64,000 nucleotides of DNA, from contig MPNA01000003.1 in NCBI GenBank assembly GCA_002238785.1, forward strand, positions 121,038 through 185,037. The letters run 5' to 3'. The translations under genes were made by a program, and so were the position numbers. A model generated the notes under the pieces. The model was not told the DNA's origin. It ran no database searches and was given only the letters and a program-made list of their open reading frames with translations. Every line of letters starts with the position of its first letter. Position 1 is the stretch's first letter. This stretch comes from a bacterium OM1 bin76 (GTDB lineage Bacteria; Actinomycetota; Acidimicrobiia; Spongiisociales; ZC4RG35). This document shows positions 1-64,000 of this stretch, in pieces.

Positions 1-350
1 GCGGGCGCTACGAGGGAGTGGACGAGCGGATTGCCGAGCACTTCATCGATGAGGAGGTCTCGGTGGGTGACTTTGTGCTGGCGGGAGGGGAGGTGGCGGC
101 CCTGCTCGTCCTGGAGGGGGTGGTGCGCCTGTTGCCGGATGCAGTGGGCAATCCCTGCTCGGTGGTGTTCGAATCATTCCGGGAAGGTCTGTTGGAGGAA
201 CCGGTTTATACCCGGCCGGCCACCTTCCGCGGATGGTCGGTACCGGAGGTGCTCCTCTCGGGGGATCATCAGCGCATAGCCGACTGGAGGCACGCCAAGC
301 GGCAGGAGCGGACTCGTAACCGCCGTCCCGACCTGTGGGATGGGAATTGA
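1..350 (+). CDS. trmD: tRNA (guanine-N1)-methyltransferase TrmD, 5' partial
   Basis: Frame open from the window edge: [30 protein letters not shown] motifs; upstream of rplS. Confidence 0.96.
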
Positions 351-360
351 TGATCTGAGG

Positions 361-369
361 TGGTAGAAT
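361..369 (+). promoter_or_regulatory. Possible extended -10 promoter (TGGTAGAAT) for rplS
   Basis: TGnTAGAAT about 58 nt upstream of the rplS ATG. Confidence 0.4.
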
Positions 370-426
370 GAGCGTTTGGCGAACGGCGCCACCATTTCAC
401 CTTCACTAGATATCACAGGTTGCACC

Positions 427-771
427 ATGAACGACATCCAGTTGCTCGAACAAGATTACCTCCGCGAAGACGTACCCGACTTCCGGCCGGGGGACACGGT
501 TCGCGTTCACGTGAGGGTGATGGAGGCCGGCCGGGAGAGGATACAGGTCTTTGAGGGGGTGGTGATCGGACGGAGCGGAGGAGGGCTTCAGGAGACTTTC
601 ACGGTCCGGAAGATCAGCTTCGGGATAGGTGTGGAGCGCATCTTCCCGGTCCACGCCCCGATCGTGAGCAAGATCGAGGTCCGGCGCAAGGGCTTGGTTC
701 GCAGGGCAAAGCTCCACTATCTGCGGGGTCGTTCCGGTAAGTCGGCTCGCATCAAAGAGAGACGCGACTGA
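427..771 (+). CDS. rplS: 50S ribosomal protein L19
   Basis: [39 protein letters not shown]; start moved to ATG 427. Confidence 0.97.
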
Positions 772-806
772 CCGAACCATCCTCTGAAAGTCAGTTGCCG
801 GGCCCG

Positions 807-1454
807 ATGGAGGGCGGGCTGAGGGAAGTGGAAGAATCAGGTGAACCCGGCATAGAGCAGTCGCGTCCGAAGCGACGGATCAGGTCGGCGGTGGTGGAGA
901 TGGCGGTGCTGCTGGTGGGGGCGGTCGTCCTGGCGGTGCTAATCAAGTCCTTCTTGATCCAACCCTTCGAGATTCCATCCCAATCCATGCACCCCACCTT
1001 GCAGGTGGGAGACAGGGTAATGGTCTCCAAGGTGAGTTATCTCTTCAGTGACCCGGGTCGTGGAGATGTGGTGGTCTTCTCGCCCCCGGGCCGTTTCCAG
1101 CCGGACCGCAATGTGCTGGAGATTGTGTGGCACGAGGTCCGGGAGGCCTTCGGCTGGTACGACATCTCCGAAGCGGACCTCATTAAGCGAGTGATAGGCA
1201 CGGGAGGGGACCTGGTCGAGATTCGGAGGGACGAGATTCGGGTGAACGGCGTCCTCTTGGATGAGCCGTACCTGGGATCCTCCACCCAGGAGGAATCCAT
1301 AACCGTGGTGGTAGAGGAGGACCATCTCTTCTTGATGGGGGACCACCGGGCCAGGTCTTCCGACAGCCGGGTCTTCGGGACGGTTACCACCGACAATGTG
1401 GTGGGCAAGGCGGTGTTCCGGATCTGGCCGTTTGGTCGCCTGGGAGGAATATAG
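807..1454 (+). CDS. lepB: Signal peptidase I
   Basis: One TM helix, IPSQSM (catalytic Ser), LIKRVIG (catalytic Lys), GDHR..S.DSR; start uncertain. Confidence 0.93.
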   Translation: MEGGLREVEESGEPGIEQSRPKRRIRSAVVEMAVLLVGAVVLAVLIKSFLIQPFEIPSQSMHPTLQVGDRVMVSKVSYLFSDPGRGDVVVFSPPGRFQPDRNVLEIVWHEVREAFGWYDISEADLIKRVIGTGGDLVEIRRDEIRVNGVLLDEPYLGSSTQEESITVVVEEDHLFLMGDHRARSSDSRVFGTVTTDNVVGKAVFRIWPFGRLGGI

Positions 1455-1616
1455 GGACCCGCGCCGTTCATGAAATGGAATGGCAATCCGACCTCATGTC
1501 GGGGGACCAGGCAATCCATCTTTCATGCGGGACCCAACTAAGGACCCTGGCTGGATCCGAGGAAGGAAGGAGTACCCGGGGTCTGGATTGTCTCACCTTC
1601 GCCGCAACCTGTATCC

Positions 1617-1982
1617 ATGAAACGGCGAACCAACCATCTTGCGGGCCGTCGGGCTGTCGGGGCCGCCGCTGAGAGCCTGGCCGTGCTGTTCTTGGAGAGT
1701 AGGGGACATCGGGTGCTGGAGCGGAATGTGAAGGTAGGTCGAGGAGAGATAGACATCCTGGCACTGATCAATGGCGAGAGGGCAGTTGTGGAGGTGAGGA
1801 GTCGTTGGGCGGTCGGTAAGAGGAGTCCTCGCGATGCGTTGGAGGCTTTCGACGCCGCCAAGGCGCAGCAGGTCAAGAAACTGGCTGCTTCGCCACGGGC
1901 CCGCACCTCAAGAGTGGACCTGATCGCGGTCGGCTTTCATGATCGGCGGGTGGAGATACATTGGACGCAACGGGTGGTCTGA
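1617..1982 (+). CDS. YraN family (UPF0102) predicted endonuclease
   Basis: G..AE..A..FL..G..VLERN, GEIDI, VVEVRSR; canonical position before comM. Confidence 0.88.
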   Translation: MKRRTNHLAGRRAVGAAAESLAVLFLESRGHRVLERNVKVGRGEIDILALINGERAVVEVRSRWAVGKRSPRDALEAFDAAKAQQVKKLAASPRARTSRVDLIAVGFHDRRVEIHWTQRVV

Positions 1983-1985
1983 GGA

Positions 1986-2099
1986 CTACCCGGCGAACAA
2001 CGCCCAAAGGACTGCGGCGACGATGACCGCCAGAGCAGTGACCACCATCACGATGTCGGCAACGGTCTTACGGTGAGGTCGGAAAGGATTGAAACCCAT
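1986..2099 (-). CDS. Putative 37-aa single-pass small membrane protein
   Basis: MGFNPFRPHRKTVADIVMVVTALAVIVAAVLWALFAG: basic N-terminus then hydrophobic helix; fills the yraN-ECH gap. Confidence 0.5.
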   Translation of the reverse strand: MGFNPFRPHRKTVADIVMVVTALAVIVAAVLWALFAG

Positions 2100-2132
2100 C
2101 TTTGCCCTCAAAGTAGCGCGGCACCGTACTCT

Positions 2133-2918
2133 ATGGGAATCATGTGGCTGGAAACTGAAGATCGGGGCCCGGTGCGGTGGCTGTGGCTGAACCGGCCCCA
2201 TCGCAAGAACGCCATCCCTCCACAGGGATGGGGAGAACTGGGGCAGACATTCGAGGCCTTCGAGCGATCGGACCAGCGGGTGCTGGTGGTGTCCGGACGA
2301 GATGGGGACTTTTGCGCGGGCGCCGACCTTGATCCTTCCGTGGGTCCCCGTTTCCGGGGAGTGGTGGACTCCCAGAACCGCATGAAGAAAGTGGGGCAGG
2401 CCGCAGTCGCCCTGCACAGGTTGAGCAAGCCGACCGTCGCCGCCGTGGACGGGGTGGCGGTTGGCGCCGGGATGGGTCTCGCCCTGGGTTGTGATGTAGT
2501 GGTTGCCACTTACCGCGCCCGGTTCTCGGCCATCTTCGCTCGCCGGGGACTGACCTTGGACATGGGTCTCAGTTGGCTGCTTCCCCGTTTGGCGGGCGCT
2601 CAGTTCGCCAAGGAGGCGTCTCTGTCCGGGCGGATGATCTCCGCTGTCGAAGCCAGGGAGAGGAACCTGGTGTGGGATGTCGTTGATGAGGAACGCCTGG
2701 AAGAACGCGCCTCCGTGGTGGCGGAAGGCTTTCTTCGGGGGGCGCCGGTGGCTCAGATGTTCATAAAACAGGGGTTGAACCGGTCTTGGGAACTCTCCTT
2801 GGAGGAAGCCACCGCCTGGGAAGGACAGTCCCAGTCGATCTGTCTGGGCACCGATGACCACCGGGAAGGAGTAAAGGCCTTTTTGGAAAAGAGGCCGCCC
2901 CGGTTCACCGGTTCCTGA
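2133..2918 (+). CDS. Enoyl-CoA hydratase/isomerase (crotonase) family protein
   Basis: LNRP..KNA, FCAGADL, AAVDGVAVGAG..LALGCD, EGVKAFLEKRPPRF. Confidence 0.93.
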   Translation: MGIMWLETEDRGPVRWLWLNRPHRKNAIPPQGWGELGQTFEAFERSDQRVLVVSGRDGDFCAGADLDPSVGPRFRGVVDSQNRMKKVGQAAVALHRLSKPTVAAVDGVAVGAGMGLALGCDVVVATYRARFSAIFARRGLTLDMGLSWLLPRLAGAQFAKEASLSGRMISAVEARERNLVWDVVDEERLEERASVVAEGFLRGAPVAQMFIKQGLNRSWELSLEEATAWEGQSQSICLGTDDHREGVKAFLEKRPPRFTGS

Positions 2919-3027
2919 CCAAGCCGACATGGCTGTGGGGAGGTGTGTGGTTTAATCCACTGAGTCGCGCCAAAAACCCTGCCGATGTGTATTGACTTGA
3001 TCGAAGGACTTGGTGCAAGGTTCTTTG

Positions 3028-4494
3028 ATGAGCACCAGGATGTTCTCCGCGGCGATGGTCGGTGTGGACCCCCGGCCGGTAAATGTTGAAGTGCATCTGG
3101 GCAAGACCAATTCCAAGTTCGGTCTGGTGGGACTGCCTGACACTGCGGTGCGAGAGGCTCAATACCGGGTCAAAGCGGCCATGGCGTCCTCGGGGTATGA
3201 GATGCCTCGCAGCGAAGTCACCGTCAACCTGGCGCCCGCTGATCTCCCCAAGGCGGGGTCGGCCTTCGATCTGCCCATAGCCCTGGGTGTGCTGCTGGCG
3301 GACGGGAAGGTCTCGATGGGTCACAGGGGCTTGGTGGCTGTGGGGGAGTTGGCCCTGGACGGCCGGGTGCGCCCCTCCCGGGGTGTCCTGGCTGCCGCCA
3401 TGGTGGCCGCCAAACAGGGCATTCCCTGCCTGGTGCCCCGGGCCGCCATGTCGGAAGCAGCCTTGGTGCCGAAGGTGGATTTGTTCGGGGTCGACAAGCT
3501 GTCGGAGGCCCTGAGGGCCATGGAGGGAAGCGTTGAGCCGACTGCGCCTCCGCCGAGCGGGTCGCATGCATCTCCAGTGCAGGATCTGGCAGACGTACGG
3601 GGGCAGGAACTCGCCAGACGTGGTTTGGAGATAGCTGCCGCCGGTCGGCATCACCTGCTCATGTCAGGTCCACCCGGAATGGGTAAGACGATGCTGGCCA
3701 AGCGATTGCCCGGGATCCTGCCTCCCTTGACCCAGACCGAAGAGATGGAGTTGGCCTGTGTATGGGCGGCCGCCCACCGTGGTCGGCCGGTCTCGATCCG
3801 GCCCTTCCGGGCGCCTCATCACACCACCTCGGTGGTGGGACTCTTGGGAGGCGGCAGCGGCATCCCGGTGCCAGGAGACCTGTCCCTTGCTCACCATGGG
3901 GTGCTGTTCCTGGACGAATTGGGGGAATACCCCGCCAACCTCGTCGATGCTCTGCGTCAGCCTCTGGAGGAAGGAACGGTGACAATCACCCGCCGGGGCA
4001 TTTCGACCACTTTCCCATGTCGTGCTCTGGTGGTGGCTGCTACCAATCCCTGCCCTTGTGGGTGGAGGAACGACACCGTAAAGCAATGCCAGTGTTCTCC
4101 GGCGGCGGCAGGCCGCTATCGACGACGTCTCTCGGGACCTCTGCTGGACCGGTTCGACGTCCGGGTGTTCTTGGGGCGGATGGAGACCGAGGAATTGACT
4201 GGTGCTCCCGGTGAAAGCACCGCCGCGGTGCGGCGTCGGGTGGAGCAGGCGCGCCAGATGCAGATTCCCCGTGGCGCCCTCAACGGAGACCTGTCCTCAT
4301 CGGACCTTGATGCCCTACCGTGGGATGGGGGGGCCAGACAAGTGCTCTCCTACAATCTCGACCGGGGAAACCTGACCGGGAGGGGTTATGACCGGGTCCG
4401 CCGGGTGTCCAGGACGCTCGCCGACTTGGAGGGATGCGAACTGGTGACGGACACCCATGTTCTGGAGGCGCTTTCTTTTCGGATGAGCATTTGA
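3028..4494 (+). CDS. comM: YifB/ComM family Mg-chelatase-like AAA+ ATPase
   Basis: VGLPD.AVRE, VNLAPADLPK.G..FDLPIA, GPPGMGKT, FRAPHHT, LFLDE, NPCPCG, LSGPLLDRFD. Confidence 0.94.
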   Translation: MSTRMFSAAMVGVDPRPVNVEVHLGKTNSKFGLVGLPDTAVREAQYRVKAAMASSGYEMPRSEVTVNLAPADLPKAGSAFDLPIALGVLLADGKVSMGHRGLVAVGELALDGRVRPSRGVLAAAMVAAKQGIPCLVPRAAMSEAALVPKVDLFGVDKLSEALRAMEGSVEPTAPPPSGSHASPVQDLADVRGQELARRGLEIAAAGRHHLLMSGPPGMGKTMLAKRLPGILPPLTQTEEMELACVWAAAHRGRPVSIRPFRAPHHTTSVVGLLGGGSGIPVPGDLSLAHHGVLFLDELGEYPANLVDALRQPLEEGTVTITRRGISTTFPCRALVVAATNPCPCGWRNDTVKQCQCSPAAAGRYRRRLSGPLLDRFDVRVFLGRMETEELTGAPGESTAAVRRRVEQARQMQIPRGALNGDLSSSDLDALPWDGGARQVLSYNLDRGNLTGRGYDRVRRVSRTLADLEGCELVTDTHVLEALSFRMSI

Positions 4495-4496
4495 GC

Positions 4497-5573
4497 ATGC
4501 CGTCGGACTCGATTCCCTACTTTTGCCATCGGCTGCAACTGGCGTTCTCGGGACTGCACCCTCAAAGAATCCATTCCCTGGTAATGAAGGCCGGCGACCC
4601 TGCTGGAGCGGTTCACATGATCCGGACCGGGCGTGTGAAAGCAAAGCCGACCGCCCGGGAAGCGGTGAGCATCCCGGCCGAGCAGCGCATGGAGGAACTG
4701 GCGTCCGCCGGCATTCAGGTGTTGTTGCTGGGCAGCGATGGGTATCCCCCCTGGCTGGCTGCGATCCCGGATCCACCGGATTTGTTGTTTGTCAAGGGGA
4801 AGGTGCCGGTGTGGGCTGCTGTGGCGGTGGTGGGATCGCGACGGGCCACTCGCTACGGGCTCACCCTGGCCAGGAGAGTGGGTGAGGCGATGGGCCGGCG
4901 CCGGATCACGGTGGTGAGCGGCCTGGCGCGGGGAATAGATGGAGCGGTTCATGAAGGGGTGGTCGAGGTAAAGGGTTGTGGAGTGGCGGTGCTGGGCTGC
5001 GGTCCGGACCGTTGGTATCCGGTGGGCCATCGAAGCCTGGGAGAGCGGTTGCTTGAATGCGGTGGAGCGGTGGTGACGGAATACCCGCCCGGAACCATCC
5101 CCGAGCCGTGGCGTTTTCCTGTTCGCAACCGGATCATCACGGGCATGGCACGGGTTGTGCTGGTGGTGGAGGCGGCCGTTGGCGGCGGCGCCTTGATTAG
5201 CGCCCGACTGGGTTTGGAGCAGGGAAGGGAGGTGTTGGCGGTACCCGGCGACATCGACCGGGCGACCTCTCGGGGCTGTAACGAACTGATCCGCGATGGG
5301 GCGATGCCCGTTCTGGGAACTGCGGAACTCTTGGAATTCTTGGAGGCCGAAGGTGTTTGTGGTCCCCCTACCGAAGTGGACCGGGATCCCGATTCCAATG
5401 ATGAGAAGAGGCTCAGCGGGCTCGAAGGAGCCATCGGTGAGGTCGGAGCGACGGTGGAGACGCTGATGGAACGGCTGGGATGGCCGCTTTCCCGTGTCCT
5501 GGTTGAAGTGGGCCAGTTGGAATCGCAGGGACGGGTGGCAAGAGAGGGTGGGCTGATTCGATTGAAGGGGTGA
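4497..5573 (+). CDS. dprA: DNA-processing protein DprA
   Basis: VAVVGSR.AT.YG, VVSGLARGID, FPVRNRII, VVEA...GGALI, VPG.I; C-terminal winged helix. Confidence 0.95.
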   Translation: MPSDSIPYFCHRLQLAFSGLHPQRIHSLVMKAGDPAGAVHMIRTGRVKAKPTAREAVSIPAEQRMEELASAGIQVLLLGSDGYPPWLAAIPDPPDLLFVKGKVPVWAAVAVVGSRRATRYGLTLARRVGEAMGRRRITVVSGLARGIDGAVHEGVVEVKGCGVAVLGCGPDRWYPVGHRSLGERLLECGGAVVTEYPPGTIPEPWRFPVRNRIITGMARVVLVVEAAVGGGALISARLGLEQGREVLAVPGDIDRATSRGCNELIRDGAMPVLGTAELLEFLEAEGVCGPPTEVDRDPDSNDEKRLSGLEGAIGEVGATVETLMERLGWPLSRVLVEVGQLESQGRVAREGGLIRLKG

Positions 5574-5711
5574 ACGGTTGTCTCCGCCCACGGGAGCAAA
5601 GGTCGGCTGACCTGGAGTGTGATCAACCGGCGGGGCCACGGGGACATCATGGCGCGCCAGCCACATGTAAATCCCGGAGCCTGGGCGCCGGGGCACCATA
5701 GCATTAAGGTG

Positions 5712-6592
5712 ATGGCGACCATTCCATCCCTTCCGCAGTGGGCGGAACAGACCGTGGAAAGGTATTTGAGTTGGGTGAAGAGGGGGCGGCGACTGTCCTC
5801 GCACACCGTGGATGCCTACCGGAGGGACATCACCCAGTTCGTGGCCTTCTGCGACAAACTGGGCCACCGCTCCATGGCGGGGATCGAGCGTGGTTCTTTG
5901 CGTCGTTGCACACCCGGCGGTATTCCCGGTCGACGGTGGTGCGCAAGGGATCATCGCTTCGTTCCTTCTTCGACCACCTTCACCAAGAGGGAGACATACC
6001 GGCCAATCCGGTGGGGGCCGTCCCGATTCCCAAGGCCAAGAACGTGCTTCCGGTCGCCCTTTCGCAACGCCAACTGGCGCAGGCCATCGAATCGGTGGAT
6101 GGCGGGGCGCCGGTTGACCTGCGTGACCGGGCAATCCTTGAACTGGCATACGCCTGCGGGCTTCGAGTGTCAGAACTGGCTTCCCTGAATGTACCCGTGG
6201 TGCAGGGAAGAGACTTGATAGTGGTCTCGGGGAAGGGGGGAAAAGACCGTACGGTCCCCGTCGGCGCCCCCGCGCAGCGAGCCATCGACCGGTGGCTGGC
6301 GGAAGGTCGTCCCGGTTTGGTCGGGGAGTCCGCCGGGGAGGCGCTGTTCGTGGGAGTGCGAGGCGGGCGGATGGACCCTCGCCAGATCCGCAGGGTCGTG
6401 CGTTACCGGTTGGGCAGTTTCCCACATGCCCTCCGCCATTCCTTCGCCACCCATCTGCTGGAGGGGGGCGCCGACCTGCGCAGCGTTCAGGAACTGCTGG
6501 GGCACGCCAGTCTGGGTACCACCCAGATATACACCAGCGTCAGCCATCGGCACCTGCGCGCCACTCACCACCGCACCCACCCCCGCGCCTGA
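5712..6592 (+). pseudogene. xerC: Tyrosine recombinase XerC-like, frameshifted near 5893-5905 (real lesion or assembly error)
   Basis: N-terminal SAM-like part ([13 protein letters not shown]) in the frame of ORF 5619; catalytic part ([48 protein letters not shown]) in the frame of ORF 5738. Confidence 0.88.
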
Positions 6593-6669
6593 GTCGGCGC
6601 TGTAGGGATCCACAGCCGACCAAGGTGAGCCGCTTTTCTTGGAATTCCCGCCACTCCCTAAACTCGGTC

Positions 6670-6811
6670 TGCAACGTCACAGGCTCGTTCCGTCCACTGG
6701 TCGGGTAAGGTCGTTTTTGGGATCTTCCTGTGGGGCGGGCGCTTCATTTGCGAGCGCTGAACGGAGGAAAACCGTTCGACGGGCCGAGGAAAAACCAGGA
6801 AGGAGTTCTTT
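6670..6811 (+). promoter_or_regulatory. Probable rpsB 5' leader (S2 autoregulatory region) with RBS GAAGGAG
   Basis: Long untranslated stretch upstream of rpsB, as expected for rpsB-tsf operons; structure not verified. Confidence 0.35.
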
Positions 6812-7579
6812 ATGACGTCTACCACGATGAGGGATCTGATCGACGCTGGTCTCCACTTCGGCCACGAGACGCGCCGGTGGAACCCGAAGATGAAACCCTA
6901 CCTCTACTCCCAGTCCAACGGCATCCACATCATCGATTTACGGCAAACTGTCGTCCTGCTGGAGCAGGCCCTCACTTTCGTGCGGGAAGCGGTGGGTGAC
7001 GGCGGGAAGATCCTGTTCGTAGGGACAAAGAAACAGGCCCGCAACAGCATCGCCCAGCACGCCGAGAGCGTGGAAATGCCTTATGTCAACTTCCGTTGGC
7101 TGGGGGGAATGCTGACCAATTTCCAGACCATCCGGCAACGCATTTCCTATATGAAAGAACTGGAGTCTGAGGAGAACAGCGGTGAGATGCTGTCCCGCCC
7201 CAAGAAGGAACGGCTTCGGCTCAGAAGAGACCTGCAGAAGCTCCGCCAAAGTCTGGGCGGGGTGCGCGACCTGAACGAACTCCCTGCCGGGGTCTTCGTG
7301 ATTGATGTGAACGCCGAGGAGACTGCCGTCCGGGAGGCCACTCGGTTGGAGATTCCGATTGTCGCCTTGGTGGACTCCAACTGCAACCCCGAGCCGATAA
7401 ATTACGTCATCCCGGGTAACGATGACGCCATTCGAGCGGCCGAACTGATCTGTTCCATGGTCTCCAACGCCTGTTTGGAGGGACGGGAGTTGGCTAAGAA
7501 GAAGGCGTCGGCCAAAAAGAAGAAGAAGAAGAGCGCTTCACCTGGAAGACCGGCTTCCCGGATCTCCAGGAGAAGGTAA
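6812..7579 (+). CDS. rpsB: 30S ribosomal protein S2
   Basis: AGLHFGHETRRWNPKM, ILFVGTKKQA, RWLGGMLTNF, IPGNDDAIR. Confidence 0.98.
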   Translation: MTSTTMRDLIDAGLHFGHETRRWNPKMKPYLYSQSNGIHIIDLRQTVVLLEQALTFVREAVGDGGKILFVGTKKQARNSIAQHAESVEMPYVNFRWLGGMLTNFQTIRQRISYMKELESEENSGEMLSRPKKERLRLRRDLQKLRQSLGGVRDLNELPAGVFVIDVNAEETAVREATRLEIPIVALVDSNCNPEPINYVIPGNDDAIRAAELICSMVSNACLEGRELAKKKASAKKKKKKSASPGRPASRISRRR

Positions 7580-7581
7580 GC

Positions 7582-8202
7582 ATGGCGGACTTCACAGCCA
7601 AGGATGTCCAAAGGCTCCGCAAACGCTCCGGAGTTGGGATGATGGATGCCAAGAAGGCTCTGGTGGATGCGGACGGCGACATGGACAAGGCCCACGATCT
7701 TCTCCGGGAGAGAGGACTGGCGCAGGCCGCAAAACGAGCAGGTCGGGAGGCCAACGAGGGAACCATCGGGAACTACCTTCACCACCAATCGGGACATCCG
7801 GTGATGGGTGTCCTGGTGGAACTGGCCTGCGAGACCGACTTTGTGGCCAAGAGCCAGGAATTCAATGAGGTGGCCAACGACATCGCGATGCACGTATCCT
7901 GGGCAGCCCCCCGCTGGATTTCCAGGGACGAAGTTCCCGAAGAGATTCTGGCCCATGAGAGCGACCTGATAGCCAGGGCGGCCCATTCGGAGGGCAAGCC
8001 GGAGCGGATCATTCCCCGGATCGTCCAGGGACGCATGGAGAAGTTCTATGTGGAGAATGTTCTAAACGACCAGGTATTCGTCAATTCACAGAAGTTCGAG
8101 GGAACGGTGGGTGAGTTGGTGAAGGGCTTGGCGGCGAAGATGGGGGAGAACATCAAGGTACGCCGGGTGTCGCGGGTGGCGGTGGGAGAGCAGGACTCTT
8201 AG
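7582..8202 (+). CDS. tsf: Elongation factor Ts (short form)
   Basis: LR.RSGVGMMDAKKAL, ELACETDFVAK. Confidence 0.97.
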   Translation: MADFTAKDVQRLRKRSGVGMMDAKKALVDADGDMDKAHDLLRERGLAQAAKRAGREANEGTIGNYLHHQSGHPVMGVLVELACETDFVAKSQEFNEVANDIAMHVSWAAPRWISRDEVPEEILAHESDLIARAAHSEGKPERIIPRIVQGRMEKFYVENVLNDQVFVNSQKFEGTVGELVKGLAAKMGENIKVRRVSRVAVGEQDS

Positions 8203-8913
8203 ATGTCTTCTGCCCGCCGGGTCCTTCTCAAACTTTCGGGGGAGGCTTTCTGCGAACAAGCAGGCGGGTTTGGGATTGATCCGGGCAGGGTGGCTGAAGT
8301 CGCCCGGGAGATCAGCCGGGCTCGGGAGGACGGAGCCCAGATCTCGGTCGTGGTGGGCGGCGGGAACTTCTTCAGAGGAAATGTCCTGGCGGCTCGCGGG
8401 TTGGATCCGGCCACTGCAGACTACATGGGGATGCTTGCCACGGTGATGAACGGACTGGCGCTGCGGGACGCCCTTGAGAATTGTGGCATGACTACCCGGG
8501 TCATGAGCGCTATCACCATGCGGCAGGTGAGCGAGCCTTACATTCGTCTCCGGGCGGTTCGCCACTTGGAGAAGGGACGCATCGTGGTGTTCGTGGCGGG
8601 AACGGGGAATCCGTTCTTTACCACCGACACCACCGCGGCGCTGAGGGCGATCGAGGTCGGAGCGGAGGTGGTGCTGAAAGCAAGCAAGGTGGACGGGGTG
8701 TACAGCGCCGATCCCAACTTGGACGACTCCGCCCGGCTTTTGGCGTCCGCTTCCTACATGAGAGTCATCTCAGAGGACCTCAAAGTGATGGACATGACTG
8801 CCATTACCCTGTGTCGGGAGCACAAGCTGCCTATCGTGGTATTTGACATGACCAAACCGGGCAATGTTTATCGAGCGTTGATGGGAGAACGGCTTGGGAC
8901 CGAGGTGAGTTAG
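8203..8913 (+). CDS. pyrH: UMP kinase
   Basis: RVLLKLSGE, VVGGGNFFRG, DYMGMLATVMN, GNPFFTTDT. Confidence 0.97.
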   Translation: MSSARRVLLKLSGEAFCEQAGGFGIDPGRVAEVAREISRAREDGAQISVVVGGGNFFRGNVLAARGLDPATADYMGMLATVMNGLALRDALENCGMTTRVMSAITMRQVSEPYIRLRAVRHLEKGRIVVFVAGTGNPFFTTDTTAALRAIEVGAEVVLKASKVDGVYSADPNLDDSARLLASASYMRVISEDLKVMDMTAITLCREHKLPIVVFDMTKPGNVYRALMGERLGTEVS

Positions 8914-8922
8914 GGGAGAAGG

Positions 8923-9474
8923 ATGATAGAAGAGGTCTTGGAAGAAGCCGGTCTGATGATGGAGGATTCCATCGAATACGTAACCGGGCAATTCGCCATA
9001 GTCCGGACCGGCCGGGCCAATCCTCAGATCGTGCAGAACCTGCGGGTCAACTACTACGGCGCCTCCCTTCCCTTGCAGCAGTTGGCGAATTTCACGGTGC
9101 CCGACCCTCGCCTGCTGGTGATCCATCCCTTCGACCGCAGCGCCATTCCCGAGATCGAGAAAGCGCTGCATGCTTCGGACCTGGGGATAAACCCGGCCAA
9201 TGACGGCGCGGTGATCCGGCTGGCATTTCCCCCTCTTACCGAGGAGCGGAGGATGGAAATGATTCGCATTGTCAGAAGACAGGCCGAGGACGGCAGGGTG
9301 TCGGTTCGAAACGCCAGGCGTAGAGCCAAGTCAGACCTTGACGCCCTCAAGGGGTTATGCTCCGATGATGACCTGCGGCGCGCCGAGCGCAATCTGCAGG
9401 ACTTGACCAACCGGATTATCAAACAGGTGGACACATTGCTCAAGCGCAAAGAAGCGGAACTCCTGGAGGTTTAG
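8923..9474 (+). CDS. frr: Ribosome recycling factor
   Basis: RTGRANP, YYG, IRL.FPPLTEERR, RVSVRNARR. Confidence 0.97.
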   Translation: MIEEVLEEAGLMMEDSIEYVTGQFAIVRTGRANPQIVQNLRVNYYGASLPLQQLANFTVPDPRLLVIHPFDRSAIPEIEKALHASDLGINPANDGAVIRLAFPPLTEERRMEMIRIVRRQAEDGRVSVRNARRRAKSDLDALKGLCSDDDLRRAERNLQDLTNRIIKQVDTLLKRKEAELLEV

Positions 9475-9479
9475 GAGGG

Positions 9480-10604
9480 ATGAACCCGCCCGACGAGACT
9501 TGGGTCCCCGAGTGGGAGCCGGATGAGGAGACCATCCCCAAGCTGAGGCCGCTTCCGACTGAGGAGGAGTCCCCCACGGAGGAAGGCGAGGACGCCTTGG
9601 CCGACGACGACATGTTTGACAGTCGCACCTCGCAACATCAGGCTTTGGCGGAGGAAGTGATGGAGGCCAATGCCAGAGAACATCGCCAGCAGGCGGTGGC
9701 GGCCGCAATCCCGGGAGTTGACTCGGGCCTTCTGGGCTTTGAGGATGTGACCGGAAGGACCGCAATGGCCACCGAGGAGGTGGAAGCGGCAGAACAAGCC
9801 CACTCCTCGGATCTGGTGAAGCGGTCAATCAGCGCGGTGGTGATGGTTGTGGTGGTGGTGCTCGCTCTCTACCTGGGCGGATCGTGGCTGACCGGATTGA
9901 TCGCCCTGGCCATGTTGGTGGGGTTGGTCGAGTTCTACATGGCTGTCCGTTCGGCTGGATATCGGCCCATGGCGCTCATAGGTTTGTTGGGTTCGCTGGG
10001 GGCGGGCGTTGCTGCCCATATGGCTGGACTGGCGGCGGCCGGAGCGGTCTTGGCGGGGGCAGTCGGTTTGACTCTCCTCTTCTACGTGGCGTCAGGGCGC
10101 CGGATGGCGGTGGAGAACGCCACACTCTCCATCCTGGGAATGATCTGGATCTCACTGCTGTCCTATGGAATCATGGTTGGTCAGGCCACCGATGGGGTGG
10201 TGCTGTTGGTGTGGGTGCTGCTGTTGAACTCGGTGTTCGATACAGGTGCCTATGTGGTGGGTCGGTCGTTTGGCACCCGGCCTCTCTCCCCGTCGTTGTC
10301 GGGCAAGAAGACGGTCCAGGGGTTGGTGGGCGGGATTGTCGGGGCCTTTGCCGTGGCAGCCATACTCTCCACCCTCCCGCAGTTGTCGATTCTCAGGCTC
10401 TTACCGGCTCTGTATCTGGCGGGGGTGGTGTCGATAATGGCTCCGCTGGGAGACGCCGTCGAGTCTGCGGTGAAACGTTCCATGAACATCAAGGACATGA
10501 GTTCTTTCATTCCAGGGCACGGCGGCATTCTTGATCGGATCGACGGGTTGTTGCTCGTTCTGCCGGGCGCCTACTATCTCTTCTCCGTCCTCGACTTGCT
10601 TTAG
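9480..10604 (+). CDS. cdsA: Phosphatidate cytidylyltransferase with an acidic N-terminal extension (~110 aa)
   Basis: Multi-TM; DTGAY..GR.FG, SGKKT, GDAVESAVKR...IKD....PGHGGILDRID. Confidence 0.93.
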   Translation: MNPPDETWVPEWEPDEETIPKLRPLPTEEESPTEEGEDALADDDMFDSRTSQHQALAEEVMEANAREHRQQAVAAAIPGVDSGLLGFEDVTGRTAMATEEVEAAEQAHSSDLVKRSISAVVMVVVVVLALYLGGSWLTGLIALAMLVGLVEFYMAVRSAGYRPMALIGLLGSLGAGVAAHMAGLAAAGAVLAGAVGLTLLFYVASGRRMAVENATLSILGMIWISLLSYGIMVGQATDGVVLLVWVLLLNSVFDTGAYVVGRSFGTRPLSPSLSGKKTVQGLVGGIVGAFAVAAILSTLPQLSILRLLPALYLAGVVSIMAPLGDAVESAVKRSMNIKDMSSFIPGHGGILDRIDGLLLVLPGAYYLFSVLDLL

Positions 10605-10661
10605 GTCCCGTAACTCCCCGCCCTTGGTATGCTCCGCCTTGTCTAGTCGGGAGGTGTTCTG

Positions 10662-11765
10662 ATGGTCGGTGCACTGGTGGTGGTGCTGGGCATCATCTTC
10701 TTTGTAACCGTTCACGAACTGGGGCACTTCTTGGCCGCCCGCGCCACCGGAATGAAAGCCACCGAGATGTTTTTCGGGTTCGGGCCCAGGCTTTGGTCGG
10801 TCAAAAGGGGAGAAACCGAATACGGGTTCCGTCTGCTCCCTTTCGGGGGTTTCGTCAAGATCGCCGGCATGGGGCCCTTCGGCGACGACGAGATCAGTCC
10901 GGAGCGGTCCTACCAGCACAAGAAGACCTGGCAGAAGATAACCGTGGCGCTGAGCGGAGTGGCGTTGAACTTCCTGATGGCCTTCGTGATCATGGTGGGA
11001 CTCTTCATCTTCGATGGGGTCTCCGACTTCACCAACCGGGTGATGTTGGTGGTGGGGGAGATGGCAGACGGGACGCCGACGCCGGCCCGGTTGGCCGGCA
11101 TCCAAGCAGGGGACGTGATCCTGGAAATCGACGGGGTTCCGACTGAACGGTGGGAACACACCGCGACGCTGTTGAGAGACCGGCCCGATCAACCGGTTTC
11201 GATAATCCTGAGCCGGGATGGTCGGATCGTGGAGGTGGAACCGGTCCTCGCTTCCCGCGTTGAGGGAGACGGGCCAAGGCAGGGTTTCCTGGGGATCGGA
11301 CCGGCCTTGGAGAGCAGAACGCTGGGACTGTGGGAGGCCATGGTCACCGCTGCCGATGACATAGCAGAGGCGGTTACTTTGACTTTCAGAGCGGTAGGAC
11401 AGTTGGTGAGCCCCTCCTCGCTTGCAGAGTTGGCGGGTGGAATGTTCGGAGGAGAGGTCTCGGTGGACAACCGCCCGGTCAGCCCGATCGGGTTGGCGAA
11501 CATCGGCGCCCAGATCAGTGAGAGCGGGGTGGCCAATGTGGTGAGGTTGTTAGCATATCTGAATGTTGTCCTGGGTGTCTTCAACATGATTCCTGCATAT
11601 CCACTGGACGGGGGCCATGTGGCGGTGGCTCTTTACGAGAAGGTGTTCCGCAGGCGCGCCCGGCCCAGGGTGCTGATTTCCATTGCTGCGGTGGTGACTG
11701 TGTTGGTGATCTTCTTGGGAGTGGCGGCCTTGGTGTTAGATGTGATCAACCCCATCAGCCTGTGA
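10662..11765 (+). CDS. rseP: RseP/Rip1 family M50 intramembrane zinc metalloprotease with PDZ domain
   Basis: HELGH, FFGFGP, PA..AGIQAGDVI (PDZ), NMIPAYPLDGG. Confidence 0.92.
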   Translation: MVGALVVVLGIIFFVTVHELGHFLAARATGMKATEMFFGFGPRLWSVKRGETEYGFRLLPFGGFVKIAGMGPFGDDEISPERSYQHKKTWQKITVALSGVALNFLMAFVIMVGLFIFDGVSDFTNRVMLVVGEMADGTPTPARLAGIQAGDVILEIDGVPTERWEHTATLLRDRPDQPVSIILSRDGRIVEVEPVLASRVEGDGPRQGFLGIGPALESRTLGLWEAMVTAADDIAEAVTLTFRAVGQLVSPSSLAELAGGMFGGEVSVDNRPVSPIGLANIGAQISESGVANVVRLLAYLNVVLGVFNMIPAYPLDGGHVAVALYEKVFRRRARPRVLISIAAVVTVLVIFLGVAALVLDVINPISL

Positions 11766-12997
11766 GAGACGCCCGGCTCTTCAAACGTCCCAGGAGGCAG
11801 ACCCGCCCTGTCATGGTAGGAGCGGTGAAGGTGGGCGGTGACGCACCGATAAGCGTCCAGTCCATGACCACCACCAAGACCCATGACGTGGACGGCACAC
11901 TCGCTCAGGTGTATGCTCTGGCGGCAGCGGGGGCCGACCTGGTCAGAATCACTTGTAACACCGTGGAGGCCGCCCAAGGCCTGGCGGAGATCGTTCCCCG
12001 CAGTCCGGTGCCGATCATCGCCGACATTCACTTCCAATACCGACTGGCCTTGGCCGCCTTGGAAAGCGGTGTCTGCGGGTTGCGCCTGAATCCGGGCAAC
12101 ATTCGGCGTCCCAGCCACATCAAGGAGGTGGCGCGGGCCGCTCGTGAGAAGCAGGTCCCGATCCGGGTGGGAGTCAACGCCGGGTCCTTGGACAAGGACA
12201 TACTCAACCGTCATGGTGACGCAACTCCGGAGGCGCTGTTGGAGTCGGCGCTGTTGGAAATCAAGTACCTGGAGGAAGTCGGCTTCTACGACATCAAGAT
12301 ATCGGTTAAGCATTCTCATGTGCCCACCATGATCGAGTCCTACCGGCTGTTGTCGGAGGAGGTGGATTACCCGCTTCACCTGGGAGTGACCGAGGCAGGT
12401 CCCCCACCGGGCGGGTTGATCAAGTCGGTGGCGGGAATCGCCACGTTGCTGATGGAAGGAATCGGGGACACCATCCGGTTCTCGCTCACCGCCGATCCCG
12501 TCATCGAAGCGGAGTCGGGTCGGCGTTTGCTGGAGTATCTGGACCTCCGGGAGCGCCGGAGCCTCGATCTGATCGCTTGCCCATCCTGCGGGCGGGCGGA
12601 GGTGGATGTCATCGAAGTGGCCCAAGTCGCCCAAGAGGCACTGGAATCTGAGAATCTCCCGATCCAGGTGGCAGTCATGGGGTGTGTTGTGAACGGTCCG
12701 GGAGAAGCCCGGTCTGCCGATTTGGGGATCGCGGCCGGCCGAGGCCGGGGGCACCTGTTCATCAAGGGCAAGGTGGTGAGGGTGGTACCGGAGTCGCAGA
12801 TGGTGGAGGCCTTGGTTGAGGAGGGCCGCCGCTTGGTTGAGGAGGGGGTTGATGCTCGCCTGGCGGCGGCGGACGGCACTGCCGCAGCCCAGGCGGAGGC
12901 CGACCGGCGCCAGTTGCTGGAGATACGTCCCGATGCCAATTCGGCCGAACAACGCCGTCAGCAGGTGGCTGTAGTGGCACAGGGGAAGCGCCTGTAG
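11762..12997 (+). CDS. ispG: (E)-4-hydroxy-3-methylbut-2-enyl-diphosphate synthase
   Basis: PISVQSMT, IADIHF, RLNPGNI, HLGVTEAG, IACPSCGR, AVMGCVVNGPGEA. Confidence 0.97.
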   Translation: MRDARLFKRPRRQTRPVMVGAVKVGGDAPISVQSMTTTKTHDVDGTLAQVYALAAAGADLVRITCNTVEAAQGLAEIVPRSPVPIIADIHFQYRLALAALESGVCGLRLNPGNIRRPSHIKEVARAAREKQVPIRVGVNAGSLDKDILNRHGDATPEALLESALLEIKYLEEVGFYDIKISVKHSHVPTMIESYRLLSEEVDYPLHLGVTEAGPPPGGLIKSVAGIATLLMEGIGDTIRFSLTADPVIEAESGRRLLEYLDLRERRSLDLIACPSCGRAEVDVIEVAQVAQEALESENLPIQVAVMGCVVNGPGEARSADLGIAAGRGRGHLFIKGKVVRVVPESQMVEALVEEGRRLVEEGVDARLAAADGTAAAQAEADRRQLLEIRPDANSAEQRRQQVAVVAQGKRL

Positions 12998-13032
12998 ACT
13001 CTCGGGGCGGCAAACCTCAAGGAGCAAAAGAT

Positions 13033-13809
13033 TTGAGCTCGGGGATTTCGGGCAAGGTAGCGATAGTCACCGGTGCAAGCCGGGGAATCGGTCTGGCGGT
13101 CGCCGCCGAATTGTTGGACCGGGGGGCAGCGGGAGTGACGATCACCTCTCGGCGGGCTGACAACTTGTCCGAGGCGGTGTCACAATTGGTGGAGGGTGGA
13201 AGAGACAAGAGCAGGATTCTTCCGGTCGTGGCCCGGGCCGATGACGACCAGCACGCCGTCCGGGCCGTGGATGAAACCATCCAGCACTACGGGAGTTGTG
13301 ACATTCTGGTGAACAATGCCGGAACCAATCCCGGAGCCGGCGATCTGATGACGGTATCGCAGGGGGCGGTGGACAAGACCTGGGCCGTCAACCAGCGCGC
13401 CCCTCTGGTGTGGACCAGGGCGGCATGGACTCCGTGGATGGCCGATCACGGCGGCTGTGTGGTAAACGTAGCCTCTATCGGTGGGGTCCGGCCCACCCCC
13501 ATCCTGGGCGCCTACAACATCTCCAAGGCAGCCATGATCTACATGACCCACCAACTTGCCATGGAACTCGCTCCCCGGGTGCGAGTGAACGCGGTGGCCC
13601 CGGCGGTGATCAAGACCCGGCTGTCCGCACTGCTGTGGCAATCGGATCCCGAGGGGACCGCCCGTCGTCACCCCATGCAAAGGCTGGGTGAGCCCGAGGA
13701 CGTGGCGCAAGCGGTGGCCTTTCTCTGTTCGAAGGAGGCTTCCTGGATCACGGGAGTGATCCTTCCGGTGGATGGAGGAATGTTGGGAGCCTCTCCCGGG
13801 ATGGGATGA
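13033..13809 (+). CDS. Short-chain dehydrogenase/reductase (SDR)
   Basis: TGASRGIG, LVNNAG, YNISK, RVNAVAP; TTG start with AAGGAG RBS. Confidence 0.92.
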   Translation: MSSGISGKVAIVTGASRGIGLAVAAELLDRGAAGVTITSRRADNLSEAVSQLVEGGRDKSRILPVVARADDDQHAVRAVDETIQHYGSCDILVNNAGTNPGAGDLMTVSQGAVDKTWAVNQRAPLVWTRAAWTPWMADHGGCVVNVASIGGVRPTPILGAYNISKAAMIYMTHQLAMELAPRVRVNAVAPAVIKTRLSALLWQSDPEGTARRHPMQRLGEPEDVAQAVAFLCSKEASWITGVILPVDGGMLGASPGMG

Positions 13810-14972
13810 TGGCTCATCCTGCATTCGACCCGGATCTGGCTCTCTCCTATCTCGAGGGCCGCCGGTCCGCGGTCCCTCTGCTTTCCGAAGCGGCGAGACT
13901 GCGAGACGAGGGGAAAGGCAGGACCATCACCTACAGCCGCAAGGTCTTCATTCCGCTGACGACGCTGTGTCGAGATTCTTGCACCTACTGCACCTTCGCC
14001 CAGCCCCCGGGAGGAGGTGGGATGTTCATGCCTCCCGACCAGGTGCTGGCGGTGGCTCAGGCAGGGGAGGCGCACCACTGTACCGAGGCGCTGTTCACCC
14101 TGGGTGACCGGCCTGAAGAGCGCTGGCCGGCGGCGCGGGCATTCCTGGATGAGCAAGGTTGCGAGACCACCATCGAATACACCGTACGGATGTCGGAGAT
14201 GGTCAACCGGGAGACTGCCCTCTTCCCGCACGCCAACCCGGGGGTCATGACCCTGGCCCAGATGCAAGACCTTCGTCCTTCGAATCCCTCCATGGGCTTG
14301 ATGTTGGAGAACATCTCCCCCCGGCTCACCGAACCGGGCATGCCTCATCACAACTGTCCCGACAAGGTCCCTTCCGTGCGGGTGAAGGTCATCGAAGATG
14401 CGGGGCGTCTGCGGATTCCCTTCACAACCGGTATCTTGGTGGGAATAGGGGAGAATTCTCAGGAGATAGTCGACTCCCTGGTGGCCTTGGCTTCGCTGGC
14501 TGAAGCGGGGGGCCACATCCAAGAGGTGATCATCCAGAATTTTCGAGCCAAGTACAACACACCCATGCGGCTGAATGCCGAACCGATACCGTCTTGGTTC
14601 ATGCGGGTGGTGGCCCTGGCCCGATGGATAATGGGGCCAGAGATGAACATCCAGGTGCCCCCCAATCTCACCGAGCGTTACGAGATGTATCTTGAGGCGG
14701 GCATCAATGACTGGGGCGGGGTCTCCCCGCTGACCATCGACTGGGTCAACCCGGAGGCCCCGTGGCCTCACTTGGAGGCCCTGCGTCGACGCACGGAATC
14801 AGCCGGCTTCCGGTTGCTTCCTCGGTTGCCGGTCTATCCTTCCTTTTTGTCCGACCGGTGGATTGATACGACTCTGCTGCCCAAGGCTTTGGATGCGGTC
14901 GATTCACAGGGATTTGCCCGATCGCCTCAGGACGAGTTGGGCGCCCGTGCGGTGGGACTAGGTGTTTCGTGA
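13806..14972 (+). CDS. cofG: FO synthase subunit CofG (radical SAM)
   Basis: ITYSRKVFIPLTTLCRDSCTYCTF, PHANPG, FTTGILVGIGE, QEVIIQNFRAK, AGINDWGGVSP. Confidence 0.94.
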   Translation: MMAHPAFDPDLALSYLEGRRSAVPLLSEAARLRDEGKGRTITYSRKVFIPLTTLCRDSCTYCTFAQPPGGGGMFMPPDQVLAVAQAGEAHHCTEALFTLGDRPEERWPAARAFLDEQGCETTIEYTVRMSEMVNRETALFPHANPGVMTLAQMQDLRPSNPSMGLMLENISPRLTEPGMPHHNCPDKVPSVRVKVIEDAGRLRIPFTTGILVGIGENSQEIVDSLVALASLAEAGGHIQEVIIQNFRAKYNTPMRLNAEPIPSWFMRVVALARWIMGPEMNIQVPPNLTERYEMYLEAGINDWGGVSPLTIDWVNPEAPWPHLEALRRRTESAGFRLLPRLPVYPSFLSDRWIDTTLLPKALDAVDSQGFARSPQDELGARAVGLGVS

Positions 14973-15000
14973 GCGGACCTGCCGGGGGTAGCAAGAAGAC

Positions 15001-16875
15001 ATGACGTTGAGAACATCGGAGATCATCACTTTCTTGCGGACGCGACCTGCGGAGGCGGCCACCGATGCGGTGGCCGAGGCTCGTTCGCGGGAGGGGACTA
15101 CCACCTTGGAGATGGATGCTCCGGACACGGTCGATCTTCGATCCGCCCACAAGGCAGGGCTTATGGTTGCGGCTCGCCACGCCGAGCCATCGGAGGCGGC
15201 CCTGATCGTCGACCCGTCCGAAGCGCTGCGTCTGGCCAAGTCGAAGGTTCCAGGATGGTTGATAACCGTCACTCATGGCGGGACCGATGAGATGGTGCTG
15301 GATGCTCTGGCCAGAAGCGAGGCTGTCTACTTGCGCACGGCCAGAAGCGAAGTGGGGGAAGCGGCCGCTCTGTGTGGTTTGCCGGCGGTGCCGGCGGGGG
15401 TGTCGGTCTTTGTCGACGATGTAGAACAGGCGGCGGCTGCGGTCTCCGAAGGAGCGCAGGACCTATTGCTTCGCGACTGGGATGCCGAAGCCATCGGGGA
15501 GTTGCGTCAACATCTGGCGCCGTCTTCCCTGGTGGAGAGAACTGCCCTACCGCCCGGTTTGGAAATCGACACCGTACGGGGAGCCTTGTCCAGGAGTGCC
15601 TTTCGCGCTTGGCTTCAGCAAGTAGACGCTTCGGGCGCTGCTCGTCCCCGGTACCGGTGGGCCCCCGGACGGGCGGAGGCGGCGCCTGTTCCGGCCCAGC
15701 GGTTCTCGGCGCAGTGGCCCGATTACCTGTGGGTTGGGTCGTCGGGTCCTCCTGAATTGGAGGGCGCGGGAGATTTGCGTGATGTTCTGGAACGCTCGCT
15801 TGACGGATCACGTCCCACCGTGGCGGAGACCGAGGCTCTGTTCGGGGCGGTCGGCGATCAAGTTGAGGCGGTGGCGTGGACGGCCGACCAACTCCGCAGG
15901 CGGGCGGTGGGAGATCTGGTCACCTATGTGATCAACAGGAACATCAACTACACAAACATGTGCTACTTCCGGTGCGGTTTCTGCGCCTTCTCCAAGGGAC
16001 CCCGCAGCCTCAACCTGAGGGGCGACCCCTATTTGATGTCCATCGCCGACATTGTGGGGAGGGCGAGGGAGGCTTGGAATCGTGGGGCCACCGAGGTGAC
16101 CCTTCAGGGGGGTATCCACCCGGAATTCACCGGCGACTTCTACGTGGCGGTGACCCGGGCGATCAAGGCCGAATTGCCCGACATGCACATCCATGGATTC
16201 ACCCCGTTGGAGGTCTGGCAGGGGGCGGAGACCTCGGGATCCACGGTTAGGGACTTTCTGATCCGTCTCAAGGATGCCGGGCTCGGGACGCTTCCCGGCA
16301 CCGCCGCTGAGATTCTGGATGACGACGTCCGGAGGTTCCTGTGCCCGGATAAGATCCGTACTTCCCAGTGGGCGCAGGTGATGTTGATCGCCCATGAACT
16401 CGGGTTGAAGTCCACTGCCACCATCATGTTCGGGCACATCGACCATCACCGCTCCTGGGCCAACCACCTGGAGGTGATCCGGCAAATACAACATCGCACG
16501 GGGGGCTTCACGGAATTGGTGCCCCTCCCCTTCGTCCACATGGGCGCTCCGATCTGGTTGAACGGCAAGGCTCGGCCCGGTCCCACCTGGGACGAGGTGG
16601 TGTTGATCCATGCGGTGGGACGTATCGCCCTGGACGGCCTGGTGCCGAACATCCAAGCCTCATGGGTGAAACTCGGGTTGGACGGCGCCGGTCGTCTCCT
16701 GGATGCGGGGTGCAACGACCTCGGCGGCACCCTGATGGGAGAGATAATCACCCGTTCGGCCGGCGCTGCTCACGGGCAGGAGATGGAACCCGAGGAATTC
16801 GAGAGGACCATAACGGCTATGGGTCGCAGGCCGGGTCGAAGGGACACCGAGTATCGTCTCGGGCTGATTGCTTAG
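15001..16875 (+). CDS. cofH: FO synthase subunit CofH (radical SAM) with a ~250-aa N-terminal extra domain
   Basis: VINRNINYTNMCYFRCGFCAFSK, QGGIHP, PGTAAEILDD, IQASWVKLG, NDLGGTLM. Confidence 0.92.
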   Translation: MTLRTSEIITFLRTRPAEAATDAVAEARSREGTTTLEMDAPDTVDLRSAHKAGLMVAARHAEPSEAALIVDPSEALRLAKSKVPGWLITVTHGGTDEMVLDALARSEAVYLRTARSEVGEAAALCGLPAVPAGVSVFVDDVEQAAAAVSEGAQDLLLRDWDAEAIGELRQHLAPSSLVERTALPPGLEIDTVRGALSRSAFRAWLQQVDASGAARPRYRWAPGRAEAAPVPAQRFSAQWPDYLWVGSSGPPELEGAGDLRDVLERSLDGSRPTVAETEALFGAVGDQVEAVAWTADQLRRRAVGDLVTYVINRNINYTNMCYFRCGFCAFSKGPRSLNLRGDPYLMSIADIVGRAREAWNRGATEVTLQGGIHPEFTGDFYVAVTRAIKAELPDMHIHGFTPLEVWQGAETSGSTVRDFLIRLKDAGLGTLPGTAAEILDDDVRRFLCPDKIRTSQWAQVMLIAHELGLKSTATIMFGHIDHHRSWANHLEVIRQIQHRTGGFTELVPLPFVHMGAPIWLNGKARPGPTWDEVVLIHAVGRIALDGLVPNIQASWVKLGLDGAGRLLDAGCNDLGGTLMGEIITRSAGAAHGQEMEPEEFERTITAMGRRPGRRDTEYRLGLIA

Positions 16876-16887
16876 AAGCGGGGAAAC

Positions 16888-17445
16888 GTGGGTTCGTACT
16901 ACCAGAGCATTCCCAACCATCTGGCTACCTGGATAGAGGATCAGCCGATGTTCTTCGTGGCGACCGCCCCGTCGGGTGAAGTGGGGCACATCAACCTCTC
17001 CCCCAAGGGTCTGGATACTTTCCGGATAGTCGATTCCCGGACGGTGGCTTATCTCGATCTGGTAGGCAGCGGAGCGGAGACCATTGCCCATCTGCGACAG
17101 AATGGGCGGATCGTGGTGATGTTCTGTGGATTCGATCAACCCCGGCGGATTCTGCGAATCTGGGGAGAAGGCAGTGTTCTGTATCCGGGATCGCAGGGAC
17201 ACTCGGATCTGGCATTGACCTTCCCGGACATTCCGGGTTCGCGATCGATCATCCGGGTGGACGTTCAGAAGGTTGGCACTTCCTGCGGAGGCGGGGTGCC
17301 CCTGATGGAGATGGTTTCCCAGAGGGACTTTCTACCCGTCTGGGCAGAGAAGAAGGGACCCGATGCGATGTGGGAGTACCAGAAGAAGCACAACACCCAC
17401 AGCCTCGACGGCCTCCCCGCCATGGATTTTCCCGCCGGTCCCTGA
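16888..17445 (+). CDS. Pyridoxamine 5'-phosphate oxidase-like FMN-binding split-barrel protein
   Basis: MFFVATAP, NLSPKG, YLDL.GSG.ETIAHL..NGRI..MFC.F, TSCG..VP. Confidence 0.87.
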   Translation: MGSYYQSIPNHLATWIEDQPMFFVATAPSGEVGHINLSPKGLDTFRIVDSRTVAYLDLVGSGAETIAHLRQNGRIVVMFCGFDQPRRILRIWGEGSVLYPGSQGHSDLALTFPDIPGSRSIIRVDVQKVGTSCGGGVPLMEMVSQRDFLPVWAEKKGPDAMWEYQKKHNTHSLDGLPAMDFPAGP

Positions 17446-17573
17446 ATCCGACGCGGTGGTCTGAGTCGCAGCGTGTGGATGGTGTCCCACTGGTCCTGCG
17501 TCTTCTCACTTGCGAGATGACTGGAAGGTCCCGTCGGCCGGTTGTGCGGCCCATCTGAAAAGGGTTGTTGGCT

Positions 17574-18440
17574 TCACACCACGTATTGAACGCCCGTTTC
17601 CCCGATGCGTTTTAAGATCACCGCCACTGCTTGAGGGTTGTTGTCGATCATCACGAACCGGCGGTTGAGTTGCTGCGCCACGGCACCCGTGGTTCCGGAT
17701 CCGGCGAAGAAGTCCAACACCCGATCTCCTTGCTGCGATGATGCCATCACAATCCTCCGCAGGATGCCTTCCGGCTTTTGCGTTGCATAGCCGGTCTTCT
17801 CTCTCCCGTTGGTGGCCACGATGGTGTGCCACCACACATCGGTGGGGAGTTTGCCCCGAGCTGCCTTCTCCTTGGAGACCAGACCGGGCGCCATGTAGGG
17901 GATCCTCTCGATGGCCCCCTGGTCGAAGAAGTACTGGTTGGGATCTTTGGCATAGACCAAGATGGTGTCATGCTTGGCGGGCCATCGTCTCGTGGAACGA
18001 CCGCCGAAATCGTAGGCCCAGATGATCTCATTGATAAAACACTCTCGTCCAAAGATCTGATCCAGCAGGATCTTGCAGTAATGGGCCTCCCGGTAGTCGA
18101 TGTGGAAGTACAGGGTCCCATCGGCGGTGAGCAGCCGGTGGGCCTGTTGCAGGCGGGGCTCGATGAAGTCAAGGTAGTCGTCGAAGACGTCAACAAATGA
18201 CGTTGAGCCCAGCCGGACGGTCCGATAGCGACGGCCCCCGAACCCGGTGCGGTCACCCTGCTCGCTGCGGGCGGTCTTCAGGGTGCTTTTTCGCTGCACC
18301 TTTCCACTGTTGAAGGGTGGGTCGATGTAGATGAGCCGAAAGGACTCGCCGCGTAGCCGGGGCAGGATCTCCGAGTTGTCGGCGCAGAACACCCAGTTGG
18401 GGTGTTCTTCCAGGTCGATGGGCCGGTGGTCGATAATCAT
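17574..18440 (-). CDS. Site-specific DNA methyltransferase (N4/N6 amino-MTase, beta-class motif order)
   Basis: LIYIDPPFN (motif IV) precedes VLDFFAGSGTT (motif I); TGYATQKP; start set to ATG 18440. Confidence 0.92.
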   Translation of the reverse strand: MIIDHRPIDLEEHPNWVFCADNSEILPRLRGESFRLIYIDPPFNSGKVQRKSTLKTARSEQGDRTGFGGRRYRTVRLGSTSFVDVFDDYLDFIEPRLQQAHRLLTADGTLYFHIDYREAHYCKILLDQIFGRECFINEIIWAYDFGGRSTRRWPAKHDTILVYAKDPNQYFFDQGAIERIPYMAPGLVSKEKAARGKLPTDVWWHTIVATNGREKTGYATQKPEGILRRIVMASSQQGDRVLDFFAGSGTTGAVAQQLNRRFVMIDNNPQAVAVILKRIGETGVQYVV

Positions 18441-18867
18441 GTTGAAAATAGTGGGACGGAGGTCCGCAAGTTGACTTTCCAGGGTCGGGTGGTTCCAACA
18501 TCCCGGGGGTCGCGAAGAAACCCCGGCTGATTGGAGTCGTTTTGTCTCACCCCCAATGCATACTGATATCCAGCTAAAGACACCTGTTAGGGTTCGATTG
18601 GACGTCGTCGGGCCAAGCCAGGGATCATAGGAATCGATACGCCTCTTGGGGCTAACCCAACGCGTCTTGATCAACGGCACGGTGGAGGCGGGGGTGGGCC
18701 CAGTGGTTGAAATGAGGCCCTCTGATTTCACAAGTTAGAGTCGTGTTTCGCGACAACAGCGGAATGGGGGAGCTAGCGAGGAGGGGTTTGGCGAACGAGG
18801 AGTGGCGTCGCCCTCCTAGTCTCCCTGGGGAATTGTCCGAATCCAGCTGACTGCTTAGGAGACCGTC

Positions 18868-20232
18868 ATGCTCTCATCCAGGACACTCCTGCTCCGCAAC
18901 GCAGACCGATTGGTGACCATGGATGACGACGGCGCCGAGATAGAGGGCGGAGCACTCTTGGCCCGGGATGGGTGGATAGAACAGGTGGGGCCCACCTGCG
19001 ACCTCCCCGACACCGCCGATGAGGTGATCGACTGTGGCGGGCTGGTAGTGATTCCCGGTCTGGTGAACACCCACCACCACTTCTTCCAGACCCTCACCCG
19101 AGCCATGGCCCAGGACGCCGAACTGTTCGACTGGCTGGTGGAGTTATACCCCGTGTGGTCCAATCTGACACCCGAGCACGTCCGGGTCTCCACTGTCACC
19201 GCCCTGTCGGAGTTGGCCCTGTCGGGATGCACCACCGCCTTTGATCACCATTATTTCTGGCCCAACGGTTCGAAGTTTGAAGATCAGGTCCAGGCAGGTC
19301 GGAAGGTGGGCATCCGGTTCCACGTTTCCCGCGGCTCGATGAGCGTGGGGCGCTCCCAAGGGGGTCTTCCCCCTGATGAGTGGGTCGAAGACGAGGACGC
19401 GATTCTGGCCGATTGCACTCGGGTGGTCTCCCGGTATCACGACCCTTCACCCGGAGCGATGGTCCAGGTGGTGATCTCCCCCTGTTCGCCTTTCACAGTG
19501 AGCCCCGATCTGATGAGGCAATCCGCCGCCCTGGCTCGTTCACTGGGGGTGCGACTCCACACTCATCTGGCGGAGACGCTTGACGAAGAGGACTATTGCC
19601 AGGAGTTGTTCGGGATGCGACCTATGCAGTATGCCGAGACAGTGGATTGGATGGGTCCCGATGTCTGGTTTGCCCACGCCGTCCACGTTTCGGAGCGGGA
19701 CATCGCGGTCATGGCCGCCACCAAGACAGGGGTCGGCCACTGTCCGACCTCGAACATGCGACTCGCATCCGGCGCCGCTCCGCTGATGCGCTACCTGGAG
19801 ACCGGCGTACCGGTGGGCCTGGGAGTGGACGGATCGGCGTCCAACGACTCCTCACACATGTTGGCGGAAGCCCGCCAGGCACTGCTTGCTGCCCGCTTGG
19901 CACGTGCCTTGGAGGGCTCGAAGGCGCCCATGCTGACTGCCCGGCAGGCGTTGAGAGTTGCCACCAGGGGAGGCGCCGAGGTGCTGGGCAGAACCGACAT
20001 CGGGTCTATTGAGGCAGGGAAGGCTGCCGACATCGCCTGTTTTCGCACCGATGGCCTGCCAATGGCAGGGGCCTACGATCCGGTGGCTGCCCTGGTGTTG
20101 TCCGGCCCCTACCGTGCCAATCGGCTGATCGTCCACGGCCGGAACGTGGTGGTGGACGGACAACTGGTCGGGTTGGACCTGGAGCCACACCTAGAAGACC
20201 ACCGTCGACTCTCCCGGCTATTGGTTAGCTGA
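18868..20232 (+). CDS. Amidohydrolase, 8-oxoguanine deaminase-like
   Basis: PGLVNTHHHFFQTLTR, HTHLAET, HCPTSNMRLASG, GLGVDGSASND. Confidence 0.88.
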   Translation: MLSSRTLLLRNADRLVTMDDDGAEIEGGALLARDGWIEQVGPTCDLPDTADEVIDCGGLVVIPGLVNTHHHFFQTLTRAMAQDAELFDWLVELYPVWSNLTPEHVRVSTVTALSELALSGCTTAFDHHYFWPNGSKFEDQVQAGRKVGIRFHVSRGSMSVGRSQGGLPPDEWVEDEDAILADCTRVVSRYHDPSPGAMVQVVISPCSPFTVSPDLMRQSAALARSLGVRLHTHLAETLDEEDYCQELFGMRPMQYAETVDWMGPDVWFAHAVHVSERDIAVMAATKTGVGHCPTSNMRLASGAAPLMRYLETGVPVGLGVDGSASNDSSHMLAEARQALLAARLARALEGSKAPMLTARQALRVATRGGAEVLGRTDIGSIEAGKAADIACFRTDGLPMAGAYDPVAALVLSGPYRANRLIVHGRNVVVDGQLVGLDLEPHLEDHRRLSRLLVS

Positions 20233-20312
20233 AGCCAAGGGCATTTCCTGCGCAGGGCTGTCACAGTGGCGCCTCCTCCCTGGCAGCCGGTTCGTCTCCA
20301 TTAGTCCAACCT

Positions 20313-22910
20313 CTATACGGCCCGCGCCCGGCGGAGATGCCACCTTTCCCACAGCGCCAGCATGGAGGGCAACACCAGTATCGCTGCCACCAGGGACAAT
20401 CCGACCGCGTAAACCGTGACCTGACCCATCTGTTGAAAGGGCGTCAGCCTCGACGTGATAAGGATCCCGAATCCGGCCATGGTCGTGAATGCGGATCCTG
20501 CCAACGCCCCGCCCGTGTGGCGAGACGTGGAGCGCAGAGCGTCATTGAGTTGCTCAAAGCGGGTCCGATCCTCTCCGAACCGGCGGGCGATGTGGATGGT
20601 GTAGGGCACCCCTATCCCGATCGACAGGGCGGACAGGGTGGCGGTCACCGGTCCGATCGGTATGCCGGTGGCGTACATCAAGCCATAGGTCCAGAACACC
20701 ACCAGCGCCACGGGGATCATGGTGATGACACCTATGAGCGGGCGGCGATTCTCGAACCAGAAGCTGATCATCAACACCAGGGTGGCGACGACCAGGGTAA
20801 AGAGGAGCGACCTCGTCTGTGAGTCCGCCAACTCCACAATGATCAGGTTCGTGATTATCTCCGTGGAGGTCGCTATCACACTGATCCCCAAGTCTGAGAG
20901 TTCCGAGAAGTTCTCCAAGAGGTCCCGCCTCAATTGCAGGGCTTCAGTCTCTCCCGCTTGGGTGCTGATGTCAAAGAGCAAAGCATCGTATCCCGACCCA
21001 CTCTGGTGTAGAACTCTCCCTGCCTGTTGCGGCGCCGCCACCAGCATGGTGTCCCACAGCGCAGTGACGTCAGAGTCGGGGACAGCTCGCAGATCCACGT
21101 CCAGAGAGGCGGCTTGAGCGGCAGAGACGACAGCCTGGTTGGGAGGACCCTGGGGGCCGCCCCTGGTGAGAGAGTTGAGCACTGAGATCGGAGAGGTGGA
21201 TGAGGGGGTCTTCCCGAACGGTGTCTCGAAGACCACTATGTTCCCAACTTCCGCCAATCCCCTGTTGGCCGAGACCAGAGCGTTGTGAACCTGGGGAGAG
21301 GAAAGGTCCTCTCCTTCGATCAGGACCTGGGTGGATTCGCCCAGGCCACCACCGAATTCCTCCTGCAGGATATTCACCGCCCGGACTCCGGGGGCATCGC
21401 TGGGCAGGAAGTCGGTGAACGAGAACCTCACCTCCAACTGGCTCAATCCCCACACTCCCATGCCTCCCAAGACCAGGGCCACCAGCACCACAAGAAACGG
21501 GACCTTCTCCGCCAACACCGAAGAACTGGCTATCAGGCGGGGAAGCAGGCGGTTCGAGGAGGTCTTCATTCCCGTCACCGGCAGAGGTCGCTTGGACTCG
21601 AGTTGGCGGTCCACTCTCCTGGCCATGATCAGTACGCGCAGCAAGCCCCAGGACAGCCTGCCTTCTCTTTCCGTTCTCCGGTCCAAGATTCTCCTGGCCG
21701 CCGGAAAGAACGTGAGCGTCAGGATGAAGGAGACAGCTATTCCGATTGCCGCCAGAATGCCGAAGTCCTTGAGGGCCGGCACCGGGCTCAGAACGTTGGT
21801 GAGAAAACCGATGGCGGTGGTTACCGTGGCCAACGCCAGGGCTATTCCCACGGTGCCTATGGCGGTGCGGACCGCGCCGTCCACATCCTGACCTCGGCCT
21901 ATCTCCTCGCGATAGCGGGATGTGACATGGATCCCGTAGTCCACTCCCAGCCCGATCAGGAGGATGGGAATGATCTGGGTTATGTTGTTGAACGATGCGA
22001 TGACTCCGGCTCGCACCAACAACACCCCGATGCCCTGCATGAAAGTGATGGCGGCGAAGATGGTGAAGAGCGTCAGGAGTGTGTCGGCCAGGGTCCGGCG
22101 CCCCGACTGGATCAAGGCGCCCTTGCCGGCCGGTTTGAGCCAGTAGACGAAACACAGGATGACCAAAATGATCAGGGCGGCCATTCCGAAGAGGCGCCCG
22201 ATCTCGCTGCTGCCGTCTCCGGAGTCTTCGAACAGCAGGTTGAAGCTGAACGGGATAACCTCAAGCCCATCTGGGGTCGGTATGGCGCGCAGGGCCTCCG
22301 CCACCTCCAGGTCGTTGTCGATGGCCTCATCAAGTGCCTCTTCTCCCTCCACGGCCGGCGGCGTGGTGAACACCAGCACCAAGCCCGCCTGGGCCGTGGC
22401 CGAGGACGCGTTGCCGTCCTGGCTGATCAAAGAGGTGAACTGTGGGTTGGCGCCCGGTCCCGCCGTCGCCTCGATGTAGAGGTTCTTCACGTCTTCATCG
22501 CTGGCTACCGGAGTGCCCCTTTGGGCTGCCAGGGAGATGGCCGGGTCGAGATAGCTGAACGATGCTCCCCGTCCCGGAACAGAGGAGAGATTGTCAGACA
22601 GGGTTTCGCTCCCCAGGACGGAGTTGATAGCAGTTACCGTCTCAAAGGCCTCCTTGGTGAAGACGTCTCCTCCTTCATTGCGGACGATGACTTGCAGGAT
22701 GCCTTCCTGGGAATCCTGACCGAACAAGTCCCTGATCCTGTCGGCGGCCAGCAATTCGGCGTTGTCGGGCGAAAGGCCTTCGTTGCCCTGGCCTATCTCG
22801 ACCTGGGTTGACAGTGATCCGAAGACTCCGAAAAGGACCAGTGTGGTTATCACCACCGCCCAGGGCGCTTTGGAAACCAAGGAGGCAAAGGCTTTGACGA
22901 AGGCTCTCAT
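20313..22910 (-). CDS. MMPL/RND-superfamily transporter
   Basis: Two repeats of 1 TM + extracytoplasmic domain + ~5 TM; GLGVDYGIH and GIGVPYTIH motifs. Confidence 0.9.
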   Translation of the reverse strand: MRAFVKAFASLVSKAPWAVVITTLVLFGVFGSLSTQVEIGQGNEGLSPDNAELLAADRIRDLFGQDSQEGILQVIVRNEGGDVFTKEAFETVTAINSVLGSETLSDNLSSVPGRGASFSYLDPAISLAAQRGTPVASDEDVKNLYIEATAGPGANPQFTSLISQDGNASSATAQAGLVLVFTTPPAVEGEEALDEAIDNDLEVAEALRAIPTPDGLEVIPFSFNLLFEDSGDGSSEIGRLFGMAALIILVILCFVYWLKPAGKGALIQSGRRTLADTLLTLFTIFAAITFMQGIGVLLVRAGVIASFNNITQIIPILLIGLGVDYGIHVTSRYREEIGRGQDVDGAVRTAIGTVGIALALATVTTAIGFLTNVLSPVPALKDFGILAAIGIAVSFILTLTFFPAARRILDRRTEREGRLSWGLLRVLIMARRVDRQLESKRPLPVTGMKTSSNRLLPRLIASSSVLAEKVPFLVVLVALVLGGMGVWGLSQLEVRFSFTDFLPSDAPGVRAVNILQEEFGGGLGESTQVLIEGEDLSSPQVHNALVSANRGLAEVGNIVVFETPFGKTPSSTSPISVLNSLTRGGPQGPPNQAVVSAAQAASLDVDLRAVPDSDVTALWDTMLVAAPQQAGRVLHQSGSGYDALLFDISTQAGETEALQLRRDLLENFSELSDLGISVIATSTEIITNLIIVELADSQTRSLLFTLVVATLVLMISFWFENRRPLIGVITMIPVALVVFWTYGLMYATGIPIGPVTATLSALSIGIGVPYTIHIARRFGEDRTRFEQLNDALRSTSRHTGGALAGSAFTTMAGFGILITSRLTPFQQMGQVTVYAVGLSLVAAILVLPSMLALWERWHLRRARAV

Positions 22911-23159
22911 CGGATCTCACTCCTTCCGGCCACCATTGCCGGGTACATGGTGGCTCGCTTACCGAGCCTATGGTGATTTCGGTTTAATACTGAATTGGAT
23001 TAGTTACACCTTGGTGGACATGAAGGTTCTTTACCTTCGGCGCTCGGGGGTGATATCCTAAGGGGATAATTTGAGCAACCGAATTCAGACCACAGACATT
23101 TCACGCGTTGCGGTGCTCAGCCTTTTTGCTTCCAGTTTCAATCCGATGGGGGAGGTGGA

Positions 23160-24395
23160 ATGGCCGCGACAGTGACTGCCACGCTCGCCAGCCAAAGGCA
23201 GTTGTTCGAAGGCGTTTTCGAAGACGAACCGGTATTCGATGTTCATCCTGAGATCGAGGGTCCCCAGGACGTGGCGTCGGTTCAAGACGGTTCGCCGGAG
23301 CAGGTTGACAGCGATGCCAACACGGCGAAGTACAACGAGAACGGGTATGTGGAGGTTGAGCCGGCTAAGTTCGTGGATTCCTACAAACCTCCGGCTATTG
23401 ACGGGGATTTCCGGGACAAGCACATAGTCACGGTTGAACAATTCGCTCGGGATGATCTGAGAGTTCTCTTCGAGGTGGCTTCCACCCTGAAGAAGCGGAT
23501 CCGGTCCGGGGACAGGGGGGTTGTGGAGATCGCCACCGGGCAGGTGTTGGCACTGCTCTTCTTCGAGTCCAGCACCCGGACAGACATGTCATTCCAGGCT
23601 GCGATGCTCCGGTTGGGTGGCAAAGTCATCGGAGCCTCCAATGGCATCCAGTTTTCTTCCGTCTACAAGGGCGAGGACCTTCCCGACACTGTCAGAGCGG
23701 CGGGATGCTACGCGGACGTAATCGCCCTGCGGCACCCCCGAGTGGGGGCATCCTATCTCGCAGCCCACTATCTGGACTTGCTGGCCGAAAAGATCGGTCG
23801 TCGGTCCGTGGTGTTAAGCGCTGGCGATGGAGTGGGGGAACACCCCACTCAGGCTCTGCTGGACCTGTTTACGATCTTGGAATCCAAGGGAACGGTCGAT
23901 GGGTTGGCCATCACCATGGTCGGGGACCTAAAACACGGTCGCACGGTCCATTCGCTGGCCAAACTGCTGGCTACCTACGGAGCTTGCGGGACCGAGGTGA
24001 ACTTCGTGTCGCCTGTCTCGCTGAAGATGCCGACCGCCATTGTCCAACGATTGCATGAAGCGAACATATCCGTGCAGGAGACCGAGGATCTTGATGAAGT
24101 AGTGGGTTCCTCCGACGTTATCTATTGGACCAGGGTGCAGGAGGAACGGTTCGACGAACGGGCCGAGTACGACCAGGTCAAGGAAGGTTTCATAATGACT
24201 CCCAGCGTGATGCGAAGAGCCCGTGGGGAAGCCATTCTGATGCATCCCCTGCCCCGCAAGCATGAGATGGGAGGACCCAGAGATCACGATCTGCTGGATG
24301 CCGACCCTCGCTCGGTCTATTTTCAGCAGATGGAAAACGGGATGCTGGTGCGGATGGCGTTGCTGGCCAAGATCCTCAAAGGGGTCCACATTTAG
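23160..24395 (+). CDS. pyrB: Aspartate carbamoyltransferase catalytic subunit with an acidic N-terminal extension
   Basis: FFESSTRT, SSVYKGE, HPTQALLD, GDLKHGRTVHS, TRVQEER, MHPLPR; GGAGG RBS. Confidence 0.92.
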   Translation: MAATVTATLASQRQLFEGVFEDEPVFDVHPEIEGPQDVASVQDGSPEQVDSDANTAKYNENGYVEVEPAKFVDSYKPPAIDGDFRDKHIVTVEQFARDDLRVLFEVASTLKKRIRSGDRGVVEIATGQVLALLFFESSTRTDMSFQAAMLRLGGKVIGASNGIQFSSVYKGEDLPDTVRAAGCYADVIALRHPRVGASYLAAHYLDLLAEKIGRRSVVLSAGDGVGEHPTQALLDLFTILESKGTVDGLAITMVGDLKHGRTVHSLAKLLATYGACGTEVNFVSPVSLKMPTAIVQRLHEANISVQETEDLDEVVGSSDVIYWTRVQEERFDERAEYDQVKEGFIMTPSVMRRARGEAILMHPLPRKHEMGGPRDHDLLDADPRSVYFQQMENGMLVRMALLAKILKGVHI

Positions 24396-24472
24396 AGCCG
24401 CACTGAGGAGGAGCGGTCCGGGCCGACGTCGCCATCCGGCGGCTTGGGGCCGGATGGGGAGCAGGAGATAAC

Positions 24473-25672
24473 ATGGGAACGGTGGTGACTGAGTTTCTCC
24501 TACCCGACATCGGCGACGGGCTGACCGAGGCGGAAGTGGTGCGATGGTTGGTGCCTGAAGGTGCCCAGGTGGACCGCGACGAGCCTCTGGTTGAGGTGGA
24601 GACCGACAAGGCAGTGGTGGTCATACCGTCCCCGGTGGCTGGGATCGTCCTCCGGCATGGGGCCGGACAGGGCGAGACCATGTCGGTGGGGACGGTGCTG
24701 GCTGTCATTGCACCACCTGGTGGGGGAAACACGCATCCTTCCCCGCCCGGAAGGCCGGGGGCCGCAGAGCCTCGCCCGACTCACGGCCCGCCGGCATCGG
24801 AGACCCGGGAGCCCACGGTGGAGGTCAAGGCCTTGCCGGTGGTCCGTCGCCTTGCTCGGCAAAGGGGGGTGGATTTGACGACGGTCACCGGTTCCGGCCC
24901 TGGGGGTCGGATTACCCGCCACGATGTGTTGGCTGCCGCCCAGGCCGCCGCGCCGCCGACCGCCCCCAGGAAACCGGAGTCCCTGCCGGATGAGGACCCC
25001 CGACGCCGCCCCCTCACCAAACTGCAGAGGACCGTCGCCGCCAACATGACCCGGTCTTGGTCTGAGATTCCCCATGTGACCACCTTCGACGAGGTGGATG
25101 CGACCCGCTTGCTGGGGGTGCGGAGGGCTCTGGCGGAGCGACACGGCGCAACCATCCAGGTTGATGCCCTGGTAATCGCCGCGATCATCCCCGCTCTACG
25201 CCGCTATCCAGAGTTCAACGCCACCCTGGAGGGAGATTCGCTGGTGGTTCACGCCGCCTGCCACATGGGGGTGGCGATCAACGCCGCAGATGGCCTGTTG
25301 GTTGGGGTAGTCCGATCCGCCGAGGAGATGTCGATCATGCAATTGGCAGAGGCCACTGCAAGGCTGGCGGAACAGGGAAAGACCCGCCGACTCGGTGTGG
25401 GTGAACTCACCGGACAGACCTTCACCGTCAGCAATATCGGCGCCTTGGGAGGTGGCTTGGGGACTCCCATAATCCCCCCGGACAACACTGCCATACTGGC
25501 GGTGGGGAGGGTTGCCGACAGGCCCGTGGTGGAGGGTGGTGAGGTGGTGGTGAGGCCGCTGATGCCTCTGTCCCTTTCCTTTGATCACCGAGTCATCGAT
25601 GGGGCGCTTAGCCGTCTCTTCATGGACATGGTGATCGAGAATCTTTCTGAACCGGCCCTTTTTCTAGCCTGA
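24473..25672 (+). CDS. 2-oxoacid dehydrogenase complex E2 (dihydrolipoamide acyltransferase)
   Basis: Lipoyl domain (EVETDKA), E3-binding domain (P.VRRLA...GSGPGGRI), catalytic FDHRVIDG. Confidence 0.93.
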   Translation: MGTVVTEFLLPDIGDGLTEAEVVRWLVPEGAQVDRDEPLVEVETDKAVVVIPSPVAGIVLRHGAGQGETMSVGTVLAVIAPPGGGNTHPSPPGRPGAAEPRPTHGPPASETREPTVEVKALPVVRRLARQRGVDLTTVTGSGPGGRITRHDVLAAAQAAAPPTAPRKPESLPDEDPRRRPLTKLQRTVAANMTRSWSEIPHVTTFDEVDATRLLGVRRALAERHGATIQVDALVIAAIIPALRRYPEFNATLEGDSLVVHAACHMGVAINAADGLLVGVVRSAEEMSIMQLAEATARLAEQGKTRRLGVGELTGQTFTVSNIGALGGGLGTPIIPPDNTAILAVGRVADRPVVEGGEVVVRPLMPLSLSFDHRVIDGALSRLFMDMVIENLSEPALFLA

Positions 25673-25679
25673 GGAGATC

Positions 25680-27260
25680 ATGACCAAATACGACATCACC
25701 GGACCCGCTACTCCCCACTCCGCCGACGTTCTCACCAAGGAAGCAGCCTCCCTTCTTGCCGACGTACATCACGAATTCAATGAGCGCCGTCGGCAATTGC
25801 TCTCCCTCAGAGAAGAACGCCAAGCGGAATTCGACCACGGGGTTCGTCCCGACTTTCTGCCCGAGACCCGTTCTGTCCGGGAAGGGGAGTGGATGGTGGA
25901 TCCGGTCCCGTCCGCATTGGCGGACCGAAGGGTCGAAATAACCGGGCCGGTGGACGCCAAGATGGTGATCAACGCCCTCAATTCCGGCGCCAAGATGTTC
26001 ATGGCCGATTTCGAGGACGCCACTTCTCCTACCTGGGAAAACCTGGTGGAGGGTCAGTACAACCTGCTGGAGGCCCAACTAGGAACGTTGCAGCTTGAAA
26101 CGCCCCGCAAGTCCTACCGGTTGGGAGAGGAGACAGCCACTCTCCTGGTCAGGCCCAGGGGTTGGCACCTTCCTGAAAAGCACTTCTTGGTGGATGGCCG
26201 GCCGGTATCCGGGGCACTGTTCGATTTCACCCTCTATATGTGCCACGGCGGCAGGTCCTCCCTGGAGATGGGCAGCGGTCCCTTCTTCTACCTTCCCAAA
26301 CTCGAGTCCCATCTCGAGGCTCGCCTGTGGAACGACGTGATCTGCTATGTGTCGGATCGATTGGGGATTCCACTCGGCACGGTCAAGGCCACCGTGCTGA
26401 TCGAGACCATTACGGCTGCCTTCGAGATGGAAGAGATTCTCTATGAATTGCGGAATCATTCTTCGGGCCTGAACGCCGGTCGGTGGGACTACATCTTCAG
26501 CTTCATCAAGAAATTCCGCAACCATGCCCAGTACGTGTTGCCGGACCGGTCCCAGGTCGGCATGACCGCGCCGTTCATGCATGCCTACACCGAATTGGGG
26601 GTGGCCACCTGCCACCGCCGCGGCGCTCATGCGATGGGTGGCATGGCAGCCTTCATACCCAACCGGCGCGATCCCGAGGTGACCGAGCGAGCCCTGGCCG
26701 CGGTGGCGGCAGACAAGCGCCGGGAAGCCGAGGCCGGTTGCGACGGGACCTGGGTCGCCCATCCCGACCTGATCCCGGTTGCGATGTCCGAATTCGATCG
26801 GATCCTGGGGGGCCGTCCCAATCAGATCGGCCGACAGCGAGACGATGTGGCGGTGACGGCGGAGGATCTGCTGAACCCCGAAATCGAAGGCGGCGCCATA
26901 ACCGAGGGTGGGGTCAGGACCAACGTCTCGGTCGGGATTCGCTACATGGCCTCATGGCTGTCCGGGACAGGCGCCGCCGCCATCGACAATCTGATGGAAG
27001 ACGCGGCCACCGCGGAGATCTCTCGTTCCCAGATCTGGCAGTGGGTGCGGCACGGGGCTCGCCTCGACAACGGAATGCCGGTAACCGCGCCGATGGTGGA
27101 GAAGATAGCCGCCGAGGAGTTGTCCCGGATCCGGGAGGCGGTCGGGGAGGACATGTACCGGACGGGCCGTTTCCAGAGGGCCTGCGAGATCTTCTCCGAG
27201 GTGGCCCTCGAGGATGAATTCGTGGAGTTCTTGACCCTTCCGGCCTATCGCGATCTGTAG
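25680..27260 (+). CDS. aceB: Malate synthase A
   Basis: DRRVEITGP, MADFED, VRPRGWHL, YLPKLESHLEARLWN, LNAGRWDYIFS, LMEDAATAEISR. Confidence 0.96.
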   Translation: MTKYDITGPATPHSADVLTKEAASLLADVHHEFNERRRQLLSLREERQAEFDHGVRPDFLPETRSVREGEWMVDPVPSALADRRVEITGPVDAKMVINALNSGAKMFMADFEDATSPTWENLVEGQYNLLEAQLGTLQLETPRKSYRLGEETATLLVRPRGWHLPEKHFLVDGRPVSGALFDFTLYMCHGGRSSLEMGSGPFFYLPKLESHLEARLWNDVICYVSDRLGIPLGTVKATVLIETITAAFEMEEILYELRNHSSGLNAGRWDYIFSFIKKFRNHAQYVLPDRSQVGMTAPFMHAYTELGVATCHRRGAHAMGGMAAFIPNRRDPEVTERALAAVAADKRREAEAGCDGTWVAHPDLIPVAMSEFDRILGGRPNQIGRQRDDVAVTAEDLLNPEIEGGAITEGGVRTNVSVGIRYMASWLSGTGAAAIDNLMEDAATAEISRSQIWQWVRHGARLDNGMPVTAPMVEKIAAEELSRIREAVGEDMYRTGRFQRACEIFSEVALEDEFVEFLTLPAYRDL

Positions 27261-27279
27261 ATCTACATAGGATTCTGAC

Positions 27280-29538
27280 ATGCCCCGATTCAGTGAAGCT
27301 CTTCGCTACCACTCCCATCCGCGACCTGGGAAGCTGGAGATCCGGGCGACGAAAGCCACGCTGACCCAGGCCGATCTGAGTCTTGCCTATACCCCGGGAG
27401 TGGCCGAACCATGTCTGGCCATACACGAGAATCCCGGCGATGTGTTCCAGTACACCAATAGGGGCAACCTGGTGGCGGTGGTAACCAACGGCACCGCGGT
27501 TCTGGGGTTGGGCAACATCGGGGGACTGGCTTCCAAGCCGGTCATGGAAGGAAAGGGTGTGCTTTTCAAGCGATTCGCCGACATCGACGTCTACGACCTG
27601 GAGATCGATTCCCAGGATCCCGATGATGTCATCCGGTTCTGCGAGTTGCTGGCGCCAACGGTGGGGGGTATCAATCTGGAGGACATTCGCGCCCCCGATT
27701 GCTTTTACATAGAGGAGACCCTGCGGGATCGACTTGACATTCCGGTTTTCCACGACGATCAGCACGGTACGGCCATCATTGCCGGCGCCGGTCTAATCAA
27801 CGCTGCAGAGTTGAGCGGCCGCCGCCTTGAAGACATGAAAGTGGTGATACTGGGCGCTGGCGCCGCCGGGGTGGCAACCGGTCACTTCCTGATCCGCCTG
27901 GGCTTCGACCCCGAACGTTTGTTGATGGTCGACTCACGGGGTGTATTGGATTCAACCCGCAGCGATCTCAACGCTTACAAAAAAGAGTTCGCGCGCCATA
28001 CGGATGCCCGAACCCTGACTGAGGCCCTGGTGGGGGCCGATGCCCTGATCGGGCTGGCCCAAGCCGGGTTGGTCCACCCCCACATGCTGGAGCGAATGAA
28101 CCCCCAGCCGATCGTTTTCCCCCTGGCGAATCCCGATCCTGAGATTCCCTATCACGATGCGAAGCGAGTTCGGCCGGATGCTTTCGTCGGTACCGGGCGC
28201 AGCGACTACCCGAACCAGGTGAACAACGTTTTGGGGTTTCCCTTCATCTTCCGTGGGGCGCTGGATGTCCGCGCCACGGCTGTGAGTGAAGGAATGAAGG
28301 TGGCTGCCGCCGAGGCGCTGGCGATACTGGCCAGGGAACCGGTGGCCGAGTCGGTCTTGGAGGCCTATCAGTTGAAGGAACTGTCGTTCGGTCCCGATTA
28401 CCTGATTCCCAAGCCTTTCGACCCGCGGGTGCTGACCACCGTAGCCCCGGCGGTAGCGGTCGCCGCCACGGAAGAGGGCCTGGCTCGGCTGCCCTGCAGG
28501 ATTGAGGAGTATCGTCAGCAATTGAGCGCTCGCCTCAGGCCTTCCCAGGGTTTGATTCAAGCCGTCACCATCCGTGCCCGCCAGTACCCGGCCAGGGTTG
28601 TGTTTCCCTACGGTGATGATCTCCGACTGGTGCGCGCCGCCCGCAGGGTCCTGGATGCCGGTATCGCTCACCCGGTGTTATTGGCCGACCGGGGAGTTGT
28701 CACCGAACTATCGGAGGAGTTAGGCATTTCCCTCGACGGGATCAAGGTGGTCGACCCTATTAGCCAAGCCAAAGAGCGAGACCGTTACGCGGCGAGGTTG
28801 CTGGAACTCAGAGGTCATAGGGGAGTGTCAAGAGTCCACGCCGCTCGGATGGTCTTTGATCCAAACGTGTTTGCCGCTTTGATGGTCGAGTCGGGTGACG
28901 CTGATGTCCTGGTGGGCGGCCTCACTACCTTCTTCCCCGAGACCGTTCGCCCCGCTCTGCAGATCATCAAAGTGAGAGAGGGTCGTTCCATCGCCAGCGC
29001 CCTTTACGTGGTGGTGACCGGGCGAGCCGCTTACTTCTTCGCCGACTGCGCAGTCAACATATCACCCTCTGCCGGTGAGTTGGCCGAGATAGCTGCCTCG
29101 GCGGTGGATGTCGCTCAGCACCAGTTCGGGAGAGATCCCCGGGTTGCATTCATCAGCTATTCGGATTTCGGATCGGCAGCCGGAGACGAACCGGCTCGGG
29201 TTCGCCAGGCGGTGGAGTTGTTCCGGGATCGCTGGCCCGAGACGCCGGTGGATGGAGAGATGCAGGCCGACACCGCGGTGGTGGAGGCTCTGCTCAACAA
29301 TCGGCGTCCCGGCGGTCCTCTGAAGTATCCGGCCAACATCCTGGTGTTTCCCAACCTCACCGCAGCGAACAGCGCCTACAAGCTATTGGAACGACTGGGC
29401 GACGCCGAAGTGATCGGACCCATTCTGACCGGCCTCTCCCGGTCGGTGCAGGTGCTGCAGAGAGACGCCTCCGTCGCGGAGATAGTCAACCTCACAGCCT
29501 ATGCGGTGGCCGACGCCCACCGACTCTCAGAACTTTGA
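27280..29538 (+). CDS. maeB: NADP-dependent malic enzyme with C-terminal phosphotransacetylase-like domain
   Basis: LSLAYTPGVA, GTAVLGLG, FHDDQHGT, GAGAAG, GRSDYPNQVNN; C-terminal DGEMQAD.A and LVFPNL. Confidence 0.95.
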   Translation: MPRFSEALRYHSHPRPGKLEIRATKATLTQADLSLAYTPGVAEPCLAIHENPGDVFQYTNRGNLVAVVTNGTAVLGLGNIGGLASKPVMEGKGVLFKRFADIDVYDLEIDSQDPDDVIRFCELLAPTVGGINLEDIRAPDCFYIEETLRDRLDIPVFHDDQHGTAIIAGAGLINAAELSGRRLEDMKVVILGAGAAGVATGHFLIRLGFDPERLLMVDSRGVLDSTRSDLNAYKKEFARHTDARTLTEALVGADALIGLAQAGLVHPHMLERMNPQPIVFPLANPDPEIPYHDAKRVRPDAFVGTGRSDYPNQVNNVLGFPFIFRGALDVRATAVSEGMKVAAAEALAILAREPVAESVLEAYQLKELSFGPDYLIPKPFDPRVLTTVAPAVAVAATEEGLARLPCRIEEYRQQLSARLRPSQGLIQAVTIRARQYPARVVFPYGDDLRLVRAARRVLDAGIAHPVLLADRGVVTELSEELGISLDGIKVVDPISQAKERDRYAARLLELRGHRGVSRVHAARMVFDPNVFAALMVESGDADVLVGGLTTFFPETVRPALQIIKVREGRSIASALYVVVTGRAAYFFADCAVNISPSAGELAEIAASAVDVAQHQFGRDPRVAFISYSDFGSAAGDEPARVRQAVELFRDRWPETPVDGEMQADTAVVEALLNNRRPGGPLKYPANILVFPNLTAANSAYKLLERLGDAEVIGPILTGLSRSVQVLQRDASVAEIVNLTAYAVADAHRLSEL

Positions 29539-29582
29539 GCAATCAGACCGCAGGCCTTCCATCGGAATAGGACTCTGTCGAA

Positions 29583-29603
29583 CCCAGTCCCACTACGACT
29601 GGG
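29583..29603 (+). terminator. Hairpin downstream of maeB, possible terminator
   Basis: CCCAGTC-7 nt loop-GACTGGG perfect 7-bp stem; no clear U-tract. Confidence 0.35.
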
Positions 29604-29941
29604 AGTAAGTCCCCGGGACCCCTCCTGGGCTGCAGCGTATTCATCCCCATAGATCCGCCGCTTGCGGTTTCCGTTCCTATGCGGATTTGATCGCTGGGGA
29701 GGCGTGCCACGTTGGGGGAGGGCCAGTGTTCAGGGGTGGCGCCCCTGCTCGGTCAGCCGGGCCGCCAACCCCCTCTGGACTCGTGGCAATGCCCAGGATC
29801 CTCCCCGCCGGATCCAAGAGCGGCCCTGTTCTGAGCGTGGCCTGGTACCGGCGCTGGATAAAGGTCACCGCTGACACATTTCAGCAATATTCGCTTGCCA
29901 CTGTGAGGAGTAACACAGTTTCTCACGAAAGGAGCGATGAC

Positions 29942-31312
29942 ATGAATCGTCTGAGGTCTTTGACCAGGAACCGCCTGATAGGGGCGGCTCTTGGGACGGT
30001 GCTCACCGCGGGCGTGCTGATCGGTTGTGGAGGCGGCAACGAGGGTTCGGAAGGGCCCGAGACCGGGGTTGAGGGCGGTACCGAACAAGGCGGCGGGGAA
30101 CACGGCGCCGCCGGCGAGGCCGGTGGTGAGGGTGGCGGCTCAGGTGGCGAGGAGGCCAGTGGGGCCACCATGGGGTTGGATGAGACCTTCGATCAAGTGC
30201 GGGCCGGCGTCCGACTGATCATCGGGTACGATGCCCCGAGCAACTCCTTCCGGGGCACGGTGGAGAACACCACCAACAACACTCTCACCCGGGTGAGGAT
30301 CGAGGTCCATCTCTCCAACGGGACGGAACTGGGTCCCACCACCCCCGTTGACTTGGGGCCGGGCGAGATCCTGGCGGTGGACCTGGCAGCCACCGCGGAG
30401 CCGTTCACTGGATGGATACCGTATGCCGAGGTCGGCAGCGGCGAAGGCAGCGGTGGTGAAGGCGGCGCCGAGGGCAGCAATGAGACCGGCGTGGAAGGCT
30501 CCGAAGGCAGCGGCGCCGAGATTGGCGAAGCCGCCATGTCGAGCCCGGTCGTTCCTCTGGACCAGCAGTGGAACGGCACCCTCGGCGGTCTGGCTGTCTC
30601 CGCCTGGTACGACGCGGTCACCCAGACTGCCCATGCCACGGTACAGAACACCACCTCCGGGGTTCTGTGCTATGTGCAGGCCGAACCTCACCTGAAGTCG
30701 GGAACCACCACGGTCGGGGAACTGGGTCCCGACGTGTTGGCGCATCTGAGCCCGGGGCAGACCGCGACTTCCAGTGTGGCGGTCGCCAGTGAACCCGCAA
30801 TGGCAGGTGTCTCGTTCGATGGGTACGTCGTCCACATGGAAGTCTTTGACTGCGGCGGCGGCGGCCCGGTGCCCCACACCGGCGGCGAAGGTGGCGGCGA
30901 GACCGGCGGAGAGAGCGGTGCCGGCGGCGAAGAAGGCAGCGGCAACATGTTGGCGCCCGATCAGACCTTCGACCAGGTCCGGGCCGGCGCCCGGCTGGTC
31001 CTCAACTACGACGCCTCAACGAACACATTCCGGGGCACAGTGGAGAACACCACCAACAACACTCTCACCCGGGTGAGGATCGAGGTCCATCTCTCCAACG
31101 GGACGGAACTGGGTCCCACCACCCCCGTGGACATGGCCCCCGGCCAGGTTCTGACGGTCAACCTGCAGGCCACGGCTGAACCGTTCACCGGTTGGGTACC
31201 CCACGCCGAGGTCGGCAGCGGCGAGGGCGGCGGTGAAGGCAGCGAATCCGGCGGCGGAGAACACGGCTCCGGCGGAGAACACGGCTCGGGCGGTGAGGGA
31301 GGAGGCGGTTAG
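29942..31312 (+). CDS. Lipoprotein with three related ~100-aa beta-rich domains and Gly/Glu/His-rich linkers; function unknown
   Basis: GAAAGGAG RBS, ATG 29942, signal peptide with lipobox VLIG-C; domains 1 and 3 near-identical. Confidence 0.85.
   Translation: MNRLRSLTRNRLIGAALGTVLTAGVLIGCGGGNEGSEGPETGVEGGTEQGGGEHGAAGEAGGEGGGSGGEEASGATMGLDETFDQVRAGVRLIIGYDAPSNSFRGTVENTTNNTLTRVRIEVHLSNGTELGPTTPVDLGPGEILAVDLAATAEPFTGWIPYAEVGSGEGSGGEGGAEGSNETGVEGSEGSGAEIGEAAMSSPVVPLDQQWNGTLGGLAVSAWYDAVTQTAHATVQNTTSGVLCYVQAEPHLKSGTTTVGELGPDVLAHLSPGQTATSSVAVASEPAMAGVSFDGYVVHMEVFDCGGGGPVPHTGGEGGGETGGESGAGGEEGSGNMLAPDQTFDQVRAGARLVLNYDASTNTFRGTVENTTNNTLTRVRIEVHLSNGTELGPTTPVDMAPGQVLTVNLQATAEPFTGWVPHAEVGSGEGGGEGSESGGGEHGSGGEHGSGGEGGGG
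30149..31228 (+). repeat. Intragenic direct repeat of ~300 bp (30149-30448 and 30929-31228) with an 89-bp identical core (30260-30348 = 31040-31128)
   Basis: Direct comparison of the two copies, offset 780 bp. Confidence 0.92.
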
Positions 31313-31358
31313 AAGCAACCGGAGTCGGTCGAGAGAATCCGACCGCATCCAACAGGCG

Positions 31359-31395
31359 GATGGAGGCGACGTCCCCAAAAGACATCGCCTCCATC
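31359..31395 (+). terminator. Strong hairpin between the lipoprotein gene and the response regulator
   Basis: GATGGAGGCGA ... TCGCCTCCATC 11-bp perfect stem. Confidence 0.45.
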
Positions 31396-31418
31396 GCTAG
31401 CTTCTTAGAGGATTGATG

Positions 31419-32096
31419 ATGAGCGGCTTGGTGTTGATAGTCGAAGACAATGAGCGGATCGCCAACTGGGTGAAGGTGTACTTCGAACGCGCCGGGTTCA
31501 CGGCTGCGGCGGCTCATGATGGTGTGTCCGGCCTGGCCCTGGCCCGCCGCCTGCTTCCGGACCTGATGATCCTCGACCTCAACCTTCCCCGGCTCGACGG
31601 AGTGGAGGTGTGCCGAGCCCTGCGTCGCGAGTCGGATGTTCCGATAATCATGCTGACCGCCAGGGAGACCCCTGCTGAACGCATCATCGGACTGGACAGC
31701 GGAGCCGATGATTACATTATCAAGCCCTTCGATCCGGAGGAGGTCGTGGCGCGCGCCAAAGCGGTCCTCCGTCGCGTCAACGACCGGGTCCAGCAGGTCC
31801 TGACACGCGGCGGCATCACATTGGATGAGACCACCCGCAGCGTGACAGTCAATGGAGAACCAGCGCCGTTGACTTCGGCCCAATTCGCTCTGTTGTCGAC
31901 GTTCATGCGCCATCCCAACCAGGTCCTCACCCGGTATCAACTGATCACGGTGACTTTCGGCTACGACTTCGACGGCTTCGAACGAGCCATCGACAGTCAG
32001 GTGGCCCGCCTGCGAAAAAAACTCGGCGAAGTTGGCGGCCAGGTCATTCAAACTGTCTACGGCGCGGGCTACAAGTTCGTGGCAGAGCATAAGTAA
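31419..32096 (+). CDS. OmpR/PhoB-family response regulator
   Basis: LIVED, ILDLNLP (phospho-Asp), MLTAR, GADDYIIKPF, winged helix ending TVYGAGYKF. Confidence 0.95.
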   Translation: MSGLVLIVEDNERIANWVKVYFERAGFTAAAAHDGVSGLALARRLLPDLMILDLNLPRLDGVEVCRALRRESDVPIIMLTARETPAERIIGLDSGADDYIIKPFDPEEVVARAKAVLRRVNDRVQQVLTRGGITLDETTRSVTVNGEPAPLTSAQFALLSTFMRHPNQVLTRYQLITVTFGYDFDGFERAIDSQVARLRKKLGEVGGQVIQTVYGAGYKFVAEHK

Positions 32097-33496
32097 TGTC
32101 GCTTCGCCGACGGATCATGGGCTCGATCGTCGTGGTGATCGTCCTCACCATCCTGATCGGCGTCGGCATCGGTTTTTTCACCACGCAGAACCGCCTGGAC
32201 GCATTCGTGGACCGGATAGGCAGCGATGAGGCTAGCCGGTTGGCCAGGAATCTGAGCCGGGAATACACCGCCACCGGTGGCTGGGAAACAGTGGACAGGC
32301 CGTTGTCGGAAGCGGGATATGTCTACGACGAGGCTCTGCCGAGGGGAGGGTCCGAAGGCGGCGGGGCAGAGTCCTCCGAGTCTCACGAGGACCTGGTGCG
32401 GGTCATCATCATTGGTGCCGATGGGCAGGTCGTGAAAGACAATCTGGCCCAATTGTCACCGGGTGCCGCGGCGCCCGACCTGGACGGACGAAGCGATACG
32501 GTTTTCGATCTGGACAGCAATCAAGCCGTGGGCCGGGTCTACCTGGATGTGAACCACGAGTTCCTGTCGACCGAGTCCCATGGATTTCTCACCACGATCC
32601 TGTGGGTGAGCCTGATCGGGGGCCTCCTGACGGCCGGCGCCGGCATCCTGCTGGCCGCTTGGCTGTCCAAGCGGATCACCGCGCCGGTGACCGCCCTGAC
32701 GGAGGCGACCCAGGCAATCGCCCAGGGGAAGGCGGCGCCGCTGCCGGTCACGTCCTCGGACGAGTTGGGACGGATGAGCACGGCTTTCAACCAGATGACC
32801 TCTGCCTTGGAATCCCAGCGCGATCTGCGGAAGCGGCTCATAAACGACGTCTCCCACGAGTTGAACACGCCCTTGAGCGTCATCCAGTTGGAGGCGAAGG
32901 GGCTGAGCGACGGACTTCAGACACCTGAGAAGGCATCCGAACACATCATCGGGGAAGTGGACCGGCTGCGCGGCCTGGTGACCGATCTGAACTGGCTTGC
33001 GGAAACGGACCACGGGGAGTTGAGGCTCACCTTTCAACGAAGTTCTGTTACCGAACTGCTCAACGCCGAATTGGGCCGATGGCAGTCACGAGCCTTGGCT
33101 CGACGGGTCGCATTGTCGTTGCAGGTCCCAGATGACCTTCCGAACGTGGATTTGGACCGGGTACGCATGAGTCAGGCCATGGGTAACGTCGTGGCCAACG
33201 CCATTCACAGCGCCGAGCCGGGTGGGTGTATCGCGATCGGTGCGGAAACAGAAAGCGATGAGTGGTTGGCCATATCGATCACCGATGACGGGATCGGCAT
33301 CCACCCAGCGGACCTTCCCCGCCTATTCGACCGCTTCTACCGCACGGACCAGTCCCGCGGCCGCGACGCAGGCGGAAAGGGCTTGGGACTGGCCATTACC
33401 CGGTCCATTGTCAAAGCCCATGGGGGCACAGTTTCGGTGGCAAGCGAGGGGCCGGGAAAGGGCGCCGTCGTGGCCATCCGGCTTCCCCTCGACTGA
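32096..33496 (+). CDS. HAMP-domain sensor histidine kinase (BaeS-like architecture)
   Basis: 2 TMs, HAMP (DELGRMS.AFN.M), H-box VSHELNTPL, N-box NVVANA, DDGIGI, FDRFYR, GKGLGL. Confidence 0.95.
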   Translation: MSLRRRIMGSIVVVIVLTILIGVGIGFFTTQNRLDAFVDRIGSDEASRLARNLSREYTATGGWETVDRPLSEAGYVYDEALPRGGSEGGGAESSESHEDLVRVIIIGADGQVVKDNLAQLSPGAAAPDLDGRSDTVFDLDSNQAVGRVYLDVNHEFLSTESHGFLTTILWVSLIGGLLTAGAGILLAAWLSKRITAPVTALTEATQAIAQGKAAPLPVTSSDELGRMSTAFNQMTSALESQRDLRKRLINDVSHELNTPLSVIQLEAKGLSDGLQTPEKASEHIIGEVDRLRGLVTDLNWLAETDHGELRLTFQRSSVTELLNAELGRWQSRALARRVALSLQVPDDLPNVDLDRVRMSQAMGNVVANAIHSAEPGGCIAIGAETESDEWLAISITDDGIGIHPADLPRLFDRFYRTDQSRGRDAGGKGLGLAITRSIVKAHGGTVSVASEGPGKGAVVAIRLPLD

Positions 33497-33593
33497 TGGA
33501 TTTCGCCGCCCGCCATGAAACTCCGCCCTCAAGAACGGGGAACACCGCGGACCGAGGCGTGAGTGAAAAAAGGGGCACGCCACGGCGCGAAAG

Positions 33594-33666
33594 TGGGTCG
33601 CCGGGGACTCGAACCCCGAACCTGCGGGTTAAGAGCCCGTTGCTCTGCCAATTGAGCTAGCGACCC
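33594..33666 (-). tRNA. tRNA-Lys(CTT)
   Basis: Cloverleaf GGGTCGC...GCGACCC-A, anticodon loop CTCTTAA, GGTTCGAGTCC T-arm. Confidence 0.95.
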
Positions 33667-33754
33667 GACTCCCAGTATAGCGGGTGCGATTGTCCTGTTG
33701 TTGGCCAAATGGACTGGCGCGTTGTCACTGTTCCCTGCCAGAATGGGACCGGTA

Positions 33755-33828
33755 CGGGCTGTGGCGCAGCTTGGCAGCGCGCCTGCTTTGGGAGCAGGAG
33801 GTCGTCGGTTCAAATCCGACCAGCCCGA
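33755..33828 (+). tRNA. tRNA-Pro(TGG)
   Basis: CGGGCTG...CAGCCCG-A, anticodon loop TTTGGGA, GGTTCAAATCC. Confidence 0.95.
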
Positions 33829-33890
33829 CGCGATGGAAACGTTGGTGATTGTCAAGACCAGGGGCCGCTACCCTTGTCGTGGTGTCACTG

Positions 33891-33963
<73 letters not shown>

Positions 33964-33990
33964 GAGGGACTTTCCCTGGTGAGCGCCAGA

Positions 33991-34063
33991 GCCCCCGTAG
34001 CTCAGAGGACAGAGCAGGAGCCTTCTAAGCTCTTGGCCGGGGGTTCGAATCCTCCCGGGGGCG
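33991..34063 (+). tRNA. tRNA-Arg(TCT)
   Basis: GCCCCCG...CGGGGGC-G, anticodon loop CTTCTAA. Confidence 0.95.
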
Positions 34064-34083
34064 CTGGGGAGGTCCCCCTACAT

Positions 34084-34162
34084 GGCGACCGTAGCTCAGT
34101 CAGGTTAGAGCGCCAGGTTGTGGCCCTGGAGGACGGGGGTTCAAGTCCCCTCGGTCGTCCCA
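34084..34162 (+). tRNA. tRNA-His(GTG)
   Basis: Encoded G-1, C73 discriminator and CCA; anticodon loop TTGTGGC. Confidence 0.94.
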
Positions 34163-34204
34163 CATACCCTCTTGTCAGGTCTATATGAATCAAATCCCGA
34201 TCCT

Positions 34205-35689
34205 GTGAACACCGAGGCTGCCTTCGCCGACCTCGGCTCGTTCGAGAAGATGGTTTCCTTTGAGATTTCTTTTTCGGATCTGAACCACGCCATGAACCGG
34301 GCTTCCCGCAAGATTTCACGGGAAGTCAGCTTCCCCGGATTCCGCCCGGGAAGAGCACCCCGGCGACTGGTGGAGCGCCGCGTGGGAGTTGAGCGGTTGA
34401 GAGCCGATGCCTTGGATGACCTGGTTCCCAACCGGGTTGGCGCCATCCTTGCCCAGACCGAGATCGCCCCGGTGGTTCCTCCCCTTTTGGAGTCGGTCAC
34501 GGACTCGCTAAACGGAGCGGTGAGGGTGGAGGTCAGAGTGACCACCTGGCCCCGGCTGGAATCGGTTCCCAGTTACGGCGGCAGGACGGTCCAGGTACAG
34601 GGACTCCCTCCGGTGTCCGATGAAGTGGAGAATCGGTTGACGCAGCTTCGGCACATGTACGCTCCCCTACAGACGGTGGAGCGTGCGGTCGAGGGGGGCG
34701 ATTTCGTCATCATCGATATGACTGTCAAAGAGGGAGAACGGCTCATAGAGTCTCTGGCGTTGGACGGCTTCAGCTATGAAGTGGGCTCGGAACGACTGAC
34801 CCCCCAGATTGACGAGAGCCTGCTGGGCAGACGGCCAGGTGAGCGATTGGAGATCACCGCACCCCTGCCTCAATGGCTGTTTCCCGAGGGTCCTGCCGGC
34901 GGTGAGGATGAGAGTGCCGATGACGATGATGGGGAGCAGGCCGCAGGTTTGTATCAAATCCGGATAGCCGAGGTGCAGTCCCGCTCTTTGCCGGAATTGG
35001 ACGATGATTGGGCGTCGGAGTACACCGGTCACGATTCCCTCGAAGACTTGCGTGCGGAGATGCAGGAAGAGGTGGAAGAGCAGCGCAACTCCGCCCAGTG
35101 GGAGATATTGGTCGCCGAAGCATTGAAGGAGATGACAGCCGACTTGGAATTGGACTTGCCACAGCGGTTGGAGTCGGCACAAGTGGAACTTTTGTTTCGC
35201 AACCACATTTCCCAATTGGAGAGTTCGAATATGGACTACGCCACCTACCTGGAGAGGACCGGTCTGGACCACGAGCAGTTCGTGGCGGGTCTGAGAGGTC
35301 AGGCGGTGGCAGGGTTGAAGGCTCGGATTCTCATCGACGCGGTTATTGAACAGGAGGGGTTGGAAGTGGAGGACGACGAGGTGCTGGATGTCCTGCGTAG
35401 GGCAGCCAAAGAGGCCGAGGATCCCGAGGAGTTCCGGCGGGAGATGGAAAAAGGTGTCCACGCAGAGCAGATCCGAAGTGATATGCTCAGAGCCAGGGCA
35501 CAAGCTTTCATGGCGATGCAGGTGCAACCGGTTGACGAAAGCGGCCAGACGGTGCAGATTGAAGCGCCCGCTTGGGTGAAAGCGTGGTTCGCCCCCGTGA
35601 CCGATTCGACCGAGATTTTAGAACCTGGGGCCAATGGGGGAGAAGCCCTCTACGAAGCGGAGGTAATAGATGACCCGTACCTTGACTGA
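34205..35689 (+). CDS. tig: Trigger factor
   Basis: [10 protein letters not shown] ribosome-binding motif, FKBP-like domain, LPELDDDWA; GTG start chosen downstream of tRNA-His. Confidence 0.92.
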
Positions 35690-36323
35690 GCAACTCCTTT
35701 CAATCCCCCGACCCGAGGGCTACATCCCGGTCCCTCATGTGACGGAACAAACCAGCAGGGGGGAACGGACTTCTGATATTTACAGCCGGTTGCTCAAGGA
35801 TCGCATCGTCTTTCTCGGCACACCCATAGACGACACAGTGGCCAATCTGATCATGGCCCAGATGTTGCACTTGGAAAGCGAGGATCCCGACAAGGACATC
35901 TTCCTGTACATAAACTCGCCGGGAGGGCAGATGACTTCTTTGTTTGCCCTGTACGACACCATGCAGTACGTCAGGCCCGACATCAGCACTGTTTGCATGG
36001 GAATGGCAGCCTCGGCGGCCGCGGTGTTGCTGTCGGGAGGCGCCAAGGGAAAGCGGTATGCGCTCCCGCACGCCCGGGTAATGCTCCACCAACCACACGG
36101 TGGGGCGTCAGGCCAGGCCACCGATATCGAGATCCAGGCCCGGCTGATCTTGCAGATGAGGGAGCAGACCAACAAAATACTCTCCCGGCATACCGGCCAG
36201 TCCTTGGAGAAAGTGGCCAATGACACCGATCGCGACTTTTGGATGATGGCCGAGGAAGCTGCAGAATACGGAGTCATCGACAGAGTTCTCAGCCGCCAGA
36301 CCCTCTCTGCGGTGGGCGACTGA
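35670..36323 (+). CDS. clpP: ATP-dependent Clp protease proteolytic subunit
   Basis: [39 protein letters not shown]. Confidence 0.97.
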
Positions 36324-36332
36324 GGTCTCCCG

Positions 36333-37589
36333 ATGGCACGGGAAGGAACAGATCTCCTCAAGTGCAGCTTTTGCGGCCAGTCGCAAAAGCAGGTCCTGAA
36401 GCTTATCGCCGGTCCGGGCGTATACATCTGCAACGAGTGCATTGATCTGTGCAACGAGATCATTGATGAGGAGACATCTTCCGACGGATACCGGGTGGAG
36501 GAACTCCCCAATCCTGCCGACATCTACAAATACCTCGATTCCTATGTGGTGGGACAGGAGACGGCGAAGCGTTCGCTGGCGGTGGCCGTCTACAACCACT
36601 ACAAACGTCTCCGTCTGGCCGCTCGCGCCCACTCGGAGGTCGAGGTGGAGAAGTCCAATGTGCTGCTGATCGGGCCCACGGGGTCAGGGAAGACGCTTCT
36701 GGCCAGAACCCTCGCCCGGCAATTGAACGTTCCCATCGCCATTACCGACGCCACCGCGTTGACGGAGGCTGGTTATGTGGGAGAGGACGTGGAGAACATC
36801 CTGCTGAGGTTGGTGCAGGCCGCCGACTATGACATCAAGTTGGCGCAGACCGGCATCGTCTATATAGACGAGATCGACAAGGTGGCTCGCAAGTCGGACA
36901 ACCCATCCATAACGCGGGACGTCTCCGGAGAGGGAGTCCAGCAGGCTCTGTTGAAGATTCTTGAAGGAACTGTTGCCTCGGTGCCTCCTCAGGGAGGGCG
37001 CAAGCACCCGCACCAAGAGTTCCTCCAACTGGACACCACCGATGTGCTTTTCATCTGCGGTGGCGCATTTGATGGGTTGGAGGACATTATTTCCAGGCGG
37101 GTCGGAAGTGGCTCGGTGGGGTTCGGGGCCGACATCAAGGCCCGCAGCGACCGGGACAACGGGGACTTGCTGCGACAGGTGGTCCCCGCCGATCTGATCA
37201 AGTACGGGTTGATTCCTGAGTTCATCGGCAGGTTGCCGGTGTTGAGCGCCGTCCATCCTCTTGACGTGGACGACCTGGTGAAGATCCTGCAAGAGCCCCG
37301 CAATGCCCTGGTGAAGCAGTACCGTCACCTCCTGGATCTGGATGATGTGGAACTGATTTTCACTCCCCAGGCCCTCAGCGAGATAGCGGAACAGGCCCTC
37401 GCCCGGGGCACCGGCGCCCGGGGTCTGCGGGCGATTATGGAAGACCTGCTGCGCGATCTGATGTTTCAGGCGCCGACTCGTGCGGACATGCGAAGAGTGG
37501 TAGTGGATCATCTGATGGTGAGGGAAGGGAACGTGGCTTCCATCAGGGACGCGCGATCAAGCAAACGCCAGCGGGAACAGACCGCCTGA
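36333..37589 (+). CDS. clpX: ATP-dependent Clp protease ATP-binding subunit ClpX
   Basis: CSFCG..CNEC zinc finger, [29 protein letters not shown] loop, GARGLR. Confidence 0.98.
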
Positions 37590-37604
37590 GCCACCAGGGC
37601 GGTT

Positions 37605-40202
37605 ATGGCAACATCCACTGACCGGATGAGATCCGCTTACGATCCGGCGGAGATAGAACCGCGCTGGTACTCCCGCTGGGAACAGGCGGGAGTGTTCAAA
37701 CCCGAATACCGGCCGGCCGGTGAACCATTCTGCGTCGTTATTCCGCCTCCCAACGTGACCGGGTCGCTCCACATGGGACACGCCCTCAATCACACCATCC
37801 ACGATGTGATCGCGCGCCGGCGCCGCATGCAAGGATACGCGGTACTGTGGTTGCCGGGGACCGATCACGCCGGGATCGCCACCCAGAATGTGGTGGAGAA
37901 ATTCCTCGCAGATAAGGGACTGAACCGGTTTGATCTGGGCAGGGAGGCCTTTATCGACCAGGTCTGGGAGTGGAAGGATGTCTACGGGTGGCGTATCACT
38001 CAACAGATCCGGAGGATGGGCAACTCCTGTGACTGGACAAGGGAGAGGTTCACCTTTGATGAGGGGTTGTCAAAGGCCGTATTGGAGGTCTTTGTTCGTC
38101 TCTATGAAGACGGTCTTATCTATCGGGGTAAGCGCATCATCAACTGGTGTCCGCGTTGTGAGACCGCCCTGGCCGAGATAGAGGTCGAGCACCAACCCGA
38201 GGATGGGGAGTTGGTTCACATCGCCTATCCGTTCACAGATGGGTCCGCCGCGGTGACGGTGGCCACCACCCGGGCTGAGACCATGCTGGGTGACACCGGC
38301 GTTGCCGTGCATCCTGATGATGAGCGTTACCGCGACATGGTCGGCAGGACAGTCCGGCTTCCCCTGGTTGGCAGAGTTGTTCCGGTGGTGGCTGACAGCG
38401 GGGTAGACCCCGAATTCGGAACCGGAGCGGTTAAGGTCACACCCGCCCACGATCCCCTCGACTTCGAGATAGGCGAGCGTCACGGTCTGGAAAGCGTCCT
38501 GGTGCTTGACGAGCAGGCCGTGATCACCGAAGCGGGAGGCCGTTTCCAGGGATTGGACCGGTTCGAGGCCCGGCAGGCGGTGATCGTCGCTCTGGCAGAG
38601 GAGGGTGTGCTGGTCGGCAGGGAGGCATACCGACACTCGGTGGGACTCTGTTACCGCTGCGACACGGTGGTGGAACCCCTCCTGTCCACCCAATGGTTTG
38701 TGAAGGTGGAGGAACTGGCCCGCCCGGCTATAGAGGCGGTGAGATCGGCCGACAACCGCTTCATCCCCGCCCATTGGGAGAAGAGCTATTTCCACTGGAT
38801 GGAGAATCTGCGGGACTGGTGCATCTCTCGCCAGATCTGGTGGGGGCACCGCATTCCTGCCTGGTATTGCTTCTGCGGTCATGTGACGGTGGCTCGTGCG
38901 TACCCAGGAGTCTGTGGCGACTGCGGCGCCGGCGAGCTAAACCAGGACGCCGATGTCTTGGACACCTGGTTCTCCTCGGCGTTATGGCCGTTTTCGACCT
39001 TGGGATGGCCGGAGGAGACCGAGGATCTGGCCAGGTTCTATCCCAACATGGTGTTGATCACCGGGTTCGACATCATCTACTTCTGGGTGGCTCGTATGAT
39101 GAAAATGGGGCTGCGGTTCATGGGAGAGGTCCCATTCGCGGAGACGGTTATTCACGGCTTGGTCCGGGACAGCAATGGGCAGAAGATGTCCAAGTCCTTG
39201 GGCAACACCATCGATCCCTTGGTGGTGGCGGAGGAATACGGGGCCGATCCGCTTCGCCTGGCCCTGGTCCAAGCGGCCAATCCCGGCCAGGACGTGCCTC
39301 TCGACATGGAGTGGGTAGAAGGAGCCCGGAAGTTCGGGAACAAGCTTTGGAACGCGGTCCGATACGCCTTGCGTCACCTGCCGGAAGGAAGCGTTCCCCC
39401 AACGGGCGGCTATCCCAACCATCCTGGCCCGGTGGATCGCTGGGTGCTGGCCGCCCTGGGGGAGGTGACCGACCGATTTGATGAATTGTCGGATGGTTAC
39501 CGTTTTTCCGACGCCTACGGCCTCCTGTACAACTTCGCCTGGGCGGAGGTGTTCGATTGGTACCTGGAGATGTCCAAAGCAGCTCTGGCCGGGTCCGGAA
39601 CCGAAGATACTCGGCAAACTCTGGGAGTGGTGATGCGGGATCTTCTAAGGCTGTTTCATCCTGCCATACCGTTCTTGACGGAGGAACTGTGGTCTCATCT
39701 CGTGGGGGAGGGGCTATTGGCCGGCGCCGACTGGCCCGAAGTTCCCGCCTACGATCCTGTGCCTGAAATGGAAGACGTGAAGGGTCTCATCTCGGGGATA
39801 AGGCAATTCCGGGCCGCTCAAGGCTTGAGTTACAGACAGACCCTGTCACTGGGAGTCACCGGCTCTCCTCACCGATGGGTGACCGATCTGGTGGAGAAGA
39901 TGGCGGGCGTGGAGATCCACAGGTGGACGGAAGCGACCACCGCCGGCCATGCACCGGTGGCCGGTGGCCGTTGGGAGGGGTTCATTTCACTGCGCGGACT
40001 GGTGGATCCCCATGCCGAGGGCCAACGAATAGATCGGGCGATAGCCCGCCTGCAGGTGCAGATGTCCCGTTCCTCATCCAAACTGGACAACCCCAACTTT
40101 GTGCAGCGGGCCCCGGAGGCAGTGGTGGAGAAGGAGCGCCAGAGGCTGGCTGAAGCCACCGATCGGTTGGTTTCCCTGCAGCGCCAAAGAGAAGCCCTGT
40201 AG
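37605..40202 (+). CDS. valS: Valine--tRNA ligase
   Basis: PPPNVTGSLHMGH, DWCISRQIWWGHRIP, KMSKS, C-terminal coiled coil. Confidence 0.98.
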   Translation: MATSTDRMRSAYDPAEIEPRWYSRWEQAGVFKPEYRPAGEPFCVVIPPPNVTGSLHMGHALNHTIHDVIARRRRMQGYAVLWLPGTDHAGIATQNVVEKFLADKGLNRFDLGREAFIDQVWEWKDVYGWRITQQIRRMGNSCDWTRERFTFDEGLSKAVLEVFVRLYEDGLIYRGKRIINWCPRCETALAEIEVEHQPEDGELVHIAYPFTDGSAAVTVATTRAETMLGDTGVAVHPDDERYRDMVGRTVRLPLVGRVVPVVADSGVDPEFGTGAVKVTPAHDPLDFEIGERHGLESVLVLDEQAVITEAGGRFQGLDRFEARQAVIVALAEEGVLVGREAYRHSVGLCYRCDTVVEPLLSTQWFVKVEELARPAIEAVRSADNRFIPAHWEKSYFHWMENLRDWCISRQIWWGHRIPAWYCFCGHVTVARAYPGVCGDCGAGELNQDADVLDTWFSSALWPFSTLGWPEETEDLARFYPNMVLITGFDIIYFWVARMMKMGLRFMGEVPFAETVIHGLVRDSNGQKMSKSLGNTIDPLVVAEEYGADPLRLALVQAANPGQDVPLDMEWVEGARKFGNKLWNAVRYALRHLPEGSVPPTGGYPNHPGPVDRWVLAALGEVTDRFDELSDGYRFSDAYGLLYNFAWAEVFDWYLEMSKAALAGSGTEDTRQTLGVVMRDLLRLFHPAIPFLTEELWSHLVGEGLLAGADWPEVPAYDPVPEMEDVKGLISGIRQFRAAQGLSYRQTLSLGVTGSPHRWVTDLVEKMAGVEIHRWTEATTAGHAPVAGGRWEGFISLRGLVDPHAEGQRIDRAIARLQVQMSRSSSKLDNPNFVQRAPEAVVEKERQRLAEATDRLVSLQRQREAL

Positions 40203-40205
40203 TTG

Positions 40206-41498
40206 ATGGACTACGCCGAGGCAATCTCCTATCTCTTCTCCCACATAGGCTTGGGGAAGAAGTTCGGACTGGAGCCCATGCGCGCCGTCATGGCTCGTAT
40301 GGGCGACCCCCATGCTCGACACCGGGTGATACATGTGGCGGGCACCAACGGCAAGACCTCGACTTCCCGAATAGCAGGGCAGGTGTTGCTGACGCAAGGC
40401 TATAGCGCCGGTGTCTTCACTTCTCCCCACCTGCAGAAGGTGGAGGAGAGAATCGCTGTGAACGGGCGGCCGGTGTCTGCGGACAACCTGGCAGCAGCCA
40501 TCACCGAGGTTGCGGGGTTTGTCGCCGAGGAGGTGGCCGACGGGGGCCGACCTCTCACGTATTTCGAATTGACCACCGCCGCCGCTCTGGCTCATTTTGT
40601 CAGCGCAGGGGTGGACGCCATCGTGTTGGAGGTTGGCCTGGGAGGAAGGTTGGATGCCACCAACGTGGTCTCAGCCGAAGTGGCAGTGCTCACCGGTCTC
40701 GGGTTCGATCACACCGAGTACTTGGGAGACACGATTCCCCAGATCGCCGAAGAGAAATTGGGAATCGTGGGGCCCGGCGCCAGGTTGGTGTGTGGGGCTA
40801 TTCCATCCGAGGCTGCCCCGGTGGTGGAGAGGAAGGCGCGGACGGTGGGAGCCGATGTGATGTGGCTGGGAAAGGACTTCGGGATAAGGTCGATTCTTCC
40901 CAGGCCACAGGGGGGTTGGACGGTTTCCGTAGATGGTCTGTACGGATCCTACGAGAACCTCGAATTGCCATTGCGAGGCCGCTATCAAGTGCGGAACCTG
41001 GCGGTGGGGATAGCGGCGGCGGAGGCATGGTTGGAGAAAGGCCTGGACGTCGAGCGACTTCGAAGGGGTTTGTCAGAGGTCACCGCGCCGGGCCGCATGG
41101 AATTGGTCGAGTACGGCTCGATACCCCTGCTCTTGGACGGGGCGCACAATCCCGAAGCCTGTTCGGTGCTTGGCAAATCGCTCCTGGAGGAGTTCGGGGA
41201 AAGAAAGTGGGTGGGGGTTCTGGGAGTGATGGATGACAAGGACTTGGAATCCATGATGGTGGGTCTGGCGCCGGTTCTGGACCGGGTGGTGGCCTCCCGG
41301 GCCGACTCCTCCCGGGCCTTGATCACCAGCCGGCTTGCTCAGCGGATCAGGGCGGTGTGTGACCTGGATGTCATGGAGTGCCCGGATCCATCTCAGGCGG
41401 TTCGTGAGGCGCGCCGTTTGGCGGGAGACGATGGCCGAGTCCTGGTAACCGGCTCGCTCTACCTGGTCGGGGCAGTCCGCACGTTGCTTGGCTTGTGA
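40206..41498 (+). CDS. folC: Folylpolyglutamate synthase/dihydrofolate synthase
   Basis: HVAGTNGKTS, FTSPHL, EVGLGGRLDATN, DGAHN, TGSLYLVG. Confidence 0.96.
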   Translation: MDYAEAISYLFSHIGLGKKFGLEPMRAVMARMGDPHARHRVIHVAGTNGKTSTSRIAGQVLLTQGYSAGVFTSPHLQKVEERIAVNGRPVSADNLAAAITEVAGFVAEEVADGGRPLTYFELTTAAALAHFVSAGVDAIVLEVGLGGRLDATNVVSAEVAVLTGLGFDHTEYLGDTIPQIAEEKLGIVGPGARLVCGAIPSEAAPVVERKARTVGADVMWLGKDFGIRSILPRPQGGWTVSVDGLYGSYENLELPLRGRYQVRNLAVGIAAAEAWLEKGLDVERLRRGLSEVTAPGRMELVEYGSIPLLLDGAHNPEACSVLGKSLLEEFGERKWVGVLGVMDDKDLESMMVGLAPVLDRVVASRADSSRALITSRLAQRIRAVCDLDVMECPDPSQAVREARRLAGDDGRVLVTGSLYLVGAVRTLLGL

Positions 41499-41530
41499 GC
41501 GGGGTCTGACGCCTAACCTTTGTGGCAAGT

Positions 41531-41604
41531 GCCGGAGTAGCTCAGCCAGGCAGAGCAGCTCACTCGTAATGAGCAGGCCAGGGGTTCAAATCCCCTCTCC
41601 GGCT
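41531..41604 (+). tRNA. tRNA-Thr(CGT)
   Basis: GCCGGAG...CTCCGGC-T, anticodon loop CTCGTAA. Confidence 0.95.
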
Positions 41605-41622
41605 CAATAGAATCAAATAGAA

Positions 41623-42027
41623 ATGCCCAGTGAACAAACTTTCGTGATGGTCAAGCCCGATGGGGTTGCCCGTGGTCTTGTAGGTGAGATCATTCGCCGG
41701 CTCGAATCGAAGGGCTTGCGTTTAGTGCAGGCGCGCCTGCGAACAGTCGACGAAGACTTGGCCGGTGAGCATTACGCCGAGCACCGGGAACGTCCTTTCT
41801 TCCCGGAATTGATCTCCTTTATCACCGGCGGGCCTGTCATGGCCATGGTGTGGGAAGGAGAGTCGGCGGTGTCGGTGGCGAGATTGCTCATCGGTCCGAC
41901 CAACCCGGCTACGGCTCCCCCCGGGACGATTCGCGGGGACTACGGTTTGGAGACGACTCAGAACCTGGTGCATGGTTCTGACTCCTCGACCAGCGCCACA
42001 CGGGAAATAGGTTTATGGTTTGGTTAG
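41623..42027 (+). CDS. ndk: Nucleoside diphosphate kinase
   Basis: [29 protein letters not shown]. Confidence 0.97.
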
Positions 42028-42066
42028 CATTCTGAAGAGTTCGCATCGGTTGCGCTCGGAGATGAG

Positions 42067-43089
42067 ATGTTCTCCATGATTCTGGGCAACCAGGCTATGG
42101 CAATAGATCTCGGAACTGCCAATACCCTGGTCTATCTGCGGGGCAAAGGGGTGGTGCTGGGAGAGCCCTCGGTGGTGGCCATTGACTCGCGCTCGGGTGA
42201 GCTTTTGGCGGTGGGTGCTGAGGCGAAACACATGATCGGCCGGACCCCCGCACAGATCACCGCTATACGTCCCCTGCGTGACGGGGTGATCGCTGACTTT
42301 GACACCACCGCCCGGATGATTCGTTACTTTGTCAAGAAGGTCCAGCCTCGCTGGTTCTATCGCCCGGAAATCGTGGTCTGTGTCCCCTCGGAGAGCAGCA
42401 CGGTCGAACGGAGAGCCGCGGAGGATGCGGCTTTCAAGGCGGGGGCTCGCCGCGCCTATGTGATCGAGGAGAGTATGGCCGCCGCCATCGGCGAGGATCT
42501 TCCCGTCTCCGAGGCGAAGGGTTCGATGGTGGTGGATATCGGAGGCGGGACCACTGAGATCGGGGTGCTGTCCCTGGGAGGAGTGGTGGCCGGCCGGAGC
42601 ATCAGGACCGCAGGATACGCCATGGATCAGGCGATTATCGAGTGGATCCAGTATGAGAAGGGCCTGCGGATCGGAACCCGTACTGCTGAGGACCTCAAGA
42701 TAGCCATTGGATCGGCTTGGCCTCGGGAAAACCGGAGGGCCGAAATCCAAGGGCACAACCTTCACACCGGTCAGCCCGACAAGGTAGTGGTGTCAACCTC
42801 GGAAATCCGGGAGGCCATCAAGCAACCCGTGGACGAGATTGTGGATGCTGTCAGGAAGACCCTGACAGTGGTCAATCCGGACATCGCCTCCGACATCATC
42901 GGGCAGGGGATTGTGGTAACCGGAGGAGGGGCTCTGCTGCCGGGACTGAAGGAATTGCTGGAAAAGGAAATCAAGATCAAAGTCAGGGTGTCGGCCAACC
43001 CCTTGCTTTCCGTGGTGTTAGGGGCCGGTAAATGCTTGGAAGAACGGCAATCATTCAAGAACGTCCTCTCTATCACGTCCAGCGTTTGA
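42067..43089 (+). CDS. mreB: Rod shape-determining protein MreB
   Basis: IDLGTANT, IRPLRDGVIADF, VDIGGGTT, TGGGALL. Confidence 0.96.
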   Translation: MFSMILGNQAMAIDLGTANTLVYLRGKGVVLGEPSVVAIDSRSGELLAVGAEAKHMIGRTPAQITAIRPLRDGVIADFDTTARMIRYFVKKVQPRWFYRPEIVVCVPSESSTVERRAAEDAAFKAGARRAYVIEESMAAAIGEDLPVSEAKGSMVVDIGGGTTEIGVLSLGGVVAGRSIRTAGYAMDQAIIEWIQYEKGLRIGTRTAEDLKIAIGSAWPRENRRAEIQGHNLHTGQPDKVVVSTSEIREAIKQPVDEIVDAVRKTLTVVNPDIASDIIGQGIVVTGGGALLPGLKELLEKEIKIKVRVSANPLLSVVLGAGKCLEERQSFKNVLSITSSV

Positions 43090-43108
43090 ACTGAAACGAC
43101 GGCTGGCC

Positions 43109-43930
43109 GTGTACGAGTTCAGGTCCAGAGGCCGGACTATGGTGCTCACCGTACTGCTTCTGGTGTCGGTGCTGTCGGCCACCTTGGAAGTAAGGGCAGG
43201 AGGCTGGGGAGTAATGCGGGTCGGGCTGGGAAGTTGGCTGGTCCCACTGCAGAGAGTGGCTTCGGAGATCTTCGATCCGATGGTGGACACCGTGGAAGGT
43301 CTGGTAGGCATCGCCTCGCTGCGTTCGGAGAATGCGGCTCTACGGGCGGAGTTGGCAGAGACCCTGGCCGAGATGGCCGCGGTGGAAGACCAGTTGGCTC
43401 GACTCGAGTCCCTGGAACGGCTGGCGGGACTGGACCTCCCCGATGTGGAGCAGGCCACGACTCTGGCCAATGTCGTGGGTCGGCAGGTTGGATTCGAGTT
43501 CCATCTGAGGATCGACAAGGGTTTGGAGGAAGGGGTGATTGCCGGCAACCCGGTGTTGGACGAGAACGGGTATCTGTTGGGCAGGGTCGGCGCTTCCGCC
43601 CAGGATTTTGCCACAGTCATACCTATCACGGCCGATGTGGAGGGGCTGACGGTGCTGGTGGCGGGCAGTGTGGGAATCCTCCGACCCCGGGTCGGGTCGG
43701 ACCTGCTCAGCCTGGAGATTATCGACCGCCCTCCGATAGTCGCGGAAGGCGAGGAGGTCGTCACCTCCCAACTGTCTGTGAACTTCCCACCCGGCCTGCC
43801 CGTGGGGGCTCTGGAGGGAGAGGCGGAAGTGGTCGGGTCGGTTTTGCGAGGCTCGGTGAAGCCCTTTTCGGACCCCCAGCGGGTGAGGGCGGTTCTAGTG
43901 GTGTCATGGCCCCCCGGTCCCAATGAGTAG
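43109..43930 (+). CDS. mreC: Rod shape-determining protein MreC
   Basis: TM, coiled coil (LRSENAALRAEL), IDKG...G, FPPGLPVG; synteny. Confidence 0.9.
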   Translation: MYEFRSRGRTMVLTVLLLVSVLSATLEVRAGGWGVMRVGLGSWLVPLQRVASEIFDPMVDTVEGLVGIASLRSENAALRAELAETLAEMAAVEDQLARLESLERLAGLDLPDVEQATTLANVVGRQVGFEFHLRIDKGLEEGVIAGNPVLDENGYLLGRVGASAQDFATVIPITADVEGLTVLVAGSVGILRPRVGSDLLSLEIIDRPPIVAEGEEVVTSQLSVNFPPGLPVGALEGEAEVVGSVLRGSVKPFSDPQRVRAVLVVSWPPGPNE

Positions 43931-44522
43931 TCGTTTTCGCTCCCGTCGGTACCGGGCCCGCAGAGAATCGGCTCGGACCGTGACCGGTTCCTTGTCCCGC
44001 CGGGGTTCATTTCTTCCTCTGCAGCGTTCCATCCGTTGGGGGCATGGACTTGCCTGGCTGGGGGTGATGGTGGTGGCGGTTGTCCTGCAGATGTCGGTGA
44101 TGGGGAGGATCCAGGTTGCCGGAGTGTCCCCCGATCTGGTGACGTTGGTGATTGCCTACGCGGCATTCAGGGTGAGGGACAACGGCATTCTCTTTCTCGG
44201 TTTTACCGGTGGATTGTTACTGGACGCCTCAGGGACCGCCGTCTTGGGGCTGTGGTCCTTCTCATTGACCTTGGTGGCCTGGGTTGCCATGTTCACCCGT
44301 GAACAAGGAGGTCGGGGAGTGGCGGTCAACGCTTTACGCATCTTGTTCCTGACCCTTCTTGGAATGGTCGCCCACACGGTGATCAGCATCGCCTTCGGAG
44401 ATTGGTCTCTGGTTATCTGGGAAGCCTTGCGGCGCATAACCCTCACGCCAGTGCTCAACTTCTTGATGGCCGTTATGCTGTTTCCGTTGTCAAGTCGGCT
44501 GTGGGTGCCCTCTTTGAAGTGA
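43923..44522 (+). CDS. mreD: Rod shape-determining protein MreD
   Basis: Hydrophobic, PDLV, GF.GGLLLD motif; between mreC and mrdA; start uncertain. Confidence 0.85.
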   Translation: MSSRFRSRRYRARRESARTVTGSLSRRGSFLPLQRSIRWGHGLAWLGVMVVAVVLQMSVMGRIQVAGVSPDLVTLVIAYAAFRVRDNGILFLGFTGGLLLDASGTAVLGLWSFSLTLVAWVAMFTREQGGRGVAVNALRILFLTLLGMVAHTVISIAFGDWSLVIWEALRRITLTPVLNFLMAVMLFPLSSRLWVPSLK

Positions 44523-46507
44523 AGAGGCCCTATCGGATCGCGGCCGTGGCGGGCATCTTTGCCCTGCTCTTCGGGTTTTTGGGGATCCGGCTGTGGTTTC
44601 TGCAGGTCGGTGAAGGGGTGGCGGCGGCTGCCATCGTTGATGAGGAGGGACTGGTCTCCATTACCATCCCCGCTCCCCGAGGTGACATCCGGGATCGCAA
44701 CGGGCAACTGCTGGTTACCAGTCGGATAGTTCCCATGGTGGTGCTGGACAGGCAACTGCTGCAGTCCTCGCAAAGAGAGGAAGCGGTCGCTCGATTGGCT
44801 GCCAGGCTGGAAATACCGGCCGACTGGATAGCCACTCTCTATGAGGATGCGGGGGTCAACCAGCGTTTTCCCCTAGCGGTGGTGGACGCGCTGACCGCGT
44901 ATCAATTGCAGGAGCAATTGCGTTCCTTTCCGGGGGTGGTGGTGGAGAACTATCCCGAGCGGGTCTACCTGACGGGTGGGACCATGTCGCATGTGATAGG
45001 ACATTTGGGGTTTCCCTCCGCCGGAGACCTGCAGCAGCGGCCCTATCTGGATCCAAACGTTCGCATCGGCAAACTCGGTGTGGAGGGCTTCTATGACGAG
45101 TGGCTGGAAGGGATGCCCGGCGAGCGTGTCTATAGGGTCAACCAGGCCGGCCGTATCACCGAAGAGCGAAGAGAGGTCCCTCCGGTATCGGGCGCCACCG
45201 TCTACCTGACTCTTGATGAACGGCTGCAGGAGGTGGTGGAGACCGCCCTGCTGGAGGGGATTGCACTCTCGAATCTGATAAAGGATGAGGAGAGAGAACT
45301 GCCCTTGGAGGAAAGAGAGACCCGAGCGGCTCTCAATCCCACCGAACGGGCTACCGCCGTGGTGATGGACATCACCAACGGGGAGATCCTGGCCCTGGCG
45401 AGCTATCCCGACTTCGATCCGCAGCAGTTCGTATGGGGTATCGACCAGTTCGAGTTTGCCCGGCTCTCCGATGAGAAGGCCTTTTTGAATCTGGCTGTGG
45501 GGGGCCTGTATCCACCTGCATCCACATTCAAGGCAGTCACGTACACTGCCGCCCTCCTCAACAACATACCCTTCGCTCAGGCCATCGAGGGTGTGGACAG
45601 CGTCAACCGCAGGATCAACTGCGACGGTGAACTGGTGCTGACCGAGATCGACGAAGGGAGTCCCCAGGTTTTCCGAGACTGGTACTACCCGCGGGAGTTG
45701 GGTTGGCTGGATATTCACGGCGCATTCGAACACTCCTGCAACATCTATTTCTACAACCTGGCTTTGGGAGTTTGGCGCAATTGGCGCAACACCGGTCGGG
45801 AGAACGTTCTTCAGGAAACGGCCCGTTCCATAGGGTATGGCTCCTTCACCGGCGTGGATCTCACCGGTGATCAGGCGGGCATAGTTCCCGACCGGGATCT
45901 GTTCGAAAGCTGGAAGCGAACCCAGCTTGAAGACCCTGCTGCTCCCGTCCGTCTGGACCCGGCGCGTCTGGCTTTGGCCAGTCCCTGGGTGGGGGGTGAC
46001 CTGATGAACCTGGCGATCGGACAGGGTGACATGCTGGCTTCTCCACTTCAGGTAGCAGTTTCCTACGGGGCCCTCGCCAACGGCGGGACCGTGTGGACTC
46101 CACGGGTGGTGAGTCAAGTACGATCACCGGAGGGAGAGTTGTTATGGGCAGCCATACCCGAGGCCAAGAACCAGATAGATATCCCCCAATCAGCGGTCTC
46201 CTCCCTGCTGGCCGACATGAACCGGGTGGTGGTCAGCGGAACGGCCCGCCGGGCCTTCTCCGGATTCGGAACCTCGCTGACTCATGTGGGAGGCAAGACT
46301 GGAACCGGACAGTCTTCCGCCAACCGGGACAGCCACGCCTGGTTTGTTGGGGTGGCGCCCATAAACAACCCCCAATGGGTGGTGGTGGTGTTGGTGGATG
46401 AGGGTGGCTCGGGAGGCCGTGTGGCGGCGCCGATGGGCCGTTACATAATGCAGCATCTGATGGGAGAAGAGTTGGATCCGATCGAAGCGGGGGAGGCGAC
46501 CGACTGA
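44519..46507 (+). CDS. mrdA: Penicillin-binding protein 2 (class B)
   Basis: APRGDIRDRNG, PASTFK (SxxK), HSCN (SxN), GKTGT; GTG start overlaps the mreD stop. Confidence 0.94.
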   Translation: MKRPYRIAAVAGIFALLFGFLGIRLWFLQVGEGVAAAAIVDEEGLVSITIPAPRGDIRDRNGQLLVTSRIVPMVVLDRQLLQSSQREEAVARLAARLEIPADWIATLYEDAGVNQRFPLAVVDALTAYQLQEQLRSFPGVVVENYPERVYLTGGTMSHVIGHLGFPSAGDLQQRPYLDPNVRIGKLGVEGFYDEWLEGMPGERVYRVNQAGRITEERREVPPVSGATVYLTLDERLQEVVETALLEGIALSNLIKDEERELPLEERETRAALNPTERATAVVMDITNGEILALASYPDFDPQQFVWGIDQFEFARLSDEKAFLNLAVGGLYPPASTFKAVTYTAALLNNIPFAQAIEGVDSVNRRINCDGELVLTEIDEGSPQVFRDWYYPRELGWLDIHGAFEHSCNIYFYNLALGVWRNWRNTGRENVLQETARSIGYGSFTGVDLTGDQAGIVPDRDLFESWKRTQLEDPAAPVRLDPARLALASPWVGGDLMNLAIGQGDMLASPLQVAVSYGALANGGTVWTPRVVSQVRSPEGELLWAAIPEAKNQIDIPQSAVSSLLADMNRVVVSGTARRAFSGFGTSLTHVGGKTGTGQSSANRDSHAWFVGVAPINNPQWVVVVLVDEGGSGGRVAAPMGRYIMQHLMGEELDPIEAGEATD

Positions 46508-47703
46508 TGGCGTTTCTAACCAGACGGCAGGGCAGTTGGTGGATCGGCAAGGGAGAGAGTGTCTCCCGGCCCGATCTGGGTCTGATGGGTGCGGTGGTGG
46601 TGTTGTCCGGGTTCGGGTTGTTGATGATCTATTCGGCTACCAGGGCCGCGTTGCAGCGCCGGGAACTGCTGCCATCGGCATCAACCGAACGGCAGTTGGT
46701 ATTCATGCTGCTTGGCTTGGCGGTCATGTTCCTGCTGAGCTACATCGACTATCGGGACTACAGGTTCCTGGCGCCGCTTCTGTATGTGGCCTGCCTGGCG
46801 GGTTTGGGGATCGCGTTTCTCTTCGATCCCGTGAACGGGGTACGACGGTGGATCAGCTTGGGCCCGATCAACATCCAGCCTGCGGAGTTCACGAAACTGG
46901 TGCTGGTCATGGTTCTGGCCTCTTTGTTGGCCGGCGATCCCGACGAAGGCTCCCAGCAACTCCCTTGGAGGAAGGTCCTGTATGCGTTGGGCCTGTCGGT
47001 GGTTCCCATGGTGCTGATCTTCTTGCAACCGGATCTGGGCACCATGATGTCCTATCCTGCCATTGTTTTAGTGATGCTGTTCGTGGCCGGCGCCACCAGG
47101 GCGCAACTGACGACTCTGATTCTGGGCTCCGTCGGCTCGGTGGTGGTGGTGTGGCGACTCGGTTTCCTGGCAGGGCATCAGATCGACCGATTGAGGGTGT
47201 TTGTCGATCCGGAATTGGACCCTCAAGGCCTGGGCTGGAGCATCCGACAGGCCAGACTGGCAATCTCTTCGGGTCAGTTGACCGGTCAGGGGCTGTTTGA
47301 AGGCGCCATTACCAACCAAGGTCTGGTCCCCGAACAAGAGAGCGACTTTATTTTCACCGCCGTGGGTGAGCAGTTGGGATTCGTAGGCGGTTTGATGGTG
47401 TTGGCGGTGTTCTGCTTTGTGCTCTGGCGCCTGCTCCGGATCGCAGTCACCGCTCCAGATCATTACGGCTCACTGGTGGCAACGGGGGTGGCGGCCATGG
47501 TCATGTTCCATGTATTCATCAGTGTGGGGATGACCCTGGGGTTGGTGCCCATAACCGGTCTGCCCCTCCCATTCCTGAGTCAGGGAGGGTCCTTCTATTT
47601 GACCGTTACGGCAGGAATCGGAATTTGTATAGCTATTTGGAAGCTACGCCCCAACGTCTGGCTGGGTGGTATCACCAGGGGCGGGAGCGGTGTCACGGGA
47701 TAG
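46507..47703 (+). CDS. rodA: SEDS peptidoglycan glycosyltransferase RodA
   Basis: RWI.LG..NIQPAEF.K, QPDLGT, PEQESDFIF, GL.PITGLPLPFLS.GGS. Confidence 0.93.
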   Translation: MAFLTRRQGSWWIGKGESVSRPDLGLMGAVVVLSGFGLLMIYSATRAALQRRELLPSASTERQLVFMLLGLAVMFLLSYIDYRDYRFLAPLLYVACLAGLGIAFLFDPVNGVRRWISLGPINIQPAEFTKLVLVMVLASLLAGDPDEGSQQLPWRKVLYALGLSVVPMVLIFLQPDLGTMMSYPAIVLVMLFVAGATRAQLTTLILGSVGSVVVVWRLGFLAGHQIDRLRVFVDPELDPQGLGWSIRQARLAISSGQLTGQGLFEGAITNQGLVPEQESDFIFTAVGEQLGFVGGLMVLAVFCFVLWRLLRIAVTAPDHYGSLVATGVAAMVMFHVFISVGMTLGLVPITGLPLPFLSQGGSFYLTVTAGIGICIAIWKLRPNVWLGGITRGGSGVTG

Positions 47704-47946
47704 GAGGGGATGGGAGGGCCCGGTGGGCGATTTGGCGAAGATTTCGTGTTGTATCCAGAAAGTGGTAAAATGGTGCACCAAGGGTGGGAACGGCCGGAGA
47801 TTGTTCCGTCCCACCGAAAGCAGAAGCTTGGAGTCGATCTTTTTGATCTTGCCTTCGGGGTGGTGTTCAGCCAGGGGACAGGGGAGAAGCTGAACCAGAG
47901 AGAGAGGCTCTACTTCCCATTGGCGATTGAATAAGGAGGGTTGTTT

Positions 47947-49533
47947 ATGGGTTGGCTTAAGCGCCGCCGAACGGAGGTGATCCGCCGGGTCGGCGGCGAC
48001 TTTGTAGAAGAACGTAAGAAGCGGCAGGTAAACGGGTCGGAAGTAGAGATCCGTCGGGTAGCCCCCAAGCACCCGCCCAAACCCAAAACCGCTTCCAAGA
48101 AGAAGAAGACCAAGGCCCGGCCGTCCGGTTCTCAGAAGGCGCGTTCGGGCGTCTCCACCAGCCGAGGGTCGTCGTCGGCCCGGAGCCGGTCGTCGTCGGC
48201 CCGGAGCCGAGGGAGTCGTCCCGACGCCGGAGCCGAGGAGCCGAAGGCGCCGATCAAGACGTTACGCAGCAAGATTCTGGTCAGCGTGCGTGAGGAGACC
48301 AGGGTGGCGATCATGGAGGGCCCGGATCTGGTGGAGTATTACTCCGAGCGCCCCGAGGGTCGTTCTTTGGTGGGCAACGTCTACCTGGCTGTGGTGCGCA
48401 ACGTGCTGCCAGGAATGGAGGCTGCCTTCGTGGACATCGGCGAGGGCAAGAACGGCGTTCTGTATGCCGATGACGTGTATGTCGATCCCAAGCGTTTCGG
48501 TAAGGGTAGACGGCCTCGGGTGGAACAGGTGCTTTCGGAGGGCGATGAGTTGGTGGTCCAGGTCAGACGAGACGCGATGGGCGCCAAGGGACCGCGGTTG
48601 CGGGGCCACATCTCACTGGCGGGACGGTTCCTGGTGTTGCAGCCGGGTTCTTCCAACGTGGCCATCTCCCAGAAGCTATCCCGAGCGGAGCGTTCGAGGT
48701 TGCGGCAGGTAGTGACGGAATTGGTCCCCCCCAAGTTCGGGGTGATAGTGCGCACTGCCGCCCGGCTTGCCACTGCCAAAGAGATCAAGTCCGAGGTGGA
48801 CAAGCTCGCCAACCGGTGGAAGGGCATTACCGAGGACGCCTCCCAGGGCGGAGGGCCGAAGTTGCTCCACCAAGACTCCGACCTGTTGATCAGAGTAATT
48901 CGTGAGCACCTGTCGTCGGAGACGAGGAGGGTGGAGGTCGACGATGCCGAGTCCCACAAACGGGTGGTTGACTACCTTCGCTCCGCTGATCCCGATCTGG
49001 TTTCACGGGTCCGCCGCTATGACAATCCCATCGCTCTTTTCGAGAGGTTTCACGTTGACGATCAGGTGAAGAAAGCCCTGAAACGTAGAGTGCCATTGCC
49101 GTCCGGAGGTCATCTGGTGTTTGATACCACCGAGGCGCTCACGGTGGTGGATGTCAACACCGGACGGTTCGTGGGTCGGTCCAATCTTGAGGACACCATC
49201 CTGCAGAACAATCTGGAGGCGGCCGAGGAGATAGGCCGCCAGTTGAGATTGAGGGACATCGGGGGAATCATCGTGGTTGACTTCATCGATATGAGCCGAG
49301 AAGCCAACCAGCGAAAAGTCCTGAGTCGGCTCAAGCAGGTCCTGGCCCGTGACAAGACCAGAACGGAGGCTTTCGAAGTCTCCCGCCTGGGTCTTGTGGA
49401 GATGACCCGCAAGAACGTATCGGCTGGGCTCTTGGAGTCGTTCTCCAAGACTTGCGACCATTGCAGCGGGCAAGGTTTGATCGTCCAAGACCCGACCATG
49501 TCGTCCCAGCCACGGGTAGCCGCCGGTGTTTGA
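47947..49533 (+). CDS. rne: Ribonuclease E/G family protein with a basic N-terminal extension
   Basis: VGNVY, VLPGMEAAFVDIG, TEALTVVDVNTG, QLRLRDIGGIIVVDFIDM, CDHC.G.G zinc link. Confidence 0.93.
   Translation: MGWLKRRRTEVIRRVGGDFVEERKKRQVNGSEVEIRRVAPKHPPKPKTASKKKKTKARPSGSQKARSGVSTSRGSSSARSRSSSARSRGSRPDAGAEEPKAPIKTLRSKILVSVREETRVAIMEGPDLVEYYSERPEGRSLVGNVYLAVVRNVLPGMEAAFVDIGEGKNGVLYADDVYVDPKRFGKGRRPRVEQVLSEGDELVVQVRRDAMGAKGPRLRGHISLAGRFLVLQPGSSNVAISQKLSRAERSRLRQVVTELVPPKFGVIVRTAARLATAKEIKSEVDKLANRWKGITEDASQGGGPKLLHQDSDLLIRVIREHLSSETRRVEVDDAESHKRVVDYLRSADPDLVSRVRRYDNPIALFERFHVDDQVKKALKRRVPLPSGGHLVFDTTEALTVVDVNTGRFVGRSNLEDTILQNNLEAAEEIGRQLRLRDIGGIIVVDFIDMSREANQRKVLSRLKQVLARDKTRTEAFEVSRLGLVEMTRKNVSAGLLESFSKTCDHCSGQGLIVQDPTMSSQPRVAAGV
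48167..48208 (+). repeat. Perfect 2x21-bp tandem repeat (GGTCGTCGTCGGCCCGGAGCC) in the rne N-terminal extension
   Basis: Direct reading; encodes repeated SSSARSR. Confidence 0.9.
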
Positions 49534-49577
49534 CCTTGGCATTATGGGTTCGCATTACATAGAATGACTGTTTCAGC

Positions 49578-49895
49578 ATGTATGCAGTAATTGACAGTGG
49601 CGGAAAGCAGGCCAAGGTCGCTCCCGGCGATGTGGTGAGTGTGGAACTGTTGAACTCGGACTCCGATCAGATCAGTTTCATTCCGGTGCTGGTGGTGGAT
49701 GCCGATGGGCAGGTACTGACCGGCCCTGCGTTGCAGGGTGCGACGGTTTCAGCGCGCCTTTTGGGCGAAGTCAAGGGGCCGAAGATCCGCATCTTCAAGT
49801 ACAAGTCGAAGACCGGGTATCGTCGCCGGATGGGTCACCGCCAGAAGTATTCCCAGATCCAGATTCTCAACATCGATCTGCCGAGCAAGTCTTAG
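49578..49895 (+). CDS. rplU: 50S ribosomal protein L21
   Basis: [31 protein letters not shown]. Confidence 0.97.
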
Positions 49896-49908
49896 AAGGA
49901 GAGCCGAG

Positions 49909-50160
49909 ATGTCCAAGACCAAAGCAGGAGGCTCCAGCCGAAACGGACGGGAGTCGCACGCCAAGCGGTTGGGTCCCAAAGTCTTCGACGGGCAGTTGGT
50001 CCATTCCGGAGCGGTGTTGGTTCGACAGCGAGGGACCCGGATCCATCCCGGCCTCAATGTCGGCCGGGGCAGTGACGACACGCTGTTTGCGCGCGCCTCT
50101 GGCGTAGTCAAATACGGTGTTCGGAACCGTCGCCGCCTGGTGAGTGTGCTAACCGACTGA
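49909..50160 (+). CDS. rpmA: 50S ribosomal protein L27
   Basis: [40 protein letters not shown]; AAGGAG RBS. Confidence 0.97.
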
Positions 50161-50182
50161 TTGTCTTTCCGGGCCGGTCGCG

Positions 50183-51439
50183 GTGTTCGTTGACTCGGTC
50201 AGGGTGCATCTTCGCGCCGGGGACGGGGGGAACGGCATGGTCAGCTTCGAGCGTCGTAGAGGTAAGCCGCGCGGCAAACCGATGGGTGGCTCAGGCGGCT
50301 CGGGCGGAGACGTAGTGGTGCGAGCCGACCTTTCGATCGGAACGCTTTTCCGCTACCAGCGCAGTCCGCACCATGCGGCCGAAAGAGGCGCTAACGGCGC
50401 TGATCGTGTCCGGCACGGGCGCAGGGGTGATCCGTTGGTGTTGTTGGCGCCGCCGGGGACCTCGGTGTATGACGAGGCTGGTGTCCTGTTGGCCGACCTG
50501 GTGGCGGAGGGTCAGGAGGTAACGCTGCTCCGGGGCGGACGGGGTGGACGGGGAAATGCGGCCCTGGTCAGTCCCAGTCATCGGGTGCCGGCAGTTGGCG
50601 AAAAGGGGGAGAAGGGACCGGGCGGATGGTTCCGCCTGGAGATGAAGTTGCAGGCCGACGCTGCCCTGGTGGGGTTTCCCAACGCCGGCAAGAGCACGCT
50701 GCTGTCCAGGGTGTCGGCGGCTCGGCCCAAGATCGCTGATTACCCGTTCACAACTCTCACTCCCAACCTGGGAGTGGTAGGGATCGACGGTGACGAGTTC
50801 ACCATGGCTGATGTTCCCGGTTTGATCCAGGGGGCAGCGGAAGGTCGAGGCCTGGGGCACACGTTTCTCCGTCATGTTGAGAGAGCGTCGGTCTTGGTGA
50901 TCCTGCTCGATCCATCGCCGATGGCCGAGGTGGAGCCCGAAGGGCAACTGGATGCGTTGCTGGGAGAACTGGAGCGATACTCCCCTGCACTGGCAGAACG
51001 CCCCAGGGTGGTTGCGGTCAACAAGGCCGACCTGGAAGAAGCCGGCGAGGTGGCGGACGCCATCCCGGGGTCCTTTCTGATCTCGGCGGTAACCGGGCAG
51101 GGGCTTCGTGCGTTCTTGCGTGGCGTGAAGCAGTTGATTGTCCGGGCTCGGGAAACCGCCGCTCCGCGGGAAGGATTCATGTTGCATCGCCCCCACCAGC
51201 GAGGCTTCGTGGTTTCCCGCACCAAGGCAGGATGGTCTGTGGAGGGGGTTGCGGCGGAGAGAGCGGTGGCTTTCGGGGATCTCGATGCTCCGGAGGCGGC
51301 CCGATTGGCATCCAGCCGGTTGGACAGGATCGGAGTGAGCAGGGCGCTGCGAGAAGCGGGCGCCCGCCACGGCGATACGGTCTTGATCGGAGAGACAGAA
51401 CTCCATTACACCGATCCGGACGCTGGAGGATGGGAGTGA
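50183..51439 (+). CDS. obgE: GTPase ObgE/CgtA
   Basis: FVD, Gly-rich Obg fold, GFPNAGKS, YPFTTL.PNLG, DVPG, NKAD, C-terminal OCT domain. Confidence 0.96.
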   Translation: MFVDSVRVHLRAGDGGNGMVSFERRRGKPRGKPMGGSGGSGGDVVVRADLSIGTLFRYQRSPHHAAERGANGADRVRHGRRGDPLVLLAPPGTSVYDEAGVLLADLVAEGQEVTLLRGGRGGRGNAALVSPSHRVPAVGEKGEKGPGGWFRLEMKLQADAALVGFPNAGKSTLLSRVSAARPKIADYPFTTLTPNLGVVGIDGDEFTMADVPGLIQGAAEGRGLGHTFLRHVERASVLVILLDPSPMAEVEPEGQLDALLGELERYSPALAERPRVVAVNKADLEEAGEVADAIPGSFLISAVTGQGLRAFLRGVKQLIVRARETAAPREGFMLHRPHQRGFVVSRTKAGWSVEGVAAERAVAFGDLDAPEAARLASSRLDRIGVSRALREAGARHGDTVLIGETELHYTDPDAGGWE

Positions 51440-52527
51440 GGCGGCCGGTACCGTCCGGGGGCGTCCTGGTGATCAAGATCGGGTCCTCCAGCCTGGTCCA
51501 GGTGGAACACGGTCTCGATTCAGTGGCCTTGGAGAGAGTGGTCGAGCATGTGGCCATAGCGGTTTCATCGGGACATCCCACGGTTCTGGTGACCTCTGGG
51601 GCGGTGGCCGCGGGAATGCCGGCTTTGGGGCTTTCCACCCGTCCGACCGACCTGGCCGGATTGCAAGTGGCGGCGGCGGTGGGACAGGGGCGTCTCATGG
51701 GCCTTTACACCGCGGAATTCGCCAAGCGGGGACTGGTGGCCGGCCAGGTGCTGCTGACCAGAGGAGTTCTGGCGGACCGGACCCCATATCTCAATGCCCG
51801 AATGGCTCTGCAGGGAATGTTGGACCGGGGAATCGTCCCGGTGGTCAACGAGAACGACACGGTGGGAGTGGAGGAATTGCGAGTGGGTGACAACGACCGG
51901 CTGGCGGCGCTGGTATCCCACCTGGTCTCTGCCGACCTCTTGGTCCTGTTGACCGATACTCCCGGTCTCTACTCGGACGATCCCTCGTCTCCGGATGCGG
52001 AACTGATGAAGGAACTGTCGTCTGATGACCAAAGACTCGACGCCATTGCCCTACTGCCGGGCGGCCAGCTCGGTTCCGGAGGGGTGTCCAGCAAAGTGGC
52101 TGCGGCCCGGATGGCGGCGTTCTCAGGGATTCCCACTGTGGTCGCCTCATCCTCCGAGCCGCAAGTGGTGGCTCGGATCTGTCGAGGAGACCCAACCGGA
52201 ACCTGGGTGAGTCCCAATTCCCGCAAGCTCAGTGCCCGGAAGCTGTGGATAGCCTTCGGCCTGGAAACCCAGGGGCGGGTGACGGTTGATGAGGGGGCGG
52301 TACGAGCCATAACCCAGTTCAAGAAGAGCCTCCTTCCGGTTGGAGTTCAGAACATCAGCGGGGGTTTCCAAGCCAAGGAGGCCGTGGAAGTGCTGAACCC
52401 TGAAGGAAGAGTGATAGCCAAAGGCATCTCACGGATCGCAGCCGCCGAATGCCGCGACCTAACCCGAAGCGGCCAACCCACAGTAGAACTCATCCACCGC
52501 GACGATCTAGTAGTCCTAGTCGAATAG
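51430..52527 (+). CDS. proB: Glutamate 5-kinase (with PUA domain)
   Basis: VIKIGSS, VTSGAVAAG, AAVGQ, NEND, GDNDRLAA, IHRDDLV. Confidence 0.95.
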   Translation: MGVRRPVPSGGVLVIKIGSSSLVQVEHGLDSVALERVVEHVAIAVSSGHPTVLVTSGAVAAGMPALGLSTRPTDLAGLQVAAAVGQGRLMGLYTAEFAKRGLVAGQVLLTRGVLADRTPYLNARMALQGMLDRGIVPVVNENDTVGVEELRVGDNDRLAALVSHLVSADLLVLLTDTPGLYSDDPSSPDAELMKELSSDDQRLDAIALLPGGQLGSGGVSSKVAAARMAAFSGIPTVVASSSEPQVVARICRGDPTGTWVSPNSRKLSARKLWIAFGLETQGRVTVDEGAVRAITQFKKSLLPVGVQNISGGFQAKEAVEVLNPEGRVIAKGISRIAAAECRDLTRSGQPTVELIHRDDLVVLVE

Positions 52528-53015
52528 TTATCCCATCACCAATCCCCTGTCCGCACGGTGACAGTTGAATTCGCGAATCTCGATCCTATGTCGCGATTTT
52601 TTGGTTTTGGGTGGGGGTCTTTTGGGCCCGTCCCCCGCCACCTCCTGTCCGTTGTTGTTCGCGAAACTCCCGCGCTCGGGTGCGGCGGGTGTTTTGCTTG
52701 TTGGGTTGTTCCGGTCGGGTTTGAGCCCTTGGTTCCCTGACCGGTTGGATGTTTGGTTGCTGGTGTTCAGTTTGTACCAACGACCGGGGGTTAGTCAACC
52801 ACCAGAAAGGGAAATGTTTCCCAACTTCGCCGCGGCTGTTACGCGCTTTTCAAGTTGGTGGGGGTCTGCTTCTAACGGGTTGTCGGTGTGGGGTTTTGAT
52901 GGGAAGCGACCGGCGATTGTGGGTGGGGCTTGCAGGATGTGTTTGCCGTCAGCCTCGATGGGCCACCCCCCGACCCCGCCCTTCCAAAGCTCCCTCTACC
53001 TCCCGGGACCGACCC

Positions 53016-54509
53016 CTACCTTCGCCAGACGGACGGGACGAACAGCACCAGGATCGGCAGGATCTCGAGACGTCCCACAATCATCAGAAGGGATAGGAAC
53101 CACTTGCCGGGAATGGAGACCATCGCATAGTTGGCGGTGGGTCCCACCTCCCCCAGGCCCGGACCGATGTTCCCCAGGCTGGCCACGACTGCCGAGATGG
53201 AGGTGACCAGATCGGAAGACCCAAAGGCGAGTTCGATGCTGGTGAACAGCACCATTCCGGCGCAGAGCAGGAAGACGTACAGGGCGAAGAAGGAGAAGAT
53301 TCCCCTGATCATGTTGATGGTGAGAGGGCGGCGGTTGAGCCGTATCAGGAACATCCCCCTGGGATGGATCACCCTGCGTAGTTCGGTGAACGCGGTGTTG
53401 GCAAGCACCTTGAGACGAAAGCTCTTGATTCCCCCGGCAGTGGACCCGGCCATGCCTCCCAGGGTCATGAGGATTAGCAGGAGCACCTGAAGGGGAGGCA
53501 CCCATAATCCGAAATCGGCGGTGCTGTAGCCGGTGGTGGTCACCATGGACACGGCGGTGAAAGCCCCGTCCCGCACCGCTTGCTCCCAGGCGGATCCCTG
53601 ATTGGCAAGAGCGATTGAAAGCCACGCCGCCGAGGCGAGCACCACCACAAAGTACACCCTGAACTCTTCCTGCCGCAGATACTCAGTGGGTCGCAGCAGG
53701 GCCCGATAATGCAGCGAGAACGAGACGCCGGCCAGAGCCATGAAGACGATAATCACCCATTGCGTGTAGGGACTGAACCCGGCGATAGAGGTGGCCTCGG
53801 TGCCGAACCCGCCCGTGGACATGGTGGTCAGCGAGTGATTGACAGCCTGAAAAAGGTCCATGTCTCCCGCCCACAACAGCATTAGGACTTGCACACAGGT
53901 CAGCATGACGTACACCATCCACAACCGCTTGGCGGTGTCCTGAAAACGAGGGGTGAGACGATCGGGATTGGCGCCGGGAGACTCGGCCCTTGCCAGTTCT
54001 ACGCCGCCGACTCCCAGCAACGGCAGGACGGCCACGAACATCACGATGATGCCCATGCCCCCCAGCCACTGGGTGAGGGATCGCCAGAAGAGCATCCCGT
54101 GAGCCAGTTGGCCAGGGTCTGCCAGCAGGGAGGCGCCGGTGGTGGTGAAACCCGAGACCGTCTCGAAGAAGGCGTCGGTGACATCGGGTATGGCTCCTGT
54201 GAACAGGTAGGGGAGGGTGCCAAAGACCGACATCATCAGCCATGCGATACCAACTCCGGCGAATCCCGCCCGGGTGGTCAGGGTGTTGGGCGTCTCCACC
54301 GACCACCACAACAGACCCCCCACCGCAGCCGTCAGCGCCGCGGCGGCGCTTATGGCCCTGGCATCGGAGAACTCGCTGTAGAGCAGCGAGACCCCGGCGG
54401 CCACGAACATCATCAGACCCACCGCAAACAGGGTTACCCCAGTGACCAGCAGGAGGGAAACCAGCATCCCGCGGCGACCCAGCCAGCCCACCGCGGCGGT
54501 CAATTTCAA
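53016..54509 (-). CDS. trkH: Trk system potassium uptake membrane protein TrkH
   Basis: FFETVSGFTTTG, QWLGGMG, MSTGGF, TTTGY, GSTAGGIK, GNIGPG, GRLE. Confidence 0.94.
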   Translation of the reverse strand: MKLTAAVGWLGRRGMLVSLLLVTGVTLFAVGLMMFVAAGVSLLYSEFSDARAISAAAALTAAVGGLLWWSVETPNTLTTRAGFAGVGIAWLMMSVFGTLPYLFTGAIPDVTDAFFETVSGFTTTGASLLADPGQLAHGMLFWRSLTQWLGGMGIIVMFVAVLPLLGVGGVELARAESPGANPDRLTPRFQDTAKRLWMVYVMLTCVQVLMLLWAGDMDLFQAVNHSLTTMSTGGFGTEATSIAGFSPYTQWVIIVFMALAGVSFSLHYRALLRPTEYLRQEEFRVYFVVVLASAAWLSIALANQGSAWEQAVRDGAFTAVSMVTTTGYSTADFGLWVPPLQVLLLILMTLGGMAGSTAGGIKSFRLKVLANTAFTELRRVIHPRGMFLIRLNRRPLTINMIRGIFSFFALYVFLLCAGMVLFTSIELAFGSSDLVTSISAVVASLGNIGPGLGEVGPTANYAMVSIPGKWFLSLLMIVGRLEILPILVLFVPSVWRR

Positions 54510-55855
54510 GTATCTTCTCCGTGGAACAGGTTCTCGATCTCGGTTATGTGATCGGGGAGAGTGAACACGACAATGCGGTCCTTGGGTCGGATCACGGTGT
54601 CCCCCCGGGGCAGGATGGGAGTCATTCTCCGAACGATCCCGCCCACAATCGAACCCTTGGGAAGATTGATGCCCATCAGTTGTCGGCCTGCCACCGGGCT
54701 GTCTGCGGCTATGTCCAGTTCGATGGCTTCAGCATCAGAGTCGCTGAAAGTCACCACGGAGTGGACTACCCCTCGGCGGACATAGCGAAGGATGCTGCTG
54801 GCGGCCAGGAGGCGAGGAGAGACGGCGCCGTCGATGCCTCTGCCTTCCAGCAGGCCGACATAGTGGGGATTGGTCAGGTTGGCCACCGACATGGGGACCC
54901 CCAGAGCCTTGCCGACCAGGCAAACCAGGGTATTGGCGCCGTCGTCCTCGGACAGGGCCAGCAGAGCATCCCGCTCTCCCAGGTCAAGCCCACCCAGGGT
55001 GTCCGGATCGGCCGGATCGTCACAGATGGCCAGGACCTTGGGGTCGGCGTCGGCCACCGACCGGCAGAACATGTGGTCGTTGCTGATGAACACCACCGAC
55101 AGCCAGGCCTCCCGCATCTTTCGGATTGCCACTCTCGCCAGGCGGGAGTCGCCGGTCACCACCACCCGATTGGCCAGACGGGTTCTTATCCCGAGCAATT
55201 TGGCGGCGAACCGCACGTCCCGGGGCGCCACCATCATCAGCACGTGGTCGCCTTCCTCAACCTCGGTGGCCCCTTTGGCCACCATGGTGTCGCCGTCTCG
55301 GATGATGGCCACCACCAGGAAATCCCGTCTCTTGTAGGCTGCCGCCACCTGCGTCAGAGGCCTGCCTAGCAGCGGAGAGTTCGGTTGAGCGATGGCGCCC
55401 ACCAAAAGGAGTCTGCCACCGGCAAACTCCCAATGCTCGGACATCCCGCTCAAACGGACCAGCCTTACCAACTCGTCGGCGGTGGCTTCGTCCGGGTCGA
55501 TGACCACCTTGACACCCATGTTGTGGAGGCCGGACCTCAGGCTGGAGTCGGAGATTCGGGCCACGGTCTGTTTGATACCCAGATCTGTGGCCGAATGGCA
55601 GGCCAGGGCATTGACCCCGTCCTGGTCGGTGACCGCGATGAGCAGATCCACGGGGTCACCCACCGCTGAGATCGCCTTCTTGAGCACGCCCCGGCTGGCG
55701 CCGTTGCCAGCAATTGACAACACGTCCAGTTGGGAGTTCAGGGTATCAGATAGGCGGGGGTCCTTCTCGACGATCACAACATTCTGGCCGTCTGATGAGA
55801 AACGCTCGGCCAAGTAGCTACCGACCGCTCCGGCCCCCACGATAATGATTTTCAT
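54506..55855 (-). CDS. trkA: Trk system potassium uptake regulatory protein TrkA
   Basis: MKIIIVGAGAVG, two RCK_N/RCK_C pairs; overlaps trkH. Confidence 0.93.
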   Translation of the reverse strand: MKIIIVGAGAVGSYLAERFSSDGQNVVIVEKDPRLSDTLNSQLDVLSIAGNGASRGVLKKAISAVGDPVDLLIAVTDQDGVNALACHSATDLGIKQTVARISDSSLRSGLHNMGVKVVIDPDEATADELVRLVRLSGMSEHWEFAGGRLLLVGAIAQPNSPLLGRPLTQVAAAYKRRDFLVVAIIRDGDTMVAKGATEVEEGDHVLMMVAPRDVRFAAKLLGIRTRLANRVVVTGDSRLARVAIRKMREAWLSVVFISNDHMFCRSVADADPKVLAICDDPADPDTLGGLDLGERDALLALSEDDGANTLVCLVGKALGVPMSVANLTNPHYVGLLEGRGIDGAVSPRLLAASSILRYVRRGVVHSVVTFSDSDAEAIELDIAADSPVAGRQLMGINLPKGSIVGGIVRRMTPILPRGDTVIRPKDRIVVFTLPDHITEIENLFHGEDT

Positions 55856-55965
55856 TGCTTGGATTTAAGAATACCGGAATGGCCGACGGCGTTATCGGGG
55901 GCGATTGTTTTGACAGCCGGCGCAGTTGTAAACTCGGTGGCTCCTCGTCACAGGGGAAGACCCCC

Positions 55966-56829
55966 ATTCTTGATCAGCTCGAATCTCCTCAGAAAATCGC
56001 TGCCGCCCTGGTAAACCAGGGTTATCTGGCCTCCGAGCGGATCTCCCAGGTGGTTTATCTGGCGGGCCGGTTGAACAAACCGGTACTGGCCGAGGGCCCG
56101 GCAGGGGTGGGAAAGACCGAACTGGCCAAAGCGGTGGCTTCCGCCACCGGTCGGAAACTGGTGCGACTGCAGTGCTACGAGGGCCTCGACGAGTCCAAGG
56201 CGCTATATGAGTGGAACTATCGCAAGCAGTTGCTGCGAATATCGGCGGATCCCTCGTCACAGTGGGGCCAGATGGAGGAGGACATTTTCTCCGAGGGCTT
56301 CTTGCTCTCGCGTCCCCTGCTGACAGCCATCACCTCTTCAGATCCGGTGGTGCTGCTGGTTGATGAACTCGACCGGGTTGAGATGGAAACCGAGGCGCTG
56401 CTGTTGGAGGTCCTGTCGGAGTTCCAGATCACCATTCCCGAGTTGGGCACGGTTCGGGCCGGATCGCAGCCCCTGGTGATCCTGACCTCCAACAACACTC
56501 GGGAACTCTCGGAAGCGCTTCGACGCCGTTGCCTGTTTCTGCACATTCCCTATCCCAGTCCCGAGCGAGAAAAGGCCATCCTCTTGGCCCGGTGCCCCGA
56601 TCTTCCAGATGCCTTGGCGGAGTCGATCGCCCAGGTGGCCCGCAGCCTGCGAGGCATGGCTCTCAAGAAGCCCCCCTCGGTCTCGGAGACCATCGACTGG
56701 GCCAGGACACTATTGACCTTGGGAGTGGAGAGGATCGACCAGGAGTTCTTCTCAGACACCGCCCACGTCCTGCTCAAGTACCAAGCCGATATCGAACTGG
56801 CCTGCAAGGAACTGGCTGCGGGAGAGTGA
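55966..56829 (+). CDS. MoxR-family AAA+ ATPase (CoxD-like); start uncertain (ATT 55966 or ATG 55879)
   Basis: EGPAGVGKTELAK, RLQCYEGLD..KALYEWNY.KQLL, VDELDR, SEFQITIPELG, ALRRRC. Confidence 0.9.
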   Translation: MLDQLESPQKIAAALVNQGYLASERISQVVYLAGRLNKPVLAEGPAGVGKTELAKAVASATGRKLVRLQCYEGLDESKALYEWNYRKQLLRISADPSSQWGQMEEDIFSEGFLLSRPLLTAITSSDPVVLLVDELDRVEMETEALLLEVLSEFQITIPELGTVRAGSQPLVILTSNNTRELSEALRRRCLFLHIPYPSPEREKAILLARCPDLPDALAESIAQVARSLRGMALKKPPSVSETIDWARTLLTLGVERIDQEFFSDTAHVLLKYQADIELACKELAAGE

Positions 56830-56835
56830 TAGTCG

Positions 56836-58299
56836 GTGCTGAGTCTTCTCACTGACTTTGTTGAGGAGTTGAGAACCGCCGGGGTCCCCGTCTCCATGGT
56901 GGAAACGATCGACGCCACCGAGGCCCTGGCAGTGATCGACCTGGCCGACCGGTCGGCCCTTAAGACAGCTTTGGGCGCCACCATGGTGAAGTCCGCCCGA
57001 CACCTGGAAGCCTTCGACACCGCATTCGAGGTGTTCTTCGCTCTCGACCGTCCGCCACCTCCCCAGGAGAGTCAGTCTTCCCCGGTCCTGCCATCGGAGG
57101 CTTCCTCGGAGGGTGGGTCTGCAGGTGGAGGGGCATCACTGGCCGAAGCCCTCGCCGCCGCGCTGGGGAGTCAGGACTGGGGGGCGTTGAGCCGGTTGGT
57201 GGAACAGGCTGTGGAGGAGTTGGCCGGCATGACTTCCGGCCGCCCCGTGGGAGGGGCCTACTACCTGTATCGCACCCTGCGCCGTCTCGACCTCGACTTG
57301 ATGAGGGAGATGCTGGTGGAGATGATGGAGATGGAAGGCTCCCATCCCGGCATCGGTGAGGATGCGCTGGCGGAACGTCTCCGCTCCGAACAGGTCGACG
57401 ACCTCCTGGAGCGATTGAGAAGAGAATTGATGGCCGAAATCCGTCGGCGATTAGTTGCCGACCGAGGTCGACAGCCCGTGGCCGCCACCTTGCGCTCTCC
57501 GCCACTGGAAGAAGTCGATCTCATGCACGCCTCAGAGTCGCAACTGCGCCGGATCGAAGAGTTGATCGGGCCGCTCACCCGCAAGTTGGCGGCCCGTCTG
57601 GCCCGCCGCGACCTGCACCGGCATCGGGGCCGTCTGGACTTTCGCCGTACCGTCAGGGCTTCTCTTGGCACCGGTGGCGTTCCTCTGGACTTGCGTTTTC
57701 GATCCTTGCGGCGGTTTCGTCCTGAGATTTTCCTGCTTTGCGATGTGTCCGGATCCATGGCGACCTTCGCCCGTTTCACTCTCCAGTTCACCTACGCCAT
57801 GTCGGCGCGGTTTTCTGGTTTGCGGGCCTTTGCCTTCGTGGACGGGGTGGATGAGATTACCCATCTGCTCTCTCCGGGCCTGCGTTTTGGGGATGTGGCC
57901 CAGCGGATCTTTGCGGAGGCCGAGGTAGTGGAGTTGGACGGCCATTCCGACTACGGAAACGCCCTATCGCGGTTTTCGGACCGCTACGCCGGCGAACTCA
58001 CCGCCCGGTCCACGGTGATCATCGCCGGCGATGCCCGCAATAACTACCGTGACTTTGATGCGCAACCTCTGGCGAGGGCGGCCGATACCGCCGAAGCCAT
58101 CTACTGGTTGAATCCCGAGCCTCGAGCCTATTGGAACACCGGCGACTCGCTGATGGCCCGGATGGGCGCCTTTTGCGCCGAGGTGTACGAGGTGAGGAAC
58201 CTCTCCCAATTGGAGCATTTCGTGGAGGAACTTGCCGACCACCGGCGTCGCCCGCCCGCCCGGCGGATCAGACCGTCAGTTGCCCCAAGCGTTCGATAA
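56836..58299 (+). CDS. VWA domain protein (CoxE-like), partner of the MoxR ATPase
   Basis: GRLDFRRTVRASL..GG.P, MIDAS CDVSGSM, GHSDYG, GDARNN, WLNPE. Confidence 0.9.
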   Translation: MLSLLTDFVEELRTAGVPVSMVETIDATEALAVIDLADRSALKTALGATMVKSARHLEAFDTAFEVFFALDRPPPPQESQSSPVLPSEASSEGGSAGGGASLAEALAAALGSQDWGALSRLVEQAVEELAGMTSGRPVGGAYYLYRTLRRLDLDLMREMLVEMMEMEGSHPGIGEDALAERLRSEQVDDLLERLRRELMAEIRRRLVADRGRQPVAATLRSPPLEEVDLMHASESQLRRIEELIGPLTRKLAARLARRDLHRHRGRLDFRRTVRASLGTGGVPLDLRFRSLRRFRPEIFLLCDVSGSMATFARFTLQFTYAMSARFSGLRAFAFVDGVDEITHLLSPGLRFGDVAQRIFAEAEVVELDGHSDYGNALSRFSDRYAGELTARSTVIIAGDARNNYRDFDAQPLARAADTAEAIYWLNPEPRAYWNTGDSLMARMGAFCAEVYEVRNLSQLEHFVEELADHRRRPPARRIRPSVAPSVR

Positions 58300-59281
58300 G
58301 GTCGACCACCCGATTCGAATACCCCCATTCGTTGTCATACCAGGCCAGGACCTTCACCAGGTTGGCGCCGAGCACCGCAGTGCCGCCGGCGTCGAACACG
58401 CTGGAATGCGGGTTTCCGATTATGTCGGAGGAGACCACGGGCGCCTCGGTGTATTGGACTATCCCGGCAAACCGGCCGGCGGCCTCGGCGCGGACCGCTT
58501 CGTTGACCTGCTGAGCGGTGACTTCCTCGGAGAGTTCCACCACCAGGTCCACTATGGATCCGTCGGCCACCGGAACCCGCATGGCCATTCCGTCCAACTT
58601 GCCCTCCAACTCGGGAAGGACCTTCCCCACCGCTCTGGCTGCCCCGGTGGTGGTGGGAATGATGTTCTCGGTGGCCGCTCGGCTGCGCCTCAGGTCGGCG
58701 TGGGGGACGTCGGCCAATCGCTGATCGTTGGTGTAGGCATGGACGGTGGTCATCAGTCCCCGTTCGATCCGGTAGTGATCATTGAGGATCTTGGCGACAG
58801 GGGCCAGGCAATTGGTTGTGCATGAGGCGTTGGAGATGAGGGTGGCGTCCGGCCCCAGCAGGTGATCGTTCACTCCCAGGACCACAGTCAGGTCCAAGGG
58901 GTCCTTGGGTGGCACGGTGAGAACCACTCGCCCTGCTCCGGCCTCCAGGTGCTTGGTCAAGGCAGCCCGGGTCCGGAATACCCCGGTGGACTCCACCACC
59001 ACATCAACCCCTAGTTCGTCCCATGGCAACTTGGAGGGGTCCCGTTCGCACAGCATGTGGATCTGATAACCGCGAACCTCCATCACGCCGTCTGACAGCG
59101 TCACCTTCTCTTCAAGCGGTCCCATCACAGAGTCATAACGCAGCAGATAGGCGAGTACGTCATCGTCGGCGAGATCGTTGACCGCCACCACCTCCAGGTC
59201 CGGCAGATCCCGCTCGATCAGAATGCGCAGCACCGACCGTCCGATCCGGCCGAACCCGTTGATCGCCACCTTGAACTTCAT
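58268..59281 (-). CDS. gap: Type I glyceraldehyde-3-phosphate dehydrogenase (intact)
   Basis: INGFGRIGR, SNASCTTNC, TVHAYT, NIIPTTTGA, AMRVP, WYDNEWGY. Confidence 0.96.
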   Translation of the reverse strand: MKFKVAINGFGRIGRSVLRILIERDLPDLEVVAVNDLADDDVLAYLLRYDSVMGPLEEKVTLSDGVMEVRGYQIHMLCERDPSKLPWDELGVDVVVESTGVFRTRAALTKHLEAGAGRVVLTVPPKDPLDLTVVLGVNDHLLGPDATLISNASCTTNCLAPVAKILNDHYRIERGLMTTVHAYTNDQRLADVPHADLRRSRAATENIIPTTTGAARAVGKVLPELEGKLDGMAMRVPVADGSIVDLVVELSEEVTAQQVNEAVRAEAAGRFAGIVQYTEAPVVSSDIIGNPHSSVFDAGGTAVLGANLVKVLAWYDNEWGYSNRVVDLIERLGQLTV

Positions 59282-60285
59282 GAACCACTCATCCTCTCCA
59301 GCACCTCCACGATGCGTGCTGAATACCCCCACCCGTTGTTGTACCAGGTCACGGTCTTGGTTAGATAATCGCCCATCACCATGGTGGCCAGGCTGTCAAA
59401 CACCGCCGACTCGGAGGCCCCGGTGACGTCGGAAGACACGATGGGATCCGTGGAATACTCGACGATTCCCCGGTAGTGGGTCTGGCAAGCTTGGCGGATT
59501 GCCCGGTTTACCTGCTCGACGTCCACGGGGGTCTCCAATTCGGTCACCAGGTCCACTGTTGAGCCGTCCACTACGGGGACGTTCAGTGCCAGGGAACTCA
59601 ACTTCCCGGCGAACTCCGGCCGAGCCGCCACCAGTATCTCAGTGGTGTTGGTGGGGGAGGGGATGATGTTGTCTGCCGCTGCACGGCTCGAGCGGAAACC
59701 GGAAGTAGGCACGTCGGCCAACCGCTGGGCATTGGTCATGGCATGGACACTGGTAAAGAACCCTCGCCGCAATCCGAAGTTGTCGGCCAAGGTCCACAGC
59801 ACAGGAGCGAGAGCGTTGGAGGTGTTGGAACCGAGGGCGATCACCTCGGTGTCGGGTTGGAGGAGTTGATCGTTCACTCCCCGCAGAAGAATGGGAATCT
59901 CCCCCAGGACCTGGGGTGTCGAGGCCAGAACGACCCCCCGTGCCCCGGCGGCGATGTGACGTCGGCACTCCTCTTTGGTGTGGTGGCGTCCGGTGGACTG
60001 AACCACGAGGGAGACTCCGAAGTCCCTCCAGGCTGCATCGCCGGCGTCCTGGGCGGCGATGAGAGGCGTCGACTGGTTACCCACCAAGAGGGAACCGTCC
60101 CGGTAAACCACCGGTTCGGGGTACCTGCCGTATATGGAGTCATATTTCAGCAGATAGGCCAAGCCCACCGGGTCGGCCACGTCGGCCACGGCGCCAACTT
60201 CCAGGAAGGGATGACCTCTCAACATCCGGAAGAGGTTGCGGCCAACCCTGCCGAACCCCATCAGGGCTACTCTTGTTTTCTTCAA
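59278..60285 (-). CDS. GAPDH paralogue lacking the catalytic cysteine
   Basis: GFGRVGR, YDS, STG, GVN, NIIP, WY.N.WGYS conserved, but GSNTSNA replaces ASCTTNC; TTG start with GAGGGAAG RBS. Confidence 0.88.
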   Translation of the reverse strand: MKKTRVALMGFGRVGRNLFRMLRGHPFLEVGAVADVADPVGLAYLLKYDSIYGRYPEPVVYRDGSLLVGNQSTPLIAAQDAGDAAWRDFGVSLVVQSTGRHHTKEECRRHIAAGARGVVLASTPQVLGEIPILLRGVNDQLLQPDTEVIALGSNTSNALAPVLWTLADNFGLRRGFFTSVHAMTNAQRLADVPTSGFRSSRAAADNIIPSPTNTTEILVAARPEFAGKLSSLALNVPVVDGSTVDLVTELETPVDVEQVNRAIRQACQTHYRGIVEYSTDPIVSSDVTGASESAVFDSLATMVMGDYLTKTVTWYNNGWGYSARIVEVLERMSGS

Positions 60286-60426
60286 CGGCTTCCCTCTGCG
60301 TGGGCGTCTCCTGCCATCAGGAAAATTAGCCCATTCCTCAGTCAAACCGCAATCCGACTCTTGGCGGATCCGAAAGAAATTCCCCTGTGACGCTTGACAG
60401 TTCGCGGTTGCATTTCGCATTCTGTA

Positions 60427-60951
60427 ATGGTGAGAGGACTCCACCTTGGAACTGCCGGGCGGTGGGCGGTCGCCCTTGTGGTCTTCGGGATCGCGTTGAC
60501 AATCCCGACTTGGACCGTGGCGACCTGCTCCCTGTCCCTACGACCCCCAGTATCAGGAGAGGTTGTTCGCCCCTTTCAACCAACCCACCCCAGAGGCCAC
60601 TGGGGTGTGGATCTGGCGTCTTCTCCGGCCGCAGTGGTCCGGTCTCCGGCGGCGGGCAGGGTTACCTTCGCTGGAAGGGTGGCCGGAATGCAATCGGTGA
60701 CCATCGCTCTTCAGTCAAGGGTGAGGGTGAGCCTTTCGTATTTGTCTGAGATATGGGTGGTCCCCAATCAGCAGTTGGCGGTCCGACAGCCCCTGGGAAG
60801 GTCCGGCACGGATCACGGGCTTTCCGCGGTGCATCTGTCTGTGCGGGTGGCCGGGGAATACATCGATCCTCTCCCCTCGTTGGAATGTCGCCCACCATCC
60901 GTTCCAATTCGGGGTATCCTCAGGCTCCTGCCCGCCCGCTTTGGTGGCTAG
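60427..60951 (+). CDS. M23 family peptidase / murein hydrolase activator-like protein
   Basis: Signal/TM segment, GHWGVDL, V.SPA.G.V.FAG.V.G, VHLSVR..GEYIDPL. Confidence 0.82.
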   Translation: MVRGLHLGTAGRWAVALVVFGIALTIPTWTVATCSLSLRPPVSGEVVRPFQPTHPRGHWGVDLASSPAAVVRSPAAGRVTFAGRVAGMQSVTIALQSRVRVSLSYLSEIWVVPNQQLAVRQPLGRSGTDHGLSAVHLSVRVAGEYIDPLPSLECRPPSVPIRGILRLLPARFGG

Positions 60952-61019
60952 AACCAGTTCGGCTCCCGGTTCGGTCCCGGCCTCGAATCAACCTCCGTGA
61001 GGAGGCTAAGGTAGGCGGT

Positions 61020-61589
61020 GTGAGAAGGGCAGTGTTGGGCGGTACTTTCGATCCCCCCCACCTGGCTCACCTGGTGCTGGCGGAAGCAGCGTATCGCCAA
61101 CTGGGCGTCTCGGTGGTGGAACTCATACCCACCGGAAACCCGTGGTGGAAGTCATCTCCTTCCCCTTCTGCGGCGCATCACCGATTGGAGATGGTCAGGA
61201 GGGCCGCGGCGGGGGTCCCCTATTGGACGGTCAACGATTGCGAAGTGCGCAGGGAAGGCGCCAGCTACATGGTGGACACTTTGCAGACTTTCGCGCCCAC
61301 CGACGAGATATACCTGGTTCTGGGCGCCGACGCCGCCATGGGGATCCGCAGTTGGATGCGCTGGCAAGAGGTGGTGGAACGGGTCCGCCTGGTGGTGGCC
61401 GCCCGGCCGGGAACCGACCTCGCCAAGGTCGAGGAAGCCGTGGGTCATGCACCTGCCTGGCTGCAGATCCCCCGACTTGACATAAGCTCCGAGCAGATTC
61501 GGCGTCTATGTAGGTCCGGTCAGAGCATCCGGTTCCTGGTCCCGGAACCGGTGCTGGAATACATCCGGGAAAATCGGCTCTACGGGTAG
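61020..61589 (+). CDS. nadD: Nicotinate-nucleotide adenylyltransferase
   Basis: LGGTFDPPHLAH, SYMVDTL, LGAD, W..W, DISS..IR. Confidence 0.94.
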   Translation: MRRAVLGGTFDPPHLAHLVLAEAAYRQLGVSVVELIPTGNPWWKSSPSPSAAHHRLEMVRRAAAGVPYWTVNDCEVRREGASYMVDTLQTFAPTDEIYLVLGADAAMGIRSWMRWQEVVERVRLVVAARPGTDLAKVEEAVGHAPAWLQIPRLDISSEQIRRLCRSGQSIRFLVPEPVLEYIRENRLYG

Positions 61590-61593
61590 GGCG

Positions 61594-62019
61594 ATGGCTT
61601 ATGATGAGGGGCATATCCGATCCTCAGGAGGTGGTTTAGTAAAGACTCTGGAATCTGCTCGGTTCGCAGCCGATGTGCTGGCGGAGAAGAACGCCTCTGA
61701 CATCGTGTTGCTCGAGGTGGGAGAGGCGATGGGCATCACCGACGTATTCGTGATCGCCACCGGTCGTTCCCGGCCCCACATACAGAGTCTTGTCGAGGAA
61801 TTGAAGAAACGCTTTCGGGAGCAAGGCCGTCAGCGTTCGGGAGAGGAGGGGCTGACCGAAGCGGAGTGGGTATTGTTGGATTACGGTGACTTCATAGTGC
61901 ACATCTTTTCTTCCGACCACCGCCTCTATTACGGGTTGGAGCGGCTGTGGGGCGATGCGCCCCAAGTTTCCTGGACCGCTCCCGCAACCCAAACCGCATC
62001 CGAACTCACATCGGCCTGA
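61594..62019 (+). CDS. rsfS: Ribosome silencing factor
   Basis: EK.A.DI, DVFVIATG, W.LLDYGD.IVH.F, Y.LERLW.DAP. Confidence 0.94.
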   Translation: MAYDEGHIRSSGGGLVKTLESARFAADVLAEKNASDIVLLEVGEAMGITDVFVIATGRSRPHIQSLVEELKKRFREQGRQRSGEEGLTEAEWVLLDYGDFIVHIFSSDHRLYYGLERLWGDAPQVSWTAPATQTASELTSA

Positions 62020-62021
62020 TC

Positions 62022-62027
62022 TATAAT
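62022..62027 (+). promoter_or_regulatory. -10 box (TATAAT) of the tRNA-Ala promoter
   Basis: Consensus TATAAT 11 nt upstream of the mature tRNA 5' end. Confidence 0.55.
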
Positions 62028-62038
62028 CCAAGAAGCCG

Positions 62039-62112
62039 GGGGCTGTAGCTCAGCTTGGAAGAGCGCTTGCATGGCATGCAAGAGGTCACGGGTTCAAGTC
62101 CCGTCAGCTCCA
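62039..62112 (+). tRNA. tRNA-Ala(GGC)
   Basis: GGGGCTG...CAGCTCC-A with G3:U70 pair, anticodon loop ATGGCAT. Confidence 0.95.
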
Positions 62113-62320
62113 CAGGAACAGGGGTATCTACCTGGGGTGTCTTGTTGGGTTACTACGTTGGCTATGTTCTCTTGGCAGTTGGGTTGGATTGTCATCGGAG
62201 AATCGCGGAGTTGGTGGATAGGGTTATGTCTCGAGAGTTTAGGGTCAGAAGTGATCGATTGGGCGTTTGTTGGTGGTTGGGGGAATCGCCGTATCTTGTT
62301 GTGAGGGTTCCTGTCGGGTG

Positions 62321-63499
62321 TCAGATGCCTAGGTATTCGGCCCAATCGCACATGACGTCGATCCTCTCTTGGTAGTGACGGGTTCGGTAGTACGGGTCGT
62401 CTTTTCCGTGGGCTAGGGCAGCTTTCGCCACTCGCCTTTTCACGTCCTCTTTAGCGGCCCAGTCCGTGAAGGTTGATCGTATCCCGTGGACGGTGGCGTC
62501 GTGGAATCCGTTTTCGTGGAGCAGTTTGAGGAGGCTGCTGGATCCCATGATCTTTCCGGTGGGTGATGGGAACACCAGTCCTGTGATCCCGTCTGAGAGT
62601 CCGAGGGCGCGTGTGAGTCTTTCGGTTTCTTTGAGGATCCGCAGGGCTGCTCCGCTGAGCGGCACGCGATGTTGCTTGTCGCTTTTGGTGTTGTGGGCTG
62701 GTATTGTCCATTCCTTTTCGAGACGGTCTATCTGGTCCCATGTCGCTTTTCGGACTTCGCCGCTTCTGGCCGCTGTGAGGGTGAGGAATATCAACGCGTT
62801 GACGGCGATCCGGTAGGTGTCGTTGGTTGCCTCGATGATCTTGATGGCCTCCTTCACCTGGCTGGTAGAGAGGGCGTTGTGGTGTTGCGGTCGGTGTCTG
62901 ACCTTTCCCAGCAGTTTTATGGCTCTTGGGGTGGGGTTGGACTCGATATAGGCTTTTCCTTCAGCCCTGTCCATGACGGCGCTGATCCGATACCGGAGTT
63001 TTCGAGCGGTCGGATGTTGGGTCCTCCATATGGGCTCTAACACGGCGTAGATGTGACGGTGGTCAATGGTGTCGATCTCCATGTCCCCGATGTGGGAATA
63101 GACATGGTTTTCGAAGCTGCTTTCCCAGTCTTGGCGGCTTCGGCTCCCTTCACGCCAGTCGGGAGAGCGAAACTGGATAGTGTCGGCGGTTACCTGGCGG
63201 AAGGTTGGGTGTTTGTCGGTTCTTGGGTCTCGGCCTTCTTCCACTGCCTGGTGGTAGGCGAGCGCCCGACGTCGGGCTTCGGACAGTTTGACTTTGGGGT
63301 AACTACCGAGTCCGCGGCTGGTGTATTTGCCGTTGATTTTGATCCGTACGCTCCAGGTCTTCGATAGCACACCTGGAGTCTTGGTTTCCTTGATGTAGAG
63401 GTTCAAACCGTACCCACCGGGACCGTAATAGTGTCGCCCTAGTTTGGGAGCGGTTTGGGCCAAGATCGACTCTAGGTTTATCGGTTCTCTCTTCTTCAT
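62321..63499 (-). CDS. Tyrosine integrase, P4-like with Arm-DNA-binding domain
   Basis: GL.L, W..R..ING....GLG.YP...L.EAR; TAARSGE, K, HRVPLS, HGIR, LAH...PYYR; GAAAGGA RBS. Confidence 0.92.
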   Translation of the reverse strand: MKKREPINLESILAQTAPKLGRHYYGPGGYGLNLYIKETKTPGVLSKTWSVRIKINGKYTSRGLGSYPKVKLSEARRRALAYHQAVEEGRDPRTDKHPTFRQVTADTIQFRSPDWREGSRSRQDWESSFENHVYSHIGDMEIDTIDHRHIYAVLEPIWRTQHPTARKLRYRISAVMDRAEGKAYIESNPTPRAIKLLGKVRHRPQHHNALSTSQVKEAIKIIEATNDTYRIAVNALIFLTLTAARSGEVRKATWDQIDRLEKEWTIPAHNTKSDKQHRVPLSGAALRILKETERLTRALGLSDGITGLVFPSPTGKIMGSSSLLKLLHENGFHDATVHGIRSTFTDWAAKEDVKRRVAKAALAHGKDDPYYRTRHYQERIDVMCDWAEYLGI

Positions 63500-63533
63500 G
63501 GTCGTTGGGTTCCTTTCTCTGTCATGTTGGGTT

Positions 63534-63565
63534 CGGGAGGAGCGATGTGGTGGGCGCTCCTCCCG
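63534..63565 (-). terminator. Hairpin between the two integrase genes
   Basis: CGGGAGGAGCG-10 nt-CGCTCCTCCCG perfect 11-bp stem. Confidence 0.45.
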
Positions 63566-63598
63566 TTCCCTGCGTTGTGCCACAGGCGATTCGTTTGG

Positions 63599-64000
63599 TC
63601 AGTTGGGAGACGTGGTTCCGGTTAGGTAGATGGCCCACATCTCCATGACCTCTCTTCTTGTTTCGAGCAGTTCGGTACCGATACCGGTTGCTCGGAGTCC
63701 TCTGGGCGTGTGAGCGAGGGCCTGTTCGGCGATGTGGTTGGGCACACCGGTTTCGGCGCACCAATCAAAGAACGAGGAGCGCATGCCGTGAGGGACACAG
63801 CCCACGTTGTTCTCGCGGCACAGCTTTGACAGGGTGCCGTCTGACAGGGGCCGTCCTGTGGGAGAGGGGAACACTAGCCCCACGCCGCCGGTGTGCTCCC
63901 AGGCTTCCTCCAAGACCGCGAGGGCTGCTTGGCTGAGAGGAACTCTGAACGCCTGCCCGGACTTCACCCTGTGGGCCGGGACAGTCCAGGTGGCGGTGTC
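63599..64000 (-). CDS. Second P4-like tyrosine integrase, C-terminal part only (5' end outside window); catalytic Tyr apparently absent
   Basis: WTVPAHRVKS..FRVPLS, LVFPSPTG, PHGMRSSF.DW.AE, AEQALAH, RR.VME.WA.YL. Confidence 0.85.
   Translation of the reverse strand, partial: DTATWTVPAHRVKSGQAFRVPLSQAALAVLEEAWEHTGGVGLVFPSPTGRPLSDGTLSKLCRENNVGCVPHGMRSSFFDWCAETGVPNHIAEQALAHTPRGLRATGIGTELLETRREVMEMWAIYLTGTTSPN

Follow-up and report, generated by a model that had tools for sequence, protein, structure and literature searches.

Why would a bacterium keep, directly in front of its only working glyceraldehyde-3-phosphate dehydrogenase (GAPDH), a second gene of the same family that has lost the catalytic cysteine? 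This textbook enzyme is assumed to form homotetramers in bacteria, and the question is raised by a gene pair found in the window, by which we mean the whole stretch of 64,000 nucleotides from a member of the Acidimicrobiia that was analyzed here.

A GAPDH-like Gene Overlapping the Gap Gene

The original prediction of two GAPDH-family genes in tandem, joined by an ATGA overlap, agrees with the sequence in strand and position. The features of the pair are as follows.

59278..60285, minus strand: upstream GAPDH-like gene (P0001), TTG start, 335 aa
58268..59281, minus strand: canonical type I GAPDH gene gap (P0002), ATG start, 337 aa
59278..59281, minus strand: ATGA overlap between the stop of P0001 and the start of P0002, read as translational coupling
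60291..60296, minus strand: GAGGGA, a hexamer resembling a ribosome-binding site, 5 nt ahead of the TTG of P0001, with that function presumed
59292..59299, minus strand: GGAGAGGA, ribosome-binding-site-like, within the 3' end of P0001 and 10 nt before the ATG of gap, function likewise presumed
59824..59826, minus strand: AAC codon of Asn154, at the Cys149 site of P0001, from sequence and alignment
59581..59583, minus strand: codon of Asn235 of P0001, where GAPDH has Arg231 of the Ps phosphate site, from sequence and alignment
59743..59745, minus strand: codon of His181, at the His176 site of P0001; kept here, Lys in one subclade
59659..59739, minus strand: S-loop of P0001, residues 183-209, the best-conserved stretch

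The frame of the upstream gene could be extended to a GTG at 60444; the database record gives 335 aa, and most relatives measure 335-342 aa. The downstream gene is the sole other GAPDH of a genome that is 96.6% complete and contains two Gp_dh_C matches in all, and it is the only one that is catalytically complete, with SCTTNC and Arg231 retained. As read from the sequence, the two genes would be carried on one message and be translationally coupled. A scan of positions 58000-60800 returned zero promoter-like sites, and a terminator scan of the same interval returned only two terminator-like sites, both within the coding region and at chance level. Neither pgk nor tpi adjoins the pair, as had been predicted; the two are found together on a separate contig.

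Loss of the Active Site within a Retained Fold

On rereading the sequence, the predicted motif changes were all recovered, as was the Asn codon at the cysteine site. The upstream protein has GSNTSNA in place of SNASCTTNC, LNVP in place of MRVP, SPTNT in place of TTTGA and WYNNG in place of WYDNE, while retaining GFGRVG, VHAMT (and with it the catalytic His) and an S-loop of the sequence QRLADVP..FRSSRAA.NIIP. To the earlier list we add that the LRR motif has Ser in place of its second Arg, a position which we take to be Arg195 in the usual GAPDH numbering. Cys149, Arg231, Arg195, Gly209 and Glu314 are thus all missing. The roles of Cys149, of His176 and of the Ps and Pi sites in GAPDH are described in a review (PMC12041015). 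With the nucleophilic cysteine and both phosphate-site arginines lost, the protein can therefore form no thioacyl intermediate and has no GAPDH-type binding of glyceraldehyde 3-phosphate or phosphate.

Both proteins carry the Pfam domains Gp_dh_N and Gp_dh_C (E-values of 1.1e-22 and 6.8e-43, respectively, for the upstream protein) and they are 45% identical; Pfam recognized in the upstream protein only these two domains, with no extra domain and no DNA- or RNA-binding motif. Against TIGR01534 the upstream protein scored 281.6 bits, below the cut-off of 367.2, and its partner 435.9 bits, above it. Across NCBIfam the upstream protein matched GAPDH-type models only, every match falling under its cut-off, and identification as an ArsJ-associated GAPDH or as Epd was rejected on scores below the respective cut-offs. 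The structural model (pLDDT 86.6) has the GAPDH fold, with a Foldseek TM of 0.89 to solved GAPDHs, and ends in a normal C-terminal helix with no extension. In this monomer model residues 184-206, in the S-loop, have pLDDT <50 and form the sole stretch without confident structure. A search of the ESM Atlas returned generic GAPDH clusters only. The upstream gene encodes a GAPDH-family pseudoenzyme in which the fold, the dinucleotide-binding motif and the S-loop of GAPDH are retained.

Conservation in the Acidimicrobiia

The original prediction held that the upstream gene is a maintained pseudoenzyme, as opposed to a decaying copy or a mutation confined to this genome, and proposed searching for homologs with Asn in place of Cys just upstream of an active gap. 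This view is upheld by the related Acidimicrobiia: Asn occupies both the Cys149 and the Arg231 sites in all 80 loci examined, and a Cys-bearing gap follows directly downstream in 79 of the 80, the remaining locus ending with its contig. The dN/dS ratios, proposed as a further check, are far from 1 and lie between 0.045 and 0.130 for the upstream gene, against 0.044-0.148 for gap (18 close pairs); purifying selection acts on the upstream gene as strongly as on GAPDH itself.

The replacements were followed through 78 compared copies. Cys149 to Asn, Arg231 to Asn, Asp312 to Asn and Glu314 to Gly are each found in 78/78, and Gly209 is likewise replaced in every copy. The Arg195 position is more variable (Thr in 31 copies, Gln in 26, Ser in 20 and Asp in 1), and position 176 is always basic, with His in 52/78 and Lys in 26/78. 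The residues associated by sequence with NAD binding, namely the GFGR[IV]G motif, Asp32 and Asn313, are invariant. The frame is intact, and 104 columns of the upstream protein are conserved at 95% or more. Within the S-loop, 15 of 27 columns are both conserved at this level and identical in the two partners, compared with 71 of 337 overall. Of 77 related loci, 57 have the same ATGA overlap and 66 have NTGA at the stop.

An Old Two-Gene Module beyond the Acidimicrobiia

The pair might have been a local oddity, as first supposed; this part of the original prediction did not hold, and P0001 with its gap belongs to an old two-gene module present in several phyla. A divergent version of the upstream gene occurs in a second order of Acidimicrobiia, with a canonical gap directly downstream in the 3/3 genomes checked. 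Among metagenome loci, 59 of 80 contain a paralog without Arg231, directly followed by a canonical gap in 51 of these 59, the other 8 being contig ends; the NTGA overlap was seen in 12 of 15 diverse metagenome loci. At the Cys position the 59 wider-family members have Ser (21), Ala (18), Cys (13), Ile (2), Val (2), Thr (1) or Asn (1), and Gly or Pro also occurs there in cluster representatives of the wider clade. In some lineages the pair sits among genes of glycolysis, with iPGM upstream and PGK downstream of it in one case (L121) and pyruvate kinase downstream in another (L153); by their NCBI names, close relatives of the L121 type belong to Desulfobacterales. Across the diverse loci no pathway gene other than gap is consistently linked to the upstream gene.

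In the tree, the 35 upstream-family sequences form one side of a branch (97/80), and from lineage to lineage the upstream proteins branch in an order that matches the order of their partner gaps. The dead copy and the GAPDH have been inherited as a two-gene unit in several phyla. Three genomes (G066, G078 and G130) have a solo gap that falls in the same group as the partner gaps (100/93) with its placement among them unresolved, and contain neither an upstream paralog nor any remnant of one upstream of that gap. Because these gaps group with partner gaps and yet stand alone, the dead partner is dispensable over evolutionary time, gap working by itself in lineages that lost the dead copy.

Further signs of a link between the two proteins were sought in fusions and in evolutionary rates. 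None of the longer proteins joined the upstream protein to gap, all 6 matches being GAPDH fused to something else (PGK, pyruvate kinase, alcohol-dehydrogenase domains or a stretch without a Pfam family), which is weak evidence. The representatives with several GAPDH units (P0123, P0124 and P0183) contain catalytically complete units only. Rate covariation was examined by a partial Mantel test across 65 genomes, nadD and rsfS serving as controls. The upstream/gap pair showed no excess, its partial r of 0.22 lying below the values for the dead copy paired with nadD (0.57) and for gap paired with rsfS (0.53); the test is too crude to carry a conclusion.

A Proposed Non-Catalytic Partner of GAPDH

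We think it somewhat probable that the upstream protein is a non-catalytic subunit, one which probably still binds NAD(H) and which assembles with GAPDH. In such a scenario, the two proteins would come together in mixed tetramers in which dead subunits take the place of catalytic ones; the dead subunit would probably retain NAD(H) binding, and its presence may affect the active subunits in their stability, cooperativity or regulation. The S-loop sits in the tetramer core of solved GAPDHs. That this loop is the most conserved part of the upstream protein, is largely identical in the two partners and lacks a confident structure in the monomer is a hint of oligomer contacts. The setting of the pair among glycolytic genes in some lineages also agrees with the proposal, whereas the evolutionary dispensability of the partner and, more weakly, the lack of a fused form weigh against it. 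A more specific form of the proposal can be offered only tentatively, as possible rather than probable: a mixed tetramer of catalytic and dead GAPDH subunits would serve glycolysis and gluconeogenesis in at least three phyla (Actinomycetota, Desulfobacterota and Planctomycetota, with Bacteroidota probably the fourth). In it the dead subunit would keep its NAD(H) site, and its old active site, remodelled and lined with Asn, would tune the catalytic subunits by allostery or by sensing redox state.

An alternative, which we consider unlikely, is that the upstream protein works by itself as an NAD-dependent enzyme whose chemistry needs no Cys, in a pathway coupled to GAPDH; it could, for example, oxidize a hydroxyl group of a substrate that is uncharged or carries a different charge, with His or Lys at position 176 as the base. 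The retained NAD-binding motif would suit such an enzyme, and the constantly basic residue 176, together with the unchanging Asn at 149, 231 and 312 of the Acidimicrobiia proteins, points to a polar pocket kept by selection and not to decay; against a non-catalytic partner, these replacements would be equally compatible with binding of a specific ligand or with another type of catalysis. The cysteine retained in 13 of the 59 wider-family members likewise speaks for an enzyme and counts against a non-catalytic partner. However, residue 149 varies so widely across the clade (Ser, Ala, Val, Ile, Thr, Gly, Pro, Asn, Cys) that no common catalytic residue is found there, which, on the alignment, would argue against a shared new chemistry. 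Moreover, GxGxxG is broken in 4 of 54 wider-family members and Asn313 lost in 19 of 50, gap is the only gene consistently linked, and the sub-threshold GAPDH-type matches in NCBIfam point to no other enzyme family.

Rather improbable, and somewhat more so than an enzyme, is a stand-alone protein that binds NAD(H) without catalysis and acts outside the GAPDH tetramer as a redox sensor, moonlighting regulator or RNA binder, its production being tied to that of GAPDH. A dinucleotide motif kept while the substrate sites are lost is what such a sensor would show, translational coupling would set its level to that of gap, and the partner has been lost without visible change in gap. Yet the strongest conservation falls on the S-loop and the catalytic-domain sheet and not on a new surface, the Pfam search gave no added domain or nucleic-acid-binding motif that would serve a regulator, and strict adjacency to gap over several phyla exceeds the need of a sensor. 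Lastly, a decaying duplicate or pseudogene, a mutation private to this genome or an error of sequencing or assembly would account for the loss of catalytic residues and for nothing else, and was rejected as scarcely credible given the same substitutions throughout 80 loci from independent assemblies, the low dN/dS, the intact and conserved frame, and a clade that spans several phyla.

Since the pair is met in several bacterial phyla, this textbook enzyme of glycolysis probably has a non-catalytic partner that has gone undescribed. Searches of the openly accessible literature, and the review PMC12041015, yielded no account of a bacterial GAPDH partner lacking the cysteine. If the proposal is true, many bacteria build or regulate GAPDH differently, and a mixed tetramer would be a second quaternary form of a much-studied enzyme, overlooked as annotation labels both genes "GAPDH". 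It would also provide a clear bacterial case of a dead paralog retained as the partner of its active sister; to our knowledge, dead-paralog partners have so far been documented mainly in eukaryotic parasites. Metabolic reconstructions may count two GAPDHs where one can work, because the source annotations name the upstream proteins "type I GAPDH", "glyceraldehyde 3-phosphate dehydrogenase" or "GAPDH NAD-binding domain-containing protein".

Comparison with Known Systems

One of the closest known systems is the type I phosphorylating GAPDH (GapA, EC 1.2.1.12; TIGR01534), with which the upstream protein shares its two Pfam domains, its length and its fold (TM 0.89). Its best match among solved structures is 1hdg, the GAPDH of Thermotoga maritima (264 bits); 1gd1 from Geobacillus stearothermophilus is a second example of this type. 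Compared with these enzymes, the upstream protein keeps GxGxxG, Asp32, Asn313, Ser148, Thr150, Thr179, His176 and most of the S-loop, but replaces Cys149, Arg231, Arg195, Gly209, Asp312 and Glu314, and remains under the TIGR01534 cut-off. The Cys-less chains among the matched solved structures are engineered C149S and C149A mutants (1nq5, 1npt), none of them natural.

Epd/GapB, the erythrose-4-phosphate dehydrogenase of gamma-proteobacteria, is likewise a GAPDH paralog with altered substrate sites. It retains the catalytic cysteine, according to the same review (PMC12041015), whereas the upstream protein has none and scores far below the Epd models (225.2 bits for NF010058, cut-off 539; 214.5 bits for TIGR01532, cut-off 530.55).

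In the chloroplast A2B2 GAPDH (GapA/GapB), two GAPDH paralogs join in one mixed tetramer, an assembly that for P0001 and P0002 we only infer. In plants the A and the B subunit alike have catalytic activity, and the C terminus of GapB is extended by a regulatory stretch. The upstream protein, in contrast, is dead for want of Cys149 and has no such extension. The hetero-tetramers of A and B subunits are reported for land plants in the preprint 10.1101/2021.11.21.469434.

The trypanosomatid "prozymes" are dead paralogs that form heteromers and thereby switch on AdoMetDC and deoxyhypusine synthase, as reported in PMC5201418 and PMC3663545. They belong to other enzyme families, are eukaryotic and are not encoded in operons; their activating role was demonstrated biochemically, whereas an influence of P0001 on GAPDH activity is only proposed, and the gap partner works by itself in lineages without the dead copy. 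The likeness lies in a dead paralog kept under selection beside an active enzyme, with lost catalytic residues, purifying selection and a consistent genetic pairing all found in the GAPDH module.

A GAPDH paralog without the catalytic Cys overlaps an intact gap gene

Two tandem genes on the minus strand encode the GAPDH-family proteins P0001 (upstream) and P0002 (downstream), which both match the Pfam domains Gp_dh_N and Gp_dh_C and share 45% identity. The ribosome-binding-site-like motif and the stop/start junction listed here were read from the sequence.

Features of the gene pair and its surroundings (positions in the window)
55855–58299, convergent with gap: MoxR-type AAA ATPase and VWA/CoxE-like genes; the VWA frame overlaps the gap 3′ end by 32 nt (58268–58299)
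58268–59281, minus: downstream gene P0002 (gap), 337 aa
59278–59281, minus: ATGA shared by the P0001 stop and the P0002 start
59278–60285, minus: upstream gene P0001, 335 aa, TTG start
5 nt 5′ of the P0001 TTG start, minus: GAGGGA, ribosome-binding-site-like
62039–62113, plus: tRNA-Ala
62321–63583, minus: full phage-type integrase
63599–64000, minus: second integrase fragment, leaving the window

P0002 is a canonical type I GAPDH (435.9 bits to TIGR01534, cut-off 367.2), and P0001 falls below the same cut-off with 281.6 bits. In P0001, Cys149 is replaced by Asn (GSNTSNA where SNASCTTNC is expected; codon 59824–59826), Arg231 by Asn (MRVP to LNVP) and Arg195 by Ser (LRRSRAA to FRSSRAA), TTTGA reads SPTNT and WYDNE reads WYNNG; GFGRVG, VHAMT and most of the S-loop are retained. 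The residue numbers 149, 176, 195 and 231 follow the usual GAPDH numbering. The functions of Cys149, of His176 and of the Ps and Pi sites in GAPDH are those given in a review (PMC12041015). The original prediction of a dead GAPDH paralog overlapping an intact gap is confirmed in its motifs, coordinates and ATGA junction, and from these replacements P0001 is predicted to be incapable of GAPDH chemistry.

The source genome (3.48 Mb, 96.6% complete) holds just two Gp_dh_C matches, P0001 and P0002, making P0002 its sole working GAPDH; the upstream gene is co-encoded and predicted to be translationally coupled with it. The genes pgk and tpi lie together on a different contig from the pair. On the gap side are TrkH and TrkA, then the MoxR-type and VWA/CoxE-like genes, convergent with gap; on the other side are an M23 peptidase, nadD and rsfS, divergent from the pair, followed by the tRNA-Ala and integrase, a layout that marks the pair as an independent two-gene unit. 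Many relatives have the same VWA gene downstream of the pair, in some cases separated from it by a response regulator. The region 62039–64000 (tRNA-Ala and integrases) probably marks the border of an integrated element. Two further ORFs of 371 and 155 aa with coding-like GC3, at 50291–52032 on the minus strand, gave no Pfam match.

Conservation and selection in the Acidimicrobiia

A word-based protein search with P0001 returned 4909 relatives at E ≤ 0.001, and GSNTSNA is present in relatives of 57–94% identity. When one genome per species was scanned, 524 stretches encoded a relative. Among the best 80 of these 524 loci, nearly all from Acidimicrobiia MAGs, Asn occupies both the Cys and the Arg231 site in 80 of 80, and in 79 the upstream gene is immediately followed, in the same orientation, by a Cys-bearing GAPDH; the contig of the remaining locus (L054) stops 85 nt past the upstream gene. 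The 4-nt ATGA overlap is seen in 57 of the 77 loci in which both genes could be called and NTGA at the upstream stop in 66, the choice of start being heuristic. Values of dN/dS (Nei-Gojobori, 18 close genome pairs) were 0.045–0.130 for the upstream gene, far from the neutral value of 1, and 0.044–0.148 for gap; selection maintains the upstream gene as strongly as it does gap. The loss of Cys is therefore maintained rather than private to this genome, as had been proposed, and the reading as a pseudoenzyme is supported by catalytic residues that are gone from a frame under selection equal to that of its partner.

Across 78 pairs, 104 columns of the upstream protein and 177 of gap are at least 95% conserved. 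Of these, 71 hold one and the same conserved residue in the upstream protein and gap, including GFGRIG, Asp32, Asn313 and S-loop residues, and 14 are conserved in each partner yet different, including Asn/Cys149, Asn/Arg231, Asn/Asp312 and Gly/Glu314. Position 176 of the upstream copies is His in 52 of 78 and Lys in 26. The Lys copies form one subclade (including L033, L044, L048, L058 and L062), reflecting a single conservative change that was then retained.

Columns with a conserved residue common to the two partners account for 15 of 27 in the S-loop, compared with 71 of 337 overall. An AlphaFold monomer model of P0001 (27-row alignment) shows the GAPDH fold with a pLDDT of 86.6 and, in Foldseek, a TM score of 0.89 to solved GAPDHs; pLDDT drops below 50 only at residues 184–206, the S-loop. 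In solved GAPDHs this loop is buried in the tetramer core. A highly conserved S-loop lacking confident structure in a monomer model would fit a role in oligomer contact.

Distribution within the class and the link to pgk

A profile search of the upstream family in 301 genomes sampled from the class gave 49 genomes with a match of at least 473 bits, the next-best matches reaching at most 407 bits. All carriers belong to one order: 36/36 genomes of family f1 (this genome counted), 8/9 of f2, 2/7 of f4, 2/2 of f7 and 1/1 of f8, tallies that take in three unpublished genomes (G254, a carrier; G212 and G275, non-carriers). In a second order, whose genomes measure about 1 Mb, the upstream version is more divergent (LGSNTANAV, Thr at 231, Leu at 195); in all three genomes checked, a canonical gap follows it directly.

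Directly downstream of eight ordinary gaps from six other families of the class lies pgk (G018, G002, G003, G004, G009, G015, G014, G235). No pgk was found in the 6-kb flanks of the 80 module loci, which places the module's gap apart from pgk-tpi in carriers; nor was any found in the flanks of the second-order loci, of three solo loci, where gap has no upstream paralog (L095–L097), or of the ordinary gap of G094 (L099). Across G000:C24 (L083, L084), L098 and L100–L104, pgk-tpi has no adjoining gap in module carriers, and the classical gap-pgk is seen in families of the class other than theirs. It seems that the gap of the module has taken the place of the operon's gap.

Distribution beyond the class

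The Cys is likewise missing from the representatives of 50%-identity clusters closest to P0001, its place being taken by Val, Ala, Pro, Ser, Gly or Asn. One of them derives from a Planctomycetota MAG, and none bears a source name more specific than "type I GAPDH" or "GAPDH NAD-binding domain-containing protein". Scanning of metagenomes yielded 80 loci, with ordinary GAPDHs among them because the search patterns were general. A paralog without Arg at 231 is encoded in 59 of the 80, followed within 200 nt by a canonical gap in 49 and by a gap cut by the contig end in two more (L126, L140); in the other eight the contig ends within ~440 nt. The residue at the Cys position of these 59 paralogs is Ser in 21, Ala in 18, Cys in 13, Ile and Val in two each, Thr and Asn in one each, and unread in one. 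Among the 21 loci counted as canonical only, L122 and L162 have an upstream copy with Arg231 and without Arg195, Gly209 and Glu314 (signatures SCTHLRNG and SNTHLRNG), and these may be intermediate forms of the family. An NTGA stop/start overlap occurs in 12 of 15 diverse metagenome loci inspected. The Cys-keeping type of L121 belongs to the Desulfobacterales by NCBI names, and some Ala-type loci have Bacteroidota-like neighbors such as a CHU_C domain.

Glycolytic genes adjoin the pair in some loci (iPGM and PGK in L121, pyruvate kinase in L153, a ROK kinase in L113); neighbors vary by phylum, the sole constant being the pair itself. The GxGxxG motif is preserved in 50 of 54 members of this wider set, Asp32 in 53 of 54 and Asn313 in 31 of 50. 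Some upstream paralogs outside the class (L141, L174 and other Ala-type loci) have a broken Rossmann motif (GFGEINR, GFGEIPR), so dinucleotide binding may have been lost in such lineages. One cluster representative of 2089 aa (P0123), with a signal-peptide-like N-terminus, joins a PGK domain to four GAPDH units, each catalytically complete, in a single predicted protein.

Phylogeny of the pair

In a 92-row tree (IQ-TREE, LG+G4), a branch with UFBoot 97 and SH-aLRT 80 has the 35 upstream-family rows on one side. A further branch of the 92-row tree (100/93) sets 64 rows apart from the other ordinary GAPDHs: the 35 upstream rows, 23 partner gaps, 3 solo gaps and 3 divergent, catalytically complete representatives. 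The same Cys-less clade was present in an earlier quick tree of 122 rows, and its union with the partner-gap clade, a group named after tree inspection, was not rejected by an AU test, the constrained tree being 100 log-likelihood units better (p-AU 0.98). Partner gaps of all lineages share the S-loop QRLADVPH, and among the 150 representatives nearest P0001 just 12 contain RLADVP. In the 92-row tree the upstream clade and the partner gaps branch in matching order across lineages, which indicates that the pair moved as one unit; it is an old two-gene module found in several phyla. The solo gaps of G066, G078 and G130 fall within the partner gaps' group, unresolved among them, with no remnant of an upstream copy found beside them, and the upstream partner thus appears to have been lost there.

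Interpretation and comparison with known systems

We suggest that the upstream protein would co-assemble with GAPDH as a non-catalytic subunit, probably one that still binds NAD(H); such a heteromer is plausible. Evolutionary loss of the upstream partner in some lineages counts against co-assembly or leaves it open, as do the failure to find an upstream-gap fusion among multi-GAPDH representatives and longer proteins, and a crude test of rate covariation that gave no excess for the pair. The replacement residues that are invariant in this clade would also fit a specific ligand pocket. That varied residues fill the Cys position in the clade as a whole speaks against a new catalytic mechanism common to its members.

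The upstream protein shares the fold of type I GAPDH and is hence a member of the GAPDH superfamily, but it fails on the defining Cys, the arginines and the curated score. No description of a bacterial dead GAPDH partner was found in full-text searches of literature that includes few subscription journals, or in passages of a 2025 review (PMC12041015). The closest working likeness of the upstream protein would be to the dead-paralog partners of trypanosomatids (the AdoMetDC prozyme and deoxyhypusine synthase). Together with its gap, the upstream protein also recalls the paired paralogs of the plant A2B2 GAPDH, in which, unlike in the pair described here, both subunits are catalytic.
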